A stretch of DNA of 64,000 nucleotides from assembly GCA_965279525.1 (NCBI GenBank), contig CBDIIB010000003.1:448001-512000 (forward strand), given 5' to 3'. The stretch is from Tagaea sp. GTDB lineage: Bacteria; Pseudomonadota; Alphaproteobacteria; CACIAM-22H2. The notes beneath the pieces were generated by a model, which had not been told where the DNA came from, made no database searches, and saw only the letters and a program-made list of their open reading frames with translations. The first letter of the stretch is position 1; every line of letters begins with the position of its first letter. The position numbers and the translations under genes were made by a program. Positions 1-64,000 of this stretch are shown in pieces.

Positions 1-425
1 TGGTCTTGCGACAAAGTCGGCGGAGTTCGAAGAGATCGTCGAGAAATCCCTTCGCGGCGCTGGCCTTTGGGACGAAGTGAAGGATCAGGCTCGATGATCC
101 GGGTACCGGACTCTCCGGCGGACAGCAGCAGCGGCTTTGCATCGCGCGCGCCATTGCCGTGTCGCCCGAAGTCATCCTGATGGACGAGCCGTGCTCGGCA
201 CTCGACCCGATCGCCACGGCGCATGTCGAGGAATTGATAGACGGGCTGAGGGCCGACTACACGATCGTCATCGTGACCCACAACATGCAGCAGGCAGCGC
301 GCGTGTCGCAGCGCACGGCCTTCTTCCATCTGGGCACGCTGGTCGAGGAAGACGATACCGCGACCATCTTCACCAATCCGCGCGACGAGCGCACGCAAGG
401 ATACATCACCGGCCGCTACGGCTGA
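1..425 (+). CDS. pstB: phosphate ABC transporter ATP-binding protein PstB (5'-truncated by window edge; apparent 1-nt frameshift at ~86)
   Basis: Frame 2 reads [17 protein letters not shown]; frame 3 continues [41 protein letters not shown]...YITGRYG; lies directly upstream of phoU. Confidence 0.93.
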
Positions 426-447
426 CCGGGACCGAGGAGAAGCCGAC

Positions 448-1170
448 ATGGCAAACGAACATATCGTCAGGTCCTATGACGAAGAACTGAAGCGGCTGAC
501 GAATCTGCTTGCGCGGATGGGCGGTCTTGTCGAGACGCAGATCGCGACGGCGATACAGGCGGTCATGCAGCGCGATGCCGACCTGGCTGCATCCGTCGTC
601 AGTGCCGACAATCGGGTCGACGACCTTGAACGGGAGATCGACGACCAGGTCCTGCGGGTCATGGCACTGCGCCAGCCGGTGGCGAGCGACCTTCGGCTCG
701 TGCTGGGCGCCTTGCGGATCGGTGCCGATCTCGAGCGTGCGGCCGACTATGCGAAAAACGTCGCGAAGCGCGCCAGCGTGCTTGCGCAGGTCCCGCCGCT
801 CCGGCCGGTCCACTCGATTCCCCGGATGGGCGCGATGGTTCGCGAGATGCTGAAGGACGTTCTGGACGCGTTTGCCGCCCAGGATGTCGTCAAGGCCGTA
901 TCCGTCTGGAACAGGGACGAGGAGCTCGACGAAATGTATTCGTCGCTCTTCCGGGAGTTGCTTACCTATATGATGGAAGATCCGCGCAATATTTCCGGAT
1001 CCACGCATCTTCTTTTCATTGCAAAGAACATCGAGCGGATCGGCGACCATACGACCAACATTGCCGAGACCATCCATTTTCTGGTGAAAGGCGTGCCGTT
1101 GCGCGAAGTGCGTCCGAAGGGCGACCTGTCGAGCTTTGCGGTCATGTCCGACGTCACCAAGACGACTTGA
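448..1170 (+). CDS. phoU: phosphate signalling protein PhoU
   Basis: [50 protein letters not shown] motifs; GAGGAG RBS. Confidence 0.96.
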
Positions 1171-1180
1171 GGAGGACGAT

Positions 1181-1876
1181 TTGAAACCACTTCTTCTGAT
1201 CGTCGAAGACGAGGCAGCGTTGGTCGAGCTGCTGCGGTACAATTTCGAAAAGGAAGGATTCCGAGTGTCGGTCGCGATGGATGGCGAGGCGGCACTCGTC
1301 TCTGTCGCCGAGGCGCGGCCGGATCTCATCGTTCTCGACTGGATGCTTCCGCACGTATCCGGGCTCGAGGTGTGCCGGCAGATACGGCGCAAGGCGGATA
1401 CGCGCGACGTCCCGATCATCATGCTGACCGCCCGTGGCGAAGAGAGCGATCGCATTCGCGGGCTGGAGGTCGGGGCCGACGACTATGTCGCGAAGCCGTT
1501 CAGCCCGTCCGAATTGATCGCGCGGGTCCGGGCGGTGCTGCGACGCTCGAAGCCGTCGACGGCGCAGGATCTGCTGACGTTCGGCGATCTCGTGATGGAT
1601 CTTTCCGCACATCGGGTCTTGCGTTCGGGTCGCCCGATACATCTGGGTCCGACCGAGTTCCGGCTGCTGCGCTTCCTGCTCGAGCGACCGGGCCGCGTGT
1701 ACAGCCGCGAGCAGCTTCTCGATGCGGTCTGGGGGCGGGACATCTATGTCGAGCCACGGACGGTCGATGTTCATATCCGGCGGCTTCGCAAGGCGATCAA
1801 TCTGCCCGGCGACTCGGATCTGATCCGCACCGTCCGTTCCGCCGGATACGCACTCGACGAAAGTGCGGATGCATAG
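1181..1876 (+). CDS. phoB: phosphate regulon response regulator PhoB
   Basis: Receiver domain (VLDWMLP, GADDYVAKPF) plus winged helix (LGPTEFRLL, RTVDVHIRRLRK); TTG start after GGAGGA. Confidence 0.95.
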   Translation: MKPLLLIVEDEAALVELLRYNFEKEGFRVSVAMDGEAALVSVAEARPDLIVLDWMLPHVSGLEVCRQIRRKADTRDVPIIMLTARGEESDRIRGLEVGADDYVAKPFSPSELIARVRAVLRRSKPSTAQDLLTFGDLVMDLSAHRVLRSGRPIHLGPTEFRLLRFLLERPGRVYSREQLLDAVWGRDIYVEPRTVDVHIRRLRKAINLPGDSDLIRTVRSAGYALDESADA

Positions 1877-1926
1877 ATCGGCCTGATTTGGGTGGCGCGA
1901 CAACGGCATCCGGATATGATGCCGGC

Positions 1927-3231
1927 ATGACGAAACCGCATCTTACGCCGAATCCTGAAAGACTTAGCGCAACGGCCCAGCGGGCGGCGATTTCCGCGGG
2001 CAAGCTCGATTCGTCGACGCTTGTCAGAGCCTGCCTCGAACGTATCGACGAGCGGGACAAGGACGTCCGCGCCTGGGCGCATGTCGAGCGCAAGGACAGT
2101 CGAGGCCGGGCCGGATCGCTCGACCGGCTGGCACAGACGCAACCGCTTCACGGGATTCCGGTCGGCATCAAGGATCTGATCGATACGGCCAACATGCCGA
2201 CGACATATGGTTCGCCGATCTATCGGGACAACCGCCCGAAGTCCGATGCGGCTTGCGTGAAGAAGCTGGTGGCCGCCGGCGCCGTCGTCCTCGGCAAGAC
2301 GGTGACCACCGAGTTCGCCTATTTCACGCCTGGCCCGACACATAACCCGCATCTTCGCGGTTACACGCCAGGTGGTTCATCGTCGGGATCGGCGGCGGCG
2401 GTCGCCGATTTCCAGGTGCCGATCGCACTTGGCACGCAAACCGCCGGCTCCGTGATCCGTCCGGCCGCCTTTTGCGGCGTGGTCGGGTACAAGGGAACCT
2501 ACGGGTGGGCGGACATGGCCGGCATCAAGCCGCTTTCTCCGGCACTCGATACGTTGGGCGTGTTCTGCCGTGCGGTGAGCGACATCGATCTTGTCCGCCG
2601 CGCGCTGGTCGGTCCGCCACCGGCCTCGAGATCGGCAGCCGGCGGCCAGAAGATACTGCGCATCGCGATCTGCCGTACGCCCTATTGGATCGAAGCGGAT
2701 GCCGATACGCGCACGATGTTCGAGCGGGTCGTCGAACGGCTGATCGGTGCGGGCGCGTTCGTGGGGGAGTTCGAGCCCGACGAAAGCTGGAACGCGCTCA
2801 ACGATGCCCAGCTTGCGATCATGATGCGCGAGGCAGCCAAGGCCCTGGCCCGCGAGCGGGAGGAGCATCCGAAGCTTCTGAGCGCCCGCCTCATGGAAAT
2901 GCTCGAAGACGGCGACAAGGTCGGCATTCGCGAGGAGACAGCCGCAAAGGCGCTGGCGACCAAGAGCCGCAACCGCCTGGCGCAGGTCTGGCGCGACTTC
3001 GACATGATCCTTGCCCCGGCGGCACCGGGTGCCGCCCCCCGCGGCCTCGAGCGGACGGGCGATCCGGTCTTCAACCGGATGTGGACACTTCTCGGCAATC
3101 CCTGCATCGCCCTTCCGGCAGGCAAGATCGGGAACGGCCTGCCGCTTGCCATCCAGCTTGTGGGACCGCACAACGAAGACAACGCACTTGTCGCAAATGC
3201 GGCGTGGGTCGAAGCACAACTTGCCGGATAG
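1927..3231 (+). CDS. amidase-signature family amidase
   Basis: PLHGIPVGIKD, TPGGSSSGSAAAVA, LGTQTAGSVIRPAAFCG. Confidence 0.9.
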   Translation: MTKPHLTPNPERLSATAQRAAISAGKLDSSTLVRACLERIDERDKDVRAWAHVERKDSRGRAGSLDRLAQTQPLHGIPVGIKDLIDTANMPTTYGSPIYRDNRPKSDAACVKKLVAAGAVVLGKTVTTEFAYFTPGPTHNPHLRGYTPGGSSSGSAAAVADFQVPIALGTQTAGSVIRPAAFCGVVGYKGTYGWADMAGIKPLSPALDTLGVFCRAVSDIDLVRRALVGPPPASRSAAGGQKILRIAICRTPYWIEADADTRTMFERVVERLIGAGAFVGEFEPDESWNALNDAQLAIMMREAAKALAREREEHPKLLSARLMEMLEDGDKVGIREETAAKALATKSRNRLAQVWRDFDMILAPAAPGAAPRGLERTGDPVFNRMWTLLGNPCIALPAGKIGNGLPLAIQLVGPHNEDNALVANAAWVEAQLAG

Positions 3232-3237
3232 GTTGGG

Positions 3238-3666
3238 TCAGGCGTTGACGGCCAGCGGCTGAGGCTTGCCTTCGTCGTCGAGGGCAACGAACGTGAAGCT
3301 TGCATCGGTAACGCGCACCCGGTCGCCATGGCCCTGGCGCAGGACCCAGACTTCGACTCCGAAGGTGATCGACGTGCGTCCGAGTTTGTGCAGGTCGGTG
3401 TAGCAGCAGACCGTGTCGCCGACCTTCACCGGCCGGTGGAAGACGATGTTCGAGACCGCGACCGTCGCGACGCGGCCATGCACGAATTTCGTGGCGCTCA
3501 TTTTCCCGGCAATGTCCATCAGCGACATGATCCATCCGCCGAATACGTCGCCGCGCGGATTGGTGTCTGCCGGCATCGCCAGTGTCCGCGAGGCAAGTTC
3601 GCCGCGCGGGCCGTCGGGCGGGCTGATGGCGGCAGCCGAGGATCGTTCCTGTGCGATGTAAGTCAT
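3238..3666 (-). CDS. hotdog-fold acyl-CoA thioesterase (YciA-like)
   Basis: AMPADTNPRGDVFGGWIMSLMD, PVKVGD, FTFVALD. Confidence 0.9.
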   Translation of the reverse strand: MTYIAQERSSAAAISPPDGPRGELASRTLAMPADTNPRGDVFGGWIMSLMDIAGKMSATKFVHGRVATVAVSNIVFHRPVKVGDTVCCYTDLHKLGRTSITFGVEVWVLRQGHGDRVRVTDASFTFVALDDEGKPQPLAVNA

Positions 3667-3738
3667 CCAATCTCCCTTCAGTGCGAGAAATCGGACGCAT
3701 CCTCCCGGAAGCGATACGACAGCAGATTAATCAGAAAA

Positions 3739-3809
3739 ATGCTGCAATGCAATATAAATCCATTTTAAACTCTAAATATATGAATTAAGTCAATTGTGCG
3801 ACGCACAAT
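3739..3809. promoter_or_regulatory. two TGC-N3-GCA palindromic operators (PhaR/AniA-like) upstream of the thioesterase
   Basis: ATGCTGCAATGCAATAT (3739-3755) and perfect palindrome ATTGTGCGACGCACAAT (3793-3809) in an AT-rich gap. Confidence 0.55.
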
Positions 3810-3815
3810 AAACAA

Positions 3816-4796
3816 TCAGGCCGTCGTCGGCTGCCGCAGATGGCACGCCACCATATGGCCGGGTGCCAGCTCCTTGATCGGCGGCTCCTCGACCCGGCAT
3901 CGCGCTTCGGCATAAGGGCAGCGTGTGTGGAAGCGGCAGCCGGGCGGCGGATTGATCGGCGACGGCACATCGCCCGTCAGGATGATCCGCTTCTTCTTGA
4001 GGCGCGGGTTGGGTTGGGGGGCCGCCGACAGCAGGGCCTCCGTGTACGGGTGCTGCGGACGCGCGAATATGGTCCGCCGGTCGGCGATCTCGACGATCTT
4101 CCCGAGATACATGACGGCCACGCGGTGGCTGATGTGCTCGACGACCGCCAGGTCGTGCGCCACGAACAGAAATGAAACGCCGAATTCGGCCTGAAGATCC
4201 GTCAGCAGGTTGATCACCTGCGCCTGGACCGAGACGTCGAGAGCCGAAACCGGCTCGTCGGCGACGATCAGCTTCGGGCGGACGGCAAGGGCCCGCGCGA
4301 TGCCCAGGCGCTGGCGCTGCCCGCCGGAAAACTCGTGCGGATACTTCGACATCTGCTCGGGCCGCAATCCGACCTTCTCGAACAGCCAGGCAACGCGTTC
4401 GCGTGCCTCGGCACCCGTCGCGATGCCGAAATTGGTGAGGGGTTCGGCGACGATATCGCCTGCCGACAGGCGCGGGCTCAACGAGGAGTAAGGATCCTGG
4501 AACACGACCTGAAGATCGCGCCGGTGTTGCCACATCGCGGCCCGGCTGAGGGAATCGATCCGCTTGCCCATCAGGCGGACGGTTCCGGACGTCGGATCGA
4601 TCAGCTTCAGGATCGCCTTGCCGGCGGTCGATTTGCCGCATCCCGACTCGCCGACCAGGCCGAGCGTCTCCCCGGCATCGACGTGGAAGGTGATGCCGTC
4701 GACGGCATGGACGGTCGCGGAAGCCCGCCCGAACATCCCGCCGCGGATGGGGAAGTACTTCTTAAGATCGACGACCTGGAGCAGGGGAGCGGTCAT
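3816..4796 (-). CDS. oligopeptide/dipeptide ABC transporter ATP-binding protein (OppF/DppF-like)
   Basis: [27 protein letters not shown]-terminal GCRFHTRCP...VACH. Confidence 0.93.
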
Positions 4797-5800
4797 CGCG
4801 GCGGCTCCGGCAGGTGCTCGCTTTGCCAGCAGGCGGCAAAATGCCCGGGAACCTTCTGCTCGAGGGGCGGGACCGTCTGGCGGCATATTGGCTGGACGTA
4901 GGTGCACCGCTCGGCGAACGCGCAGCCGGAAATGGGCTGGGTCAGGCGCGGTACGATCCCCGGAATCTCGATCAGGCGGGGACGCGCACCCTCCGCGTCT
5001 TCGCCGCCGAGGCGCGGGATCGAACCCATGAGACCCAGCGTGTAGGGATGTCGCGGGCGGTCGAAGAGCGCCTCGACCGTCGCTTCCTCGACCTTCCGGC
5101 CGGCGTACATGACCACGACGCGCTGTGCCGTCTCCGCGACGACGCCAAGGTCGTGCGTGATCAGCACGATCGCGGCGCCGATCTTGCGTTTGAGTTCCAG
5201 CATCAGGTCGAGGATCTGGGCCTGGATCGTCACGTCGAGTGCGGTCGTCGGCTCGTCGGCGATGAGGAGCTTGGGGTTGCAGGCCAGCGCCATCGCGATC
5301 ATCACGCGCTGGCGCATCCCGCCGGAAAGCTGGTGGGGATATTCGCCGGCCCGTCGGGCGGCCTCGGGGATCTTCACGAGCTCGAGCATCTCGACCGCAC
5401 GCGCCTGTGCCGTGTCGCCCGACAGCCCTTGATGCAGCTCCAGCGTCTCGGCGATCTGCTTGCCGACGGTGAGAACCGGATTGAGGCTCGTCATCGGCTC
5501 CTGGAAGATCATCGATATCTCGTTGCCGCGGATGCGGCGCATCTCCTCTTCGCTTGCCGCAAGCAGGTCGCGTCCTTCAAAGCGGATGGAACCGGAGACG
5601 ATGCGCGCAGGCGGCGACGGCAGCAGCCGCAGGATCGACATCGCGGTGACGGATTTCCCGCAGCCGCTTTCGCCGACGACGGCCAGAGTCTCGCCGGCCC
5701 GCACCGAATAGGACACGCCGTCGACTGCACGCACGACCCCGTCGCTCGTGAAGAAGTAGGTGCACAGGTTCTCGATTTCGAGCAGGGCGGGTTCGGCCAT
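4793..5800 (-). CDS. oligopeptide/dipeptide ABC transporter ATP-binding protein (OppD/DppD-like)
   Basis: [40 protein letters not shown]. Confidence 0.93.
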
Positions 5801-5808
5801 GACGCTGC

Positions 5809-6684
5809 TCACATCTGCCGGGCGAGGCGCGGATCGAGCGCGTCGCGCAGTCCGTCGCCGAGAAGGTTGATCGCCAGGACCGTCAGGGAAAGGAAGGCCG
5901 CCGGTATGAGGATCAGCTGCGGGCGGACCTGGAAGATCGCGCGCCCTTCCGCGATGATGTTCCCCCAGGTCGGGATCGACGGCGGCAGGCCGGCGCCGAT
6001 GAACGACAGGATAGCCTCGGTGATGATCGCCGAAGCGCAGATATAGGTCGCCTGCACGACGATCGGCGCGATCGTGTTCGGCAGGATGTGGCGCACGAGG
6101 ATGCGCGTCGTCGACGTGCCGGTCGCGATCGCGGCCTCGACGAAAGGCTGTTCGCGAAGACCCAGCACCACGCCCCGGACAAGTCGCGTCACGCGCGGCA
6201 CTTCCGCGATCGCGATGGCCATGATGACGTTCTCGAGGCTTGCCTTCGTCAGCGCCATGAGTGCGATGGCCAGAAGGACCGACGGGATCGACATCAGGCC
6301 GTCCATCACGCGCATGAGGATCGCGTCGACCCACCGGTTGAAGCCGGAGACGAGACCGAAGAACAGGCCGGACAGGACGGCCGATGCCGCCACCGCGAAG
6401 CCGACGAACAGCGAAGCGCGCGATCCGTAGATGACCCGGCTGTAGACGTCGCGGCCGAGCGCGTCGGTTCCGAACCAGAACTGGTCCGATGGCGGCCGCA
6501 GCCGGCGGATCGGCGACAGCGCCGAGGGGTCGACGGTCCCGAGCCAGGGGGCGAGGATGGCGATGCCGACCATCACGGCGATCAGGCCTCCGCCGATCAC
6601 GATCGACAGATTGCGCCGCCACCAGGCACGGCGGCGACCCTGCATCTGCGCGTCTGTCGCGGGAGCAACGAGTGTAAGCGCCAT
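5809..6684 (-). CDS. peptide ABC transporter permease (OppC/DppC-like)
   Basis: [20 protein letters not shown] loop, [13 protein letters not shown]. Confidence 0.93.
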
Positions 6685-6691
6685 TGCGTCC

Positions 6692-7633
6692 TCAGTACCG
6701 GATGCGGGGATCGAACAGCGAGTAGCTGAGGTCGACCAGCAGGTTGATCAGGACATAGACGAACGAGAACATCAGGATGACACCCTGGATGATCGGGTAG
6801 TCGCGCCGCAGGATCGCGTCGACCGTCATGCGCCCGAGGCCGGGGATCGCGAACACGCTTTCGGTGACGACGACGCCGCCGATCAGAAGCGCCACGCCGA
6901 TGCCGACGACCGTCACGATCGGGACCGCGGCGTTCTTCAGCGCATGCCGCAGCAGGACCTTCTCCGATCCGAGGCCCTTGGCGTTGGCGGTGCGGATGTA
7001 ATCCTGGCTCAGAACGTCGAGCATCGCGGCGCGCGTCATGCGCGCGATCAGGGCGATGTAGATCGTGCCCAGTGCCAGCGACGGCAGGATGAGCTGGCGC
7101 AGGAACGGCCAGAACCCCTCACGGATCGACACGAATCCCTGGACGGGCAGCCATTCCAGTTCCAGCGAGAACAGGAAGATCAGGACGTAGCCAAGAACGA
7201 AGACGGGGACCGAAAAGCCGAGCACGGCGAACATCATCACGAGCCGGTCGAGCCAGCCGCCGGCCCGCGCCGCGGCGAGCACGCCCAGCGGGACGGCGAC
7301 CGAAACCGAAAGCACGATCGTCGTGATGGACAGCGAGATCGTGGCTTCCAGTCGCTGGCCGATGAGTGTGGAGACGGGAAGGCTGGAGAAGATCGACGTG
7401 CCGAGATCCCCCTGGAGGATCGCGAACAGCCAGGTCGAGAAGCGCACGAGAAACGGCTCGTTGAGGCCGAGCTGCTGGCGGATCTTCTCGATGTCTTCGA
7501 CCGTCGCCAGATCGCCGGCGATGACCGCCGCCGGATCGCCCGGCGAGAAATACAGGAGCGAAAAAACGAATATGGCCACCACCCCCATGACGGGGATGGT
7601 GGCCAGAATGCGTCGGACGATATAGGCGAACAC
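6692..7633 (-). CDS. peptide ABC transporter permease (OppB/DppB-like)
   Basis: SPGDPAA, DYIRTANAKGL, DLSYSLFDPRIRY. Confidence 0.93.
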   Translation of the reverse strand: MFAYIVRRILATIPVMGVVAIFVFSLLYFSPGDPAAVIAGDLATVEDIEKIRQQLGLNEPFLVRFSTWLFAILQGDLGTSIFSSLPVSTLIGQRLEATISLSITTIVLSVSVAVPLGVLAAARAGGWLDRLVMMFAVLGFSVPVFVLGYVLIFLFSLELEWLPVQGFVSIREGFWPFLRQLILPSLALGTIYIALIARMTRAAMLDVLSQDYIRTANAKGLGSEKVLLRHALKNAAVPIVTVVGIGVALLIGGVVVTESVFAIPGLGRMTVDAILRRDYPIIQGVILMFSFVYVLINLLVDLSYSLFDPRIRY

Positions 7634-7668
7634 GCGTGCAGATCCGTTCTATATCGTCCGTCTTGCCG

Positions 7669-9255
7669 TCAGCGCTTGTCGACGTTCCAGAAGAAAGGAA
7701 CCGGCGAGACGATGATGCCCGTGACGTTCTTGCGGAAGGCGGTCGGCTGCTGGAACTGCCCGGTGGTCACGTAGGGCACTTCCTTGAACGCGACGTCCTG
7801 CATCTGCCGTGCGACGGCTACTTGGTCAGCAGCAGTCGTTGCGGCGAGCCACTTGTCGCGCAATGCCTCAAGCTCCGGCATCGTCGGCCAGCCGGGCCAT
7901 GCGGCAGCACCGTGGCCGCGCAGCGGTGCGTGCAGCGCCGGGTTCACGATATCGGGCCCGACCCACCAGGTGTGGAAGATCGACCAGCCGCCCTGCTCGG
8001 GGGCGTTGCGGCTCGCGCGGCGCGCGAGAACCGAACCCCAGTCCGTTGCCACGAGTTCGACATTCATCCCCAGCCGCTTCAGCAGGTCCTCGGTGACGAG
8101 GCTCTGCACGTGGTTGGTCGGGATGTCGGTCGGCGAGATGATGACGATCTTCTCGCCCTTGTAGCTCGACTCCTTCAGGATCGCCTTGGCGCGATCGAGA
8201 TTGCCGCCTGCCGCCGCGGAGCCGACGTCGCTCGCCAGCGGCGTGCCGCAGGTGAAGAACGACTTGCACTCCTTGTAGTATTGCTTGTCGCCGGCGATGG
8301 CCTGCAGGTAGTCCGCCTGATTGACGGCCATCTGCACCGCCTGGCGCACCTTCGCGTCGGTGAAGGGCGGGTGCAGGTGATTGAAGCGCAGCATGGCGAT
8401 CGAGCCCATCGGATCGATCTGCTCGAGCGTGATGTCGCGATTGCGCGCGAGCGAGGGCATCAGGTCGAACAGGGGCTGTTCGAGCCAGTCGACTTCGCCT
8501 TGCGCAAGTGCGGCCGCGGCGACCGCCCCGTCGGGGATGATGCGCCATTCGACGCGGTCGACCTTCACGACCTTGCCGCCGGCGGCCCACGAAGGCGGCT
8601 CGCTGCGCGGCTTATAGTCGGCGAAACGCTCGTACACGGCGCGCTGGCCGGGCACCCACTGGTCGCGGATGAAGCGGAACGGGCCGGACCCGGTCGCGTC
8701 CTGGATCGGCGTTGCCGGATCGGTGTTGGCGATCCGCTCCGGCATCATGAACGGCACCTGGCTCGACAGCTTGCCGAGCGCGTCGATCATCAGCGGGAAG
8801 GGCTTGGTGAGGCGAATCGCGAAGGTCAGCTCGTTGACCACGTCGTAGCCGGCGACCGCGGCAGCCAGCGTCTGGCCGAAGCTGTCGCGCGCCGACCAGC
8901 GGCGGACCGAGGCGGCGGCATCGGCGCCGCGCACAGGCGTGCCGTCGTGCCACTTCATGCCGTCACGCAGCGTGAACTCCCAGCGCAACCCGTCCGGGCT
9001 GGTCGACCATTTGTCGACCATCTGCGGCTGGATCTTGAAGTTCGCATCGGTCGCGAACAGCGTGTCGTAGACGAGGTAGCCGTGATTGCGCACGACATAG
9101 CCGGTCGTCGCGATCGGATCGATTGCGGGCAGGTTCGAGTGCGGGATGAAGCGCAGCACTTTCTGCTGGGCGCTTGCTTCGCCTGCGAAGCCGAGCCCGG
9201 CGGCGAAAGCCGCCAGCGCGGTCGCGGCCGCAAGCCGACTGAATGCATTTTTCAT
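7669..9255 (-). CDS. peptide ABC transporter substrate-binding protein (family 5)
   Basis: Signal peptide MKNAFSRLAAATALAAF...ASA; VYDTLF, FTLRDGMKWHDG, GSGPFRF. Confidence 0.92.
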   Translation of the reverse strand: MKNAFSRLAAATALAAFAAGLGFAGEASAQQKVLRFIPHSNLPAIDPIATTGYVVRNHGYLVYDTLFATDANFKIQPQMVDKWSTSPDGLRWEFTLRDGMKWHDGTPVRGADAAASVRRWSARDSFGQTLAAAVAGYDVVNELTFAIRLTKPFPLMIDALGKLSSQVPFMMPERIANTDPATPIQDATGSGPFRFIRDQWVPGQRAVYERFADYKPRSEPPSWAAGGKVVKVDRVEWRIIPDGAVAAAALAQGEVDWLEQPLFDLMPSLARNRDITLEQIDPMGSIAMLRFNHLHPPFTDAKVRQAVQMAVNQADYLQAIAGDKQYYKECKSFFTCGTPLASDVGSAAAGGNLDRAKAILKESSYKGEKIVIISPTDIPTNHVQSLVTEDLLKRLGMNVELVATDWGSVLARRASRNAPEQGGWSIFHTWWVGPDIVNPALHAPLRGHGAAAWPGWPTMPELEALRDKWLAATTAADQVAVARQMQDVAFKEVPYVTTGQFQQPTAFRKNVTGIIVSPVPFFWNVDKR

Positions 9256-9310
9256 GTTTCTTGTCCTCCGGTGTCGCTTCGTTCGTCGTGCGATACGAAT
9301 GGCGGTTATG

Positions 9311-9326
9311 TGCCAAAAGCATGCCA
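9311..9326 (-). promoter_or_regulatory. possible sigma54 (-24/-12) promoter of the peptide ABC operon
   Basis: Minus strand TGGCATGCTTTTGGCA: GG-N10-GC spacing, one deviation from TTGC. Confidence 0.45.
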
Positions 9327-9341
9327 CATACGGCGTGCGCG

Positions 9342-10841
9342 TCAAACCACTTGAACGTTAACCGGCGAAAACGGGCCCGGATCGAGGGGGTATATAGGGC
9401 GGGCGAGGCGGTGATAGACGAGTTTGGAATTGTCCGACGTCGTCACGCCTTCACCATCGAGCGTAAAGGTTGCGCGGGCGAGCGGCGCAAAGCCTGCCCG
9501 GTAGTGGATACGGGATTTGAGGAGCAGGAACCGCTGGCGCGTCGGATCGATGCCGTTTGCGGTGAATATTCCCGTATCCCAGGGTTCGTGGTGACGCGAG
9601 ACGACGACAATCCGCATCCGGCCGGTGTCGAGGACGGCAGTTGGCCCTGTATTGACCATCACGCCTGTGTACATGGGCCCCTCGACCCGCCATTTGCCGT
9701 CGGCAAGGTTGCGGACCGTCCCGCTGATTCGCAGGGGCTTGGCCGGCAACCCGATCGACGGCATGTCGCACTTGCCGCCCAATTCCAGCGTGACGCGCGC
9801 ACCCAGACCGGCGGCCTGCATCGCCGCGACCGCAGCCGGGTCCCAGACCGTGGCGACCGCGACGTCGTCGAGCTCCTGGCGCAGGACCTCGGCAATTGCC
9901 GTCATGACGTCCGACGTGCCGCCTGAACCGACATTGTCGGCGTGGTCGAGAAGCACGATGGGTGCCGCGTTGATCTCCTTCGCGCGCGCGACCGTCGCCG
10001 CGATCGGCGCATGGACATGCGTGAACTGGTCGCGGGCTTTCCAGGTCGCATCGAGCAGATCTTGCGTTGCCGCGACTGCGGCCTCCTGATCGCCGTCGGC
10101 TACGACAATCGCCGAATTGCCGGCAATTGGAATGTCCGCCATCGGGAAACCGCCGAACACCGTCGCGCACAGGATGGTGGGCCGGGCTTCCATCTGGCCC
10201 GCCATGACCTGCAATTCCTTCATCGGCGTGTCGGCGGTGCCCTGCCGCAGCGTCTGCGACAGCAGGGGCAGGCGGCCCCACGCCATGACGGGGCGGCATT
10301 TCCCGTCGATCGCGTCGATGACGACTTTCCCGACCCGCTCGGCGACATCGTACATGTCGACATGCGGATAGGTCTTGTAGCCGATCATCGCCGTGCAGTT
10401 CGCCACCATCTCGGCCGAAAGGTTGGCATGTAGATCGTACGTGACGGCGATGGGCAGACCCGGGCGGATCGCGCGAATGCGCGCCAGCAGCGTCCCTTCG
10501 CCGTCGTCGGCATGCTCGCAGACCATCGCCCCATGCAGGTCGAGCAGGGCGCCGTCGCAGCCGTCGGCGATTGCAGCAAGGATCGGGGCGACGAGGTGCT
10601 CGTAGGCTTCCTTCGTGACAGGGCCTCCCGGCATCGCTTCGGCGGCAACGGGTGTGACGATCTCGGCGCCGCGCGCGCGTGCGAGCTTCATGTAGGCCGC
10701 AAGCGGCATCGACGTGTTTTCGTACGCGGTGACGACGTCCGCGCCGAAATGCAGTCCCCATTGCGCGAAGCGCTCCACGTCGGTCACGACCGGCGAGAAG
10801 GTGTTGGTTTCGTGCTTGAGCATGGCGAGGACGAGGCGCAT
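9342..10841 (-). CDS. MlrC-family (M81) metallopeptidase
   Basis: KHETNTFS, LDLHGAM, DLHAN, YKTYPHVD, DHADNVGSGG. Confidence 0.9.
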   Translation of the reverse strand: MRLVLAMLKHETNTFSPVVTDVERFAQWGLHFGADVVTAYENTSMPLAAYMKLARARGAEIVTPVAAEAMPGGPVTKEAYEHLVAPILAAIADGCDGALLDLHGAMVCEHADDGEGTLLARIRAIRPGLPIAVTYDLHANLSAEMVANCTAMIGYKTYPHVDMYDVAERVGKVVIDAIDGKCRPVMAWGRLPLLSQTLRQGTADTPMKELQVMAGQMEARPTILCATVFGGFPMADIPIAGNSAIVVADGDQEAAVAATQDLLDATWKARDQFTHVHAPIAATVARAKEINAAPIVLLDHADNVGSGGTSDVMTAIAEVLRQELDDVAVATVWDPAAVAAMQAAGLGARVTLELGGKCDMPSIGLPAKPLRISGTVRNLADGKWRVEGPMYTGVMVNTGPTAVLDTGRMRIVVVSRHHEPWDTGIFTANGIDPTRQRFLLLKSRIHYRAGFAPLARATFTLDGEGVTTSDNSKLVYHRLARPIYPLDPGPFSPVNVQVV

Positions 10842-10905
10842 CGTGCGGGCTCTTTCGGAATCGGCGATGGACGTGCGAGCATAGCGTCCCCGTCCGGAGT
10901 CACAA

Positions 10906-12294
10906 ATGTCCGATCTCGCCCTGCTTTCCGTGTCTGAGCTGCTTGGCGGTTTTGCGCGCAAGCGATTTTCGCCGGTCGAGGCGGCGCAAGCGTGCCTGGC
11001 GCGCATTTCCCGGCTCGATCCTGTTCACAACGCGTTCTGCCTGGTCGATGCTGAGTCTGCACTGGCCGCGTCGCGCGCGTCCGAAGCGCGTTGGGCGCGT
11101 GGCGAGCCGAAGGGAACGCTCGACGGCGTTCCGACGACGATCAAGGACCTGTTGCTGACAGCCGGCTGGCCGACGCTGCGCGGCTCGAAGCTCGTCTCCC
11201 GGGATCAGGCATGGAACGAGGACGCGCCTGCGGTGGCGCGGCTGCGCGAGCAAAACGCCGTCTTGCTCGGCAAGACAACGACGCCGGAGTTCGGCTGGAA
11301 GGGAATCGGGGACTCGCCCCTGACCGGAATCACGCGCAACCCGTGGGACCCGTCGAAGACCGCGGGCGGCTCGTCGGCCGGTGCGGCCGTGGCGGCAGCG
11401 CTCGGTATGGGCGCACTCCATATCGGCACGGATGGCGGGGGTTCGATCCGGATGCCGGCCGGCTTCTGCGGCATTTTCGGCCTGAAGCCCACTTATGGAC
11501 GTGTCGCGGCCTACCCGGCATCGCCTGCGGGCCTGCTCGCGCATATCGGACCGATGACCCGTGGGGTCGAGGACGCTGCCCGGATGATGGAGGCGATCGC
11601 CCGGCCGGATTATCGCGATGTCTTCTCCTTGCCGCCCGACGAGGGTTCCTGGCTGCTTGGCCTCGACAAGGGTGTCGCGGGACTGAAGATCGGATTCAGT
11701 CCGCGACTTGGCGGCGCGTCGGTCGATCCGGAAATCGCCGCCGCGGTCGAGGCGACGGCCCGCCTGTTCGCCGATCTGGGTGCCATCGTCGAGCCAGCCG
11801 AGCCGGAGATGGGCGATGTCCGTGATGTCTTTTACCGGCTGTGGACGGCGGGGCTTGCGCGGCCCTTGCAGGCTTACCCGCGCGAACGTTGGCGCGACTG
11901 CGATCCCGGCCTGGTCGCGACGACTGAAGCGGGAATGCACCTTTCCGCGCAGGATTATCTTGCGGCCGATGCCGCACGCATCCGGGCGACCGAGGCGATG
12001 GCGCGCTTCCACCGGCGTTACGATCTGCTGCTCACGCCGCAGCTGCCGATCACCGCATTCGCGGCAGGGCACGATGTCGCCACGCCGGATCAGAGCTACT
12101 GGATCGACTGGACGCCCTTCACCTATCCATTCAACATGACGCGCCAACCGGCGGCTAGCGTGCCAGCCGGCCTGCATTCCAACGGCCTGCCGATGGCCTT
12201 CCAGCTTGTCGGGCGCCATTACGAGGACCGTCTCGTACTGCGTGCTGCCCGGGCGATCGAGCAGGTGCGCCCCTGGAAGATGCCGGTGTCGTGA
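10906..12294 (+). CDS. amidase-signature family amidase
   Basis: LDGVPTTIKD, AGGSSAGAAVA, GTDGGGSIRMPAGFCG. Confidence 0.92.
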   Translation: MSDLALLSVSELLGGFARKRFSPVEAAQACLARISRLDPVHNAFCLVDAESALAASRASEARWARGEPKGTLDGVPTTIKDLLLTAGWPTLRGSKLVSRDQAWNEDAPAVARLREQNAVLLGKTTTPEFGWKGIGDSPLTGITRNPWDPSKTAGGSSAGAAVAAALGMGALHIGTDGGGSIRMPAGFCGIFGLKPTYGRVAAYPASPAGLLAHIGPMTRGVEDAARMMEAIARPDYRDVFSLPPDEGSWLLGLDKGVAGLKIGFSPRLGGASVDPEIAAAVEATARLFADLGAIVEPAEPEMGDVRDVFYRLWTAGLARPLQAYPRERWRDCDPGLVATTEAGMHLSAQDYLAADAARIRATEAMARFHRRYDLLLTPQLPITAFAAGHDVATPDQSYWIDWTPFTYPFNMTRQPAASVPAGLHSNGLPMAFQLVGRHYEDRLVLRAARAIEQVRPWKMPVS

Positions 12295-12307
12295 AGGAGG
12301 TACGGCC

Positions 12308-13504
12308 GTGATCGCGCTGACCGGCCGTCGCGGCGTCCTGGCGCTCGCCGTGACACAGATCGCAAGCTGGGGATGTACCTATTTCATCCCGGCAATGCTT
12401 GTCGCTCCGATCTCCGCCAATCTTGATATCCGTTCGACGACCGTCTTTTCGGGCGTGACGATCCAGCTTGTCGTCGGGGCATTCCTTGGTCCGTGGGTCG
12501 GGCGTCAGGTCGACCGCGACGGACCACGACGGATGCTGGTTCTCGGGTCGCTGCTGTTGGCGTTGGGGTTGGGCGTGCTGGGGCTTGCGGACGGATTGGC
12601 GGTCTACGCGGTCGCGTGGGCGATCATGGGCCTCGGCATGCCGATGGTCCTGATCCAGACCCCGTTTGCCGCGGCCGCACTGCTGGTGCCGGGTGGCGCA
12701 CGCCGCGCGATCGGATTGATGACGCTGATCGGTAGCCTGACGACAGTCGCGTTCCTGCCGGCCATGGCGTGGCTGGAAGCACCGCTCGGCTGGCGTGGCA
12801 TCTGTTTCCTGTTCGCGGGCATCCAACTCGCCGTTTGCCTGCCGCTTCACGCGGCGATCACGGCCCGACCGGTACCGAGAGATGGGTCCGGAAGTGTTTC
12901 CAGCGTGGATTCTGGCGGTATCGCCGATCCGAGTTTGCGCAAACGGGCTTTCTGGACGATGGCCGTCGCTTTTTCCTGCATCGGCTTCGTCACGTGGGGA
13001 TTGCCGCTCCATCTTGTCGAAATCGCGCGGGCCTATGGCCAGCCGGCCGCCGTGGCGGTCACCGTCGGTGCCGTGATGGGACCGGCACAGATGGTTGCGC
13101 GCGCCGCCGAAACGGCCTTCGGACAGAAGATGCCGATCCTCGACGTCGGGTATCTCAGCCTGGCGGTGATCGCCGCTGCATTGATCCTTCCGCTGATATT
13201 CGGGGGGACGGCGACGATACTGATGCTGATGGTGATCGGTTACGGATTCGGAGCCGGTGCAAACACGATCGTGCGCGCGATCGCACCACTCGTGGTCTTC
13301 GGTCGAGCCGGCTACGCGACAGTCCTTGGAAAAATGGGCCTGCCGATGAATCTCGTGTTCGCGACGGCGCCGTTCCTGATTGCGGCGGCGATCGAGGCCG
13401 GCGGACCGGCGGCGGGGCTTGCCGTCTGCGCCGGCGCGACGCTCGTGTCGCTTGCCGGCATGCTCGTGCTCCGGCGCCTTGCCGCCGGATCGTTCGCTCA
13501 GTAG
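12308..13504 (+). CDS. MFS transporter
   Basis: About 12 hydrophobic segments, GRQVDRDGPRR motif A; GTG start after AAGGAGG. Confidence 0.85.
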   Translation: MIALTGRRGVLALAVTQIASWGCTYFIPAMLVAPISANLDIRSTTVFSGVTIQLVVGAFLGPWVGRQVDRDGPRRMLVLGSLLLALGLGVLGLADGLAVYAVAWAIMGLGMPMVLIQTPFAAAALLVPGGARRAIGLMTLIGSLTTVAFLPAMAWLEAPLGWRGICFLFAGIQLAVCLPLHAAITARPVPRDGSGSVSSVDSGGIADPSLRKRAFWTMAVAFSCIGFVTWGLPLHLVEIARAYGQPAAVAVTVGAVMGPAQMVARAAETAFGQKMPILDVGYLSLAVIAAALILPLIFGGTATILMLMVIGYGFGAGANTIVRAIAPLVVFGRAGYATVLGKMGLPMNLVFATAPFLIAAAIEAGGPAAGLAVCAGATLVSLAGMLVLRRLAAGSFAQ

Positions 13505-14118
13505 AGCGACGTGGCGACGCGTGAAGGCAATTCGGCGTCGTAGGCACGTCCGTCGAAACCGTCCTTGGCAAGCGCCTCGAGGATCTCGCCGGTGCTCGGC
13601 AGGCTGGCACGTGCCAGGCGCCTCTCGGGATTCCACAGATCCGCGCGGACGACAGCTCGCGAACACTGGAAATAGACGCGCTCGATCTTCACGACAAGGA
13701 CGGTGCGCGGCTGCTTCGCATCGACGGCAAAACGCGCCAGCAGGGAGGGCTCGACGGATATCGCCGCGCGACCGTTGATCCGCAGTGTCTCGCCGATGCC
13801 GGGGACGAGAAACAGCAGCGCCACGCGCGGATCGGAGACGATGTTGCGCAGCGTGTCGATGCGGTTGTTGCCGCGCCGGTCTGGCAACAGGAGGGTTTTC
13901 GAATCCTCGACAGTCACGAACCCGGCCGCATCGCCGCGCGGGCTGACGTCGAGCCCCTCGATGCCGGAGCTTGCCAGCGCCACAAACGGGGCGGCCTCGA
14001 CGAAGGCGCGATAGTGCGCACTCAGATGGTCGATCTCCTTGTCGAGCGAGCGCTGTACGGCAGGACCGTAGAGCGCCTCGAGCATGGCGACATCGGTGAC
14101 TTCATGGGCCGGGCTCAT
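13498..14118 (-). CDS. pyridoxamine 5'-phosphate oxidase-like FMN-binding protein
   Basis: DVSPRGD, PDRRGNNRIDTLRNI, ETLRINGRA, YFQCSRA. Confidence 0.88.
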   Translation of the reverse strand: MSPAHEVTDVAMLEALYGPAVQRSLDKEIDHLSAHYRAFVEAAPFVALASSGIEGLDVSPRGDAAGFVTVEDSKTLLLPDRRGNNRIDTLRNIVSDPRVALLFLVPGIGETLRINGRAAISVEPSLLARFAVDAKQPRTVLVVKIERVYFQCSRAVVRADLWNPERRLARASLPSTGEILEALAKDGFDGRAYDAELPSRVATSLY

Positions 14119-14669
14119 TCGGATTTCCAATCCAGGAGGGCGCGCGCGGCTATCGCGGCGTGCGCGAGTATGTGGAAACGGTTCTCGGCGAGAACGGCGG
14201 CGATCTCCGCCCGGGAGTAGCGGACAAGCTCCTGTTCTTCGAGATCGCCGGAGTCGGGCTCGGCCACCTGCCGGCATCCCTTCGCGATGAACATGTGGCA
14301 CATCGCGCCTCGGATGTTGGCCCCGGTGATGCAGGATCCGATCGGCTCGATCGCATCGGCCGTATGTCCGGTTTCTTCCAGAAGCTCGCGTCGTGCCGCT
14401 TCGGCGGGCGTTTCGCCGGCATCGATGCCGCCACCGGGGAAACCGAGCACGATCGCGCCAGCACCGTGGCGATAACTGCGGATCGCAAGCACGCGCCCGT
14501 CCTCGAGGATCGGGAACAGCATCGAATAGTCGGGCAAGAGGATGCGATGGAAGCTCTCGACGATCCGTCCGTCGGGCAGTTCCAGCCGGTCGTCGAGGAC
14601 GCGCACCCAGGGCGGCGACGAATAGACCTCGCGCGAGGCGAGTGTCTTCCAGAGGCGAAGATCCTTCAT
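14115..14669 (-). CDS. NUDIX hydrolase
   Basis: Nudix box GGIDAGETPAEAARRELLEETG. Confidence 0.9.
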   Translation of the reverse strand: MKDLRLWKTLASREVYSSPPWVRVLDDRLELPDGRIVESFHRILLPDYSMLFPILEDGRVLAIRSYRHGAGAIVLGFPGGGIDAGETPAEAARRELLEETGHTADAIEPIGSCITGANIRGAMCHMFIAKGCRQVAEPDSGDLEEQELVRYSRAEIAAVLAENRFHILAHAAIAARALLDWKSE

Positions 14670-14680
14670 CTCGGACACCG

Positions 14681-16249
14681 TCAGGCCGGGAGTGCCGCCG
14701 ACCAGGGGCTCATCGGGTCCGACATCCCCGAGCGCCCGCCGGTTGCCGGATCGATAAGGATGGCCGACGGGCAGGCATAGCTTGCCGGAGAGATCGTGTG
14801 CTCGGCCGCTCGCGCCTGGAAGCGGGCCATGAGTGCCGACTGGACGTCGATCGGCAGGCGCGGATCGTATTCGACAAGCTCGCCGCCCGACACGTCGATG
14901 CGCGGCTGGTGGAACGCGGCGTCGAGATCCATTCCGTGATCGACCACGAAGGACAGGAGCTGCGCGACGGCGGGAAGGATGCGCCTGCCGCCGGACGCGC
15001 CGATCGCGATCCACGGCTTGCCGTCCTTCGACACGATCGTCGGGCACATGTTCGTCAACGGGCGCTTGCCGGGTGCCAGCGAGTTCGGCCGGCCGGGGCG
15101 CGGATCGAACCACATGACCCCGTTGTTCATCAGGATGCCGGTCCGCGGCAGGACCAGCCGGCTGCCGAACGACGAAAGCAGCGTCTGCGTAAGGGCGACG
15201 ACGTTGCCGTGCCGGTCCACGACGTTGAGGTGCGTGGTGCTCGTCGCCGGTCCCTGCGCTGCCGGCGTACCGGCAAGACGTTCAGCATAGGCCTGACGCA
15301 ATGCCTCGGCATAGGCGACGAAGCTCGCCGCGTCGGCGCCGAACGGCCGGAACAATGTCGGTGTCAGCAACTCGAGGAACCTTGCGAGCGTCGGGCCGGC
15401 ACTGCCGACAGGCGCGCAGGCGAAGTCGGCGCCGCGATAGCGCGTCGCGAACGGCTCGACGAAACGGGCGCGGTAGCCGGCAAGGTCTTCCCGCGTCAGC
15501 ACGCCGCCAAGCGCCTGCACGTCGTCGGCGATGTCCGCAGCGATGTTGCCTTCGTAGAAATCGCGTGGCCCCTTGAGCTGGAGGCGCCGGATCGTCGCAG
15601 CGAGATTGCCCATCGAAAGGTAGCTTTGGGCCATGCCGCTGTCCGTCGTCGGCGGCAGGCCGTCGGGCAGGTAGATGTCGCTCGACGACGGATAGCGTTG
15701 CAGGTCCCGAGCACCGGCCGCGACCTTCAGCGTCGTCCAGAAATCCACCGGAAGTCCGCGATCGGCAAGTCGTGCGGCAGGCTCCAGCACGGTTTCCCAT
15801 GCCATACTGCCGAACCGGTCCAGTGCCAGCGCAAGTCCGTCGACCTGCCCGGGAATCGCGACCGACAGCGGACCATGCACGTTCCGGTTGCCTTCGACTT
15901 CCGGCCATCCGAACAGGTCGCCGCCCTGCCGTCCGGTCAACGGGAAGTGTTTGGGATCGAGGCGGGCAGGCGCCTGGGGCCCGAAATCGACAACCTGAAC
16001 TTTTCCGGTATCCGCCGGGCGATACATCAGGAAGCCGATGCCGCCCAATCCGCTGTTCCAGGGCTCGGCTGTCGCAAGTGCAAACGCCGCTGCGACGGCG
16101 GCATCGACCGCGTTGCCGCCCTGGTGAAGGATCTCCGCGCCGACCTCCATCGCATCGCGGGCCTGGCCGGAGATCACGCCGCCGATCGCCGATCCGGCGC
16201 CGGGCTTGCGGATCGTCAGGTTCTGGATGTGGTGGGGACGTGGTCTCAT
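14681..16249 (-). CDS. gamma-glutamyltransferase family protein
   Basis: GGNAVDAAVA, autocleavage TTHLNVVD, PGKRPLTNMCP, GASGGRRI. Confidence 0.9.
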   Translation of the reverse strand: MRPRPHHIQNLTIRKPGAGSAIGGVISGQARDAMEVGAEILHQGGNAVDAAVAAAFALATAEPWNSGLGGIGFLMYRPADTGKVQVVDFGPQAPARLDPKHFPLTGRQGGDLFGWPEVEGNRNVHGPLSVAIPGQVDGLALALDRFGSMAWETVLEPAARLADRGLPVDFWTTLKVAAGARDLQRYPSSSDIYLPDGLPPTTDSGMAQSYLSMGNLAATIRRLQLKGPRDFYEGNIAADIADDVQALGGVLTREDLAGYRARFVEPFATRYRGADFACAPVGSAGPTLARFLELLTPTLFRPFGADAASFVAYAEALRQAYAERLAGTPAAQGPATSTTHLNVVDRHGNVVALTQTLLSSFGSRLVLPRTGILMNNGVMWFDPRPGRPNSLAPGKRPLTNMCPTIVSKDGKPWIAIGASGGRRILPAVAQLLSFVVDHGMDLDAAFHQPRIDVSGGELVEYDPRLPIDVQSALMARFQARAAEHTISPASYACPSAILIDPATGGRSGMSDPMSPWSAALPA

Positions 16250-16677
16250 CGTGCTTCGCTCCGGCGCAATAGATCCTTGAGGATACGCTTCACCTTAGCG
16301 ACTTCCCCGGCGGAATAGGAGGCCAGACATGCGCGCTCGTGCGCCTTTGCCCGGGCCAGCAATGGAAGCACCTTGCGCCGGCCGCCGGCAGATATGCGGA
16401 CGAGGGTCCGGCGCCGGTCGGCGGGATCCTTGCGCAGATCCAGCAGGCCGCCGCGCGCCATGCGGGCGACCAACTTGGTGAGGGTCGGCTGCTGGATCAG
16501 CACGATCCGCGCGAGGTCGCCCACGCAAAGGCCGTCGCCGTCCGAAAGCGTGGCAAGAACACGCCAGTTCGCGACCGAAAGCCCGTAGGGGCGCAGCTGC
16601 TGGTGGAACTCGCGACTGACCCGCTCGCTGGCGGCGGCAAGAAGGTAGGACAGGTATCCGTCGACGAACTTCGGCAT
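16246..16677 (-). CDS. MarR family transcriptional regulator
   Basis: WRVLATL, QQPTLTKLVARM, DPADRRRTLV. Confidence 0.9.
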   Translation of the reverse strand: MPKFVDGYLSYLLAAASERVSREFHQQLRPYGLSVANWRVLATLSDGDGLCVGDLARIVLIQQPTLTKLVARMARGGLLDLRKDPADRRRTLVRISAGGRRKVLPLLARAKAHERACLASYSAGEVAKVKRILKDLLRRSEAR

Positions 16678-16686
16678 GCCGCATTC

Positions 16687-16700
16687 TATGCATTTTCATA
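16687..16700. promoter_or_regulatory. candidate MarR operator in the divergent gap
   Basis: Imperfect palindrome TATGCATTTTCATA in a 40-bp AT-rich gap between marR and the hydrolase. Confidence 0.45.
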
Positions 16701-16717
16701 TAATTTGAAGAAGCTGT

Positions 16718-17524
16718 ATGATTTCCGGCATGGGCGATCCGTCAGCGATACCTGCCGTCTATGCAACCGGCGAAGGGCCACCGCTTGTGCTTCTGCACGG
16801 TGTGGGAACGGACCATCGCGCGTTCCGTCCGCAGTCGATCCGCCTTGCCCGTCGCTTCCGCGTGCTTGCCTGGGACATGCCGGGCTATGGCTGCTCGCAG
16901 CCGATCGAGCCGATGGACTGGCACGGTCTTGCCGACGCGCTGGCACGCCTGCTCGACAGCCAGGGGATCGACAGCGCGCACATCCTGGGGCATTCGATCG
17001 GCGGGATGGTGGCGCAGGTGTTCGCCATCCGGCATGCGTCGCGCACGCGCTCGCTCGTGCTTTCGGCGACCAGTCCGGCCTTCGGCCGGCCGGACGGCGA
17101 CTGGCAGCGCGAGTTCGTGCGCCAGCGCCTTGCACCTCTTGAAACCGGCAAGAAGCTTGCCGATCTGGCCGAGGCGACGGTCGAGGCGCTGATGGGGCCG
17201 AAAGCCGGACCTGCCGCGCGGGGCTATGCGCGAACCTGTGTCGGCGAAGTGCCGGTGCCCGCGTTCGCTGCCGCGATCCGGCTGATCGTGACGTTCGATG
17301 GCCGGGCGGACCTGCCGCGCATCGCCTGTCCGACGCTGCTGCTTGCAGGATCGCACGACACGAACGCGCCGGCGGCGATGATGGAGAAGATGGCTGGGAA
17401 GATACCCGGTGCCCGGTTCGTCACACTTCCGGAGTGCGGCCATCTTGCCAATCTCGAGGATCCGGACGCGTTCGACGCGGCGGTTCGCGCATTTCTTGAG
17501 ACCGTGGAGAAGCGACATGCTTGA
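16718..17524 (+). CDS. alpha/beta fold hydrolase
   Basis: LLHGVG, DMPGYG, GHSIGG nucleophile elbow, GHLANLE. Confidence 0.9.
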   Translation: MISGMGDPSAIPAVYATGEGPPLVLLHGVGTDHRAFRPQSIRLARRFRVLAWDMPGYGCSQPIEPMDWHGLADALARLLDSQGIDSAHILGHSIGGMVAQVFAIRHASRTRSLVLSATSPAFGRPDGDWQREFVRQRLAPLETGKKLADLAEATVEALMGPKAGPAARGYARTCVGEVPVPAFAAAIRLIVTFDGRADLPRIACPTLLLAGSHDTNAPAAMMEKMAGKIPGARFVTLPECGHLANLEDPDAFDAAVRAFLETVEKRHA

Positions 17525-18707
17525 TGAGCTGATCGCGAAGGTCGCGACGCTCGGCCGCGAGAAATTCGCGCCGCGCGCAGAACGATACGATCGCGAGGCG
17601 AGTTTCCCGTTCGAAAATTACACCGACTTGCGCGAGGCGGGACTGCTCGGCCTGTGCGTGCCCAAGCGCCACGGCGGACTGGGCGCCGACTTCGCAACCT
17701 ACTGCCGCGTGGCGGCTGAAATGGGCCGCTGGTGTGGTGCCACTGCACTCACGTTCAACATGCACGCCTGCTCGGCACTGTGGACCGGCCCGCTCGCCGA
17801 CGAGCTCGACATGACCGACGAGCAGCGCGCCGAGCTTGAGAAGCTGCGCGCCGGGCACTATCGGCGGATCATCGAGCAGGGTGCCGTCTATGCCCAGCCG
17901 TTCTCGGAAGGCTCGGCCGCCGCTGCCGGCAAAGCGCCATTCGGCACGCTCGCGGCAAGAGCCGATGGTGGCTGGATCATCAACGGCAAGAAGATCTTCG
18001 CTTCGCTCGCCGGGGCGGCCGACTATTACGGCATCCTGTGCACCGAAGACAGGCCCGACCGCTCGATGCACGACACGCTCTATATCGCGGTGCCGAAGGA
18101 TGCGCCCGGCGTGACGGTTACCGGCGACTGGGACCCGCTGGGCATGCGCGGCACGGTTTCGCGCACCTTGATCCTGAAGGACGTGTTCGTCGCGGACGAC
18201 GCACAGCTGCTGCCGCGCGGCCTCTATTTCAAGGCGGCGTCGGCATGGCCGCACATGTTCATGACGCTTTCGCCGACATATATGGGAATTGCACAGGCCG
18301 CCTACGACTTCACGGTCCAGTACCTGCGCGGCGAGACGCCCGGCCAGCCGCCGATCAAGCGGCGGATGTACCCGACAAAGCAGATCGCAGTGGCCGAGAT
18401 GTACATCAAGCTCGCCCAGACACGGGCCCTGTTCGAACGGACGATCGACGCGGCGAAGGTCAACCCGTCCAAGCACGAGCGGCTCGATGCCTATGCCGCG
18501 CAATACACGATCATGGAGAACGCCAACGATCTGTGCCGGCTGGCGATCCGGACCTGCGGTGGCCAGTCGATGCTGAAGTCCCTGCCGCTCGAACGGCTCT
18601 ATCGCGACAGCCGCTGCGGCTCGCTGATGCTGCCCTGGACCGCGGAGCTATGCCTTGACCGGCTCGGGCGGGAAACGCTCTACGAGGCCGGCGAAAGCGA
18701 CGCGTGA
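17517..18707 (+). CDS. acyl-CoA dehydrogenase family protein
   Basis: FAPRAERYDREASFP, INGKKIFASL, LGMRGTVS, LERLYRDSRCG. Confidence 0.9.
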   Translation: MLDELIAKVATLGREKFAPRAERYDREASFPFENYTDLREAGLLGLCVPKRHGGLGADFATYCRVAAEMGRWCGATALTFNMHACSALWTGPLADELDMTDEQRAELEKLRAGHYRRIIEQGAVYAQPFSEGSAAAAGKAPFGTLAARADGGWIINGKKIFASLAGAADYYGILCTEDRPDRSMHDTLYIAVPKDAPGVTVTGDWDPLGMRGTVSRTLILKDVFVADDAQLLPRGLYFKAASAWPHMFMTLSPTYMGIAQAAYDFTVQYLRGETPGQPPIKRRMYPTKQIAVAEMYIKLAQTRALFERTIDAAKVNPSKHERLDAYAAQYTIMENANDLCRLAIRTCGGQSMLKSLPLERLYRDSRCGSLMLPWTAELCLDRLGRETLYEAGESDA

Positions 18708-20155
18708 TGGATATCTCCGTCTGGATCGAGCGGCACGCCGCCCGAACGCCGGATCGGACCGCGATCCTGTTCGAAGGCGCTGCCTTGAGCTATAGGGCAC
18801 TTGCCGAGCGGATCGCGTTTCTGGCAGGCGCGCTTGCCGCACGCGGCATCGTTGCGGGTGATCGTGTCGCACTTCTGGCGATGAACCATCCCGACTATCT
18901 GGCACTGCTGTTCGCCTGCGCCCGGCTGAGTGCGATGCTGGTTCCGCTCAACTGGCGCCTCGCACCCGCCGAGCATGCGCAGATCCTCGCCGATGCCGCT
19001 CCGAATCTGGTCATCGGCGAACGCGCGTTCGCGGCAAGCCTGACGGGCAGGGCGCCGGTCTGGCTGGACGAACTCGATGCGCTCGCCACGGCGCCGCCGG
19101 ACCGCGCCGGCGCACCGGACCGGCCGGTACTGCTGGTCTACACGTCGGGGACGACGGGCCGGGCGAAGGGCGCAATCCTCACGCAGGACGCGCTGGCCTG
19201 GAACGCCGTCAATAGCCAGCACATGCACGACATGACGGCGAACGACCGCATCTTGACCTTCCTGCCGATGTTCCATGTCGGCGGGTTGAATATCCAGACG
19301 GTTCCCGCCCTTTCGCTCGGTGCCGAAATCGTGCTGATGCGCCGTTTCGATCCTGGCGAGGCATTGGCCGCGATCGCGGCGAAACGCCCGACGCTGTCGC
19401 TTGTCGTGCCTGCGGTCATGGCCGCCCTGATCGGGCATCCGGCGTGGCCGACGGCCGATCTTTCGAGTCTGCGCCTGCTCGGTGCCGGATCTTCGATCGT
19501 GCCGGTCCGGCTGATCCGCGCCTTCCACGCGCGCGGCGTGCCGGTGGCGCAGGTCTATGGTGCCACCGAGACCGGACCCATCGCGATCTACCAGAAGCGG
19601 GACGACGCACTGGCCAACGAAGGCTCGACCGGCCAGCCCGCCCTGCATTGCGAGGCAAGGCTCGAGGACGGCGAGATCCTGATCCGGGGGCCCAATGTCG
19701 CGACCGGCTACTGGCGCGATCCCGAGGCCACCCGCGAAAGCTTCGCCGATGGCTGGTTCCGCACGGGCGATCTTGGCCGGATCGATGCCGGCGGGCATTG
19801 GTGGGTGGACGAGCGCAAGAAAGACATGATCATTTCCGGCGGCGAGAACATCTATCCGGCGGAGATCGAAGCAGCACTGGCCGCGCATGACGACGTCGCC
19901 GACTGTGCCGTCGTTGCCAGACCCGACGCACGCTGGGGCGAGGTTCCGGTCGCGTTCGTTGTCCGTCGGGCCGGGACGACGGTTGCGGATGCCGAACTGA
20001 GGTCCTTTCTCGACGGCCGGCTGGCGCGCTTCAAATGGCCCAAGGCCTTCCGGTTCGTCGATGACCTGCCGCGCAACGCGATGGGGAAGGTGCAGCGCTA
20101 TGCGCTACGTGCCCAGGCCCGCGAGAGCGGGGAACAGGCCGATCAGGCCGACTGA
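18704..20155 (+). CDS. acyl-CoA ligase (AMP-binding family)
   Basis: YTSGTTGRAKG, YGATE, WFRTGDLG, IISGGENIYPAEIE, LPRNAMGKV. Confidence 0.92.
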   Translation: MMDISVWIERHAARTPDRTAILFEGAALSYRALAERIAFLAGALAARGIVAGDRVALLAMNHPDYLALLFACARLSAMLVPLNWRLAPAEHAQILADAAPNLVIGERAFAASLTGRAPVWLDELDALATAPPDRAGAPDRPVLLVYTSGTTGRAKGAILTQDALAWNAVNSQHMHDMTANDRILTFLPMFHVGGLNIQTVPALSLGAEIVLMRRFDPGEALAAIAAKRPTLSLVVPAVMAALIGHPAWPTADLSSLRLLGAGSSIVPVRLIRAFHARGVPVAQVYGATETGPIAIYQKRDDALANEGSTGQPALHCEARLEDGEILIRGPNVATGYWRDPEATRESFADGWFRTGDLGRIDAGGHWWVDERKKDMIISGGENIYPAEIEAALAAHDDVADCAVVARPDARWGEVPVAFVVRRAGTTVADAELRSFLDGRLARFKWPKAFRFVDDLPRNAMGKVQRYALRAQARESGEQADQAD

Positions 20156-20749
20156 TACGATCTGGACGGCGATCGCGGCCAGCAGCAGCCCGAAGATCCG
20201 GTTGAGGATGTTGAGCCCCGTGCGGCCAAGCTGCCGGCCGATCGGATCGGCAAGCCGCAGCGTGATCCAGACGACCACGCAGACCAGCGCGATGCACGCG
20301 ACGACGCCGGCCAGATGGGCAAGCTCGGCGCTGCGCTTCGTTTCGATGATGGTCGACGAGATCGAGCCGGGCCCGACCAGCAGCGGAATGCCGATGGGTA
20401 CGACGCCGAGTGCCGGCTTCTGGCCGGCTTCGTCGGCTTCTACCTGCGTCTGCTGGACGGGCGAGACCTGCGCATTGAGCATCGACAGGCTCATCAGGAA
20501 AAGCACGATGCCGCCGCCCACACGGAACGCGTCGAGACTGGTCCCCAGCACGCGCAGCAGCACGTCGCCGGTCAACGCCGTCACGAACAGCACGGCGAAT
20601 ACCGTCGTCGCCGCCATGTTGGCCGTGCGCGCGCGGAACCGGTCATCCTGGCCGGCGGTCAACGCCAGGAAGACCGGGATTGCCGCAAATGGCGTCAGGA
20701 TCGCCAGCAGCGTGACGAAGAAGCGGGAATAGTCGGCCAGATTGCCCAA
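20105..20749 (-). CDS. MarC family membrane protein
   Basis: AFRVGGGIVLF, VVPIGIPLLVGPGSIS, RIFGLLLAAIAVQ. Confidence 0.88.
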   Translation of the reverse strand: MGNLADYSRFFVTLLAILTPFAAIPVFLALTAGQDDRFRARTANMAATTVFAVLFVTALTGDVLLRVLGTSLDAFRVGGGIVLFLMSLSMLNAQVSPVQQTQVEADEAGQKPALGVVPIGIPLLVGPGSISSTIIETKRSAELAHLAGVVACIALVCVVVWITLRLADPIGRQLGRTGLNILNRIFGLLLAAIAVQIVSVGLIGLFPALAGLGT

Positions 20750-20754
20750 GCACT

Positions 20755-21681
20755 CTATCCCTTGTGAGGGTGCGTCTTGATCCAGTGCCGGGCGATGTCC
20801 ATGCGGCGCGTGACCCAGACCCGGTCGTGCTTTTCGACATGATCCAGGAAGCGCTGGAGTGCACGCAAGCGCCCCGGGCGACCGATCAGGCGCATATGGA
20901 GGCCGATCGACATCATCTTGGGCGCTTCCGCGCCTTCGGCATAGAGGACGTCGAACGCATCGCGCGCATAGGCAAACCAGTCGTCGCCCGTGTTGAAGCC
21001 CTGCGCGGTACCGAACTTCATGTCGTTCACGTCGAGGGTATAGGGAACCACCAGATGGCCCTTCTTGCCGACCTTCGTCCAGTAGGGCAGGTCGTCGTTA
21101 TAGGCGTCGCTGTCGTAGAGCATGCCGAATTCGGCCGCCAGCGCACGCGTGTTGGGCGACACGCGGCCGGTGTACCAGCCGACGGGGGCCACGCCCGTCG
21201 CCTTCCGGATCGCGTCGATTGCCATCTTGAAATGGCGGCGCTCTTCGGCGACCGGCATCTTCTGATAGTCGAACCAGCGCCAGCCATGGCTTGCCACTTC
21301 ATGGCCGCCTTCGATCATCGCCTTGCCGGCGTCGGGATTGCGCGCGAGCGCCATGCCGACCGCCCAGGACGTGAAGGGAAGGCGCCGCTTCTCGAACTCC
21401 CGCAGGATCCGCCAGAAGCCGGCGCGGCTGCCGTACTCGTAGACGCTTTCGGTGCTTTCGTCGCGCCGGCGCTGGCGCGGGACGAGCCCGACGACTTCCT
21501 GCAGATAGACTTCCGATTCCCGGTCGCCGTGCAGGATGGATCGCTCGCCGCCTTCCTCGTAGTTGGCGACGAACGACACCGCCACGCGCGCATTGCCGGG
21601 CCATTTCGCATGCGGCGGATTGCGGCCGTAGCCGATCAGGTCGCGCGGATAGGCGGTGGATTTACGCTTCGGGCTTGGCAT
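20755..21681 (-). CDS. puuE: metal-independent allantoinase PuuE (polysaccharide deacetylase fold)
   Basis: YPRDLIGYGRNPPHAKWP, NYEEGGE, YEYGSRAGFWRI, HGWRW, KMMSIGLH. Confidence 0.88.
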   Translation of the reverse strand: MPSPKRKSTAYPRDLIGYGRNPPHAKWPGNARVAVSFVANYEEGGERSILHGDRESEVYLQEVVGLVPRQRRRDESTESVYEYGSRAGFWRILREFEKRRLPFTSWAVGMALARNPDAGKAMIEGGHEVASHGWRWFDYQKMPVAEERRHFKMAIDAIRKATGVAPVGWYTGRVSPNTRALAAEFGMLYDSDAYNDDLPYWTKVGKKGHLVVPYTLDVNDMKFGTAQGFNTGDDWFAYARDAFDVLYAEGAEAPKMMSIGLHMRLIGRPGRLRALQRFLDHVEKHDRVWVTRRMDIARHWIKTHPHKG

Positions 21682-22867
21682 CGGCCGCTGGCTCCGCTTC
21701 GTTGATCGACGTGAGAATCCGGACGAAGTTGAGCAGCATCGCGTCTTCGCCCGGCGGGGCGATGAACGACACGCCGACCGGGGCGTCCTGCGCGAAACCG
21801 GCCGGCAGCGAGATCTGCGGCAGGCCGGCAAGGCCGGCGATGCAGGTCAGCGGCAACGTGCGCTGGCGCACGCGATCGAACGTGGCGTCGTCGGCCTCGC
21901 GAAGCGGGGCCGGGGTCGCCGCAGTCGGGATGCAAAGGACCGTCCCTTCGGTCATCAGTTCGGCCATGCGCTTGCGGATGGTTTCGCGTCGGCCCGAATG
22001 CGTGGCGACCGCGTCCTTCGTGACGCTCCGGCCGAAATCGAAGCGGGCGGCGACGTCGGCCGCCAGCTTCGGTTTCACCTCGCTGATCCACTCGCCGTGG
22101 CAGGCCCACGCCTCGGCCGCCGAGAGCATCCGGAAGGTCTCGACCCAGTCGGCCAGCCCGGCCCCGGCAATCTCGATGTCGTAGGAAAGGTCGAAGAACG
22201 ATTTCGCCCGCCCGATCCACGGGAGCAGGGCCGCGTACACGTCGCCGTCGGCCAGCCGCATCGCGTCGGTGGCCACGAGAAGGCGGGTCGGCTCGGGCGG
22301 TTCGGTGCTTTCGTCCAGAAGGGCCCGGCCGACGCGCTCCAGCAGTTCGCCGTCCCGGGTGAACCAGCCGACCGCATCGAAAGAAGGGGCGAGTGGCACG
22401 ATCCCCTCCGCCGAGATGCGCCCGTGTGTCGCGCGCATGCCGAAGAGGCCGCAATAGCCGGCCGGCACCCGGATCGAACCGCCGGTATCCGTTCCGATCG
22501 CGAAGTCGCAGGCCCGTCCGGCAACGGCGGCGGCCGAGCCCGACGACGAGCCCCCGGGAACCCGATCGGGTGCGGCGGGGTTGGCGGGCGTGCCGTAGTG
22601 GATGTTCCGCCCGGTCAGACCGTACGCGAGCTCGTCCATAAGCGTCTTGCCAAGGAGCATCGCACCCGCATCGAGCAAGGCCTGGACGGCCGGTGCCGTC
22701 TTCGTTGCCTTGTTGTGGGTCTGCAGCCAGGTCGGGCTGCCGGCGCCGGTCCGGTGGCCGGAAATGTCGTAGTTGTCCTTGGCCGAGAACACGGTCCCGC
22801 GCAGCGGGCCGTCCTCGGCACCGGATATCTTTACGCGCTCGTGTCGCGTGTAGGCATCGAGGTTCAT
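21662..22867 (-). CDS. amidase-signature family amidase (short type)
   Basis: FSAKD, PGGSSSGSAAAVA, GTDTGGSIRVPAGYCG. Confidence 0.88.
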   Translation of the reverse strand: MNLDAYTRHERVKISGAEDGPLRGTVFSAKDNYDISGHRTGAGSPTWLQTHNKATKTAPAVQALLDAGAMLLGKTLMDELAYGLTGRNIHYGTPANPAAPDRVPGGSSSGSAAAVAGRACDFAIGTDTGGSIRVPAGYCGLFGMRATHGRISAEGIVPLAPSFDAVGWFTRDGELLERVGRALLDESTEPPEPTRLLVATDAMRLADGDVYAALLPWIGRAKSFFDLSYDIEIAGAGLADWVETFRMLSAAEAWACHGEWISEVKPKLAADVAARFDFGRSVTKDAVATHSGRRETIRKRMAELMTEGTVLCIPTAATPAPLREADDATFDRVRQRTLPLTCIAGLAGLPQISLPAGFAQDAPVGVSFIAPPGEDAMLLNFVRILTSINEAEPAADAKPEA

Positions 22868-24666
22868 TGCTGTGCCATATCCTGGATGTAGGCGCGCCAG
22901 CCGCCGAACCGGGTGATGTCGCGGGCCGATCTGAGGGCGGCAGGCTCGCAGACGAATCCCTTGCACCAGCTGCCATCATCGATCTCGACCGAGCCGATCG
23001 CAAGCGGTTGCGGGACGAGCCCGACGAAAGAGCCGAACGCCGACACCGGCATTTCCCAGATTTCCAGTTCGATGGCGGCTCCGCCCTCGCCGACGCGCTC
23101 GAGACCCGGCTTGGGCGGAACGGTACCCGCAAGCGCATAGAGCCGGTAGGCAGGTGCCGTCTTGGCACGTCGCAGCAGCTTGGCCCCTCGTTCGGTCAGT
23201 TGGCCGTTGAGCGGCATTCCGGAGAGATGCGCCCCGACGACCGCGACCTGTATCGTGTGCGAGGCCGCCGGCACGAGCGGTGCTTGAGCCGGTTGGGTGG
23301 CGCCGGTCGCACCAAGCCGCAGGCCGGTCTTGCGATGGAAGGCATCGCCAAGACCGGCTAGCCAGCCGTCCTGCCATGCTTGGCCGATCAGCGTGATTCC
23401 CGTCGGCAAGCCGTCGGCGCGGATCGCCGCTGGCACGGCAAGCGCCGAGAGGTCGAGCAGGTTGACGAAGTTCGTGTAGTAGCCGAGCTCGGTATTGTGC
23501 CGGATCGGCTCGGCGACAAGCTGGTCGAGCGTGAAGATCGTGCCGCTTGTCGGCAATGCCATCACGTCGATCGATTTCCAGACGCCGACCGCACGGCGCC
23601 GGAGCTCTTCCAGACGATAGAATGCCCGGAACGCGGCGACGGCGTCGTATTTCGACGCGTTGGCGATGACGGCGCGTGTCGTCGGATGGATGTCGCCCGG
23701 CCGTTCGCGCATCAGCGTTTCGATCGCCGCATAGCGTTCCGCGACCCACGGGCCGTCATAGAGAAGGTCGGCGGTTTCCTTGAACGGCGCGTAGTCGAAC
23801 TCGACGGCCTCACCCCCGAGCGCCGTCAGGCGATCGAGGGCGACGCGATACTGGCGCTCGGCTTCCTTGTCGCCGAAAAAGCGGAGTTGGTCCGACCGCG
23901 GAACGCCGTAACGGAAACGGGCCGGCGGCGCCGTCAGGACAAGCGGAACACCGTCGGCGTCGGCACGCGAATAGGGATCGGCCGGATCGAAACCGGCAGC
24001 CACCCGTGTCGTGGCAAGCGCGTCGGGAACGGTCAGGGCGAAAATCGAGATGACATCGAGCGTTCGGCATGCCGGCACAAGCCCGGTCGTCGACAGCAGC
24101 CCCTTGGTCGGCTTGAGCCCGACAAGATTGTTGAATCCCGCCGGCACCCGGCCCGATCCCGCCGTGTCGGTCCCGAGCGCAAAGGAGACGAGACCGGCGG
24201 CGACTGAGACTGCCGATCCGGACGACGATCCGCCCGGGATATAGCGCGGATCGAACGTGTTCTGCGGGATGCCATAGGGCGAGCGCACGCCGACCAGACC
24301 CGTGGCGAACTGGTCGAGATTGGTCTTGCCGATCGGGATCGCTCCCGCCGCGACGAGCCGCTCGACGACGTGCGCCGAACGCTGCGCGACGTAGGAGAAT
24401 GCCGGGCAGGCCGCCGTCGTCGGCGCACCTTCAAGATCGACATTGTCCTTGATCGCGAACGGCAGCCCCCAGAGCGGCGCCGACCGGGGGAGTGCGGACA
24501 GGCTCGCCGCGGCGGCAAGTGCCTTCTCGCGCGGCACGACATGCAGCCAGGTCGGATCGTCGCCGCGTGCGGCGATACGATCATAGACCATGGCAACGGT
24601 ATCGCGCGGATCGCGGCCTTGGGAATAGGCCGACCGGAGGGATGCGAAATCGAGGCTGTCCTGCAT
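22864..24666 (-). CDS. atzF: allophanate hydrolase
   Basis: GKTNLDQFATGLVGVRSPYG, GTDTAGSGRVPA, YTNFVNLLD plus C-domain VAVVGAHLSGMPLN...GGWRAY. Confidence 0.95.
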   Translation of the reverse strand: MQDSLDFASLRSAYSQGRDPRDTVAMVYDRIAARGDDPTWLHVVPREKALAAAASLSALPRSAPLWGLPFAIKDNVDLEGAPTTAACPAFSYVAQRSAHVVERLVAAGAIPIGKTNLDQFATGLVGVRSPYGIPQNTFDPRYIPGGSSSGSAVSVAAGLVSFALGTDTAGSGRVPAGFNNLVGLKPTKGLLSTTGLVPACRTLDVISIFALTVPDALATTRVAAGFDPADPYSRADADGVPLVLTAPPARFRYGVPRSDQLRFFGDKEAERQYRVALDRLTALGGEAVEFDYAPFKETADLLYDGPWVAERYAAIETLMRERPGDIHPTTRAVIANASKYDAVAAFRAFYRLEELRRRAVGVWKSIDVMALPTSGTIFTLDQLVAEPIRHNTELGYYTNFVNLLDLSALAVPAAIRADGLPTGITLIGQAWQDGWLAGLGDAFHRKTGLRLGATGATQPAQAPLVPAASHTIQVAVVGAHLSGMPLNGQLTERGAKLLRRAKTAPAYRLYALAGTVPPKPGLERVGEGGAAIELEIWEMPVSAFGSFVGLVPQPLAIGSVEIDDGSWCKGFVCEPAALRSARDITRFGGWRAYIQDMAQQ

Positions 24667-24701
24667 GTCGACTCGGGGAAGCTTTCTGTGGCACCGCGCG
24701 A

Positions 24702-24718
24702 TGCAAGACCGTAGCCAA
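24702..24718 (-). promoter_or_regulatory. sigma54 (-24/-12) promoter candidate for atzF-amidase-puuE-marC
   Basis: Minus strand TTGGCTACGGTCTTGCA, GG-N10-GC, ~35 bp upstream of the atzF ATG. Confidence 0.55.
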
Positions 24719-24828
24719 AGACGGCCGGGATTTCCACGCCGCCCTCGCTCCGGCGCCCCGTTTCAACGCATTGACAGTGGCGGGGCGGGCAGGGCTCTAA
24801 TCGGGGTGCCAGAACAGGGAGCAGGGCA

Positions 24829-25920
24829 ATGCGGAAAGAATGGATCCTCGGGATCGTCGCGTTGCTGGCGGGGATTTCGCCGGCAGGCGCACAGGGCACG
24901 CTCAACGTCTACAACTGGAACGACTACGTTTCCCAGCAGGCGATCGAGAGATTCCAGAAGGAAACCGGCGTCCGCGTCGTCTACGACACCTACGATTCGA
25001 ACGAGACGCTCGATGCGAAGCTCCGCGCCGGCCGCTCGGGCTACGACCTCGTCGTTCCGACGGCTTCGCCGTTCCTTGCCCAGCAGATCCCGGCAAGGCT
25101 CTATCGCGAATTCGACCGGGCGCGCCTGCCGAACTTCGCCAATCTCGATCCGGCGGTGATGCGCCAGCTCGAACGTTTCGATCCCGGCAACCGCTTCGGC
25201 ATCCCGCACCTGTCGAGCACGACCGGCATCGGCTACAACGCCGAGCGCGTCGGGCGCGTCATGGCCGATGCGCCCGTCTATTCCCTGCGCATGATCTTCG
25301 ATCCGGAGATCGCGCGGCGCTTCCAGTCCTGCGGCATCGTCGTTCTCGATTCGCCGACCGACGTGTTTCCTGCAGCACTTGCTTATCTGGGGCTCGATCC
25401 CGATTCGAAGTCGCCCGAGCATCTTGCGCGTGCGACCGAGCTGGTCATGCGCATCCGGCCGTTCGTGCGCAAATGGCATTCGTCGGAGTACATCAACGAT
25501 CTCGCCAATGGAGACGCATGCATTGCGTTCGGCTACTCGGGCGACATCAAGCAGGCAGCCGCCCGGGCGGCGGAGGCGAAGAAGGCGAGTGTGCGCGTCG
25601 AATACGCGATTCCGCAGGAAGGCGCCCTGCTGTCGCACGACGTCTGGGCGATCCCGGCCGACGCGCGCAACGTCGAGGCGGCCCATCGCTTCGTCGACTT
25701 CATGCTGCGGCCCGATATCGCGGCGCTGAATTCCGACGCGGTCGGATATCCCAATCCGGTGCCTGCGTCCCGGCCGCTGGTGACGCCTGAGGTCCGCGAC
25801 GACCCGACGGTATTCATGCCGCCCGAGATCCGCGCACGTCTCTATACGATCACGCCGGCCGCACGCGACTACGAACGCCTTCGCACGCGCGCCTGGACGC
25901 GCGTGACGTCCGGACGATAG
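24829..25920 (+). CDS. potF: polyamine ABC transporter substrate-binding protein
   Basis: Signal peptide, LNVYNWNDY, YDSNETLDAKL, TTGIGYN, YINDLANGD, RTRAWTRV. Confidence 0.85.
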   Translation: MRKEWILGIVALLAGISPAGAQGTLNVYNWNDYVSQQAIERFQKETGVRVVYDTYDSNETLDAKLRAGRSGYDLVVPTASPFLAQQIPARLYREFDRARLPNFANLDPAVMRQLERFDPGNRFGIPHLSSTTGIGYNAERVGRVMADAPVYSLRMIFDPEIARRFQSCGIVVLDSPTDVFPAALAYLGLDPDSKSPEHLARATELVMRIRPFVRKWHSSEYINDLANGDACIAFGYSGDIKQAAARAAEAKKASVRVEYAIPQEGALLSHDVWAIPADARNVEAAHRFVDFMLRPDIAALNSDAVGYPNPVPASRPLVTPEVRDDPTVFMPPEIRARLYTITPAARDYERLRTRAWTRVTSGR

Positions 25921-25932
25921 GGGCACCCCCGG

Positions 25933-26886
25933 TTGATCCGCGTCGAAGGCCTTGCCAAGCGCTTCGGCGGGATCGCGGCCGTCGACGGCGTCGACCTCGA
26001 TATCGCGCCCGGCGAGATATTCTGCCTTCTGGGGCCATCGGGCTGCGGGAAGACGACGCTGTTGCGCTGTATCGGCGGCTTCGAGATCCCCGATGCAGGC
26101 CGGATACTGCTCGACGGCAGCGACGTGACCCGGGTTCCGCCATGGTCGCGACCGGTCAATACGGTCTTCCAGAATTACGCGCTCTTTCCGCACATGACCG
26201 TCGCGCAGAACGTCGCCTTCGGGCTCGAGACGCTGTCGCTCGATGCTGCCGAACGGGTGGCGCGGGTGAGCGAGATGCTCGGCCTCGTGCGACTGGAGGG
26301 GTTTGAAGCAAGAAAGCCTTCCCAGCTCTCCGGCGGACAGCGCCAGCGCGTGGCGATCGCGCGTGCGCTAGTTCGCCATCCCAAGGTCCTGCTGCTCGAC
26401 GAGCCGCTCTCGGCGCTCGACGCCAAGCTGCGCGAGGAGACACGCCTCGAGCTTGTCGAGTTGCAGGCGCGGCTCGGGATCGCGTTCGTCTTCGTCACCC
26501 ACGACCAGGACGAGGCGATGGCGATCTCCGACCGGATCGGCGTCATGGAGCGCGGCCGGATCGTCCAGATCGCGACACCAGGCGAGCTCTATGAGCGGCC
26601 GGCAACGCGGTTCGTCGCCGAGTTCGTCGGCCGGATCAATATCTTCGCCGCTCCGGACGGGGGCGGATGGCTCGCGATCCGGCCCGAACGCGTGGCGCTT
26701 GGAGCCGGCCCGCATCGTGGCCGCGTGCGCGAATGCGCCTATCTCGGCGAACGGCGCCTCGTATTCATCGACAGTGCCTTGGGTCGCGTCACGGCAAGCG
26801 TTGCCGGGGACATACCCGCGCTGGAGAACGGAACCGAAATCGCGTTCGGCTGGCCGAGGGATGCCGAACGAAGGCTCTCACGATGA
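25933..26886 (+). CDS. potG: polyamine ABC transporter ATP-binding protein
   Basis: [34 protein letters not shown]. Confidence 0.85.
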
Positions 26887-27737
26887 GTTCCGCACCTTGG
26901 GCAACGCATGCGCGCCGGTTGTTCATCGTCCCGGCCTTCGCGTGGCTTGTCGCGACGGTGGCTGCACCATTGGTCCTGGTCGCGGCCATCAGCCTTGGCG
27001 AGGCGACGCAAGGTGCACCGCCGTTCGAATGGGGCTTCTCGCTCTCGAGCTATGCGCTGGTCTTCGCAGACGATCTCTATTGGGGCGCTTTCCTGACGTC
27101 GGCGCGCATTGCGGGAACATCGACGGCAATCTGTCTCCTGATCGGATACCCGATGGCGTTGGGAATCGCGCGGGCCCGGCCCGACCGACGTGCATGGCTG
27201 CTGTTCCTCGTGATGCTGCCGTTCTGGACCTCGTTTCTCGTCAGGGTTTACGCGTGGATGGGGCTGCTCCGGCCGACCGGGCTGGTGAATTCGGCGCTTC
27301 AGGCGCTGGGGCTGATCGACGAACCGCTGGCGCTTATCGCGAACGCGTTCGCGGTGCATCTTGGCATCGTGTTCGCCTATCTGCCGTTCATGATCCTGCC
27401 GCTGTATGCCACGCTTGAACGGATGGATCCGGCATTGCTCGAGGCGGCCCAGGATCTCGGCGCAGGCCCGGTGCGCGCGTTCTGGCGCGTGACGTTCCCG
27501 CTGTCCTTGCCGGGTGTCGTTGCCGGATCGCTCCTCGTTTTCATTCCTGCCAGTGGCGAGTTCGTGATCCCGGACCTGCTCGGTGGTCCGGATACCCCGA
27601 TGGTCGGCCGAATCCTGTGGCTCGAATTCTTCCAGAACCGCGACTGGCCGGTCGCCTGTGCCATCGCGACCATGCTTGCCGCCATTCTTGCCGGCCCGAT
27701 CCTGCTGTTCGACCGGTTGCGGACGCGCGGCGTATGA
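26883..27737 (+). CDS. potH: polyamine ABC transporter permease
   Basis: [40 protein letters not shown]. Confidence 0.85.
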
Positions 27738-28534
27738 AGCCGGTCGCGACCCTGTCGTGGATTCCGGCCGCACTCGCCGCCGGGTTCGCGTTTCTCTACC
27801 TGCCGATCCTGATCCTCGTGATCTACAGCTTCAACGAAAGCCGGCTCGTGACGGTCTGGGCTGGCTTCTCGACCCGCTGGTACGCCGAACTCCTCGGCAA
27901 TCTGCGCATGCTGGAAGCGGCGGGACTCAGCCTCGGCGTTGCCGCTGCTGCAGCCTGCCTGTCGACCGGGATAGGGACACTTGCCGGTTACGCGCTCGGG
28001 CGTCTCGGCCGTTTCCGGTTCCGGGCGGTCTTCACGATGCTTCTCCTCGCGCCGATGGTCCTTCCCGAGGTGATCCTGGGCCTGTCGATGCTGATGGCCT
28101 TTTCGGCGCTGGACCGCTTGATCGGCTGGCCGGCGGATCGGGGGTTCCTGGTCATTGCGCTGGCGCACGCCACCTACGGCACCGCATTTGTTGCGGTCAT
28201 CGTGGAGGCCCGTCTGCGGGGGCTTGATCCCGCCCTCGAAGAAGCGGCGCTCGACCTCGGCGCCGGCCCGCTGCGCGCGTTCTTTCGTATAACGCTTCCG
28301 CTCCTGTGGCCGGCTGTCGCGGCAGGCTGGCTGCTGGCATTTACCCTATCGCTTGATGATCTGGTGATCGCGAGTTTCGTTTCCGGGCCCGGTGCTACAA
28401 CCATTCCAATGCTGGTCTATTCGAGCGTTCGCCTCGGGCTTTCGCCTCAAATAAATGCACTGGCGAGCGTGATGATCGCTGTCGTCGCAGTCCTGGCATT
28501 TTTCGGCACGCGCCCCGCCAAAATCAGGGCGTAG
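27734..28534 (+). CDS. potI: polyamine ABC transporter permease
   Basis: YSFNESRLVTVWAGFSTRWY, LEEAALDLGA, SLDDLVIASF. Confidence 0.85.
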   Translation: MKPVATLSWIPAALAAGFAFLYLPILILVIYSFNESRLVTVWAGFSTRWYAELLGNLRMLEAAGLSLGVAAAAACLSTGIGTLAGYALGRLGRFRFRAVFTMLLLAPMVLPEVILGLSMLMAFSALDRLIGWPADRGFLVIALAHATYGTAFVAVIVEARLRGLDPALEEAALDLGAGPLRAFFRITLPLLWPAVAAGWLLAFTLSLDDLVIASFVSGPGATTIPMLVYSSVRLGLSPQINALASVMIAVVAVLAFFGTRPAKIRA

Positions 28535-28546
28535 TTTGTCCCACAC

Positions 28547-28555
28547 TTATCCACA
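28547..28555 (+). promoter_or_regulatory. perfect DnaA box
   Basis: TTATCCACA in the AT-rich gap upstream of the M23-bactofilin genes. Confidence 0.55.
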
Positions 28556-28792
28556 GTGTGTGTCTTTCGCAAAATCAGAATCAATTTTGATTCAGTCGGT
28601 TGAGGACAATAATTCGAGTGAAGTGTCGACTGTCGAGCAGGTGATCTTATTTCCGAAAGTTTGGCCAAAGGCTTGCTTGAACGGGCACTGGTGAATCGGC
28701 ATCATCCGCCGTCCAAAAGAAGAATCCGACGTCAACTACTACAGGTTGGCGATCGTCCGTATGCATGAACAGTGGAAGTCGAAGCGGAGCCG

Positions 28793-30118
28793 ATGCAGCA
28801 ACACGAACGAAACCGTCGGAAGGGGACTTGGCTCGGTCGGCTCGATTCGCGGCTGTTTCGTCGGCGCGAAATGCTCATCCGGACCGACGGTCAGGTCCGG
28901 CTGGTTTCGATCTCCTCCCGGGCGCAGCGCGTCGCGGTCGTCCTCGTCGCTATCGCCATGTCGACGGGCGCACTTGCAGTCGACAGCTACCGGACGGCAC
29001 TGGTCGAGATCGAGCAGCGGGCTCTCGACGTCGTGCGTCTGCAGGACGACCACCGCACGCGACTGGAAGAGCTTGGAGAGGCGCTGGCCCGCGCGACGGA
29101 GCGTGGCCGTGCGGAGGCTGCCGAGGCGGTTGCCGGACTCATCGAGCAACGCAACCGGCTGACCGAGCGGATGGTCGAGATCGAACAAGGTCTTGCGGCC
29201 GCGGAGAACGAGCGCGAGCGGGCTTTGACGACGCATGAAGGCCTGATGGAGCGGCTGCGCGGGGTCGAGGCGAGATTGGCCGGCCGTGCACCTGATGCCG
29301 CCAGTGCCGCAGACCGCGTCGCGGCGATGGAACGCGTCCGGATCGAGGCGCTCTCGGAACGCGGACGGCTTGCCGTCGAGGCGCGCCGCCTTGCCATCGA
29401 GCATCGCGCGACGACGGGTGATCTTGCCAGCTTGCGCGCGGTCGACCGCGATGTGGCCCGCGCGCAGGATGCGGCACTTGCCGAGATTTCCGGTAGCACC
29501 CTTGCGCAGATCGACGAGATCGTACGCGTGCTTCGCGCGGCGGGCATCCAGACCGAGCGCATCCTCGGCGGTCGCGGCGGCAGTGCTGGCGGCCCGTTCG
29601 TTGTGCCGGCGGCCGACCGGAAGAGCGCAGATCCGAGCCTTCAACTTGCCTCCCTCGGCACCGACCTCGAGCGTCTGCGCGACATGCGCGCCGCACTGCG
29701 CCGACTGCCGTTGCGCGCCCCGCTCGACACGTTTGCCGTGATGAGCCCGTTCGGGATGCGCCGGGACCCCTTCAACGGGCAGCTGGCCATGCACGGCGGC
29801 ATCGACCTTTCGGCACCCACCCGTACGCCCGTGATGGCGACCGCCGCAGGAAAGATCGTGACGGCCGGCTGGAACGGCGAGTACGGCAACATGGTCGAAA
29901 TCGAGCATGATTTCGGCCTTTCGACCCGCTATGGTCACCTGACGCGGATCGATGTCCGGGTCGGCCAAAGGGTCGAGCGCCGCCAGACGGTGGGGCTGCT
30001 CGGTTCGACCGGCCGAAGCACCGGTCCGCATGTACATTATGAAGTTCTCGTCGATGGCCGTCCGGTCGATCCGGCCCGTTTCTTGGAGGCTGCACGCCAT
30101 GTTCGGAAAGTCGAATAA
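28793..30118 (+). CDS. M23 family peptidoglycan endopeptidase with TM and coiled-coil stalk (LmdC-like)
   Basis: N-terminal RREMLIRTDGQVR, TM segment, long coiled coil, HGGID and TGPHVHYEV zinc motifs. Confidence 0.88.
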   Translation: MQQHERNRRKGTWLGRLDSRLFRRREMLIRTDGQVRLVSISSRAQRVAVVLVAIAMSTGALAVDSYRTALVEIEQRALDVVRLQDDHRTRLEELGEALARATERGRAEAAEAVAGLIEQRNRLTERMVEIEQGLAAAENERERALTTHEGLMERLRGVEARLAGRAPDAASAADRVAAMERVRIEALSERGRLAVEARRLAIEHRATTGDLASLRAVDRDVARAQDAALAEISGSTLAQIDEIVRVLRAAGIQTERILGGRGGSAGGPFVVPAADRKSADPSLQLASLGTDLERLRDMRAALRRLPLRAPLDTFAVMSPFGMRRDPFNGQLAMHGGIDLSAPTRTPVMATAAGKIVTAGWNGEYGNMVEIEHDFGLSTRYGHLTRIDVRVGQRVERRQTVGLLGSTGRSTGPHVHYEVLVDGRPVDPARFLEAARHVRKVE

Positions 30119-30530
30119 GCCCGTCACAGACGTCCGCGCGGCGAAGGCAAGCGGTCCGGCCGTTCCGTCGATCATCTCGGCAAGCCTGTCGATCAAGGGC
30201 GATATCGTCTGCGAAGGCGATATCCAGCTCGACGGGCGCGTCGAAGGCGTCATCCGCACGAAATCGCTGACCATCGGCGCGTCCGGGGAAGTGCGCGGCG
30301 AGATCACGGCCGAGCGCGTGCGGATCCTGGGCAAGGTTTTCGGCCCGATCCGGGCCAAGTCGATCGATCTGGGGCGCAGTGCCCAGGTTGTCGGCGACAT
30401 CCGCTACGAGACGCTGACGGTCGAACAGGAAGCCCAGGTCGACGGGCATATCCAGCGCATCGAAGACGCGTCGGGTGCCGGGCGCGAAGCGGCTCCGCTC
30501 GCACTCGTTCACGATCTCGGCAAAAAGTAG
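30099..30530 (+). CDS. bactofilin (polymer-forming cytoskeletal protein)
   Basis: MFGK start, SIISASLSIKGDI...IQLDGRVEG...VGDIRYETLTVEQEAQVDG beta-helix repeats; overlaps the M23 gene. Confidence 0.92.
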   Translation: MFGKSNKPVTDVRAAKASGPAVPSIISASLSIKGDIVCEGDIQLDGRVEGVIRTKSLTIGASGEVRGEITAERVRILGKVFGPIRAKSIDLGRSAQVVGDIRYETLTVEQEAQVDGHIQRIEDASGAGREAAPLALVHDLGKK

Positions 30531-30536
30531 CCCCGT

Positions 30537-31316
30537 CTAGACGAGCGCCTGCGTGTCGCCATCCACCGACAGGGCTTGACCGGAAATATTGCGACCACCA
30601 ACGCCTGCCAGGAAAACGGCCAGTCGCGCGATATCGTCCGCCTCGACCATACGACCGAGCGAGGCCTGGCGGGTGTAGAGCGCCTCCATCTCGTCGACGG
30701 GGACACCGGTCGAGGCGGCTTTCGCCTGGATCACCCGCCGGATGCGCGGTCCGTCAACCGCACCCGGCAGGATCGCGTTGACCCGGATGTTGTCCGGGCC
30801 GAGTTCGACGGCAAGGCTCTTGGTGAAGCCCACGACGGCCCATTTGCTCGCCGAGTAGGGCGTGCGATGGGCGAAGCCGAACTTCCCGGCGGCCGATGAC
30901 ATGTTGATGATGGTGCCGCCGCCGCTGGCGCGCAGCAGCGGAACGGCGCGCCGCGCGCAGAGGAACTGGGCGTCGATGTTGATTTCCATCGTGTGACGCC
31001 AGTCGTCGGGAGACAGCGTCTCGACCGGTCCCGTCGGCCCGGCCACGCCGGCATTGTTGACGAGCACGTCGAGCCCGCCGAGCGTGTCGATCACGTCCTC
31101 GAAAAGCTCGTCGACGTCGTCTTCGTCCGAAACGTCGCACTCGAGCGCTTCGTGACCGGGCAGCTCCTGGCGAAAGCGGGCCAGTGCGGCTTCGTCGACA
31201 TCGCAGACGACAACGCGTGCGCCGGCGCCGGCGAAGGCACCTGCGATGGCGCGGCCGATGCCGGCGGCACCCGCAGTGACGAGCACGCGAAGATCGCGGC
31301 AGGATTGATCGGTCAT
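30537..31316 (-). CDS. SDR family oxidoreductase
   Basis: TAGAAGIG, NNAG, YSASK. Confidence 0.9.
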   Translation of the reverse strand: MTDQSCRDLRVLVTAGAAGIGRAIAGAFAGAGARVVVCDVDEAALARFRQELPGHEALECDVSDEDDVDELFEDVIDTLGGLDVLVNNAGVAGPTGPVETLSPDDWRHTMEINIDAQFLCARRAVPLLRASGGGTIINMSSAAGKFGFAHRTPYSASKWAVVGFTKSLAVELGPDNIRVNAILPGAVDGPRIRRVIQAKAASTGVPVDEMEALYTRQASLGRMVEADDIARLAVFLAGVGGRNISGQALSVDGDTQALV

Positions 31317-31365
31317 GATGGTCCCCCTGTGCAGCTTGTGTCGTCGGCGGCTACACTCGCCCGAT

Positions 31366-32205
31366 ATGGCGTCTGGAGATACCACGCGCGGGCTTGTGCG
31401 TCCCGCGGTTTCGGGTCGTGCCGGTGCGGCATTCGCGCGCGACCGCGAAGGCGTCGTGCGGCTGTCCGATCTCGAGCAGCGCGACCCGCTCAAGATCCTG
31501 TTTCCCGATCCGCTCGGCGAGCCGCAGCCGGTCGCCGTCCTCGTCAATACGGGTGGCGGTATCGTCGGGGGCGACAGTCTCGGAACGTCGATCGGGATCG
31601 GCGCCGGTGCGGCCGCACTTGTCGTCGGCCAGGCGGCCGAGAAGGTCTATCGCAGCTGGGGTCCCGACAGTGTCGTCGCCAACACGCTCGATGTCGGCGC
31701 GGGTGGTCGGCTTGAGTGGTTTCCGCAGGAAACGATCCTGTTCGACAAAGCAAGGCTCGACCGGCGTCTCGATATCGGGCTTGGCGACGGATCCGGGTTC
31801 CTGGGCGGCGAGATCGTTGTCTTCGCCCGGCGCGCGCGGGGCGAGTCGATGACCGGCGGCGCCTTGCGCGACCGATGGACGATCCGGCGGGGCGGGCAAA
31901 GGATCTGGGCCGACGCGTTCGTCGCGGACCCGCTCGACGATGCGCTGCTGGACCGGCCGGCGCTACTGGGCGGTGCTCGAGCGACGGCAACGATGGTCTG
32001 CGTCTGCGAGATGCCGTCCCGGGCCCTCGATATCGCCCGAGCGCAGCCGGGGATATCGTGCGGACTGGTGGGCGGCGTATTGGTCGCACGGCTCCTCGAT
32101 TCCGACGTGCCGGCGCTCCGGGAGCGATATGTGGGCCTCTGGCTGGCGCTGCGGACCGGCCTGTTCGGGCTGCCGGCGTCCCTGTCCCGCCTGTGGCACG
32201 TGTGA
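31366..32205 (+). CDS. ureD: urease accessory protein UreD
   Basis: NTGGGIVGGD, QAAEKVYRS, EWFPQETILF, RLWHV; first gene of the ure cluster. Confidence 0.9.
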   Translation: MASGDTTRGLVRPAVSGRAGAAFARDREGVVRLSDLEQRDPLKILFPDPLGEPQPVAVLVNTGGGIVGGDSLGTSIGIGAGAAALVVGQAAEKVYRSWGPDSVVANTLDVGAGGRLEWFPQETILFDKARLDRRLDIGLGDGSGFLGGEIVVFARRARGESMTGGALRDRWTIRRGGQRIWADAFVADPLDDALLDRPALLGGARATATMVCVCEMPSRALDIARAQPGISCGLVGGVLVARLLDSDVPALRERYVGLWLALRTGLFGLPASLSRLWHV

Positions 32206-32238
32206 TGCTAGGATTGCGCCCGACGGAGGGGGCGACGC

Positions 32239-32541
32239 ATGAACTTGAGTCCACGAGAGAAAGACAAGCTGCTTGTGGCGATGGCCGCGATGGTGGCACG
32301 CCGCCGGCTGGAGCGGGGGGTCAAGCTCAACCATCCCGAGGCGGTGGCGCTGATCGCCGACTTCGTCGTCGAAGGCGCACGGGACGGGCGCTCGGTCGCC
32401 GACCTGATGCGCGACGGGGCCAAGGTCATCACGCGCGACCAGGTGATGGACGGGATCGCCGAGATGATCCACGACATCCAGGTTGAGGCGACCTTTCCGG
32501 ACGGCACGAAGCTCGTGACCGTCCACAACCCGATCCGCTGA
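32239..32541 (+). CDS. ureA: urease gamma subunit
   Basis: [36 protein letters not shown]. Confidence 0.98.
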
Positions 32542-32550
32542 GGGAAGACG

Positions 32551-32874
32551 ATGAAGCCCGGGGAAATTCTGGTGCGCGACGGCGAGATCGAGCTGAACAC
32601 CGGCCGCCCGACCGTGAAACTGGAGATCTCGAACACCGGCGACCGGCCGATCCAGGTCGGCTCGCACTACCATTTTTTCGAGACGAACCCGGCGCTGTCG
32701 TTCGACCGCAAGGCCGCCTACGGCATGCGGCTGGACATCCCCGCCGGCACGGCCGTGCGCTTCGAACCGGGACAGTCACGCAAGGTGGCACTGGTCGCCT
32801 ATGGCGGTGCGCGGGTCGTGCATGGCTTCCGCGGTGCGGTAAACGGCAAGCTCAAGAAACCGGGGAAGAAGTAG
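32551..32874 (+). CDS. ureB: urease beta subunit
   Basis: [32 protein letters not shown]. Confidence 0.98.
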
Positions 32875-34583
<1,709 letters not shown>

Positions 34584-34584
<1 letters not shown>

Positions 34585-35033
34585 TGCGCGCACTCGCGGT
34601 CGATCCTGCCGGGAGCTGGGACACGACGAACCGCCGCGGCATCGTCACGCTGGCGTCGGACGCGCGCCACCGCCGCCGCCTGACCCTGCGTGCCGATGAG
34701 GGATTCGAGTTCCTGCTCGATCTCGTCCATGCGGCGCACCTCAAGCACGGCGACGGCCTGGCACTGGACGACGGCTCCTATGTCGAAGTGCGGGCGGCCG
34801 ACGAGCCGGTGATGGACATCGCCTGTGCCGATCCCGCGCATCTCGCGCGCGTCGCCTGGCATGTCGGGAATCGTCATCTCGCGGTTCAGGTGTTGCCCGA
34901 TGGAACGCTGCGCTTGCTTGAGGATCATGTCATCGCCGACATGGCCGAAAAGCTCGGCGCGCGGGTCCGGCATCTGGAAGCGCCATTCGATCCTGAACCC
35001 GGCGCCTATGCGGGGGGCGGGCATGGCCACTGA
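34584..35033 (+). CDS. ureE: urease accessory protein UreE
   Basis: RHRRR, AWHVGNRH, PFDPEPGAY, short His tail. Confidence 0.93.
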
Positions 35034-35709
35034 CGGTCTGCTGAAGCTGCTCGCATGGCTTTCGCCGTCGTTTCCGGTCGGCGCATTCGCCTACAGCCAC
35101 GCGCTGGAAGCCGCGATCGAAGAGGGGTTGGTGCACAACCGCATGACGCTGCAGGACTGGATCGCCGATCTGGTCGCCCATGGCTCGCCGCGCGCCGATA
35201 CGGTCCTCTTCTGCCATGTCTATCGGGCCGTCGCGGCCGGCGACGTGCCCGCGTTTCTCGACGTTGCCGAGCTTGCGTCCGCGATGCGCGGAACGGGCGA
35301 ACTGGCGCTCGAGGCGACCCAGCAGGGCGAAAGCTTCCTTCACGCGATCGGCGATGCCTGGCCTGTCGATGTGGCACCCTGGCGGGCAGCGCTTGCGAGC
35401 AGCGGCGTTCGCCCGGCCTATCCGGTCGCGGTCGCCTGTGCGGCTGCCATCGCCAATGTGCCACTTGCCGACGCCGTTCCGGCCTATCTTCACGCGTTCG
35501 CGGCCAATCTCGTATCGGCCGCGATCCGGGCCATCCCGCTCGGCCAGACCGATGGGCAACGTGCGCTTGCCGCACTCGAACCCGGCATCGCGGCGGCAGC
35601 CCTTGCCGCAATGGATCGCCCGCTCGACGAGGCTGGCAGTGCCGCCCTCGTCGTCGATACCCTCTCGTTCCGTCACGAAACCCAGTATTCGAGGATTTTC
35701 AGGTCATGA
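35023..35709 (+). CDS. ureF: urease accessory protein UreF
   Basis: [37 protein letters not shown]. Confidence 0.94.
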
Positions 35710-36320
35710 CAGGTCCCCTGCGCGTTGGAATCGGCGGCCCCGTCGGTTCGGGAAAAACCGCACTCGTCGATGCGCTCTGCAAGCGCCTTCGCGACGTGCT
35801 CGACGTCGCGGCGATCACCAACGACATCTACACGAAGGAGGACGCCCAGTTCCTGACCCGGTCGGGCGCTCTCGATCCTTCGCGCATCATGGGCGTGGAG
35901 ACGGGCGGGTGCCCGCACACGGCGATCCGCGAGGATGCTTCCATGAATCTCGCGGCATGCGCCGAGATGACGGCGAAGTTCCCGGGCCTCGAACTGCTGT
36001 TCGTCGAATCCGGCGGCGACAATCTTGCCGCGACGTTCTCGCCCGAGCTGGCGGATCTCACGATCTACGTGATCGACGTTTCGGCCGGCGACAAGATCCC
36101 GCGCAAGGGCGGACCCGGCATCACGCGTTCGGACCTGCTCGTCATCAACAAGATCGATCTTGCCCCGCATGTGGGTGCTTCGCTCGACGTGATGGACAGG
36201 GACGCGAAGAAGATGCGCGGCGAGCGCCCGTTCGTGTTCACGAATATCCGCGGCGGCAAGGGTGTCGCCGAAATCGCCGATTTCATCGTCGCCAAGGGCG
36301 GCCTCACGCCGCGCGCCTGA
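35706..36320 (+). CDS. ureG: urease accessory GTPase UreG
   Basis: [26 protein letters not shown]. Confidence 0.97.
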
Positions 36321-36332
36321 CCGGGAGCTGAC

Positions 36333-37571
36333 ATGTCCGCATCCGAAAAGATCGACGAAGCCCGGCTCTGGCAGCGCCATGTCGACATGGCGAGGCTGGG
36401 TGGTCTGCCGAAGGGCGGGGTCAACCGGCAAGCGCTGTCGGCCGAAGACGCGGCCGCCCGCCGGCTTCTTGCCGGCTGGGCCGCCGCGCGCGGTTACGAT
36501 GTCTACGGCGATCCGATCGGAAATCTCCATGTCCGGCGTGCGGGCCTTGAGAACGACGCGCCGCCGGTCCTGACCGGATCCCACATGGACAGCCAGCCGA
36601 CGGGCGGCAAGTACGACGGCATGTACGGCGTTCTCGCCGGGTTCGAGGCACTCGAAGCCCTTGACGATGCCGGCATCCGCACCAAGCGGCCGGTCCAGGT
36701 CGTCGCGTGGATGAACGAGGAGGGAAGCCGCTTCCTGCCGGGTGCCATGGGGTCGGCCGTATGGGCGGGGCACTATGAACTCGCGAAGATGCTCGACGTC
36801 GTGGATCGCGATGGCGTGCGGCTCGCCGACGCGCTCGCGCAGACGCTGGCGACGGCACCGTGCCGCGTGACGCAAGGTTTCGACCGGCGCTTCCACGCCT
36901 ATATCGAGACCCATATCGAGCAGGGTCCGAGACTGGAGGCAGAGCGGCGGACCATCGGTGTCGTCACCGGCATCCAGGGGTCGCAGCGCTATACGGTCGA
37001 CATTTTAGGGGAAGAGGCCCACGCCGGCACGACGCCGCTGCGCGTGCGCAAGGACGCGCTGAGAAGTGCCGTCGCCGTCGTGCAGGCTTTGGAGCGGCAC
37101 ATGCACGATCCCGCCGACATCGTGCGCTTCACCGTCGGCCGCTTCGAATGCCGGCCGGGTTCGCCCAATACGGTGCCGGGGCAGGTGCATTTCACGATCG
37201 ATTTCCGGCATCCGGACGCCGCACTGCTGAACCGGCTGGGCGACGCCATCGCAGGCGTGGTTGCCGCCAGCGTGGCACCGTGCACGGCGACGGTCGTGCG
37301 CGTCACCGACGTGTCCCCGACGGTCTTCGACCCGCGCATCGTGGATCTGGTCCGCGCGAAGGCTGCCGCGCTTTCGCTGCCAAACATGGACATGCCGTCG
37401 GGCGCAGGCCACGACGCGATGCATGTCGCCACGCACGGTCCGGCCGGAATGATCTTCGTGCCCTGCGAGCGCGGCGTCAGCCACAACGAAGCCGAAGCCG
37501 CGACACCCGGGGATCTGGCGGCGGGTGCGCGCGTGCTTGCTGACTGCCTCGAGGCACTCGCCAACGAATAG
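36333..37571 (+). CDS. M20 Zn-dependent N-carbamoyl-amino acid / allantoate amidohydrolase family protein
   Basis: GSHMDSQPTGGKYDG, NEEGSRF, ETHIEQGP, HAGTTP, GAGHDA, SHNEAE. Confidence 0.9.
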   Translation: MSASEKIDEARLWQRHVDMARLGGLPKGGVNRQALSAEDAAARRLLAGWAAARGYDVYGDPIGNLHVRRAGLENDAPPVLTGSHMDSQPTGGKYDGMYGVLAGFEALEALDDAGIRTKRPVQVVAWMNEEGSRFLPGAMGSAVWAGHYELAKMLDVVDRDGVRLADALAQTLATAPCRVTQGFDRRFHAYIETHIEQGPRLEAERRTIGVVTGIQGSQRYTVDILGEEAHAGTTPLRVRKDALRSAVAVVQALERHMHDPADIVRFTVGRFECRPGSPNTVPGQVHFTIDFRHPDAALLNRLGDAIAGVVAASVAPCTATVVRVTDVSPTVFDPRIVDLVRAKAAALSLPNMDMPSGAGHDAMHVATHGPAGMIFVPCERGVSHNEAEAATPGDLAAGARVLADCLEALANE

Positions 37572-37577
37572 GCCGGT

Positions 37578-38630
37578 CTAGCGCCGCTCCGTGCGGCGCG
37601 CTTCGGCGGCACCGACAAGGCGTTCGGCCGGCAGGCGGATCGTGACCGAAGCGCCGCCGCCCGGTGCCGTGCCGATGTCGAGATGGCCGCCATGCTGTTC
37701 GACATAGCGCCGGACGATCGCCAGCCCCATTCCGGAACCCGGCGTGCGCCGCAGATAGGCGTTGTCGAGATTGACGGTCGGGTCGCCGAGGCGCCGTTCG
37801 TCTGTCGGGGGAATGCCGGGCCCCTGGTCGGCGACCCAGATCACGATCGCCCCGACCGGATTGCGGCCCAGCCCGATCGTGACGGTGCTTCCGGGGGGCG
37901 TGAACTTGATCGCGTTCGAGAGCAGGTCGAGCATCGCCTTGGCGAGCTTGCGGGCGTCGGCGCGGACCATCAGCGGCTCTGCCGGGATGTCTGACGCGAG
38001 CGCCACCTTGCGCATTTCGGCGTCTGCGCGCATCAGGTCGCGCTGCGCGCGCGCCAGTGCTGCAAGATCGACGGGTGCTTCGTGCAGCCGGTCGGCCGCA
38101 CCGTCGTCGCGCGCCACTTCGAGGAGCTCCTCGACGATGCCCACCAGCAGTTCGGCGCCGGTCTGGATCGAGGCGAGATACTCGTGCTGCTTTTGCGTGA
38201 CGGCGCCGCCGATCCCGCGTTCGAGGAGTTGGGTGAAGCCGAGGATGGCATTGAGCGGCGTGCGCAGCTCGTGGCTTGCCGTCGCGATGAACACGTCCCC
38301 GGCGCGCTTGCTTTCCGGCATGTAGGGCCGCATCACGACGATGTGGCCGCCGCCGCATCGCATGGCGTCGATGCCGACGAGCCGCAGGCGGCCGGAGGCG
38401 TCGATCAGGGGCAACTCGGTCTCGCCGCCCGACGCGATCGTCGCGGCAAGTTCGGCCCGGCAGCGGTCGTCGCCGGCAAGCTCGATGAGGTCGGCCGGCG
38501 CCGGCCCGAAATCGCGTGCGAACGCGGCGTTGGCGAAAACCACGCGGTTGCCGGCACCGATCCGCACGACCGGATCGCTCACGCGTTCGGCAAGGGCATC
38601 GAGCGCGGTTTCGACGGAGATCGCGTTCAT
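37578..38630 (-). CDS. cytoplasmic PAS-domain sensor histidine kinase (PleC/DivJ-like H-box)
   Basis: SHELRTPLNAILGF, LLSNAIKFT, DQGPGI, GSGMGL; N-terminal FANAAF PAS-like segment, no TM. Confidence 0.88.
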   Translation of the reverse strand: MNAISVETALDALAERVSDPVVRIGAGNRVVFANAAFARDFGPAPADLIELAGDDRCRAELAATIASGGETELPLIDASGRLRLVGIDAMRCGGGHIVVMRPYMPESKRAGDVFIATASHELRTPLNAILGFTQLLERGIGGAVTQKQHEYLASIQTGAELLVGIVEELLEVARDDGAADRLHEAPVDLAALARAQRDLMRADAEMRKVALASDIPAEPLMVRADARKLAKAMLDLLSNAIKFTPPGSTVTIGLGRNPVGAIVIWVADQGPGIPPTDERRLGDPTVNLDNAYLRRTPGSGMGLAIVRRYVEQHGGHLDIGTAPGGGASVTIRLPAERLVGAAEARRTERR

Positions 38631-38757
38631 GTCGCGATCCTCGCGCAAGCCGCCGTCCGGTTTCCGATGCCTTTGAATTCTTCCATGGCCCCGCGATTCA
38701 ATCCCAGGCAGCGGTCCGGGGCAAGCGGTTCGTGGCCGGAAATACGCCCGATCCGGC

Positions 38758-39564
38758 CTATTTCTTTGCCCGGACGACAGAAATTTCGTCACGAAGATGG
38801 TGTACGATATCAACGAACGCCGGGCGGAAAGCGACTTCCGGCGTGCGCGGGCGCTCGAAATCGACCTGGTTGGTCGAAATGATCCGGCCGGGGCGCGCAC
38901 TCATCATGAAGACCCGGTCGGACAGATAGACCGCCTCGCGCAGGTCGTGCGTGATGAGGATCACCGTCGGCCGCTTCTTGATCCAGAGCGCCTGGACGAC
39001 GTCCCAGAGCTCTTCGCGGGTGAACGCGTCGAGTGCGGCGAAAGGTTCGTCGAGCAGCAGGAGTTCGGGGCTGTGGATCAGCGCACGGCACAGCGAGCCG
39101 CGCTGCTGCATGCCGCCGGAAAGCTGCCACGGGAACTTCTCTTCGAAGCCGGACAGGCCGACCGTCGCGAGCAGTTCCTTGGCGGCCGCGACGTGCTTTT
39201 CGCGGTCGCGCCGGAACGAGCTTGCATGCGGCTCCACGATCTCGAGCGGCAGCAGCACGTTGTCCATCAGCGTGCGCCAGGGAAGCATGATCGAATTCTG
39301 GAACGCCATGCCGCAGATCTTCAGCGGGCCGGTGACCTCCTCGCCGCCGACGATCACGTTGCCCGTGGTCGCGGTGTAGAGGCCCGACACCAGCTTGAGC
39401 AGTGTCGACTTGCCGCAGCCGGACGGGCCGACGACCGAGACGAACTCGCCCTTCGCGATCTTGATGTCGGCGTCCTTGAGGGCCAGCGTGTCGCCGTCCT
39501 TGGTGCGGTAGACGAGGCTGACGCGGTCGATGTCCACGAAGTCCTTGGTTCCGTTCGCAGTCAC
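38758..39564 (-). CDS. NitT/TauT-family ABC transporter ATP-binding protein
   Basis: GPSGCGKST, MLPWRT, LSGGMQQR, DEPFAALD, SARPGRI. Confidence 0.92.
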   Translation of the reverse strand: MTANGTKDFVDIDRVSLVYRTKDGDTLALKDADIKIAKGEFVSVVGPSGCGKSTLLKLVSGLYTATTGNVIVGGEEVTGPLKICGMAFQNSIMLPWRTLMDNVLLPLEIVEPHASSFRRDREKHVAAAKELLATVGLSGFEEKFPWQLSGGMQQRGSLCRALIHSPELLLLDEPFAALDAFTREELWDVVQALWIKKRPTVILITHDLREAVYLSDRVFMMSARPGRIISTNQVDFERPRTPEVAFRPAFVDIVHHLRDEISVVRAKK

Positions 39565-39612
39565 GTGAATCGAGCCTCCAGCCGAATGCGGGACCTGTAT
39601 CGGGAACTAAAC

Positions 39613-39628
39613 AGCAAGCTTCGTGCCG
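39613..39628 (-). promoter_or_regulatory. sigma54 (-24/-12) promoter of the ABC ATPase gene
   Basis: Minus strand CGGCACGAAGCTTGCT, near-consensus; NtrC-like TGCCCAAAATGCAGGCG (GC-N11-GC) at 39668-39684. Confidence 0.7.
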
Positions 39629-39772
39629 GGCACTCTGCCGCAGGGGACTCCACGATGGCAAGAATGCTGCCCAAAATGCAGGCGGAATGGCCGCGAAGCG
39701 GGCAAAATCGGGCATGCTTGTGGGAATTCGGGCGGCTAACTATGGTGCGGTGCACCGTCCGGGAAGGAAAAG

Positions 39773-40126
39773 ATGGCAAAGCTCTCCACGCACGTTCTCG
39801 ACACCATGAACGGCCGGCCTGCGGCCGGCATGCGGATCGGGTTTTTCCGCATCGACGGCGACCGGGTGGAACAGGTCGGAGATTACCGGACGGACGCGGA
39901 CGGGCGGACCGACGGCAAGCTCCTCGATGCCGGGTCGTTCCGCACGGGCCGCTACGAGCTGCGCTTCCACGTCGCAGGGTATTTCCGGGCACGCGGTGTC
40001 GATCTGCCGGAGCCGGCGTTCCTCGACGTCGTGACGGTCGCGTTCGGCATCGCCGAGGCGGACGGGAACTACCACGTGCCGCTGCTCGTCAGCCCGTGGG
40101 CCTATTCCACATATCGCGGGTCCTGA
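39773..40126 (+). CDS. uraH: 5-hydroxyisourate hydrolase (transthyretin-like)
   Basis: LSTHVLD, TDADGR, YHVPLL, C-terminal YRGS signature. Confidence 0.95.
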   Translation: MAKLSTHVLDTMNGRPAAGMRIGFFRIDGDRVEQVGDYRTDADGRTDGKLLDAGSFRTGRYELRFHVAGYFRARGVDLPEPAFLDVVTVAFGIAEADGNYHVPLLVSPWAYSTYRGS

Positions 40127-40131
40127 TCCCG

Positions 40132-41049
40132 ATGGATTTCCTTTCGCTGCTGCAGGAATGGGCCGACCTGGTGGTGCGCTGGACGCACGTGATCACCGGC
40201 ATCGCGTGGATCGGCTCGTCGTTCTATTTCAACTGGCTGGAATCCAAATTCCGCCCGCCCGAGACGCCGCGCGAGCGCATCGAGGGCGAGGCTTGGCTCG
40301 TCCATGGCGGCGGCTTCTACCGCGTCGAGAAATTCGCGGTCGCACCACCCGTCCTGCCCAAGGAACTGCACTGGTTCAAGTGGGAGGCGGCGTTCTCGTG
40401 GATGTCGGGCATCCTGCTGCTGGCGATCGTCTATTATGTCGGCTCGGGCGGTTCGTTCCTGACGCATCCGTCGCTTGCCGGTCTCGGCACGCTGGGGGCT
40501 GCGGCCTTCTCGCTCGCGGTGATCGCCGTCTCGTGGATCGTCTACGACCGGCTGTGGAAATCGCCATGGGCCGAGGCGAACGCGTTCGCGGCGACGGCGG
40601 TGACGTTCGTGCTGCTGGTGGCGCTCGCGTGGTTCCTCACGCGCATGATGGCGCCGCACGCGGCCTATATCCATGTCGGTGCGGTGATCGGCACGATCAT
40701 GACCGCCAACGTGTGGATGATCATCATCCCCAACCAGCGCGAACTTGTGGATTCAACGCGCGAGGGGCGCCCGCCGCAGTACCGCTTCGCCAGCCAGGCG
40801 AAGTTCCGTTCGCTCCATAACAACTATTTCACGCTGCCCATCGTGTTCATCATGCTGTCGAAGAACTACGCCAGCATCTGGGGCCACGACTGGAACTGGG
40901 CGATCCTTGCCGGGCTCGCCTGCGTGGGGGCCGGTATCCGGCACGTCTTCAACCTGCGCAACAAGGGGCGCATGGGCGAGGGGTTCTGGATCATGCCGGC
41001 GGCGGCCCTTGCCATGTGCATGCTGTTCTACGTGACCTTGAAGGCCTGA
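40132..41049 (+). CDS. puuD: urate hydroxylase PuuD, membrane domain only
   Basis: RWTHVITGIAWIGSSFYF, WLVHGGGFY, LHWFKWEA, IIPNQR, RSLHNNYFTLP; 305 aa, no CxxCH. Confidence 0.85.
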   Translation: MDFLSLLQEWADLVVRWTHVITGIAWIGSSFYFNWLESKFRPPETPRERIEGEAWLVHGGGFYRVEKFAVAPPVLPKELHWFKWEAAFSWMSGILLLAIVYYVGSGGSFLTHPSLAGLGTLGAAAFSLAVIAVSWIVYDRLWKSPWAEANAFAATAVTFVLLVALAWFLTRMMAPHAAYIHVGAVIGTIMTANVWMIIIPNQRELVDSTREGRPPQYRFASQAKFRSLHNNYFTLPIVFIMLSKNYASIWGHDWNWAILAGLACVGAGIRHVFNLRNKGRMGEGFWIMPAAALAMCMLFYVTLKA

Positions 41050-41055
41050 GCGGAA

Positions 41056-41084
41056 ACGTCAGGCTGCCGTCACACAAGAGTCAC
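41056..41084 (+). promoter_or_regulatory. Pho box (three 11-bp-phased half sites) upstream of phoX
   Basis: ACGTCAG-GCTG-CCGTCAC-ACAA-GAGTCAC; GTCA at 41058, 41069 and 41080. Confidence 0.7.
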
Positions 41085-41153
41085 GGGCGACTGGTATCCA
41101 GCGAAAAGTCGGCATCCATCCGATGCCGGCCGAACTTCGCGGAGATGCCAGCC

Positions 41154-43184
41154 ATGACAGCCAAGGACTACGCGACCCTCGCGGCGCGACCCGAGAACGC
41201 CGGCCTGACGCTCGGAGAACTCTACGAGATTTCCGAGGACATTCCCTCCAACCCGTCCGCCAATCCGACGATCGGCGACGTGATCAATTCGCGCATGGGC
41301 CGGCGCGGCGTGCTCGGCGGCATGCTCGCGACGACGGCGATGGCGTCGATCCTCGGGCCGACGGCCGCGCGTGCGCAATCTGTCGCCGTCGGCATCCGGC
41401 CGAGCTTCGGCTTCACCGAGATCCAGCATGGCGTGGACGAACGCCACCATGTCGCACCCGGCTATGACGCCGACATCCTGCTGCGCTGGGGCGATCCGCT
41501 TTCGGCGAAGGCGCCGGCGTTCAATCCGGAGGCCCAGTCGGGCGAAGCGCAGGCCCAGCAGTTCGGCTACAACTGCGACTATGTCGGGTTCACGCCCCTT
41601 CCGCTCGGCTCGAAGAGCTCGGACCGCGGCCTGCTGTGCGTCAACCACGAGTACACCAGCCCCGAGCTCATGTTCCGCGGCGTGATGACCGCCGACGGCC
41701 GGCCCGACATGTCGAAGATGACCAAGGAGATCGTCGACATCGAGATGGCCGCGCACGGCGGCTCGGTCGTCGAGATCCGCAAGGGCGCCAACGGCAAGTG
41801 GTCCTATGTCCGCGACAGCGCGCTGAACCGGCGCATCACCGTCAACACGGTGATGACGATCGCAGGTCCGGCGGCCGGCCACGACCGGACGAAGACGGCC
41901 AGCGATCCCACGGGTCGCAGCGTGCTCGGCACGCTCAACAACTGCGCCGGCGGTATGACGCCGTGGGGTACCTACCTGATGGCCGAGGAGAATTTCCACG
42001 GCTATTTCGGCGGCAAGCTTGCCGAGGGTCACCGCGAGACGGCCAACCATCGCCGCTACGGCGTGCCGTCGGGCTGGTACAACTGGGCGGCCCATTATGG
42101 CCGCTTCGACTTGGCGCGCGAACCCAACGAGCCGAACCGCTTCGGCTGGGTCGTCGAGGTCGATCCGCACAATCCCAGATCCATGCCGGTGAAGCGCACG
42201 GCACTGGGCCGCACCAAGCATGAAGGCGCGGAGACCACCGTCGCGCGCGACGGGCGCGTGGTCGTCTATACGGGCGACGACGAGCGCTTCGAGTACGCCT
42301 ACAAGTTCGTCTCGGCCGGAAAATTCGATCCGCAGAACCGCGCTTCCAACATGAACCTGCTCGATGACGGCGTCCTGTACGTGGCCAGGTTCAACGCGGA
42401 CGGCTCGGGCGAGTGGATGCCGATGGTGTTCGGCCAGGGCGCGCTCACGGCGGCGAACGGCTTCGCGAGCCAGGCCGACGTGCTGATCGAGACACGCCGG
42501 GCGGCCGACGTCATGGGTGCCACGAAGATGGACCGCCCGGAGGACTTCGAGGCCAATCCGAAGACCGGCAAGGTCTATCTGGCGCTCACGAACAACAGCA
42601 ACCGCAAGGCCGACCAGATCGATCCGTCGAACCCGCGTGCGGAGAACAGCTGGGGCCACGTCATCGAGCTCTCGTATGCGAATGGCGACGTGACCGCGAC
42701 CCGCTTCCGTTGGGAGATGCTGGTGAAGTGCGGAAACCCCGCGCTCGCCAACGTGGGTGCCATGTACAACCCGGCGACCAGCGCCAACGGCTGGTTCGCG
42801 TGCCCCGACAACATGGCGGTCGATCCGCAGGGCCGCCTGTGGATCGGCACCGACCAGGGCGGCGGCTGGAAGGCCGCGTCCGGCACATCGGACGGGGTGT
42901 GGGCGATGGAAACGGAAGGTCCGCTGCGCGGCACGTCGCGCATGTTCTTCCGTGTTCCGGTCGGGGCTGAAGTCTGCGGCCTCTGCTTCACGCCCGACGG
43001 GCGCGCGATGACCGTGGCCGTCCAGCATCCGGGAACGGACGGCGCGAAGGACTATCCGCCGTTCGCCCGCCTGCCGACCTTCGACGATCCGCCGACGCGC
43101 TGGCCCGACTTCAGGGCCGGAATGCCTCCGCGCCCGTCGGTGGTGATCGTCACCAAGCGGGACGGCGGCACGATCGGTTCCTGA
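41154..43184 (+). CDS. phoX: PhoX family alkaline phosphatase, Tat-exported
   Basis: GRRGVL twin-arginine signal, CVNHEY, NNCAGG.TPWGTYL..EEN, MDRPED, CPDN, VQHPG. Confidence 0.94.
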   Translation: MTAKDYATLAARPENAGLTLGELYEISEDIPSNPSANPTIGDVINSRMGRRGVLGGMLATTAMASILGPTAARAQSVAVGIRPSFGFTEIQHGVDERHHVAPGYDADILLRWGDPLSAKAPAFNPEAQSGEAQAQQFGYNCDYVGFTPLPLGSKSSDRGLLCVNHEYTSPELMFRGVMTADGRPDMSKMTKEIVDIEMAAHGGSVVEIRKGANGKWSYVRDSALNRRITVNTVMTIAGPAAGHDRTKTASDPTGRSVLGTLNNCAGGMTPWGTYLMAEENFHGYFGGKLAEGHRETANHRRYGVPSGWYNWAAHYGRFDLAREPNEPNRFGWVVEVDPHNPRSMPVKRTALGRTKHEGAETTVARDGRVVVYTGDDERFEYAYKFVSAGKFDPQNRASNMNLLDDGVLYVARFNADGSGEWMPMVFGQGALTAANGFASQADVLIETRRAADVMGATKMDRPEDFEANPKTGKVYLALTNNSNRKADQIDPSNPRAENSWGHVIELSYANGDVTATRFRWEMLVKCGNPALANVGAMYNPATSANGWFACPDNMAVDPQGRLWIGTDQGGGWKAASGTSDGVWAMETEGPLRGTSRMFFRVPVGAEVCGLCFTPDGRAMTVAVQHPGTDGAKDYPPFARLPTFDDPPTRWPDFRAGMPPRPSVVIVTKRDGGTIGS

Positions 43185-43193
43185 CGTTCCGGG

Positions 43194-43228
43194 ACGCCGC
43201 GAGAGGTTTCCTCTCGCGGCGTTTATTT
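43194..43228 (+). terminator. Rho-independent terminator after phoX
   Basis: ACGCCGCGAGAGG-TTT-CCTCTCGCGGCGT followed by TTATTT. Confidence 0.85.
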
Positions 43229-43262
43229 GGCACATTGGCCGGATGCCTCGACATCCGAGTCC

Positions 43263-44153
43263 GTGCCCGTGACAGTCCAGATTCCGCCGCAAGGCCGGCC
43301 GTGGGTCGGGATCCTTCTCGTCTGCGGCGCGATGCTGTGCTTCGCGGCCCTCGACACGGTCGCGAAGTACCTGACGCGCGACTACCATTCGCTCCAGGTC
43401 GTGTGGGGGCGCTATTTCTTCCATGCCCTGCTGCTGGTGCCGTTCGTCTGGCGGCGCGGCCTGCGCCGTTCGTTCGCCACCGCGAACCCGAAACTGCAGG
43501 CCGGCCGCGCGGTGCTCATCAGCATCATCACGTTCATGTTCTTCACGACGCTGAGCTACCTGCCGCTGGTCGACGCGCAGGCGATCAGCTTCACGATGCC
43601 GCTGATCCTGACCGCGATCGCCTTCTTCTTCCTCGGCGAGAAGGTCGGCCCGCGCCGCTGGGCGGCGGTGGCGGTGGGGTTCGTGGGCGTGCTGTTCATC
43701 ATCCGGCCGACCGGCGACACGATGCACTGGGCGGCCCTGCTGTGCCTCGCGTGTGCCGCCCTCAACGCGGTCTTCCACCTGATGACGCGCCGGCTCGCGC
43801 GCACCGACAGCCCGGATGTCGGCATCGCCTATGCGGGGTTCACGGGTGCGGCGGTCTTCTCGCTTGTCGTGCCAAGCGTTTGGCGCACGCCGGACGCAAG
43901 TGCCATGCTGATGCTCGCGAGCATGGGCGTGCTGGGCGCCACGGGCCACTACTGGCTGAGCCAGGCCTATATCCACGCGCGCGCCGTCGTCATAGCGCCT
44001 TACATCTATCTCCAGATGGTCTGGGTGGCGTTGTTCGGCTTCGTGCTGTTCGGTGATGTGCCGAGCCTGTCGACCAGCCTCGGCACGGCGATCGTCGTCG
44101 GCGCCGGCCTCTATGTCTTCGCGCGCGAGCGCAAGCTGAAGGGCGAGGGATGA
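43263..44153 (+). CDS. DMT/EamA family transporter (start uncertain)
   Basis: About 10 TM segments, FLGEKVGPRRW, IAPYIYLQMVW, LFGDVP. Confidence 0.88.
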   Translation: MPVTVQIPPQGRPWVGILLVCGAMLCFAALDTVAKYLTRDYHSLQVVWGRYFFHALLLVPFVWRRGLRRSFATANPKLQAGRAVLISIITFMFFTTLSYLPLVDAQAISFTMPLILTAIAFFFLGEKVGPRRWAAVAVGFVGVLFIIRPTGDTMHWAALLCLACAALNAVFHLMTRRLARTDSPDVGIAYAGFTGAAVFSLVVPSVWRTPDASAMLMLASMGVLGATGHYWLSQAYIHARAVVIAPYIYLQMVWVALFGFVLFGDVPSLSTSLGTAIVVGAGLYVFARERKLKGEG

Positions 44154-44686
44154 GGGCGCTGCTTGCCGCCGCGACCGTCGCGCTTTGCCTTGCAGGACCG
44201 GGCCGTGCAGGACCGGTGCATGCACAGACGCCGGCCGAGGACGCGCAGACCTATGATGCCGGACTCAAGGCGTATCTTGCGGGCGATCCGGCGGCGGCCT
44301 GGTTCTTCTGGCTGGGGCCGGCCGAGCGCGGCCATCGCGACGCGCAGTTCTCGATTGGGCATCTCTACCGGACGGGCGAGGGTGTTCCGTCCGATCCTGT
44401 TTCGGCGGCGCAGTGGTTCACGCGCGCCGCCGAGCAGGGCGATCCGCACGCCATGCTCAACCTCGCCTTGATGCACGAGCAGGGGGCGGGCGTGGCGCGC
44501 GACCTGGCGTTGGGCTATGCGCATGCCGCACGCGCCGGACGCCTGCTGGAGGGCGAGGATTTCGAACGCGCGCGCGTGGCGGCCGCGCGCATCGCGATCG
44601 GGTTCGCACCGGGCGAGGCCGACCGGGCGCGCCGGCTTATCATCGAACTCGACCGCCGCCGGCCGGTCCCGCCACGTCCGCAGTAG
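44150..44686 (+). CDS. secreted Sel1-like repeat protein
   Basis: Signal peptide, AERGHRDAQFSIGHLYRTGEGV, AAEQGDPHAMLNLALMHEQGAGV. Confidence 0.85.
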   Translation: MRALLAAATVALCLAGPGRAGPVHAQTPAEDAQTYDAGLKAYLAGDPAAAWFFWLGPAERGHRDAQFSIGHLYRTGEGVPSDPVSAAQWFTRAAEQGDPHAMLNLALMHEQGAGVARDLALGYAHAARAGRLLEGEDFERARVAAARIAIGFAPGEADRARRLIIELDRRRPVPPRPQ

Positions 44687-44752
44687 GATATTTTTGCTGA
44701 CCGGGCCGGAGCGCCGCGCGAATCTTCCGCCGACCGCAAATCGGTTGCCGTG

Positions 44753-44785
44753 AAACAGGTTACGACAGGTTACGGTAACCTGTTT
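44753..44785. repeat. tandem plus inverted repeat (ACAGGTTACG x2, then GTAACCTGTTT)
   Basis: Copies at 44755-44764 and 44765-44774; inverted arm at 44775-44785. Confidence 0.8.
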
Positions 44786-44972
44786 AAAGCATTGAAATTA
44801 AAAGATTGTAACGTTAATTGAGATTTTCTATCCGTTTGTAGTCTGCGAAGAAATCAGTCGGTCACCCCGACCTCGACCTGCCGGCATGGTGCGCGCATAT
44901 TTACCATGTCAAAGAGCGAATAGGAACTTACTCTATGACAGGTCGATCCGGATTACAACCCTGGAGTCAGCC

Positions 44973-45182
44973 CTACTTCTTGGCCTTCTCGGACTTGCGC
45001 GCTTCGCTCTTGCCCTTCGTCGCGTCCTTCTTCGAAGCGTTCGTCTCGCGCACCTGCGACGCACGCTCCTTGCCGCGCACTTCGCCGGCCTTGTTCGCGC
45101 GATCGGGCTGCTGCTGGGCGAATGCGGGCGTGCCGGTAATCGCGAGAAGCACGGCAGAGGCGAGAAGCATCGTGCGTTTCAT
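44973..45182 (-). CDS. small secreted Lys-rich hypothetical protein (69 aa)
   Basis: GGGAGA RBS, signal peptide MKRTMLLASAVLLAITGTPAFA, charged low-complexity tail. Confidence 0.7.
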   Translation of the reverse strand: MKRTMLLASAVLLAITGTPAFAQQQPDRANKAGEVRGKERASQVRETNASKKDATKGKSEARKSEKAKK

Positions 45183-45193
45183 GGCGGTTCTCC

Positions 45194-45964
45194 CTATTTC
45201 CCCTTGAAGATCGCGGGGCGTTTTTCGATGAAGGCCGCAACACCCTCCCGGAAATCCGCAGTCGCGACAAGCGTGGAGAATGCCTTGCGCTCGAACTGCA
45301 GGCCCTGCTCCAGCGGAACGTCGCGCGCGGCGAGCACCAGTTCCTTGGCAAGACGGATGGCGAGCACGGGCTTTTCGGCGATCTTCGCGGCGAGTGCGAC
45401 GGCGCGCGCGGCGACTTCCAAGTCCGGCACGGTTTCGGCGACAAGGCCGCACTGGCGTGCCTCGGCAGCCGAGATCATCTCGCCCGACAGGATCAGCTTC
45501 ATCGCGACCTGCTGGCCGGCGATGCGCGCCAGGCGCTGCGTGCCGCCGGCACCGGGCACCACGCCGAGATTGACCTCCGGCTGGCCGAACCTGGCACCTT
45601 CGCCCGCGACGACGATGTCGGCATGCATGGCAAGCTCGCACCCGCCACCCAGCGCATAGCCGCACACGGCGGCCACGACCGGCTTGGGGAAGCGGCGGAA
45701 GCGCTGCCAGTGGCCGACGCGCGCGTCGAGCAGGGCCGTGACGGCATCGCGCGTCGCGAGTTCCTTGATGTCGGCGCCCGCCGCGAAGACCTTGTCGCCG
45801 CCGGTGACGATCACGGCGCGGATCGCGTCGTCCGCAGCCGCGGCGTCGAGCGCGTCAGCGAGCAGGCCGAGCAGGGCGGTCGACAGCGCGTTGCGCGCCG
45901 CCGGGCGGTTGAGAGTCAGGCGCCGCACGCCGGGGGCGGGGTCGTCGGTAAGAAGGTCGGTCAT
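45194..45964 (-). CDS. enoyl-CoA hydratase (PaaF-like crotonase)
   Basis: LNRPAARNALS, FAAGADIKE, ALGGGCEL, FGQPEVNLG, PGAGGTQRL. Confidence 0.9.
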   Translation of the reverse strand: MTDLLTDDPAPGVRRLTLNRPAARNALSTALLGLLADALDAAAADDAIRAVIVTGGDKVFAAGADIKELATRDAVTALLDARVGHWQRFRRFPKPVVAAVCGYALGGGCELAMHADIVVAGEGARFGQPEVNLGVVPGAGGTQRLARIAGQQVAMKLILSGEMISAAEARQCGLVAETVPDLEVAARAVALAAKIAEKPVLAIRLAKELVLAARDVPLEQGLQFERKAFSTLVATADFREGVAAFIEKRPAIFKGK

Positions 45965-46004
45965 GGCGTTCAGCTTATCAGAATGGCGTTCAGCCTATCA
46001 GAAT
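45963..46004. repeat. 20-bp tandem duplication overlapping the hydratase start
   Basis: ATGGCGTTCAGCTTATCAGA / ATGGCGTTCAGCCTATCAGA, one mismatch. Confidence 0.85.
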
Positions 46005-46036
46005 CGAAACCCCCGCCGGGCGGGACCCGGCGGGGG
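46003..46036 (-). terminator. Rho-independent terminator of the small-ORF unit
   Basis: 11-bp GC stem CCCCCGCCGGG/CCCGGCGGGGG (46010-46036) followed by TTTCG on the minus strand. Confidence 0.7.
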
Positions 46037-46071
46037 TCGGATCGAATGCCGTTAAGGAGCCTTTCGGCCCG

Positions 46072-46191
46072 TCATCCCACGTCGGAGGCGATCGCTGAGG
46101 TCGTCGTCCGCGCATGGCCTGCCCCGGATTTCTCCAAAGCGGTCACGGCAAGCACCGGCACGAAGCCGGAATTGAACGATCCTGTGCGCAC
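46072..46191 (-). CDS. candidate 39-aa small peptide (MRTGSFNSGFVPVLAVTALEKSGAGHARTTTSAIASDVG)
   Basis: GTG directly preceded by GAAAGGAGGTGATCCA; own promoter and terminator candidates. Confidence 0.55.
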   Translation of the reverse strand: MRTGSFNSGFVPVLAVTALEKSGAGHARTTTSAIASDVG

Positions 46192-46336
46192 TGGATCACC
46201 TCCTTTCGTGGCGGCGACCGGCCCGCGATCCCGCGCGGACGTCGTATCGGTCGCCGGAAGGACGGATAGGGCCGCCCACCCATCCGGACCCTTCTCCCGA
46301 TGAACGGGCGAATCGGTCCGGACCATCGACCCCCGA

Positions 46337-46366
46337 ATCATGCGGGAGGCGGAGTCAGCCGGTCAA
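46337..46366 (-). promoter_or_regulatory. sigma70-type promoter candidate for the small-ORF unit
   Basis: TTGACC-N18-CATGAT on the minus strand, with two GANTC sites in or overlapping it. Confidence 0.5.
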
Positions 46367-46372
46367 GCAGGA

Positions 46373-47057
<685 letters not shown>

Positions 47058-47065
<8 letters not shown>

Positions 47066-47819
47066 CGCCGTCTCCCAGATAGGCCGCGCGGACCTCGGCG
47101 TTGGCGCGGATCGCCTCGGGCACGTCGCATGCGATGACGCGCCCGTAGACCAGCACGGTGATGCGGTCGGCGAGCGCGAACACCACGTCCATGTCGTGCT
47201 CGATCAGCAGGATCGTCTCTTCGCCTTTCAGGCGCGCCAAAAGCTGCGTCATGCGCTCGGATTCGTCCTTGCCCATGCCGGCCATTGGCTCGTCGAGCAG
47301 CAGCAGGCGCGGGCGCGTGGCCAGCGCCATCGCGATCTCGAGCTGGCGCTGTTCGCCGTGCGCGAGATTGACTGCGCGCACGTCGGCGCGCGCCCCCAGC
47401 CCGACGCGTTCGAGGATCGCGCGCGCCGGATCGCGCAGCGCACCTTCGGCGCGTGCGGACTGCCAGAAACGGAACGAATGCCCGTCCTGCGCCTGCACGG
47501 CCATCGCGACGTTGTCGAGGGCCGTGAAGCCGCGGAAGATCTGCGTGATCTGGTAAGAGCGCGCGATGCCGAGACGCGCGCGCGCGTCGACGGCCAAGCC
47601 GGTCACGTCCGCCCCGTCGAACGCGATGGTGCCGCCATTGGGGATGATCTCGCCGGCGAGCTGGGCGACCAGCGTGGTCTTGCCGGCCCCGTTCGGGCCG
47701 ATGATCGCGTGGATCTCGCCGCGCCGCACGTCGAGCGAGACGTTGTCGGTCGCCGTCAGGCCACCGAAGCGCTTGACCAGCCGATCGACCGACAGGAGCG
47801 TGTCAGTGGCCGCCGCCAT
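47058..47819 (-). CDS. Liv-type ABC transporter ATP-binding protein (LivG-like)
   Basis: GPNGAGKTT, DEPMAG, IEHDMD, VRAAYLG. Confidence 0.92.
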
Positions 47820-48795
47820 GGCGATCCTCCTTCGGCAGGAACCAGCCGAAAATCCCGCGCCGCGCGAACAGCACCAGCAGCAGCAGGATCGGGCCGAACA
47901 CGACCATCCAGTGCTCGGTATAGTCGGGCAGTGTCTTTTCGAGGAACAGGAACGCGACGGCGCCGACCACCGGGCCGACCAGCGTGCCGAGGCCGCCCAG
48001 CACGACCATGACGATGAGGTCGCCCGAGCGCGTCCAGTGCATGATCGACGGGCTGATGTAGCTTTCGTGCGCCGCGAACAGGGCGCCGGCAAGGCCTGCG
48101 GTGGCACCGGCGATGGCGAAGGCCGCCAGCTTGTAGCGCGTGGTCGGGAAGCCCAGCGCCTTCATGCGTCGTTCGTTCTCGCGGCAGCCCTGCACGACCA
48201 GGCCGAAGCGCGAATTGACCAGCCGGCGTCCGCCATAGAGCACGGCGCACAGCACGGCGAGGACCAGATAGTAGAACGCCGCGTCGTCCTGCGTGTCGAT
48301 GAAGCCGAAGGCCACCGTGTCGCCGTCGAAGCGCAGCCCGTCGTCGCCGCCATAGGCGCGCAACGACACGAAGAAGAAATAGATCATCTGCGCGAAGGCG
48401 AGCGTGATCATGATGAAATAGATGCCCGTCGTGCGCAGGCTGACGAGGCCGATCAGGGCCGCGATGGCGCCCGACACGAGGATGGCGGCCGGCCACGTGA
48501 ACAGCACGTTGTTGGTGCCCATCCAGTCGCCGAGCAGCGGCACCTCGCGGCCCGCGTGCCAGTTCAGGATCGCCACGACATAGGCGCCGATCCCGAAGAA
48601 GGCGGCATGGCCGAAACAGACCATGCCGCCATACCCGAGGATCAGGTCGAGACTGACGGCCGCGATCGCGAAGATCAGGATCCGGCGGAACTGGGCGATC
48701 TGGTACTCCTGCCCCACCGCCGTGACGACGAGGGGCAGGGCTGCAAGGGCGAGCAGCAGCACGATCACGAACCAGGTGCGGCGGTCGAGCTTCAT
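47803..48795 (-). CDS. Liv-type ABC transporter permease (LivM-like)
   Basis: GHAAFFGIGAY, YFIMITLAF, VLGGLGTLVGP. Confidence 0.9.
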   Translation of the reverse strand: MKLDRRTWFVIVLLLALAALPLVVTAVGQEYQIAQFRRILIFAIAAVSLDLILGYGGMVCFGHAAFFGIGAYVVAILNWHAGREVPLLGDWMGTNNVLFTWPAAILVSGAIAALIGLVSLRTTGIYFIMITLAFAQMIYFFFVSLRAYGGDDGLRFDGDTVAFGFIDTQDDAAFYYLVLAVLCAVLYGGRRLVNSRFGLVVQGCRENERRMKALGFPTTRYKLAAFAIAGATAGLAGALFAAHESYISPSIMHWTRSGDLIVMVVLGGLGTLVGPVVGAVAFLFLEKTLPDYTEHWMVVFGPILLLLVLFARRGIFGWFLPKEDRHGGGH

Positions 48796-48799
48796 CGCT

Positions 48800-49687
48800 T
48801 CACGCCCGCGCCGAGAACAGGCCGGCGGGCTTCCAGAACAGCACCGTCGCCATCAGGATGTAGATCGCCATCTCGGCCAGTGCCGTCGGCAGGCCGAGCT
48901 GGGCCGGCACGATGCGCCCGAACGTGTCGACCACGCCCACGATGATCGCCGCGACGAAGGCACCCCGGATCGACCCGATGCCGCCGATGACGATCACGAC
49001 GAACGTCTTGATCAGCATCGAATCGCCCATGCCGATCTCGACCACGTAGATCGGGCCGGCCATGGCGCCGGCGAGCGCGGCGAGGGCCGCCCCCAGTGCG
49101 AAGACCAGCGTGTAGAGCAGCTTGATGTCGACGCCCAGCGCCCCGATCATCTCGCGGTTGGAGGCACCAGCACGGATCAGCATGCCCACGCGCGTGCGCG
49201 CGATCAGCCACCACAGGCCCAGCGCCACCGCCAGTCCCACCGCGAGCACGACGAGCCGGTAGACGGGGTAGGGCGCACCCGGGATGAGCTCGACGCGCCC
49301 GGCGAGGAAGGCGGGCACGTCGATGAAGATCGCGACCGGCCCCCACACGATCTTGACGAGCTCGTTGAAGAACAGGATCAGGCCGAACGTGGCGAGCACC
49401 TGATCGAGATGGTCGCGCGCATAGAGCGTGCGCAGCGCCACGGTCTCGACCGCAAGACCGACGATGAACGTGCCGGCGACGGCAAGCGGGACGGCCAGCA
49501 GGAAGCTGCCGGTCCACTGGGTGAAGGTCGCGGTCAGGAAGGCGCCGACCATGTAGAGCGAGCCGTGCGCCAGGTTGACCATGTTCATGATGCCGAAGAC
49601 GAGCGTCAGCCCGGCGGCCATCAAGAACAGCGTGACGCCGAGCTGCAGCCCGTTCAGCGTCTGCTCGAGGAGGAGGAGGAGGGACAA
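48800..49687 (-). CDS. Liv-type ABC transporter permease (LivH-like)
   Basis: GLTLVFGIMNMVNLAHG, VIGGIGSIRGA, KPAGLF. Confidence 0.9.
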   Translation of the reverse strand: MSLLLLLEQTLNGLQLGVTLFLMAAGLTLVFGIMNMVNLAHGSLYMVGAFLTATFTQWTGSFLLAVPLAVAGTFIVGLAVETVALRTLYARDHLDQVLATFGLILFFNELVKIVWGPVAIFIDVPAFLAGRVELIPGAPYPVYRLVVLAVGLAVALGLWWLIARTRVGMLIRAGASNREMIGALGVDIKLLYTLVFALGAALAALAGAMAGPIYVVEIGMGDSMLIKTFVVIVIGGIGSIRGAFVAAIIVGVVDTFGRIVPAQLGLPTALAEMAIYILMATVLFWKPAGLFSARA

Positions 49688-49700
49688 GGGCGCGCAAGAT

Positions 49701-49728
49701 CCGCCCCTGCACCGAAGTGCAGGGGCGG
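49701..49728 (-). other. intercistronic 12-bp hairpin with cUUCGg loop (probable mRNA-stabilising stem after the SBP gene)
   Basis: CCGCCCCTGCAC-CGAA-GTGCAGGGGCGG on plus; the loop reads TTCG on the transcribed strand. Confidence 0.65.
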
Positions 49729-49736
49729 GGCAGCGT

Positions 49737-50921
49737 TCATTTCATCTTGCACTGGCTGGCGTAGGCATCGGCATGACCCGAGAAGATGATGCCGCGCATC
49801 TGGTTGACCAGGCGGCCCTTCTCGTCCTTGCCGATCTGCGTCAGGTAGTAGTTCTGGATCGGGAAGTGGTTCGTGTTGAACTTGAACGGCCCGCGCGTCG
49901 ACGGGAAGTTCGCCGCCATCAGCGCGTTGCGGAAGGCGTCCTTGTTGGCGATGCTGCCGCCGGTGGCCTTCAGGGCGGAATCGATCAGCATGGCCGCGTC
50001 GTAGCTCTGCGCGGCGTAGGGGCTGGGGATCCGGTTGTGGGCCGCCTCGAAGTCCGCGACGAACTTCTGGTTCGCCGGATTGCCGAGGCTCTCCGACCAG
50101 TAGGTCGACGCGAACATGCCGAGAGCGGCATCGCCCACGCCGGGCAGGATCGTCTGGTCGGCCGTGAACGAAGGCGCGAACAGCGGCACCTGCGGCATCA
50201 GGCCGAGCTGCGAATACTGGCGGATGTACGCGACACCCATGCCACCCGGATAGAAGATGTAGGTGGCGTCGGGGCGTGCGGCGCGCAGGGCCGCGAGTTC
50301 GGCGGCATAGTCGGTCTGGCCGAGCTGGGTGTAGACCTCGCCGGCGATCTCGCCCTTGAAGTAGCGCTTGAAGCCGGCGAGCGCGTCGCGGCCGGCGGGA
50401 TAGTTGGGCGCCATGATGTACGCGCGCTTGATGCCCGCGTTCGTCATGTGCTGGCCCATCGCCTCGTGCGTGTTGTCGTTCTGCCACGAGGCCGCGAAGA
50501 AGTTCGGGTGGCAGTCCTTGCCCGCGAGTTCCGAGGGACCCGCGTTGCCCGAGATCAGGAACACGCCGCGGCGCTCCTTCAGCACGGTGTCCGACAGGGC
50601 GAGCATGATGTTCGAGAAGATCACGCCGGTGACGATGTCGACGCGGTCGCGCTGGACCATGCGTTCGGCCATCGCCTTGCCGGCGTCCGGGCGGAACTGG
50701 TCGTCGCCGACGATCAGCTCGGTCGGCACGCCGCCGAGGCGTCCGCCGGCATGGCGGATCGCGAGATTGAAGCCGTCGACCATGTCGCGGCCGAGGCCGG
50801 CATTGGGGCCCGACTGCGTGGTGATGAGGCCGATCTTGACGCCCTGCTGGGCGGCCGCCGGCTGGACCACGAGCGCCGGTACGGCGATCGCGAGCGCGGC
50901 GAGGAGGGTTCTGCGTAGCAT
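49737..50921 (-). CDS. ABC substrate-binding protein, Liv/aromatic-acid type
   Basis: Signal peptide, KIGLITTQSG, GDDQFRP, NAGPSELAG, SWQND. Confidence 0.9.
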   Translation of the reverse strand: MLRRTLLAALAIAVPALVVQPAAAQQGVKIGLITTQSGPNAGLGRDMVDGFNLAIRHAGGRLGGVPTELIVGDDQFRPDAGKAMAERMVQRDRVDIVTGVIFSNIMLALSDTVLKERRGVFLISGNAGPSELAGKDCHPNFFAASWQNDNTHEAMGQHMTNAGIKRAYIMAPNYPAGRDALAGFKRYFKGEIAGEVYTQLGQTDYAAELAALRAARPDATYIFYPGGMGVAYIRQYSQLGLMPQVPLFAPSFTADQTILPGVGDAALGMFASTYWSESLGNPANQKFVADFEAAHNRIPSPYAAQSYDAAMLIDSALKATGGSIANKDAFRNALMAANFPSTRGPFKFNTNHFPIQNYYLTQIGKDEKGRLVNQMRGIIFSGHADAYASQCKMK

Positions 50922-50988
50922 CTGGAAGGCTCCCTTGTTCTTGGCGTTTATGGGCGGATTGTCGCAGGCACGGATTGGTCTCGCAAGG

Positions 50989-52629
50989 TCAGGCTTTGGG
51001 CGTTTCGCGCAGCTTGAAGCGCTGCACCTTGCCCGTTTCGGTGCGCGGGAGTTCGGCGACGAATTCCACGCTGCGCGGATACTTGTAAGGGGCGATCGTC
51101 GCCTTGACGTGGTCCTGGAGTTCCTTGGCCGTCGCCGCGTCGGCGTGGCGCGGGTCGCGCAGCACGACGAAGGCCTTCACGATGGTGCCGCGCTCTGCAT
51201 CCGGTGCGCCGACCACGGCGCATTCGCGGATCTTGGGATGGTCGAGCAGAACGCTCTCCACCTCCGGGCCCGACACGTTGTAGCCGGCGGTCACGATCAT
51301 GTCGTCGGTGCGCGCCTGGTACCAGAAATACCCGTTCTCATCCATCCGGTAGGCGTCGCCCGTCAGGTTCCAGCCGTCCTGCACGTATTTGCGCTGGCGC
51401 TCGATGTCGTCGAGATAGCGGCAGCCGGTGGCGCCGCGCACCGCAAGCCGACCGATCTCGCCCGGCGGCAGGCGGTTGCCGTCGTCGTCGAGGATGCAGG
51501 CCGTGTAGCCGGGGATGGCGCGCCCCGTCGCACCCGCGATCATGTCGTCCGGCGCCGACGCGATGAAGATGTGCAGCATCTCGGTCGCCCCCAGCCCGTC
51601 GATCAGCTTGATGCCGGTGTGGCGCTGCCAGCCTTCGAACACGGGCTTGGGCAAGTGCTCGCCCGCCGACACGCCCTTGACCAGCGAGGCGAACGCCTTG
51701 GCCGGCGCGTTCTCGGTCATCGCGCGATAGGCGGTGGGGGCCGTGAACAGGATCGTCGCCTTGCCGTCCGACACGATCTGCGGCAGCAGGTCGGGGCTGG
51801 CACGCTCGGCCAGCAGCGTGGAAGCACCAAAGCGCATCGGGAACGTGACGAGGCCGCCCAGCCCGAACGTGAAGGCGAGCGGCGGCGAGCCGGTGAAGAT
51901 GTCGTCTGCTTGCGGTTTCAGCACGTAGCGCGGGAAGGCGTCGCAGATCGCCATCACGTCGCGGTGGAAATGCATCGTGCCCTTGGCGGGGCCCGTGGTG
52001 CCCGACGTGAACGCGATCAGCGCCACGTCGTCGGCCGCTGTCGGGCAGTTGTCGAACGTCGCGGGCTTGGCGGAAGCGCGCTTCTCGAGCCCGTCGGGCG
52101 CATCGCCGTTGAAATAGAGGATGTCGCTGCAGACCGGCATGGCGGCCTTCGCCTTCTCCATCTCCTCGGCCAGCCGAACGTCGCACAGGGCCAGCGTCAC
52201 CTGCGCCTTGCCCAGGATGTAGCCAAGCTCCTTGGCGCGCAGCAGCGGCATCGTGGCGACCGCGATGGCGCCGGCCTTCAGAACGGCGAACCAGCACGCG
52301 ACCATCATCGGGTTGTTGGCCGCGCGCAGCAGCACGCGGTTGCCGGACTTGAGGCCGTAGTCTTCCACCAGCACGCGCGCGATCCGGTTGGCGTGCGCGA
52401 GGAGATCGGCGTAGGTCCAGACGCTTTTGCCGAAGCGCAGGCAGGCGCGCGGGCCCCAGCCGCGCGCGACGGCGGCATCGAGCAGTTCGACGCCGGCGTT
52501 CAGGTGCGGCGGGTAGTAAAGCTCGGGCAGGGCCGCGAACATCTCCGGCCATTCGCTTTGCGCCGGCAGGTGCGCGCGCGCGAAGCCGTCGACATGCGCG
52601 GACGGTCCGAGGGCGGGGCGCTCAGCCAT
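50989..52629 (-). CDS. 2-aminobenzoate/benzoate-CoA ligase family protein (AbmG-like)
   Basis: SAHVDGFARAHLP, FTSGTTGPAKGTMHFHRD, PPLAFTFGLGG, GATEMLHIFI, IAPYKYPR. Confidence 0.85.
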   Translation of the reverse strand: MAERPALGPSAHVDGFARAHLPAQSEWPEMFAALPELYYPPHLNAGVELLDAAVARGWGPRACLRFGKSVWTYADLLAHANRIARVLVEDYGLKSGNRVLLRAANNPMMVACWFAVLKAGAIAVATMPLLRAKELGYILGKAQVTLALCDVRLAEEMEKAKAAMPVCSDILYFNGDAPDGLEKRASAKPATFDNCPTAADDVALIAFTSGTTGPAKGTMHFHRDVMAICDAFPRYVLKPQADDIFTGSPPLAFTFGLGGLVTFPMRFGASTLLAERASPDLLPQIVSDGKATILFTAPTAYRAMTENAPAKAFASLVKGVSAGEHLPKPVFEGWQRHTGIKLIDGLGATEMLHIFIASAPDDMIAGATGRAIPGYTACILDDDGNRLPPGEIGRLAVRGATGCRYLDDIERQRKYVQDGWNLTGDAYRMDENGYFWYQARTDDMIVTAGYNVSGPEVESVLLDHPKIRECAVVGAPDAERGTIVKAFVVLRDPRHADAATAKELQDHVKATIAPYKYPRSVEFVAELPRTETGKVQRFKLRETPKA

Positions 52630-54073
52630 GCGCCGGCTCCGCCTCGTCGAACGCCGGGATCGCCGGATCGACGCGCACGACGTTGGACGGCGGCGAGTGG
52701 CGGCCGGTCCCGTCATAGGCCATCACGTGATAGGTATAGCCGATGCCGCCGAGCGCCAGCTTGTCGGTGTATTTCACACTCTTGACCGCTTCCACGACGC
52801 TCGCCGTGCCGTCGTCCTCGGCGCGGAAGATGTCGTAGCCCGCGATGTCGCCCAAAGCACGCGCCCATGACAGCTTGACCGTGCCCTTGTCGATCGTCGC
52901 CTTCAGGCCCGCACCGCCGGCCGGCCATTGGGGTGCATCCTTCGACAGGTCCTCGACGGGTGCCTGCGTGTAGCCCTTGGGCCACAGGAAGCAGCTCACC
53001 AGCTTGAAATTCTCGTCGAGCTGCTTGCACACGTTGCAGTAGATGCAGCGCAGGATCGCGTCCTGGCGCTTCTCTTCCACCTTGCGCACCCACGCCGGAT
53101 CGGCGAGGAGCTGGCGGGCCATGCCGATCATGTCGGCCTTGCCGTCGGCAAGCAGGCGCTCGGCATCGGCGGGCTCGCTGATCTTGCCGACCGAGACGAC
53201 GGGCACGTCGAAGCCGTGGCGGTTGATGAACTGCTTGATGCCTGCGGCAAGATGCACATGCGGCATCGGCGGGTACTGCTCGCCCGGCATGCAGCGGTCG
53301 CCCGAATAGCCGGTGTAGGGATAGAGCGGCGAGCCTTCCTTCTGGACGGCATCCTCGAACTTGCCGCCGACGGAAAGCGAGATGTAATCCACACCAAGCT
53401 GCGCCATGCGCAGCGCGATGCGCTGGCTGTCGGGCAGCGCGTATCCGTCCTTGATGGCTTCTTCCGCGAGGAAGCGCACGCCGACGGGGAAGTCCTTGCC
53501 CACGGTCTGGCGCACGCGCGCCATCACGCGCCCGAACATGCGCAGGCGGCCTTCCAGCGTGCGCCCGTCGAAACCGTCGCGCCGAGGATTGCGCCGCGAC
53601 AGGAACGAGGACAGCGTATAGGCGTGCGCCGAATGGAGTTCCACCCCGTCGTAGCCTGCCTCGCGCGCGCGCGCGGCGGCCGTGCCGAAGGCTTCGACGA
53701 TGCCGTCGATGTCGGCATCGGTCAGCATGTCGATCGTCTGGCGCCAGCCCGAGCGCGCGACCTTCATGAAGTGGATGATCTGCGGCACGATCTTCGACGG
53801 GCCGGCATCTTTGACCTGTTTGACGAGATCGCGGTGGCCGGGGACGAAATCGTCGCGCGACAGGCGCAGCAGCGGCCCCGATTTCGATTCATGCACCGCC
53901 GTCGCCTCGACGACGATCAGCCCGACATGGCCGGCGGAGTAGCGCACATAGCGGTCGATGATGCCCTGGTTGACGAAGCCGTCCTCGCCCGACAGCCGCG
54001 TGACCATCGCAGGCACCAGCACCCGGTTGGGAACGGTCATCGTGCCGACGCGCAAGGGTTCGAGCAGTTTCAT
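52622..54073 (-). CDS. NADH:flavin oxidoreductase (old yellow enzyme barrel) with Cys cluster and C-terminal fibronectin-III-like domain
   Basis: NRVLVPAM, GYDGVELHSAHAY, MARQLLADP, CIYCNVC...C; tail VKLSW...GYDIFR...YTD...YTYHVMAYDGTGRHSPPSN. Confidence 0.85.
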   Translation of the reverse strand: MKLLEPLRVGTMTVPNRVLVPAMVTRLSGEDGFVNQGIIDRYVRYSAGHVGLIVVEATAVHESKSGPLLRLSRDDFVPGHRDLVKQVKDAGPSKIVPQIIHFMKVARSGWRQTIDMLTDADIDGIVEAFGTAAARAREAGYDGVELHSAHAYTLSSFLSRRNPRRDGFDGRTLEGRLRMFGRVMARVRQTVGKDFPVGVRFLAEEAIKDGYALPDSQRIALRMAQLGVDYISLSVGGKFEDAVQKEGSPLYPYTGYSGDRCMPGEQYPPMPHVHLAAGIKQFINRHGFDVPVVSVGKISEPADAERLLADGKADMIGMARQLLADPAWVRKVEEKRQDAILRCIYCNVCKQLDENFKLVSCFLWPKGYTQAPVEDLSKDAPQWPAGGAGLKATIDKGTVKLSWARALGDIAGYDIFRAEDDGTASVVEAVKSVKYTDKLALGGIGYTYHVMAYDGTGRHSPPSNVVRVDPAIPAFDEAEPAHG

Positions 54074-54246
54074 TTTTCGCCGACCTCGGCAAGGCATTGG
54101 GGACAAAGACACGTGGCCTGCATGCCGGCTTCGGGAACCGGCATCACGACGTCGACATGCATGCACCAGCAATCGCCCTTCGGATCGCAGGCGAACAGGG
54201 CGCCGCAGCGCACGCAGACAAGCTCGCTCGCGGTCGCGGACGTCAC
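54070..54246 (-). CDS. cysteine-rich CWC family small protein (58 aa)
   Basis: [20 protein letters not shown]; GGAGG RBS; 4-nt overlaps with both neighbours. Confidence 0.8.
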
Positions 54247-55427
54247 GGCGCGGCCTCCGTATCGAAGGCGGCAAGCGTCTGGCCGGCGATGACGAGCTTC
54301 TGGATCTCGCTCGTGCCTTCGTAGATGCGCAGCGCGCGGACTTCGCGATAGAGCCGCTCGACGACGTTGCCGGAAACCACGCCCGTCCCGCCATGGAGCT
54401 GCACGGCCCGGTCGGCCGCGCGCTGGGCCATCTCGGTCGCGTAGAACTTCGCCATCGACGCCTCGCGCGTCACGCGCGGCGCCGCGACGTCCTTCGTCCA
54501 TGCAGCGCGATAGACGAGCAGGGCCGCGGCGTCGATCTCGGTCGCCATGTCGGCGATGGCGGCTTGGGTCAGCTGGAAATCGGCGAGCTTTCCGCCGAAC
54601 GCCTCGCGCGTCTTCGTGTAGGAAATGGCCTCGTCGAGTGCGCGGCGCGCGAACCCCAGGGCAGCCGCCGCGACGGTCGAACGGAAGATGTCGAGCGTGG
54701 CCATCGCGGTCTTGAAGCCTTCGCCCGGCTTGCCGAGCAGGGCCGCGGCCGGCACGCGGCAATCCTTGAACGCGAGCGTGGCGAGCGGATGGGGTGCGAT
54801 GGTGTCGATGCGCGCTTCGACCGTGAGGCCGGGCGCGTCGGCATCGACGACGAATGCCGACAGGCCCTTTGCGCCGGGCGCTTCGCCCGTGCGCGCGAAG
54901 ACGACATAGTGCGCGGCGATCCCGCCGTTCGAGATCCAGGTCTTGCGCCCGTCGAGCACGAAGGCATCGCCGTCGCGCCGGGCGGTCATGCGCAGCGCGG
55001 ACACGTCCGATCCGCCTTCGGGTTCCGACAGCGCAAAAGCCGCAAGGTGTGTGCCGGCGCGCGTGCGCGGCAGGTACTTCGCCTTCTGCGCCTCGGTCCC
55101 GAAAAGCGTGATCGAGCCGGTTCCCAGCCCCTGCATGGCGAACGCGAAATCGGCAAGGCCCGAGCGGTAGGCGAGCGTCTCGCGGATCAGGCACAGGGCG
55201 CGCACGTCGAGCGTGTCGAACGCGCCGCCATGCGACTTCGGCACGGCATAGTCGAGGAAGCCGGCATCGCCGAGCATCCTGGCGAACTTCTTCGTCAACG
55301 CGTCGACATCCGTTTCATTATGCGCCAGCGGCTCGACCTCCCGCTTCGCCCAGTCGTAGAGCTTTGCGGCGAGCGCACGGTGTGCGTCGTCGAAGAACGG
55401 CCAGCCGAGGAAGGAGCGGTCGGGCAT
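54243..55427 (-). CDS. acyl-CoA dehydrogenase (abm-cluster type)
   Basis: [42 protein letters not shown]. Confidence 0.9.
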
Positions 55428-56227
55428 CAGTTCCCCTCGAAGACGGGCTTCTGCTTCGCCACGAACGCGCGATAGGCGCGCTCGAAATCGCCGGTCTGCA
55501 TGCAGATCGCCTGTGCCTGCGCCTCGGCCTCGATCGCCTGGTCGACGCCCATGTTCCACTCGTGGTCGAGCGCCTTCTTGGTCATGGCGTGCGCGAAGGT
55601 CGGTCCGTCGGCAAGTTCGCGCGCGAACCCCTGCGCCGCCGCCAGCAGCGCATCGGGCTCGACGAGGCGGTTGTAGAAGCCCCAGCGCTCGCCTTCCTCG
55701 CCGCCCATCGAGCGGCCGGTGAAAAGCAGCTCGGCCGCGCGGCCCTGACCGACGATGCGCGGCAGGATGGCGCACGCCCCCATGTCGCAGCCGGCAAGAC
55801 CGACGCGCACGAACAGATAGGCGACCTTGGCGCGCGCGGTCCCGAAGCGCAGGTCGGCCGCCATCGCGATGGCGGCACCGGCACCCGCGCAGATGCCGTC
55901 GATCGCGGCCACGACCGTCTGCGGGCATCCCCGGATCGCCTTGACGAGATCGCCCGTCATCCGCGTGAAGCGCAGCAGCTCGGGCATCTCCATGCCGACG
56001 AGCGGGCCGATGATCTCGTGCACGTCGCCGCCCGAGCAGAAGTTTCCGCCTGCCCCGGTGATGACGACGCTCTTGACCGCTTCGTCGTGGACGAGATCGC
56101 GGAACAGGTCGCGAAGCTCGGCGTAGCTTTCGAAGGTCAGCGGGTTCTTGCGCTCGGGCCGGTTCAACGTGATCGTCGCGACCTTGCCGTCGACGGACCA
56201 GAGGAAATGCTTCGGCGTGCGGGTCAT
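55427..56227 (-). CDS. enoyl-CoA hydratase family protein (abm-cluster type)
   Basis: [35 protein letters not shown]. Confidence 0.9.
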
Positions 56228-56706
56228 GCGCGGGCTCCGGCGGCGGATGTCTTGAGCTTGGCGAGCAGGGCGAGCAGGCGCTTGATCTCCGCGGGCTCGA
56301 GTGCGGCGAACGCTTCGTCGATCCAGCGCTCGTGCGTGGGCAGCATCGCCTCGAACGCGCGCTTGCCCGCCGGCGTCAGGCTGACCCTTGCCGAGCGGCG
56401 GTCGCCCGCCTGCGCCTGGCGCACGATCATTCCGTCGGTCACCAGCCCGTCGACGAGCCCGGTCACGTTGCCGGCCGAGACCATCATGCGCTGCGAGAGT
56501 TCGCCCATCGTGAGCCCGTCGGGCTGGCCGCCGTCCTGCGCGCGCGAAAGCTGCGAGAGCACGTCGAAGCGCGGCAGCGTGATCGCGTAGGTTTCGCGCA
56601 GGCCCGCGCGCACGCGCGTCTCGATCAGGTTGGCGCAAGTCAGCAGGCGCAGCCACGCGCGCAGCTGCAGATGTTCGGAATTCTCGTGGCCGCGTTCGCG
56701 ATCCAT
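56224..56706 (-). CDS. MarR family transcriptional regulator
   Basis: [39 protein letters not shown]. Confidence 0.9.
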
Positions 56707-56713
56707 GTGGAGG

Positions 56714-57499
56714 CTAGACCTCGCCGCCGGCGACGGGCAGGGCAGCACCGGTAATGCCGGCCGCCGCATCCGAGCACAGATAGGCGACCAGCGAGGCGAC
56801 TTCGTCGGGCTGGACGAGCCGGCCCATCGGGTTTGACGCGGCGAAGCCCTTCACGACGCTGCCGGGATCCGAGCGGGTCTTGAGGGCGACGTTCTGGGCG
56901 GCATCGTGGAGCATCGGCGTGTCGGTATAGCCGGGGCACACGGCGTTGACGGTCACGCCCGTGCGCGCGAGTTCGACGCCGAGCGACCGGGTCAGCCCGA
57001 CCAGCCCGTGCTTTGCCGCCGTATAGGCCGACACGTAGGGGTATCCTTTGAGCCCGGCCGTCGATGCCACGTTCACGACCCGGCCCCAGCCGTCGGCGAC
57101 CATCGCCGGGATCGCCAGCCGGCTTGCCGTGAAGGCCGCCGTGAGGTTCAGCGCGATCATGCGCGCCCACATGTCGGGCTCGGTGCGTCCGATGGGTGCG
57201 GTTTCGGCACCGCCGGCATTGTTCACGAGGATGTCGACATGCTGGCTGCCGGCGGCCGCCGCGAAGGCCTGGCCAAGTGCGATCGCGTCGGTCACGTCGC
57301 AGGCGATCGCGTCGGCGTCGAGCTCGGCGGCCAGCGGGGCAAGACGATGCCGGTCGCGCGCGATCAGGGTGATGCGCGCACCTTGCTCGGCGAGTGCACG
57401 CGCAATGGCCGCACCGATGCCGCGCGAGGCGCCGGTCACGAGCGCGTGATGTCCGGCGAGCGAATGGGCGGGCGGGCGATCGTGTGGCGAACGGGGCAA
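56714..57499 (-). CDS. SDR family oxidoreductase (3-hydroxyacyl-CoA dehydrogenase-like)
   Basis: TGASRGIG, NNAG, YTAAKHG; TTG start after GGAGG. Confidence 0.88.
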   Translation of the reverse strand: MPRSPHDRPPAHSLAGHHALVTGASRGIGAAIARALAEQGARITLIARDRHRLAPLAAELDADAIACDVTDAIALGQAFAAAAGSQHVDILVNNAGGAETAPIGRTEPDMWARMIALNLTAAFTASRLAIPAMVADGWGRVVNVASTAGLKGYPYVSAYTAAKHGLVGLTRSLGVELARTGVTVNAVCPGYTDTPMLHDAAQNVALKTRSDPGSVVKGFAASNPMGRLVQPDEVASLVAYLCSDAAAGITGAALPVAGGEV

Positions 57500-57520
57500 G
57501 GCGGGGCCTCCCGGACGAAG

Positions 57521-57540
57521 ATATTTTAAGTCTAAAATAT
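57521..57540. promoter_or_regulatory. palindromic operator at the head of the abm-like operon (probable MarR site)
   Basis: ATATTTTA-AGTC-TAAAATAT, perfect 8-bp arms, about 20 bp upstream of the SDR start. Confidence 0.7.
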
Positions 57541-57570
57541 CCCGCCGGTCCCGACAAGTGGCCCCGTGGA

Positions 57571-58239
57571 CTATTTGTGGATGGTGGCGAGCCCCTGCCA
57601 CGACCCGAGGGGTGCCGGGTGTCCGGGCCAACTGCCCATCGTTCGGGCCACCGACGGTGTCTCGACCTGCGATCCCTCGACTTCGATGGCCGACATGAAC
57701 CGGATGTCGTGCGGTGCCGGGGCGGCAAACGGCATCACGAGGCGATGCCAGCCGTCGAAGTGGCCGCCCGTCGCGCGTGCATGCCACGTATAGACGGGGA
57801 CCCGCCGTTCGCGCGCGAGGATATAGACAGCGCGGATCAGAAGTGGCCCGAGCGAACGGCGCACCCGCGCCTCGTCGCCGAGCGTCGCGCCTTCCCAGTC
57901 GCGGCCGTCGCGCTCGGCGACGCGCGAACCGAAAATGCGATAGCGCAGGTCGGTCGTCCCCGGGATCGGGTCGACGACCGTCGAACGCGTGACGACAGCG
58001 CCGAACTCTTCGGTCCGGAAATCGCTCCAGTCCGGAAGCTGGCGGGTACCACGCAGCAGGTGCCAGCGCGTCAGGCACTCGCGATGGACCGCGATGGGGA
58101 CGTCGTCGAGCGTCGGCTCCCAGCATACAATCGGTGGCGCGAACTGCGTGTACTTCTCCAGGATCCCGTTACGGTTTTCCGCAAGCGCCGCGAGCACTTC
58201 TTCGAACGCAGATTCCAAGTCGGCGATGAGCGTGCCCAC
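57571..58239 (-). CDS. stand-alone PAS-like domain protein
   Basis: WHLLRGTRQLP..SDF, LRYRIFGS..AERDGRD, WHRLVMP pattern. Confidence 0.6.
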   Translation of the reverse strand: MGTLIADLESAFEEVLAALAENRNGILEKYTQFAPPIVCWEPTLDDVPIAVHRECLTRWHLLRGTRQLPDWSDFRTEEFGAVVTRSTVVDPIPGTTDLRYRIFGSRVAERDGRDWEGATLGDEARVRRSLGPLLIRAVYILARERRVPVYTWHARATGGHFDGWHRLVMPFAAPAPHDIRFMSAIEVEGSQVETPSVARTMGSWPGHPAPLGSWQGLATIHK

Positions 58240-58345
58240 CGAATTCCTCCAATTGTATGTCCGTATGCACTACAATCTTCAGAATTATAGCGCGCATGCC
58301 GACTCGACGGAAGCGCTACCAGGAAATTTAAATTTTCCGGGCGTT

Positions 58346-59470
58346 CTAGTTGCCGGGCGGATCGAGGCGCAGCAATGCCCCGTCCTGCGCATCGGTCAGC
58401 AGATGAACGCGGCCGGCTGCATCGACACGCACGTCGCGGATCCGATGTCCGAGGCTGGCCAGCAACTTTTCTTCCCGTATGACCTTGCCGTCGGCAATCT
58501 CCAGCCGGTGCAGGGCGCGGCCGGCAAGTGCGCCGACGAACACCGAACCACGCCACGCCGGAAAGGCGTCGCCGCGATACCAGGCCATGCCCGAAGGTGC
58601 GATCGACGGCGTCCACAGCGTGATGCCGTCTTCGATGCCGGTGCGTGCCGTTGCTTCGCCGATCGGCGTGCCGCTGCCATAGTTCCGGCTGTGCGTCACG
58701 ACAGGCCAGCCATAGTTGCGCCCGCCAAGAAGGCGATTGAGCTCGTCGCCGCCTTGCGCGCCATGGTCCGCTGCCCAAAGCGTACCTGCGGCATCGAGGG
58801 CGAGCGACTGGCTGTTGCGCAGTCCGAGCGCGAATATCTCCGGCCGATAGCCTTCGCGCCCGACGAACGGATTGTCGGCCGGCACGCTGCCGTCGTCTTC
58901 AAGGCGGATCAGCTTGCCGTTGAGATCCCCCGGCCGCTGGGAGCGCATGTCGTCGCGCCGGTCGCCGGTCGTGATGTAGAGCCTGGCGTCGGCGCCGAAG
59001 GCCAGGCGGCCGGCGAAGTGCATCGAGGTCGTGTTCGGCGGACTTGAATCGAAGATCGGGCGCAGGTCCTCGACGCGTCCGTCGCCAAGCCGGCCGCGCG
59101 CCACGCGCGTGACGGTCCCGCCGGCAACCTCGGCGGCATAGCTCAGGTACAGGATCCGGTTTTCGGCAAAGCGGGGATGGAGAGCGATATCGAGCAGTCC
59201 GCCTTGCCCGCGCGCCGCGACCGGCGGGATGCCGGCGAGGGGGGCGGCCTGCAGCGCGCCGCCGGCGACGACGCGCAGACGCCCCGGGCGCTCGGTCACG
59301 AGCATGCGCCCGTCCGGCAGGAAGGCGAGGCCCCACGGATGTTCGAGACCGGCCGCGATCCGCACGACGTGGAAGCGCGCCTTTTCGCTTGCGATGATGT
59401 CCTGCGCTAACGCACCTGCCGGAAGCCCGAGCAGGAGCGCCAGGATCAAGATCGTCCGGAACGCGCGCAT
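58346..59470 (-). CDS. PQQ-dependent sugar (aldose) dehydrogenase, secreted
   Basis: GLEHPWGLAFLPDG, GQGGLLD, HFAGRL, GLRN, GGDELN, NYGWP, RIRDV. Confidence 0.9.
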   Translation of the reverse strand: MRAFRTILILALLLGLPAGALAQDIIASEKARFHVVRIAAGLEHPWGLAFLPDGRMLVTERPGRLRVVAGGALQAAPLAGIPPVAARGQGGLLDIALHPRFAENRILYLSYAAEVAGGTVTRVARGRLGDGRVEDLRPIFDSSPPNTTSMHFAGRLAFGADARLYITTGDRRDDMRSQRPGDLNGKLIRLEDDGSVPADNPFVGREGYRPEIFALGLRNSQSLALDAAGTLWAADHGAQGGDELNRLLGGRNYGWPVVTHSRNYGSGTPIGEATARTGIEDGITLWTPSIAPSGMAWYRGDAFPAWRGSVFVGALAGRALHRLEIADGKVIREEKLLASLGHRIRDVRVDAAGRVHLLTDAQDGALLRLDPPGN

Positions 59471-59537
59471 CCTTGGCCTCCGTTGTGGACATTCTGCGGG
59501 CTTCCGGCACCGCATGGCCATCGGTTAGCATGCCCGC

Positions 59538-61928
59538 ATGTCGATCGCCAAACCGTTCGCCACGCCGGTTCCCGATTCACGCCGGCCGATGGCGCCCGAT
59601 CCGGGTTCGCTGCCGTCGGCGGGCAACCTTGCGATCCTGAAGGCGATCGAACGCAAGGTTCTGTGGCTGTCGAGCTGGACGATCCACAACGCCAACAAGA
59701 TCCGCGCCTCGCGCGACGGGCTCAAGGTCGGCGGCCACCAGGCTTCGTCGGCATCCATGGCGACGCTGATGACGGCGCTCTATTGCGCGGTGCTGCGCCC
59801 GCAGGACCGCGTCGCGGTCAAGCCGCACGCCTCGCCGGTCTTCCATGCGATCCAGTACCTGCTCGGGCACCAGACACGCGAGAAGCTCGAGCGGTTCCGC
59901 GCACTCGGCGGCGCGCAGAGCTATCCTTCGCGCACCAAGGACATCGACGACGTCGATTTTTCGACCGGCTCGGTCGGGCTCGGCGTGGCCGAGACGCTGT
60001 TCGCCTCGATCACCCAGGATTACGTGCGCCTCAAGGGGCTTGCCGCACCCGATTGGCCGGAGGGCCGGATGATCGCGCTGGTCGGCGATGCCGAGTTCGA
60101 CGAGGGGAACATCTTCGAGGCGATGCTCGAAGGCTGGAAGCACGACGTGCGGAATCTCTGGTGGATCATCGACTACAATCGGCAGAGCCTCGACAGCACC
60201 GTCTCCGACCATCTGTTCCAGCGCATCGTCGGCACGTTCGAATCGATCGGCTGGCGCGTCATCGTCCTGAAATACGGCAAGCTTCTGGAAGCGGCATTCG
60301 CGCGGCCGGGCGGGGAAGCGCTGCGCCGGTGGATCGACGAATGTCCGAACTCGCTCTATTCGGCCCTCACCTACAAGGGCGGCCCTGCGTGGCGCCAGTC
60401 GCTCGAGCGCGATCTGGGCAGCGAGCCGGGCATCCGCGAGATCCTCGCTTCCTACAACGACGACGACGCGCTCCACCGGCTGATGACGAACCTCGCCGGG
60501 CACGACATGGAAAGCGTGCTCGAGGCCTATGCCGACGCCGCGTCGACCGACCGGCCGACCGTGATCGTCGCATACACGATCAAGGGGCACGGGCTCGCCT
60601 TTGCCGGGCACAAGGACAACCATGCCGGCTTGATGAACGCCGAGCAGATCGACGGGTTCCGCCGGACGATGGGGATCGCACCCGGTGCCGAGTGGGACCG
60701 GCTTTCCGGTTTCGACGATCCCGCAGCGGCCGAGCGGTTCCTGGCACAGGTGCCGTTCGCGAAGGTTTTCCCGCGCCGTCTGGCGACGTCGCCGGTTCCC
60801 ATCCCCGACGACTTCCCGATCCCGGTCGCGGACAGGCCGACGAGCACGCAGGAAGGCTTCGGGCGCGTGCTCTACGAGCTTGCCGGCGGCAGCAGCGAAC
60901 TGGCGCGGCGCATCGCCACGACGTCGCCGGACGTCACGGTGTCGACCAATCTCGGCGGCTGGGTCAACCGGCGCGGGATCTTCGACCGGCACGATCGCAC
61001 CGACACGTTCAAGGCCGAGAAGGTCGTCTCCGCACAGTCGTGGAACATGAGTCCCGCCGGCCAGCATGTCGAACTCGGCATCGCGGAGAACAACCTGTTC
61101 TTGATGCTGGGTGCGCTTGGCCTCGCCGGCGACCATTTCGGCGCGCGCCTGCTGCCGGTCGGCACGCTCTACGACCCGTTCATCAACCGAGGTCTCGATG
61201 CGCTGACTTATGCCTGCTACCAGGACGCGCGCTTCATCGTCGTGGCGACACCCTCGGGCGTGACGCTTGCCCCCGAGGGCGGCGCCCACCAGTCGGTCGG
61301 CACGCCCTTGGTCGGGATCGGTGCGCCGGGGCTCGTCTATTTCGAGCCGGCCTTCGTCGATGAACTTGCCCACATCCTTCGCTGGGGTTTCGCGCACATG
61401 CAGGCGCCGGACGGTGCTTCAGTCTATCTGCGCCTGTCGACGCGCCCGCTTGTCCAGCCGGTACGCGCGGACAGTTCGTGGATCGCCGACTGTCTGGCCG
61501 GCGCCTACTGGCTGGTGGAACCGGCGCCGGGGAGCGAACTGGCGGTCGCCTATGTCGGGCCGGTGGCGCCCGAAGCCATCGAGGCGCACGCAGCGCTGCT
61601 TGAAGACGTGCCGGGGGCGGGGCTTCTCGCCGTGACCTCGCCCGACCGGCTGCACGCGGACTGGCGCATGCGCGGGGCCGACGGCCATGCGGCGCGGCTG
61701 CTGGCGCGGCTGGCATCCGATGCGGGGATCGTCACCGTCATCGACGGGCATCCGGCGGCGCTGTCGTGGCTGGGTGGTGTGTCGGGCCAGCGCGTGCGGG
61801 CACTGGGCGTGGAAAGTTTCGGCCAGTCGGCCGACATTCCGGATCTCTATCGCCTCAAGGGTCTCGATGCCGGGGCCATTCTCGATGCGGCGGCGGCATT
61901 GCTCGTCGATCGCGCGCGCGCCAAATGA
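59538..61928 (+). CDS. AceE-like ThDP-dependent 2-oxoacid dehydrogenase E1 / transketolase-like protein
   Basis: KVGGHQAS, STGSVGLG, GDAEFDEG...YN ThDP motif, ELGIAE, EGGAHQS. Confidence 0.85.
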   Translation: MSIAKPFATPVPDSRRPMAPDPGSLPSAGNLAILKAIERKVLWLSSWTIHNANKIRASRDGLKVGGHQASSASMATLMTALYCAVLRPQDRVAVKPHASPVFHAIQYLLGHQTREKLERFRALGGAQSYPSRTKDIDDVDFSTGSVGLGVAETLFASITQDYVRLKGLAAPDWPEGRMIALVGDAEFDEGNIFEAMLEGWKHDVRNLWWIIDYNRQSLDSTVSDHLFQRIVGTFESIGWRVIVLKYGKLLEAAFARPGGEALRRWIDECPNSLYSALTYKGGPAWRQSLERDLGSEPGIREILASYNDDDALHRLMTNLAGHDMESVLEAYADAASTDRPTVIVAYTIKGHGLAFAGHKDNHAGLMNAEQIDGFRRTMGIAPGAEWDRLSGFDDPAAAERFLAQVPFAKVFPRRLATSPVPIPDDFPIPVADRPTSTQEGFGRVLYELAGGSSELARRIATTSPDVTVSTNLGGWVNRRGIFDRHDRTDTFKAEKVVSAQSWNMSPAGQHVELGIAENNLFLMLGALGLAGDHFGARLLPVGTLYDPFINRGLDALTYACYQDARFIVVATPSGVTLAPEGGAHQSVGTPLVGIGAPGLVYFEPAFVDELAHILRWGFAHMQAPDGASVYLRLSTRPLVQPVRADSSWIADCLAGAYWLVEPAPGSELAVAYVGPVAPEAIEAHAALLEDVPGAGLLAVTSPDRLHADWRMRGADGHAARLLARLASDAGIVTVIDGHPAALSWLGGVSGQRVRALGVESFGQSADIPDLYRLKGLDAGAILDAAAALLVDRARAK

Positions 61929-61960
61929 AAAGGGCCCCGCCGGCGCGCGGGGCCCTTCTA
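61928..61960. terminator. bidirectional terminator between the ThDP enzyme and flagellin
   Basis: AAGGGCCCCGC-CGGCGC-GCGGGGCCCTT with A-run and T-rich flanks. Confidence 0.8.
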
Positions 61961-62001
61961 TTGTTGGCTCGGTGGTTTGTCGACGTCAGCCGTACGTTGC
62001 C

Positions 62002-62823
62002 TTAGCGGAAGAGTCCGAGAAGGACGGACGGCTGCTGGTTGGCGATGGACAGCGACTGGATGCCGAGCTGCTGGCGAACCTGCAGCGCCTGCACCGCAGC
62101 GGCCGACTTGCCGATGTCAGCGTCGACGATGGCACCGAGGCCGGTCGTCGTGGAGTCCACGATCGCGTTCACGAAGCCCGACTGCAGCGTGAGCGTACGC
62201 GTTTCGGCAGCGTTGGAACCGAGCGAGGTCGCAACGGCCTGCTGGAACGTGTTGAGCGACGTGAGTGCGAGCGACGCAGCCGAAGCCGACGTGACCGACG
62301 AACCGTTGAAGGTCGTGAAGGCCGCGTTGACCGAGGACTGCGAGGTCATCGTGAGGGTCGTGGCAGTCGTGTCGGCAAGGAACGTCTTGGCGACCGAACC
62401 GGCCGACAGGAGGTTGGTGCCGTTGTAGTTCGCCTGGCTGATGAAGTTGTTGACCTGGCTCGTCATGGCGTTGAAGTCGGCGGTGTAGATCGTGCGCTGG
62501 TTGGCGGAGATCGACCCGTCGGCGAGCTGCGTGATCTTGGCCTGCAGGTTGCCGATGAGGTCGGAGATGTTGGTCAGCGCCGCCTGGGTGACGGAGCCGA
62601 GGCCAACGCCGTTGGCGAGAGAACCCTGCACGGCCGTGTAGGCCTGCAGGTTGCCGCGGATACCCTGCGCGACCGAGAAGGTCGACGCGTCATCCGACGC
62701 ATCCGCCACTCGATAGCCGGTCTGGACCTGCTTCGATGCGACGTTGAGTGCGGTTTGGGTGCTACGCAGCGAGGACAATGCGAGCATTGCGCCCACATTG
62801 GTATTGACTGAATTGGCAGCCAT
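62002..62823 (-). CDS. short flagellin (273 aa)
   Basis: SVNTNVGA, TGYRVADASDD, NGTNLL, IVDAD, LQVRQQLG..SLSIANQQP..LLGLFR. Confidence 0.93.
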   Translation of the reverse strand: MAANSVNTNVGAMLALSSLRSTQTALNVASKQVQTGYRVADASDDASTFSVAQGIRGNLQAYTAVQGSLANGVGLGSVTQAALTNISDLIGNLQAKITQLADGSISANQRTIYTADFNAMTSQVNNFISQANYNGTNLLSAGSVAKTFLADTTATTLTMTSQSSVNAAFTTFNGSSVTSASAASLALTSLNTFQQAVATSLGSNAAETRTLTLQSGFVNAIVDSTTTGLGAIVDADIGKSAAAVQALQVRQQLGIQSLSIANQQPSVLLGLFR

Positions 62824-63011
62824 TTTTTGGTCCCTTTCTGGTCAGTTGGTTTCGACTTCTGTCGAACCTGGAGTTCATGTCGTTCGGTTTTTCGGGTTTC
62901 CCCGAAGAATGCGAACAGGTCACGCCGGACCCACGAACTACCGAGCAATTACACACTACGGGAAAACATGCGGTTACACAAGTAGCTCATAATATTGGGT
63001 TTATTGCGCTT

Positions 63012-63027
63012 TTAAATATATATTAAC
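63012..63027. promoter_or_regulatory. CtrA box upstream of flagellin
   Basis: TTAA-ATATATA-TTAAC, exact TTAA-N7-TTAA. Confidence 0.65.
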
Positions 63028-63089
63028 TTAAATTTTAAATATAGATGCCGAAGGTTGAATATCGTGTTGATTTCGGAGAACAGGCGGGA

Positions 63090-63923
63090 TTAGCGGACGA
63101 AACCGAGGAGCGCGCTTGGCTGCCGGTTGGCGATCGACAGGCTCGAGAAGGCGAGCTGCTGGCCGACCCCGCGTGCCGACGACTGGGCGGAAGCGGCCCC
63201 GATGTCGGCATCGACGAGTGCGCCGAGGCCGATCTGGATGGCATCGACCGTCGAATCGATCTGGGAGGATTGCTGGCTCAGCGTGCGCGTCTCGGCCGCG
63301 TTCTGGCCCGATGCCTGGCCAAGCGTCGTCTGGAACGTCTGGAGGGCGCCGAGGGTCGCGACCGCACCGGCCGACGACGACGTGTCGATGGCGCCCTGGA
63401 AGGCGGTAAGGCCGGTGCCGACCTGGCTCTGGCTCGACACGGTCAGCGAGCTGCCGCTCGTGTCGGCAAGGAAGCTTGTCGAGGGCGCACCTGTCTGCAG
63501 CAGGTTCGTGCCGTTGAAGCTCGCCTGCTGGACGGTGTTCTGGAGCTGGCTGCTCAACGCCTGCACGTCCGCCGAATAGATCGCCCGCTGCTCGGCCGAG
63601 ATCGATCCGTCGGCAAGGCTCGTCAGTTTCTGCTGGAGCTGGTTGGTGAGATCCGTCGCCTGGCTGATCGCGGCCTGCGTGACGGCTCCAAGGCCGGCCC
63701 CGTTGGCAAGCGAACCCTGGACCGCGCTGAATGCCTGGATTTCGCCGCGCAGGCCTTGGGCAACGGCGAAGGTCGACGCGCCGTCGGCCGCATCGGCGAC
63801 CTTGAAGGCGGTCTGCAGCTGCTTTTGCGCGACCTGCAGGCCCGCCTGCTGCGTGCGCGCCGACGACAGCGCGCGAAACGAAGCGGGATTGGTATTGACG
63901 GAGTTGCCGATCGATCCGGTCAT
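63090..63923 (-). CDS. short flagellin paralogue (277 aa)
   Basis: SVNTNP, FKVADAAD, FNGTNLL, LVDADIG, SLSIANRQP..LLGFVR. Confidence 0.9.
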   Translation of the reverse strand: MTGSIGNSVNTNPASFRALSSARTQQAGLQVAQKQLQTAFKVADAADGASTFAVAQGLRGEIQAFSAVQGSLANGAGLGAVTQAAISQATDLTNQLQQKLTSLADGSISAEQRAIYSADVQALSSQLQNTVQQASFNGTNLLQTGAPSTSFLADTSGSSLTVSSQSQVGTGLTAFQGAIDTSSSAGAVATLGALQTFQTTLGQASGQNAAETRTLSQQSSQIDSTVDAIQIGLGALVDADIGAASAQSSARGVGQQLAFSSLSIANRQPSALLGFVR

Positions 63924-64000
63924 GATCGGATATTACAGGATGTGGTGCGTTTTGAGGAGTCCCTCGTCGTCAAGTGCCTCATCCTACAAACGAAACGGGG

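Follow-up and report, generated by a model that had tools for sequence, protein, structure and literature searches.

Small mRNAs of the rre class (rreB and rreR) carry, according to the part of the report by Hahn et al. on which this account draws (PMC5711450), a 17-nt Shine-Dalgarno (SD) region, 17c, whose final base doubles as the G opening a GTG start codon and which is followed by a short open reading frame (ORF). For rreB of Bradyrhizobium, the same part of the report describes strong 30S binding together with weak translation and start-codon-dependent decay, a lowering of translation by the 17-nt SD and by the GTG start alike, and a site of which a few 5' bases are predicted to be single-stranded, with the remainder held in a hairpin. 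Members of the class are transcribed in the SD sense, as documented there by Northern blot and RNA-seq, the described rre genes are free-standing with a genomic context that is not conserved outside one family, and their function is called elusive (PMC5711450). Together with CC2171, these RNAs are widespread in Alphaproteobacteria and contain the longest natural SD:anti-SD complementarity described.

Judged by sequence, the CC2171 small RNA of Rfam (RF01867) is one sequence family within the rre class. The pattern GAAAGGAGGTGATCC(N)GTG was found exactly once in 31 of 401 genomes of the class Alphaproteobacteria, with no occurrence in a reversed control, and among named genome contigs it turned up in at least 118 stretches, whose labels are nearly all alphaproteobacterial. 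Of the 80 loci examined, 63 have a short ORF of the rreB type (5), the rreR type (12) or the MSHC type (46), and one named contig (L120) carries the variant of the genus studied here. The MSHC type corresponds to CC2171, whose gathering score is exceeded at 9/20 and 5/20 loci. No statement of a link between CC2171 and rre was found in the literature examined: the term CC2171 is absent from PMC5711450, and neither "Shine-Dalgarno" nor "rreB" was found in a Methylorubrum preprint retrieved under "CC2171". The present analysis connects the Rfam family with the rre genes, the two having been described separately. The conserved peptide motifs of the MSHC/CC2171, rreB and rreR families might simply mirror RNA pairing; T-W-I, for example, is encoded by CCUGGAUC.

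The locus considered here lies within a stretch of 64,000 nucleotides (the window), on whose minus strand positions 46366-46003 form a promoter-to-terminator unit with a predicted RNA of ~325 nt. This unit is probably a genus-specific, enlarged variant of the alphaproteobacterial rre class, a degree of confidence that covers the explanation as a whole, namely a self-contained, ribosome-docking RNA gene in which the RNA rather than the peptide is selected. New in this variant are a leader of ~125 nt, a 39-codon ORF without signs of peptide selection and, within the RNA, a segment that mimics the 16S tail, GAUCGCCUCC, and is predicted to mask the SD. The element is present as a single copy in 21/21 genomes of the genus, whose alignment shows conservation of the -35 box, the 17c region, GTG and the terminator. 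The comparison with Rfam that a preliminary description of this DNA named as a possible refutation gave a divided answer: a 19-nt core coincides with the 5' consensus of RF01867, yet at 15.7 bits (E 0.47) the element falls short of the gathering score of 75 and is, by Rfam's standard, not a member, with positive controls from Caulobacter, Brevundimonas and Methylobacterium reaching 90-120 bits. No CC2171 match above threshold was found in this genome, the best genome-wide match being 23 bits. The sub-threshold match of the element stems from the common 19 nt plus a hairpin, and since it stays below the CC2171 threshold, homology to the described families rests on ~19 nt plus architecture. Three other candidates from a permissive Rfam scan (ncS037, Rhodo-rpoB and int-alpA) were rejected as sub-threshold matches to the terminator only.

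Within 45500-46900, consensus scanning identified a single promoter-like site, TTGACC-N18-CATGAT (0.1 expected from shuffles), made up of a -35 box TTGACC at 46361-46366 and a -10 box CATGAT at 46337-46342 on the minus strand; CTTGACC is unchanged in 20/20 aligned genus sequences. From the sequence we infer a transcription start near G46330, the first base of GTCGA, which shows no variation in the genus alignment. Four studies yielded RNA-library contigs, 255-278 nt long, that fall entirely within 46043-46322 and extend up to 46310-46322, a weak hint on the start from contigs that carry no strand, ends or level and may include DNA carry-over. The flanking ABC and hydratase genes had no contig cover in four RNA runs, where absent cover proves nothing.

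At the other end of the unit, an intrinsic terminator (46003-46038, minus) combines a GC-rich hairpin at 46038-46008, with core ACCCCCGCCGGG/CCCGGCGGGGGU, and the tail UUUCGAUUC. Two of its pairs covary (C-G/U-A), and its U-tract, weak in this genome, is replaced by a full T-tract, TATTTTTTT, in the divergent group of the genus. Immediately 5' of the terminator lies a conserved box, ACGGCAUUCGAUCC (46039-46052, minus), nearly invariant in 20/20 genus sequences, and right behind the stop codon stands the hairpin GGGCCGAAAGGCTC (GGGCC-GAAA-GGCUC; 46057-46070, minus), at whose position relatives retain a hairpin of different sequence. The features enumerated in the preliminary description, among them the promoter (46366-46337), the terminator hairpin (46038-46008), the hairpin behind the stop codon (46070-46057) and the 39-codon ORF from GTG, were all recovered on the minus strand when sequence and coordinates were checked.

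The extended SD GAAAGGAGGTGATCCAG (as RNA, GAAAGGAGGUGAUCCAG; 46191-46207, minus) is a perfect complement of the 16S rRNA 3' end, and the G that closes it also opens the GTG start codon. This complementarity had been noticed against the generally conserved 16S tail and holds for the genome's own gene as well: the 16S gene, assembled once (C5:1864411-1865901), ends in ...GCGGCTGGATCACCTCCTTTC, and the 17-nt match is therefore exact (17/17 nt). With 2.7e-4 such 17-mers expected by chance (both strands, 4.35 Mb, genome base composition), chance does not explain the match. A genome-wide count found no further 17c site; the 14-nt core AAAGGAGGTGATCC occurs twice, at this locus and antisense to the 16S gene, and the 10-mer AAGGAGGTGA four times, these two places included. 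Across the genus 17c is unchanged, save for the absence of A46192 in five divergent sequences. The duplex energy of the site with the 16S tail is -34.1 kcal/mol, compared with -8.7 for GGAGG alone.

The leader of ~125 nt ahead of this site comprises three hairpins supported by covariation. Stem-loop I (46283-46322, minus) consists of an outer helix UCCGGACC/GGUCCGGA and an inner hairpin CCCG/CGGG (46308-46305/46299-46296), with changes on both sides in 5/8 pairs of helix 1 and 3/4 pairs of helix 2. Stem-loop III (46213-46255, minus) places the helix GGCGACCG/CGGUCGCC around the hairpin GUCCGCG-CGGGAU-CGCGGGC; its pair 89/123 is seen as A-U, C-G, G-C and G-U, and its loop CGGGAU/A is conserved in the genus alignment. 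Two stems proposed earlier, TCCGGACC/GGTCCGGA (46322-46315/46290-46283) and GGCGACCG/CGGTCGCC (46255-46248/46220-46213), are present in these structures. A third, GGATGGG/CCTATCC, can form in this genome, whereas relatives favour the register GGGCGG/CCGYCC, represented here by stem-loop II (46260-46277, minus; GGGCGG/CCGUCC, 46277-46272/46265-46260), in which all cells pair but four of five pairs never vary, so that its covariation support is weak.

An identical three-hairpin layout emerged in 15/16 independent folds of 16 distinct leaders. Under the leader model 88.7% of cells pair, compared with 37-52% when partners are slid, and the covariation score, counted on an alignment fitted to the model and among close relatives, is 0.259 versus at most 0.13; 0/500 shuffles attain 0.259. 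Because MAFFT displaces the registers of helices I and IIIa, separate folds and model-based realignment were used instead; the leader alignment is A6, the first model-based alignment (A5) having been dropped with 12 chance matches. RNAalifold consensus structures on MAFFT alignments were unstable, pairing promoter DNA, or CGCCGCC with GGUGGGCG or the SD, and were discarded. By leader model search, the leader was found in the genus only, with matches in 0/29 other family genomes and 0/150 genomes of the class, and it occurs once per genome, always ahead of this ORF only. Run at the level of the order, the leader model (R1) retrieved exactly the 50 genomes already covered by the family search and nothing extra. 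Homology to the ~120-nt leader of the sister genus g312 was not borne out: R1 gave no match at E <= 1 in six g312 loci and matched 0/9 g312 genomes, and MAFFT alignment of the two leaders was unconvincing outside the SD and the terminator.

The internal mimic of the 16S tail, GAUCGCCUCC, occupies 46077-46093 (minus) and is followed by GA and CGUGG; its counterpart in 16S rRNA is GAUCACCUCC. In separate minimum free energy folds of 20 genus RNAs, the predicted partners of this segment are GGAGGUGAUC and CCACG (46211-46207), the duplex energy of the SD with the mimic being -27.8 kcal/mol, and in 20/20 of the folded RNAs GGAGGUGAU is predicted to be paired and AAA unpaired. The SD partner is a GAUCGCCUCC-type segment in 15/15 sequences of the closer groups. 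Among divergent sequences, G015, G018, G002 and G001, all with a 39-codon ORF, use AUUAUCUCC, whose three differences all keep pairing, and in G020 the SD pairs through a shorter CUCUCC segment. These models predict an SD masked by the mimic; as the SD side never varies, support for the masking helix comes from one-sided changes only. Just inside the ORF, the invariant GGAUCG (46177-46182, minus) has two possible partners, GAUCC within the SD and CGAUCC at 46044-46039, and since these pairs never vary, covariation cannot choose between the two.

The ORF itself (46072-46191, minus) consists of GTG (46191-46189), 38 further codons and TGA (46074-46072). The best-surviving alternative, though an improbable one, is that the locus is an ordinary, efficiently translated small-protein gene, with the 39-aa peptide as its product and expression driven by the long SD. 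Such a gene would be well served by an SD core and spacing ideal for translation (GGAGG, 7 nt, GUG) and would account for a GTG start unchanged in 20/20 genus sequences and a length of 39 codons in 18/20 (40 in one, 30 in another). In the sister genus, moreover, the ORF that follows the same 17c site (61-65 aa) evolves under purifying selection, with a pN/pS of 0.28 and 6/5/16 variable sites at codon positions 1, 2 and 3, and 17c can therefore serve real protein genes. The 39-codon ORF behaves differently from this control: its pooled pN/pS lies at 0.91-0.95, its three codon positions have 8/14/10 variable sites, with position 2 highest, and the peptides of the divergent group have only about the first 7 residues in common. 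Peptide conservation across a clade, as in the rre class, was not found here, with frame length retained; frame +2 is likewise open in 20/20 sequences, so that openness of the frame says nothing in favour of coding. Family searches gave neither a Pfam nor an NCBIfam match for the 39-aa peptide, and none in Pfam for the longer ORFs that follow this SD in other genera. The preliminary description had envisaged a very highly translated peptide, an idea that sits badly both with this drift and with the reduction of rreB translation by its 17-nt SD and GTG start (PMC5711450, in the part considered). On these comparisons, the peptide appears not to be the selected product in this genus. A pN/pS near 1 could also reflect RNA-structure constraints that overlap a real coding frame. 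In the divergent group, the 39-codon length is held in 4/5 sequences, a hint that translation to a set point matters.

Less credible still is a cis-acting role as leader or attenuator, leader-peptide or terminator-based, of the enoyl-CoA hydratase gene at 45964-45194. This proposal draws on the hydratase lying on the same strand with only ~40 nt between the terminator and its ATG, on its adjoining the element in 19/20 genus loci, including seven with a different upstream gene, on the weak U-tract of the terminator in this genome, and on a single 364-nt contig from the RNA libraries, belonging to a divergent relative, that extends from the leader across the terminator and continues for 58 nt past it. 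The hydratase, on the other hand, is preceded in 19/19 linked loci by an extended -10 box, TGnTAnnnT, located by inspection 6-7 nt ahead of its ATG, which fits a promoter of its own and a leaderless mRNA; with such a conserved promoter, an attenuator role is unlikely. The upstream neighbour differs in 7/20 loci and the downstream neighbour in 1/20, the element being intact throughout; in that one case, G017, it retains 95% identity though other DNA follows. The ORF stop lies 33 nt 5' of the terminator stem, beyond the reach of a ribosome at the stop codon. In other genera of the family, 17c elements occur without this hydratase nearby, no ABC ATPase or hydratase being found within ~1.5 kb at 13 loci, and the rre genes described in the part of PMC5711450 considered are likewise free-standing. 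The leader-peptide attenuator suggested in the preliminary description is not supported, in view of the hydratase's own -10 box and of the element that is intact without an adjacent hydratase.

The suggestion that the plus strand is transcribed into an sRNA whose 17-nt copy of the 16S tail, CUGGAUCACCUCCUUUC, titrates the SDs of other mRNAs would suit the strandless RNA-library contigs but is extremely improbable, since the only promoter-like site with its conserved upstream -35 box, the hairpin followed by a T-tract (TATTTTTTT in the divergent group) and the homology to a class transcribed in the SD sense (Northern blot and RNA-seq, in the part of PMC5711450 considered) all belong to the minus strand.

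For the preferred reading, that of a ribosome-docking RNA gene, the following course of events is proposed. The RNA would begin near G46330 from its own sigma-70-type promoter and fold the three-hairpin leader, which is followed by the 17c region and the GUG start. In the finished RNA, GGAGGUGAUC would be masked by the near-copy of the 16S tail, GAUCGCCUCC, ~100 nt downstream, with no pairing partner for the AAA of GAAAG or for the start codon. Free 30S subunits could seed on these exposed bases, or bind co-transcriptionally before the mimic is made, and would then displace the mimic, with up to 17 bp forming between the RNA and 16S rRNA. If rreB is a guide, this duplex may hold the RNA on the ribosome with little translation of the ORF and with decay coupled to initiation; 30S binding, weak translation and decay are carried over from that system to the present one, and displacement of the mimic is proposed for the present RNA. 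Selection would act on the RNA, that is, on the SD, start codon, mimic, leader and terminator. Among the functions suggested in the preliminary description, a 30S-trapping or ribosome-sensing RNA comes closest to the rreB experiments (PMC5711450, in the part considered), a correspondence that extends to this locus by analogy only.

A more elaborate version of this reading is tentative and, taken as a whole, rather doubtful: the gene may be a ~325-nt ribosome-docking riboregulator whose peptide is irrelevant, with the leader, as a sensor or protein-binding element, gating the SD, and with 30S pairing freeing GAUCGCCUCC to pair with the SDs of other mRNAs, so that the RNA would read free 30S subunits or intact 16S 3' ends and feed back on initiation. 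The conservation of SD, GTG, mimic, leader and terminator beside a peptide that drifts as if neutral points to a function at the RNA or ribosome level, and the variant thereby bears on whether peptide or RNA is the product of the rre class. One family offers a natural comparison set of three flavours: the canonical MSHC type, a second type with a secreted protein under purifying selection, and the present one.

A structured leader combined with an SD that is base-paired in the same RNA is also a trait of cis-regulators that sequester the SD, among them riboswitch expression platforms and RNA thermometers. The present element differs from them in that its predicted masking strand is a copy of the 16S tail situated within the ORF, ~100 nt downstream; an Rfam scan of the region returned no riboswitch or thermometer. 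With CC2171 (RF01867) it shares a 5' consensus that holds GAAAGGAGGUGAUCCAGUG, corresponding to 46207-46189, as well as, by prediction for this locus, the make-up of a small free-standing RNA that has a terminator and, in its interior, a CUGGAUC...CCUCC segment, whereas the short UCAACAAC-type 5' part, the MSHC[HL] ORF of 19-28 codons and the GACAAUGGAAGGG box of CC2171 have no equivalent here. Like rreR of the Rhodobacter/Roseobacter lineage, it has a 16-17-nt SD running into GTG, a short ORF and conservation in one lineage (PMC5711450, in part); unlike it, it has a long leader and lacks the 18-codon ORF of the MSR..LE.GVGT type (12/80 named loci), with no similarity past the SD. From rreB of Bradyrhizobiaceae, as presented in the same part of that report, the element is distinguished by its predicted size (~325 nt, with a ~125-nt leader and 39 codons, against a 165-nt RNA whose 5' part is short and whose ORF has 14 codons), by a pN/pS of ~0.9 where clade-wide conservation is reported for the RreB peptide, by the lack of sequence similarity beyond the ~19-nt core, and by its position between an ABC-transporter ATPase gene and the hydratase gene, rreB adjoining a tRNA gene. 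The likeness to rreB nevertheless covers the 17-nt perfect 16S complement ending on the G of GTG, a short ORF with its own promoter and terminator (predicted here) in one copy per genome, and a site predicted in both RNAs to have single-stranded 5' bases and the rest paired (PMC5711450).

On the minus strand of the window, all the features named in the preliminary description were found, and together they make up a predicted small-RNA gene extending from 46366 to 46003. Its promoter combines a -35 box, TTGACC (46366-46361), with a -10 box, CATGAT (46342-46337), and a promoter scan of 45500-46900 returned this promoter-like site only, against 0.1 expected from shuffled sequences. Downstream of the inferred transcription start at G46330, a GC-rich leader reaches an extended Shine-Dalgarno (SD) sequence, GAAAGGAGGTGATCCAG (46207-46191; here the 17c site), the last G of which is part of a GTG start codon (46191-46189). 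The 39-codon frame opened by this codon ends at a TGA stop (46074-46072) and is followed by a small hairpin (46070-46057) and a GC-rich terminator hairpin (46038-46008). In the 4.35-Mb genome (5 contigs), the single assembled 16S gene (C5:1864411-1865901) ends in ...CTGGATCACCTCCTTTC, and therefore the 17-nt complementarity described earlier is exact and concerns the organism's own rRNA. Base composition predicts 2.7e-4 such 17-mers per genome, and the 14-mer AAAGGAGGTGATCC occurs twice in the genome, in the element and antisense to the 16S gene; chance is no explanation for the match.

The 408-nt intergenic stretch was matched in all 20 other genomes of the genus, near full length and at 81-98% identity in 14 and as two blocks (leader plus SD; terminator) in the remaining 6. 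At E <= 0.01, 25 of the 41 genomes searched, including the genome itself, gave matches, those outside the genus (4 genomes) being mere fragments of 21-42 nt. Each of the 21 genus genomes carries exactly one copy. Across an alignment of 20 sequences (this genome's and 19 others, with genome G009 left out), CTTGACC, GTCGA at the inferred start, the SD, GTG, GGATCGTTC and a pre-terminator box are invariant. According to gene names taken from NCBIfam hits that scored below the curated cut-offs, a Liv/Urt-type ABC ATPase gene lies upstream at 13 of 20 loci and an enoyl-CoA hydratase gene downstream at 19 of 20; since the element is intact at all 20 despite differing neighbours, it constitutes a unit of its own. 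At the exceptional locus (L012, genome G017), where the hydratase gene is not adjacent, the terminator is followed by an AT-rich stretch (…AATAAATTGAAAATCAAATAAAATCG…) that may represent an insertion or rearrangement.

The short gap between the element and the hydratase ATG (45964) suggests a cis-acting role, and a leader-peptide attenuator of the hydratase had been proposed; this reading is unlikely, because by inspection a TGnTAnnnT extended -10 box precedes the hydratase ATG by 6-7 nt, with no SD, at all 19 hydratase-linked loci (among L008-L027; window 45972-46000), the element of G017 is intact with other DNA after it, 33 nt separate the ORF stop codon from the terminator stem downstream of it, and 17c elements occur in unrelated contexts in other genera of the family. 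The sequence instead suggests that the hydratase gene has its own promoter, abutting the terminator of the element, and a leaderless mRNA. Of the 19 linked loci, only the one in this genome shows a 20-nt direct repeat in tandem (46003-45984, TTCTGATAGGCTGAACGCCA; 45983-45964, TTCTGATAAGCTGAACGCCA), which duplicates the hydratase -10 box and start context, with ATT in copy 1 and ATG in copy 2.

The leader of this gene is a structured domain. When 16 distinct leaders were folded separately, the same three hairpins were obtained in 15, with G014 as the sole deviating genome and a shifted register of hairpin II in G011 and G007. A covariance model of the leader matched once in every one of the 21 genus genomes; it had no match in the family's 29 other genomes (the whole order in the collection) or, under stricter filters, in 150 sampled genomes from other families of the class. 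In a model-based alignment of 22 matches (17 distinct rows), which was fitted to its own model and comprises close kin, pairing was maintained in 88.7% of cells compared to 37-52% with slid partners, 10 of 32 pairs had changed on both sides, and the covariation score of 0.259 (<=0.13 when slid) was reached by 0 of 500 shuffles. The domain is thus attached solely to this gene and, as far as searched, confined to the genus.

The ORF is 39 codons long in 18 of 20 sequences, the exceptions being G016 (40) and G020 (30); frame +2 is also stop-free in all 20, and an open frame is therefore no evidence of coding. Within the closer groups 14 sequences could be aligned; with G016 (an indel) and five divergent, unalignable sequences left out, variable sites numbered 8/14/10 at codon positions 1/2/3, and pooled pN/pS was 0.91-0.95 (11 distinct ORFs). 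Peptides of the divergent group have only about 7 N-terminal residues in common with the rest, and no Pfam or NCBIfam family was found for the peptide. No selection on the amino-acid sequence is detectable, although constraints from RNA structure could blur the test. That four of the five divergent sequences keep a length of 39 codons is a hint that reaching a fixed point in translation may still be important. The control ORF, from sister genus g312 of the same family, gave 6/5/16 and a pN/pS of 0.28; there, all 9 genomes have the 17c site and GTG in front of an ORF of 61-65 codons whose N-terminus resembles a signal peptide. The purifying selection on this secreted-type ORF implies that 17c also serves real small secreted-protein genes. 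Collectively, loci L176-L184 (g312), L040, L113, L056, L057 and L078 place a 17c SD and GTG before 48-65-codon ORFs with signal-peptide-like N-termini (e.g., ...AFAEGGC(A/S)W...), for which no Pfam family was found; the g312 ORFs are preceded by a leader of about 120 nt (9/9 genomes).

The ORF also contains a near-copy, or mimic, of the 16S tail, and folding predicts that it masks the SD. In the minimum-energy fold (-181.6 kcal/mol, z -4.6), CCACG-AAA-GGAGGUGAUC pairs with GAUCGCCUCC-GA-CGUGG (46093-46077), and the mimic GAUCGCCUCC differs from the 16S tail (GAUCACCUCC) by one base. When the 20 genus RNAs were folded singly, GGAGGUGAU was paired and AAA unpaired in every case. The SD partner is a GAUCGCCUCC-type segment 98-101 nt past the start in all 15 closer sequences, and in the five divergent ones the partner of GGAGG is a ...CUCC segment and that of GAUCC a nearby GGAUC. 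The segment is AUUAUCUCC in G015, G018, G002 and G001, with three differences from GAUCGCCUCC that all preserve pairing, and a shorter CUCUCC in G020. Because the SD side never varies, the changes supporting masking are one-sided alone. For the 17c site, the computed duplex energy is -34.1 kcal/mol against the 16S tail and -27.8 against the mimic; GGAGG by itself gives -8.7. According to the text of PMC5711450, rreB is alike, with a few 5' bases single-stranded and the rest of the site in a hairpin. In canonical CC2171-type RNAs, the ORF contains CUGGAUC..CCUCC.

Expression was checked in four RNA libraries from four studies, out of 20 listed runs. Each yielded one contig of 255-278 nt wholly within the element (46048-46316, 46068-46322, 46043-46320 and 46050-46310), with upper ends 8-20 nt below the inferred start; the element stretch, leader included, is therefore present in RNA libraries. 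As these contigs lack strand, ends and level and could stem from DNA carry-over, they give a weak hint of transcription. Separately, a 364-nt contig of run X10 (record 2), from a divergent-group relative, spans leader, SD, terminator and 58 nt beyond, including the hydratase start, which may reflect read-through or DNA carry-over.

The arrangement that defines the rre small mRNAs of Alphaproteobacteria (rreB/rreR; Hahn et al., PMC5711450) is matched exactly by the element. In a permissive Rfam scan, 46210-46117 aligned to RF01867 (Caulobacter sRNA CC2171), whose model consensus starts ...GAAAGGAGGUGAUCCAGUG, with 15.7 bits where the gathering score is 75. The sole Rfam family above threshold within the window was RF02514 (5' ureB sRNA), matched at full length at 33027-33316 on the minus strand (100.7 bits; gathering score 40). 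Of 401 genomes sampled class-wide, 31 contained the pattern GAAAGGAGGTGATCC(N)GTG, one copy apiece, and none its reversed control; the pattern was also present in at least 118 stretches of named genome contigs, nearly all labelled Alphaproteobacteria. ORFs were typed at 80 of these loci as MSHC-like (19-28 codons; 46), rreR-like (18 codons; 12), rreB-like (14 codons; 5), 45-65 codons with a hydrophobic N-terminus (2), the variant of the window (1, L120) and others (14). The loci that passed the CC2171 threshold were of the MSHC type, 9 of 20 loci in one set and 5 of 20 in a second (Caulobacter, Caulobacteraceae, Brevundimonas and two Methylobacterium); failing in the second set were all of 3 rreB-type, 4 rreR-type, 3 Acetobacteraceae and 4 long-ORF loci and L120. 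As the genome has neither a second 17c site nor a CC2171 hit above threshold, the element is the sole rre-type gene of the genus. Across the class-wide loci (L028-L137), the rre members that CC2171 represents are those of the MSHC[HL] type. In CC2171, the T-W-I codons (ACC-UGG-AUC) include CUGGAUC, which is complementary to GAUCCAG of the SD, and the M-S-H-C-H codons overlap CAUUGUC, the complement of a downstream GACAAUG box; peptide conservation in this family may partly reflect RNA structure. Exact 17c+GTG sites labelled Burkholderiales or Bordetella (L082, L088, L110; similar MRD.QG... ORFs of 24-27 codons) and, one each, Streptomyces, Phycisphaerales and Bdellovibrionota (L115, L080, L101) may be real, mis-binned or chance.

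The text of PMC5711450 reports that rreB binds 30S subunits strongly but is weakly translated, that replacing its start codon with a stop codon stabilises the RNA, and that its function is elusive. Extrapolating from these experiments and from folding, the 30S subunit might seed on the exposed bases, or bind co-transcriptionally before the mimic is made, and would then displace the mimic, the resulting duplex (up to 17 bp) keeping the RNA on the ribosome; ORF translation would be weak and RNA decay linked to initiation.

The main text of the rreB paper (PMC5711450) does not contain 'CC2171', and neither 'Shine-Dalgarno' nor 'rreB' appears in a Methylorubrum preprint on CC2171. Searches lying mostly outside subscription journals found no CC2171-rre link in the CC2171 biology papers examined and, for 'rreB' with 'Bradyrhizobium', nothing relevant beyond the original paper. 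Connecting CC2171 with the rre genes, which earlier literature may already have done, is a by-product of this analysis. Since rre genes are already known, with Rfam CC2171 as one of their families, the finding is not categorically new. What is new, in a genus possibly mentioned in prior literature, is the doubled size, the apparently neutral peptide and the genus-specific structured leader, which puts about 123 nt between the start (G46330) and the SD, compared to a promoter-to-SD distance of about 25-30 nt in canonical members.
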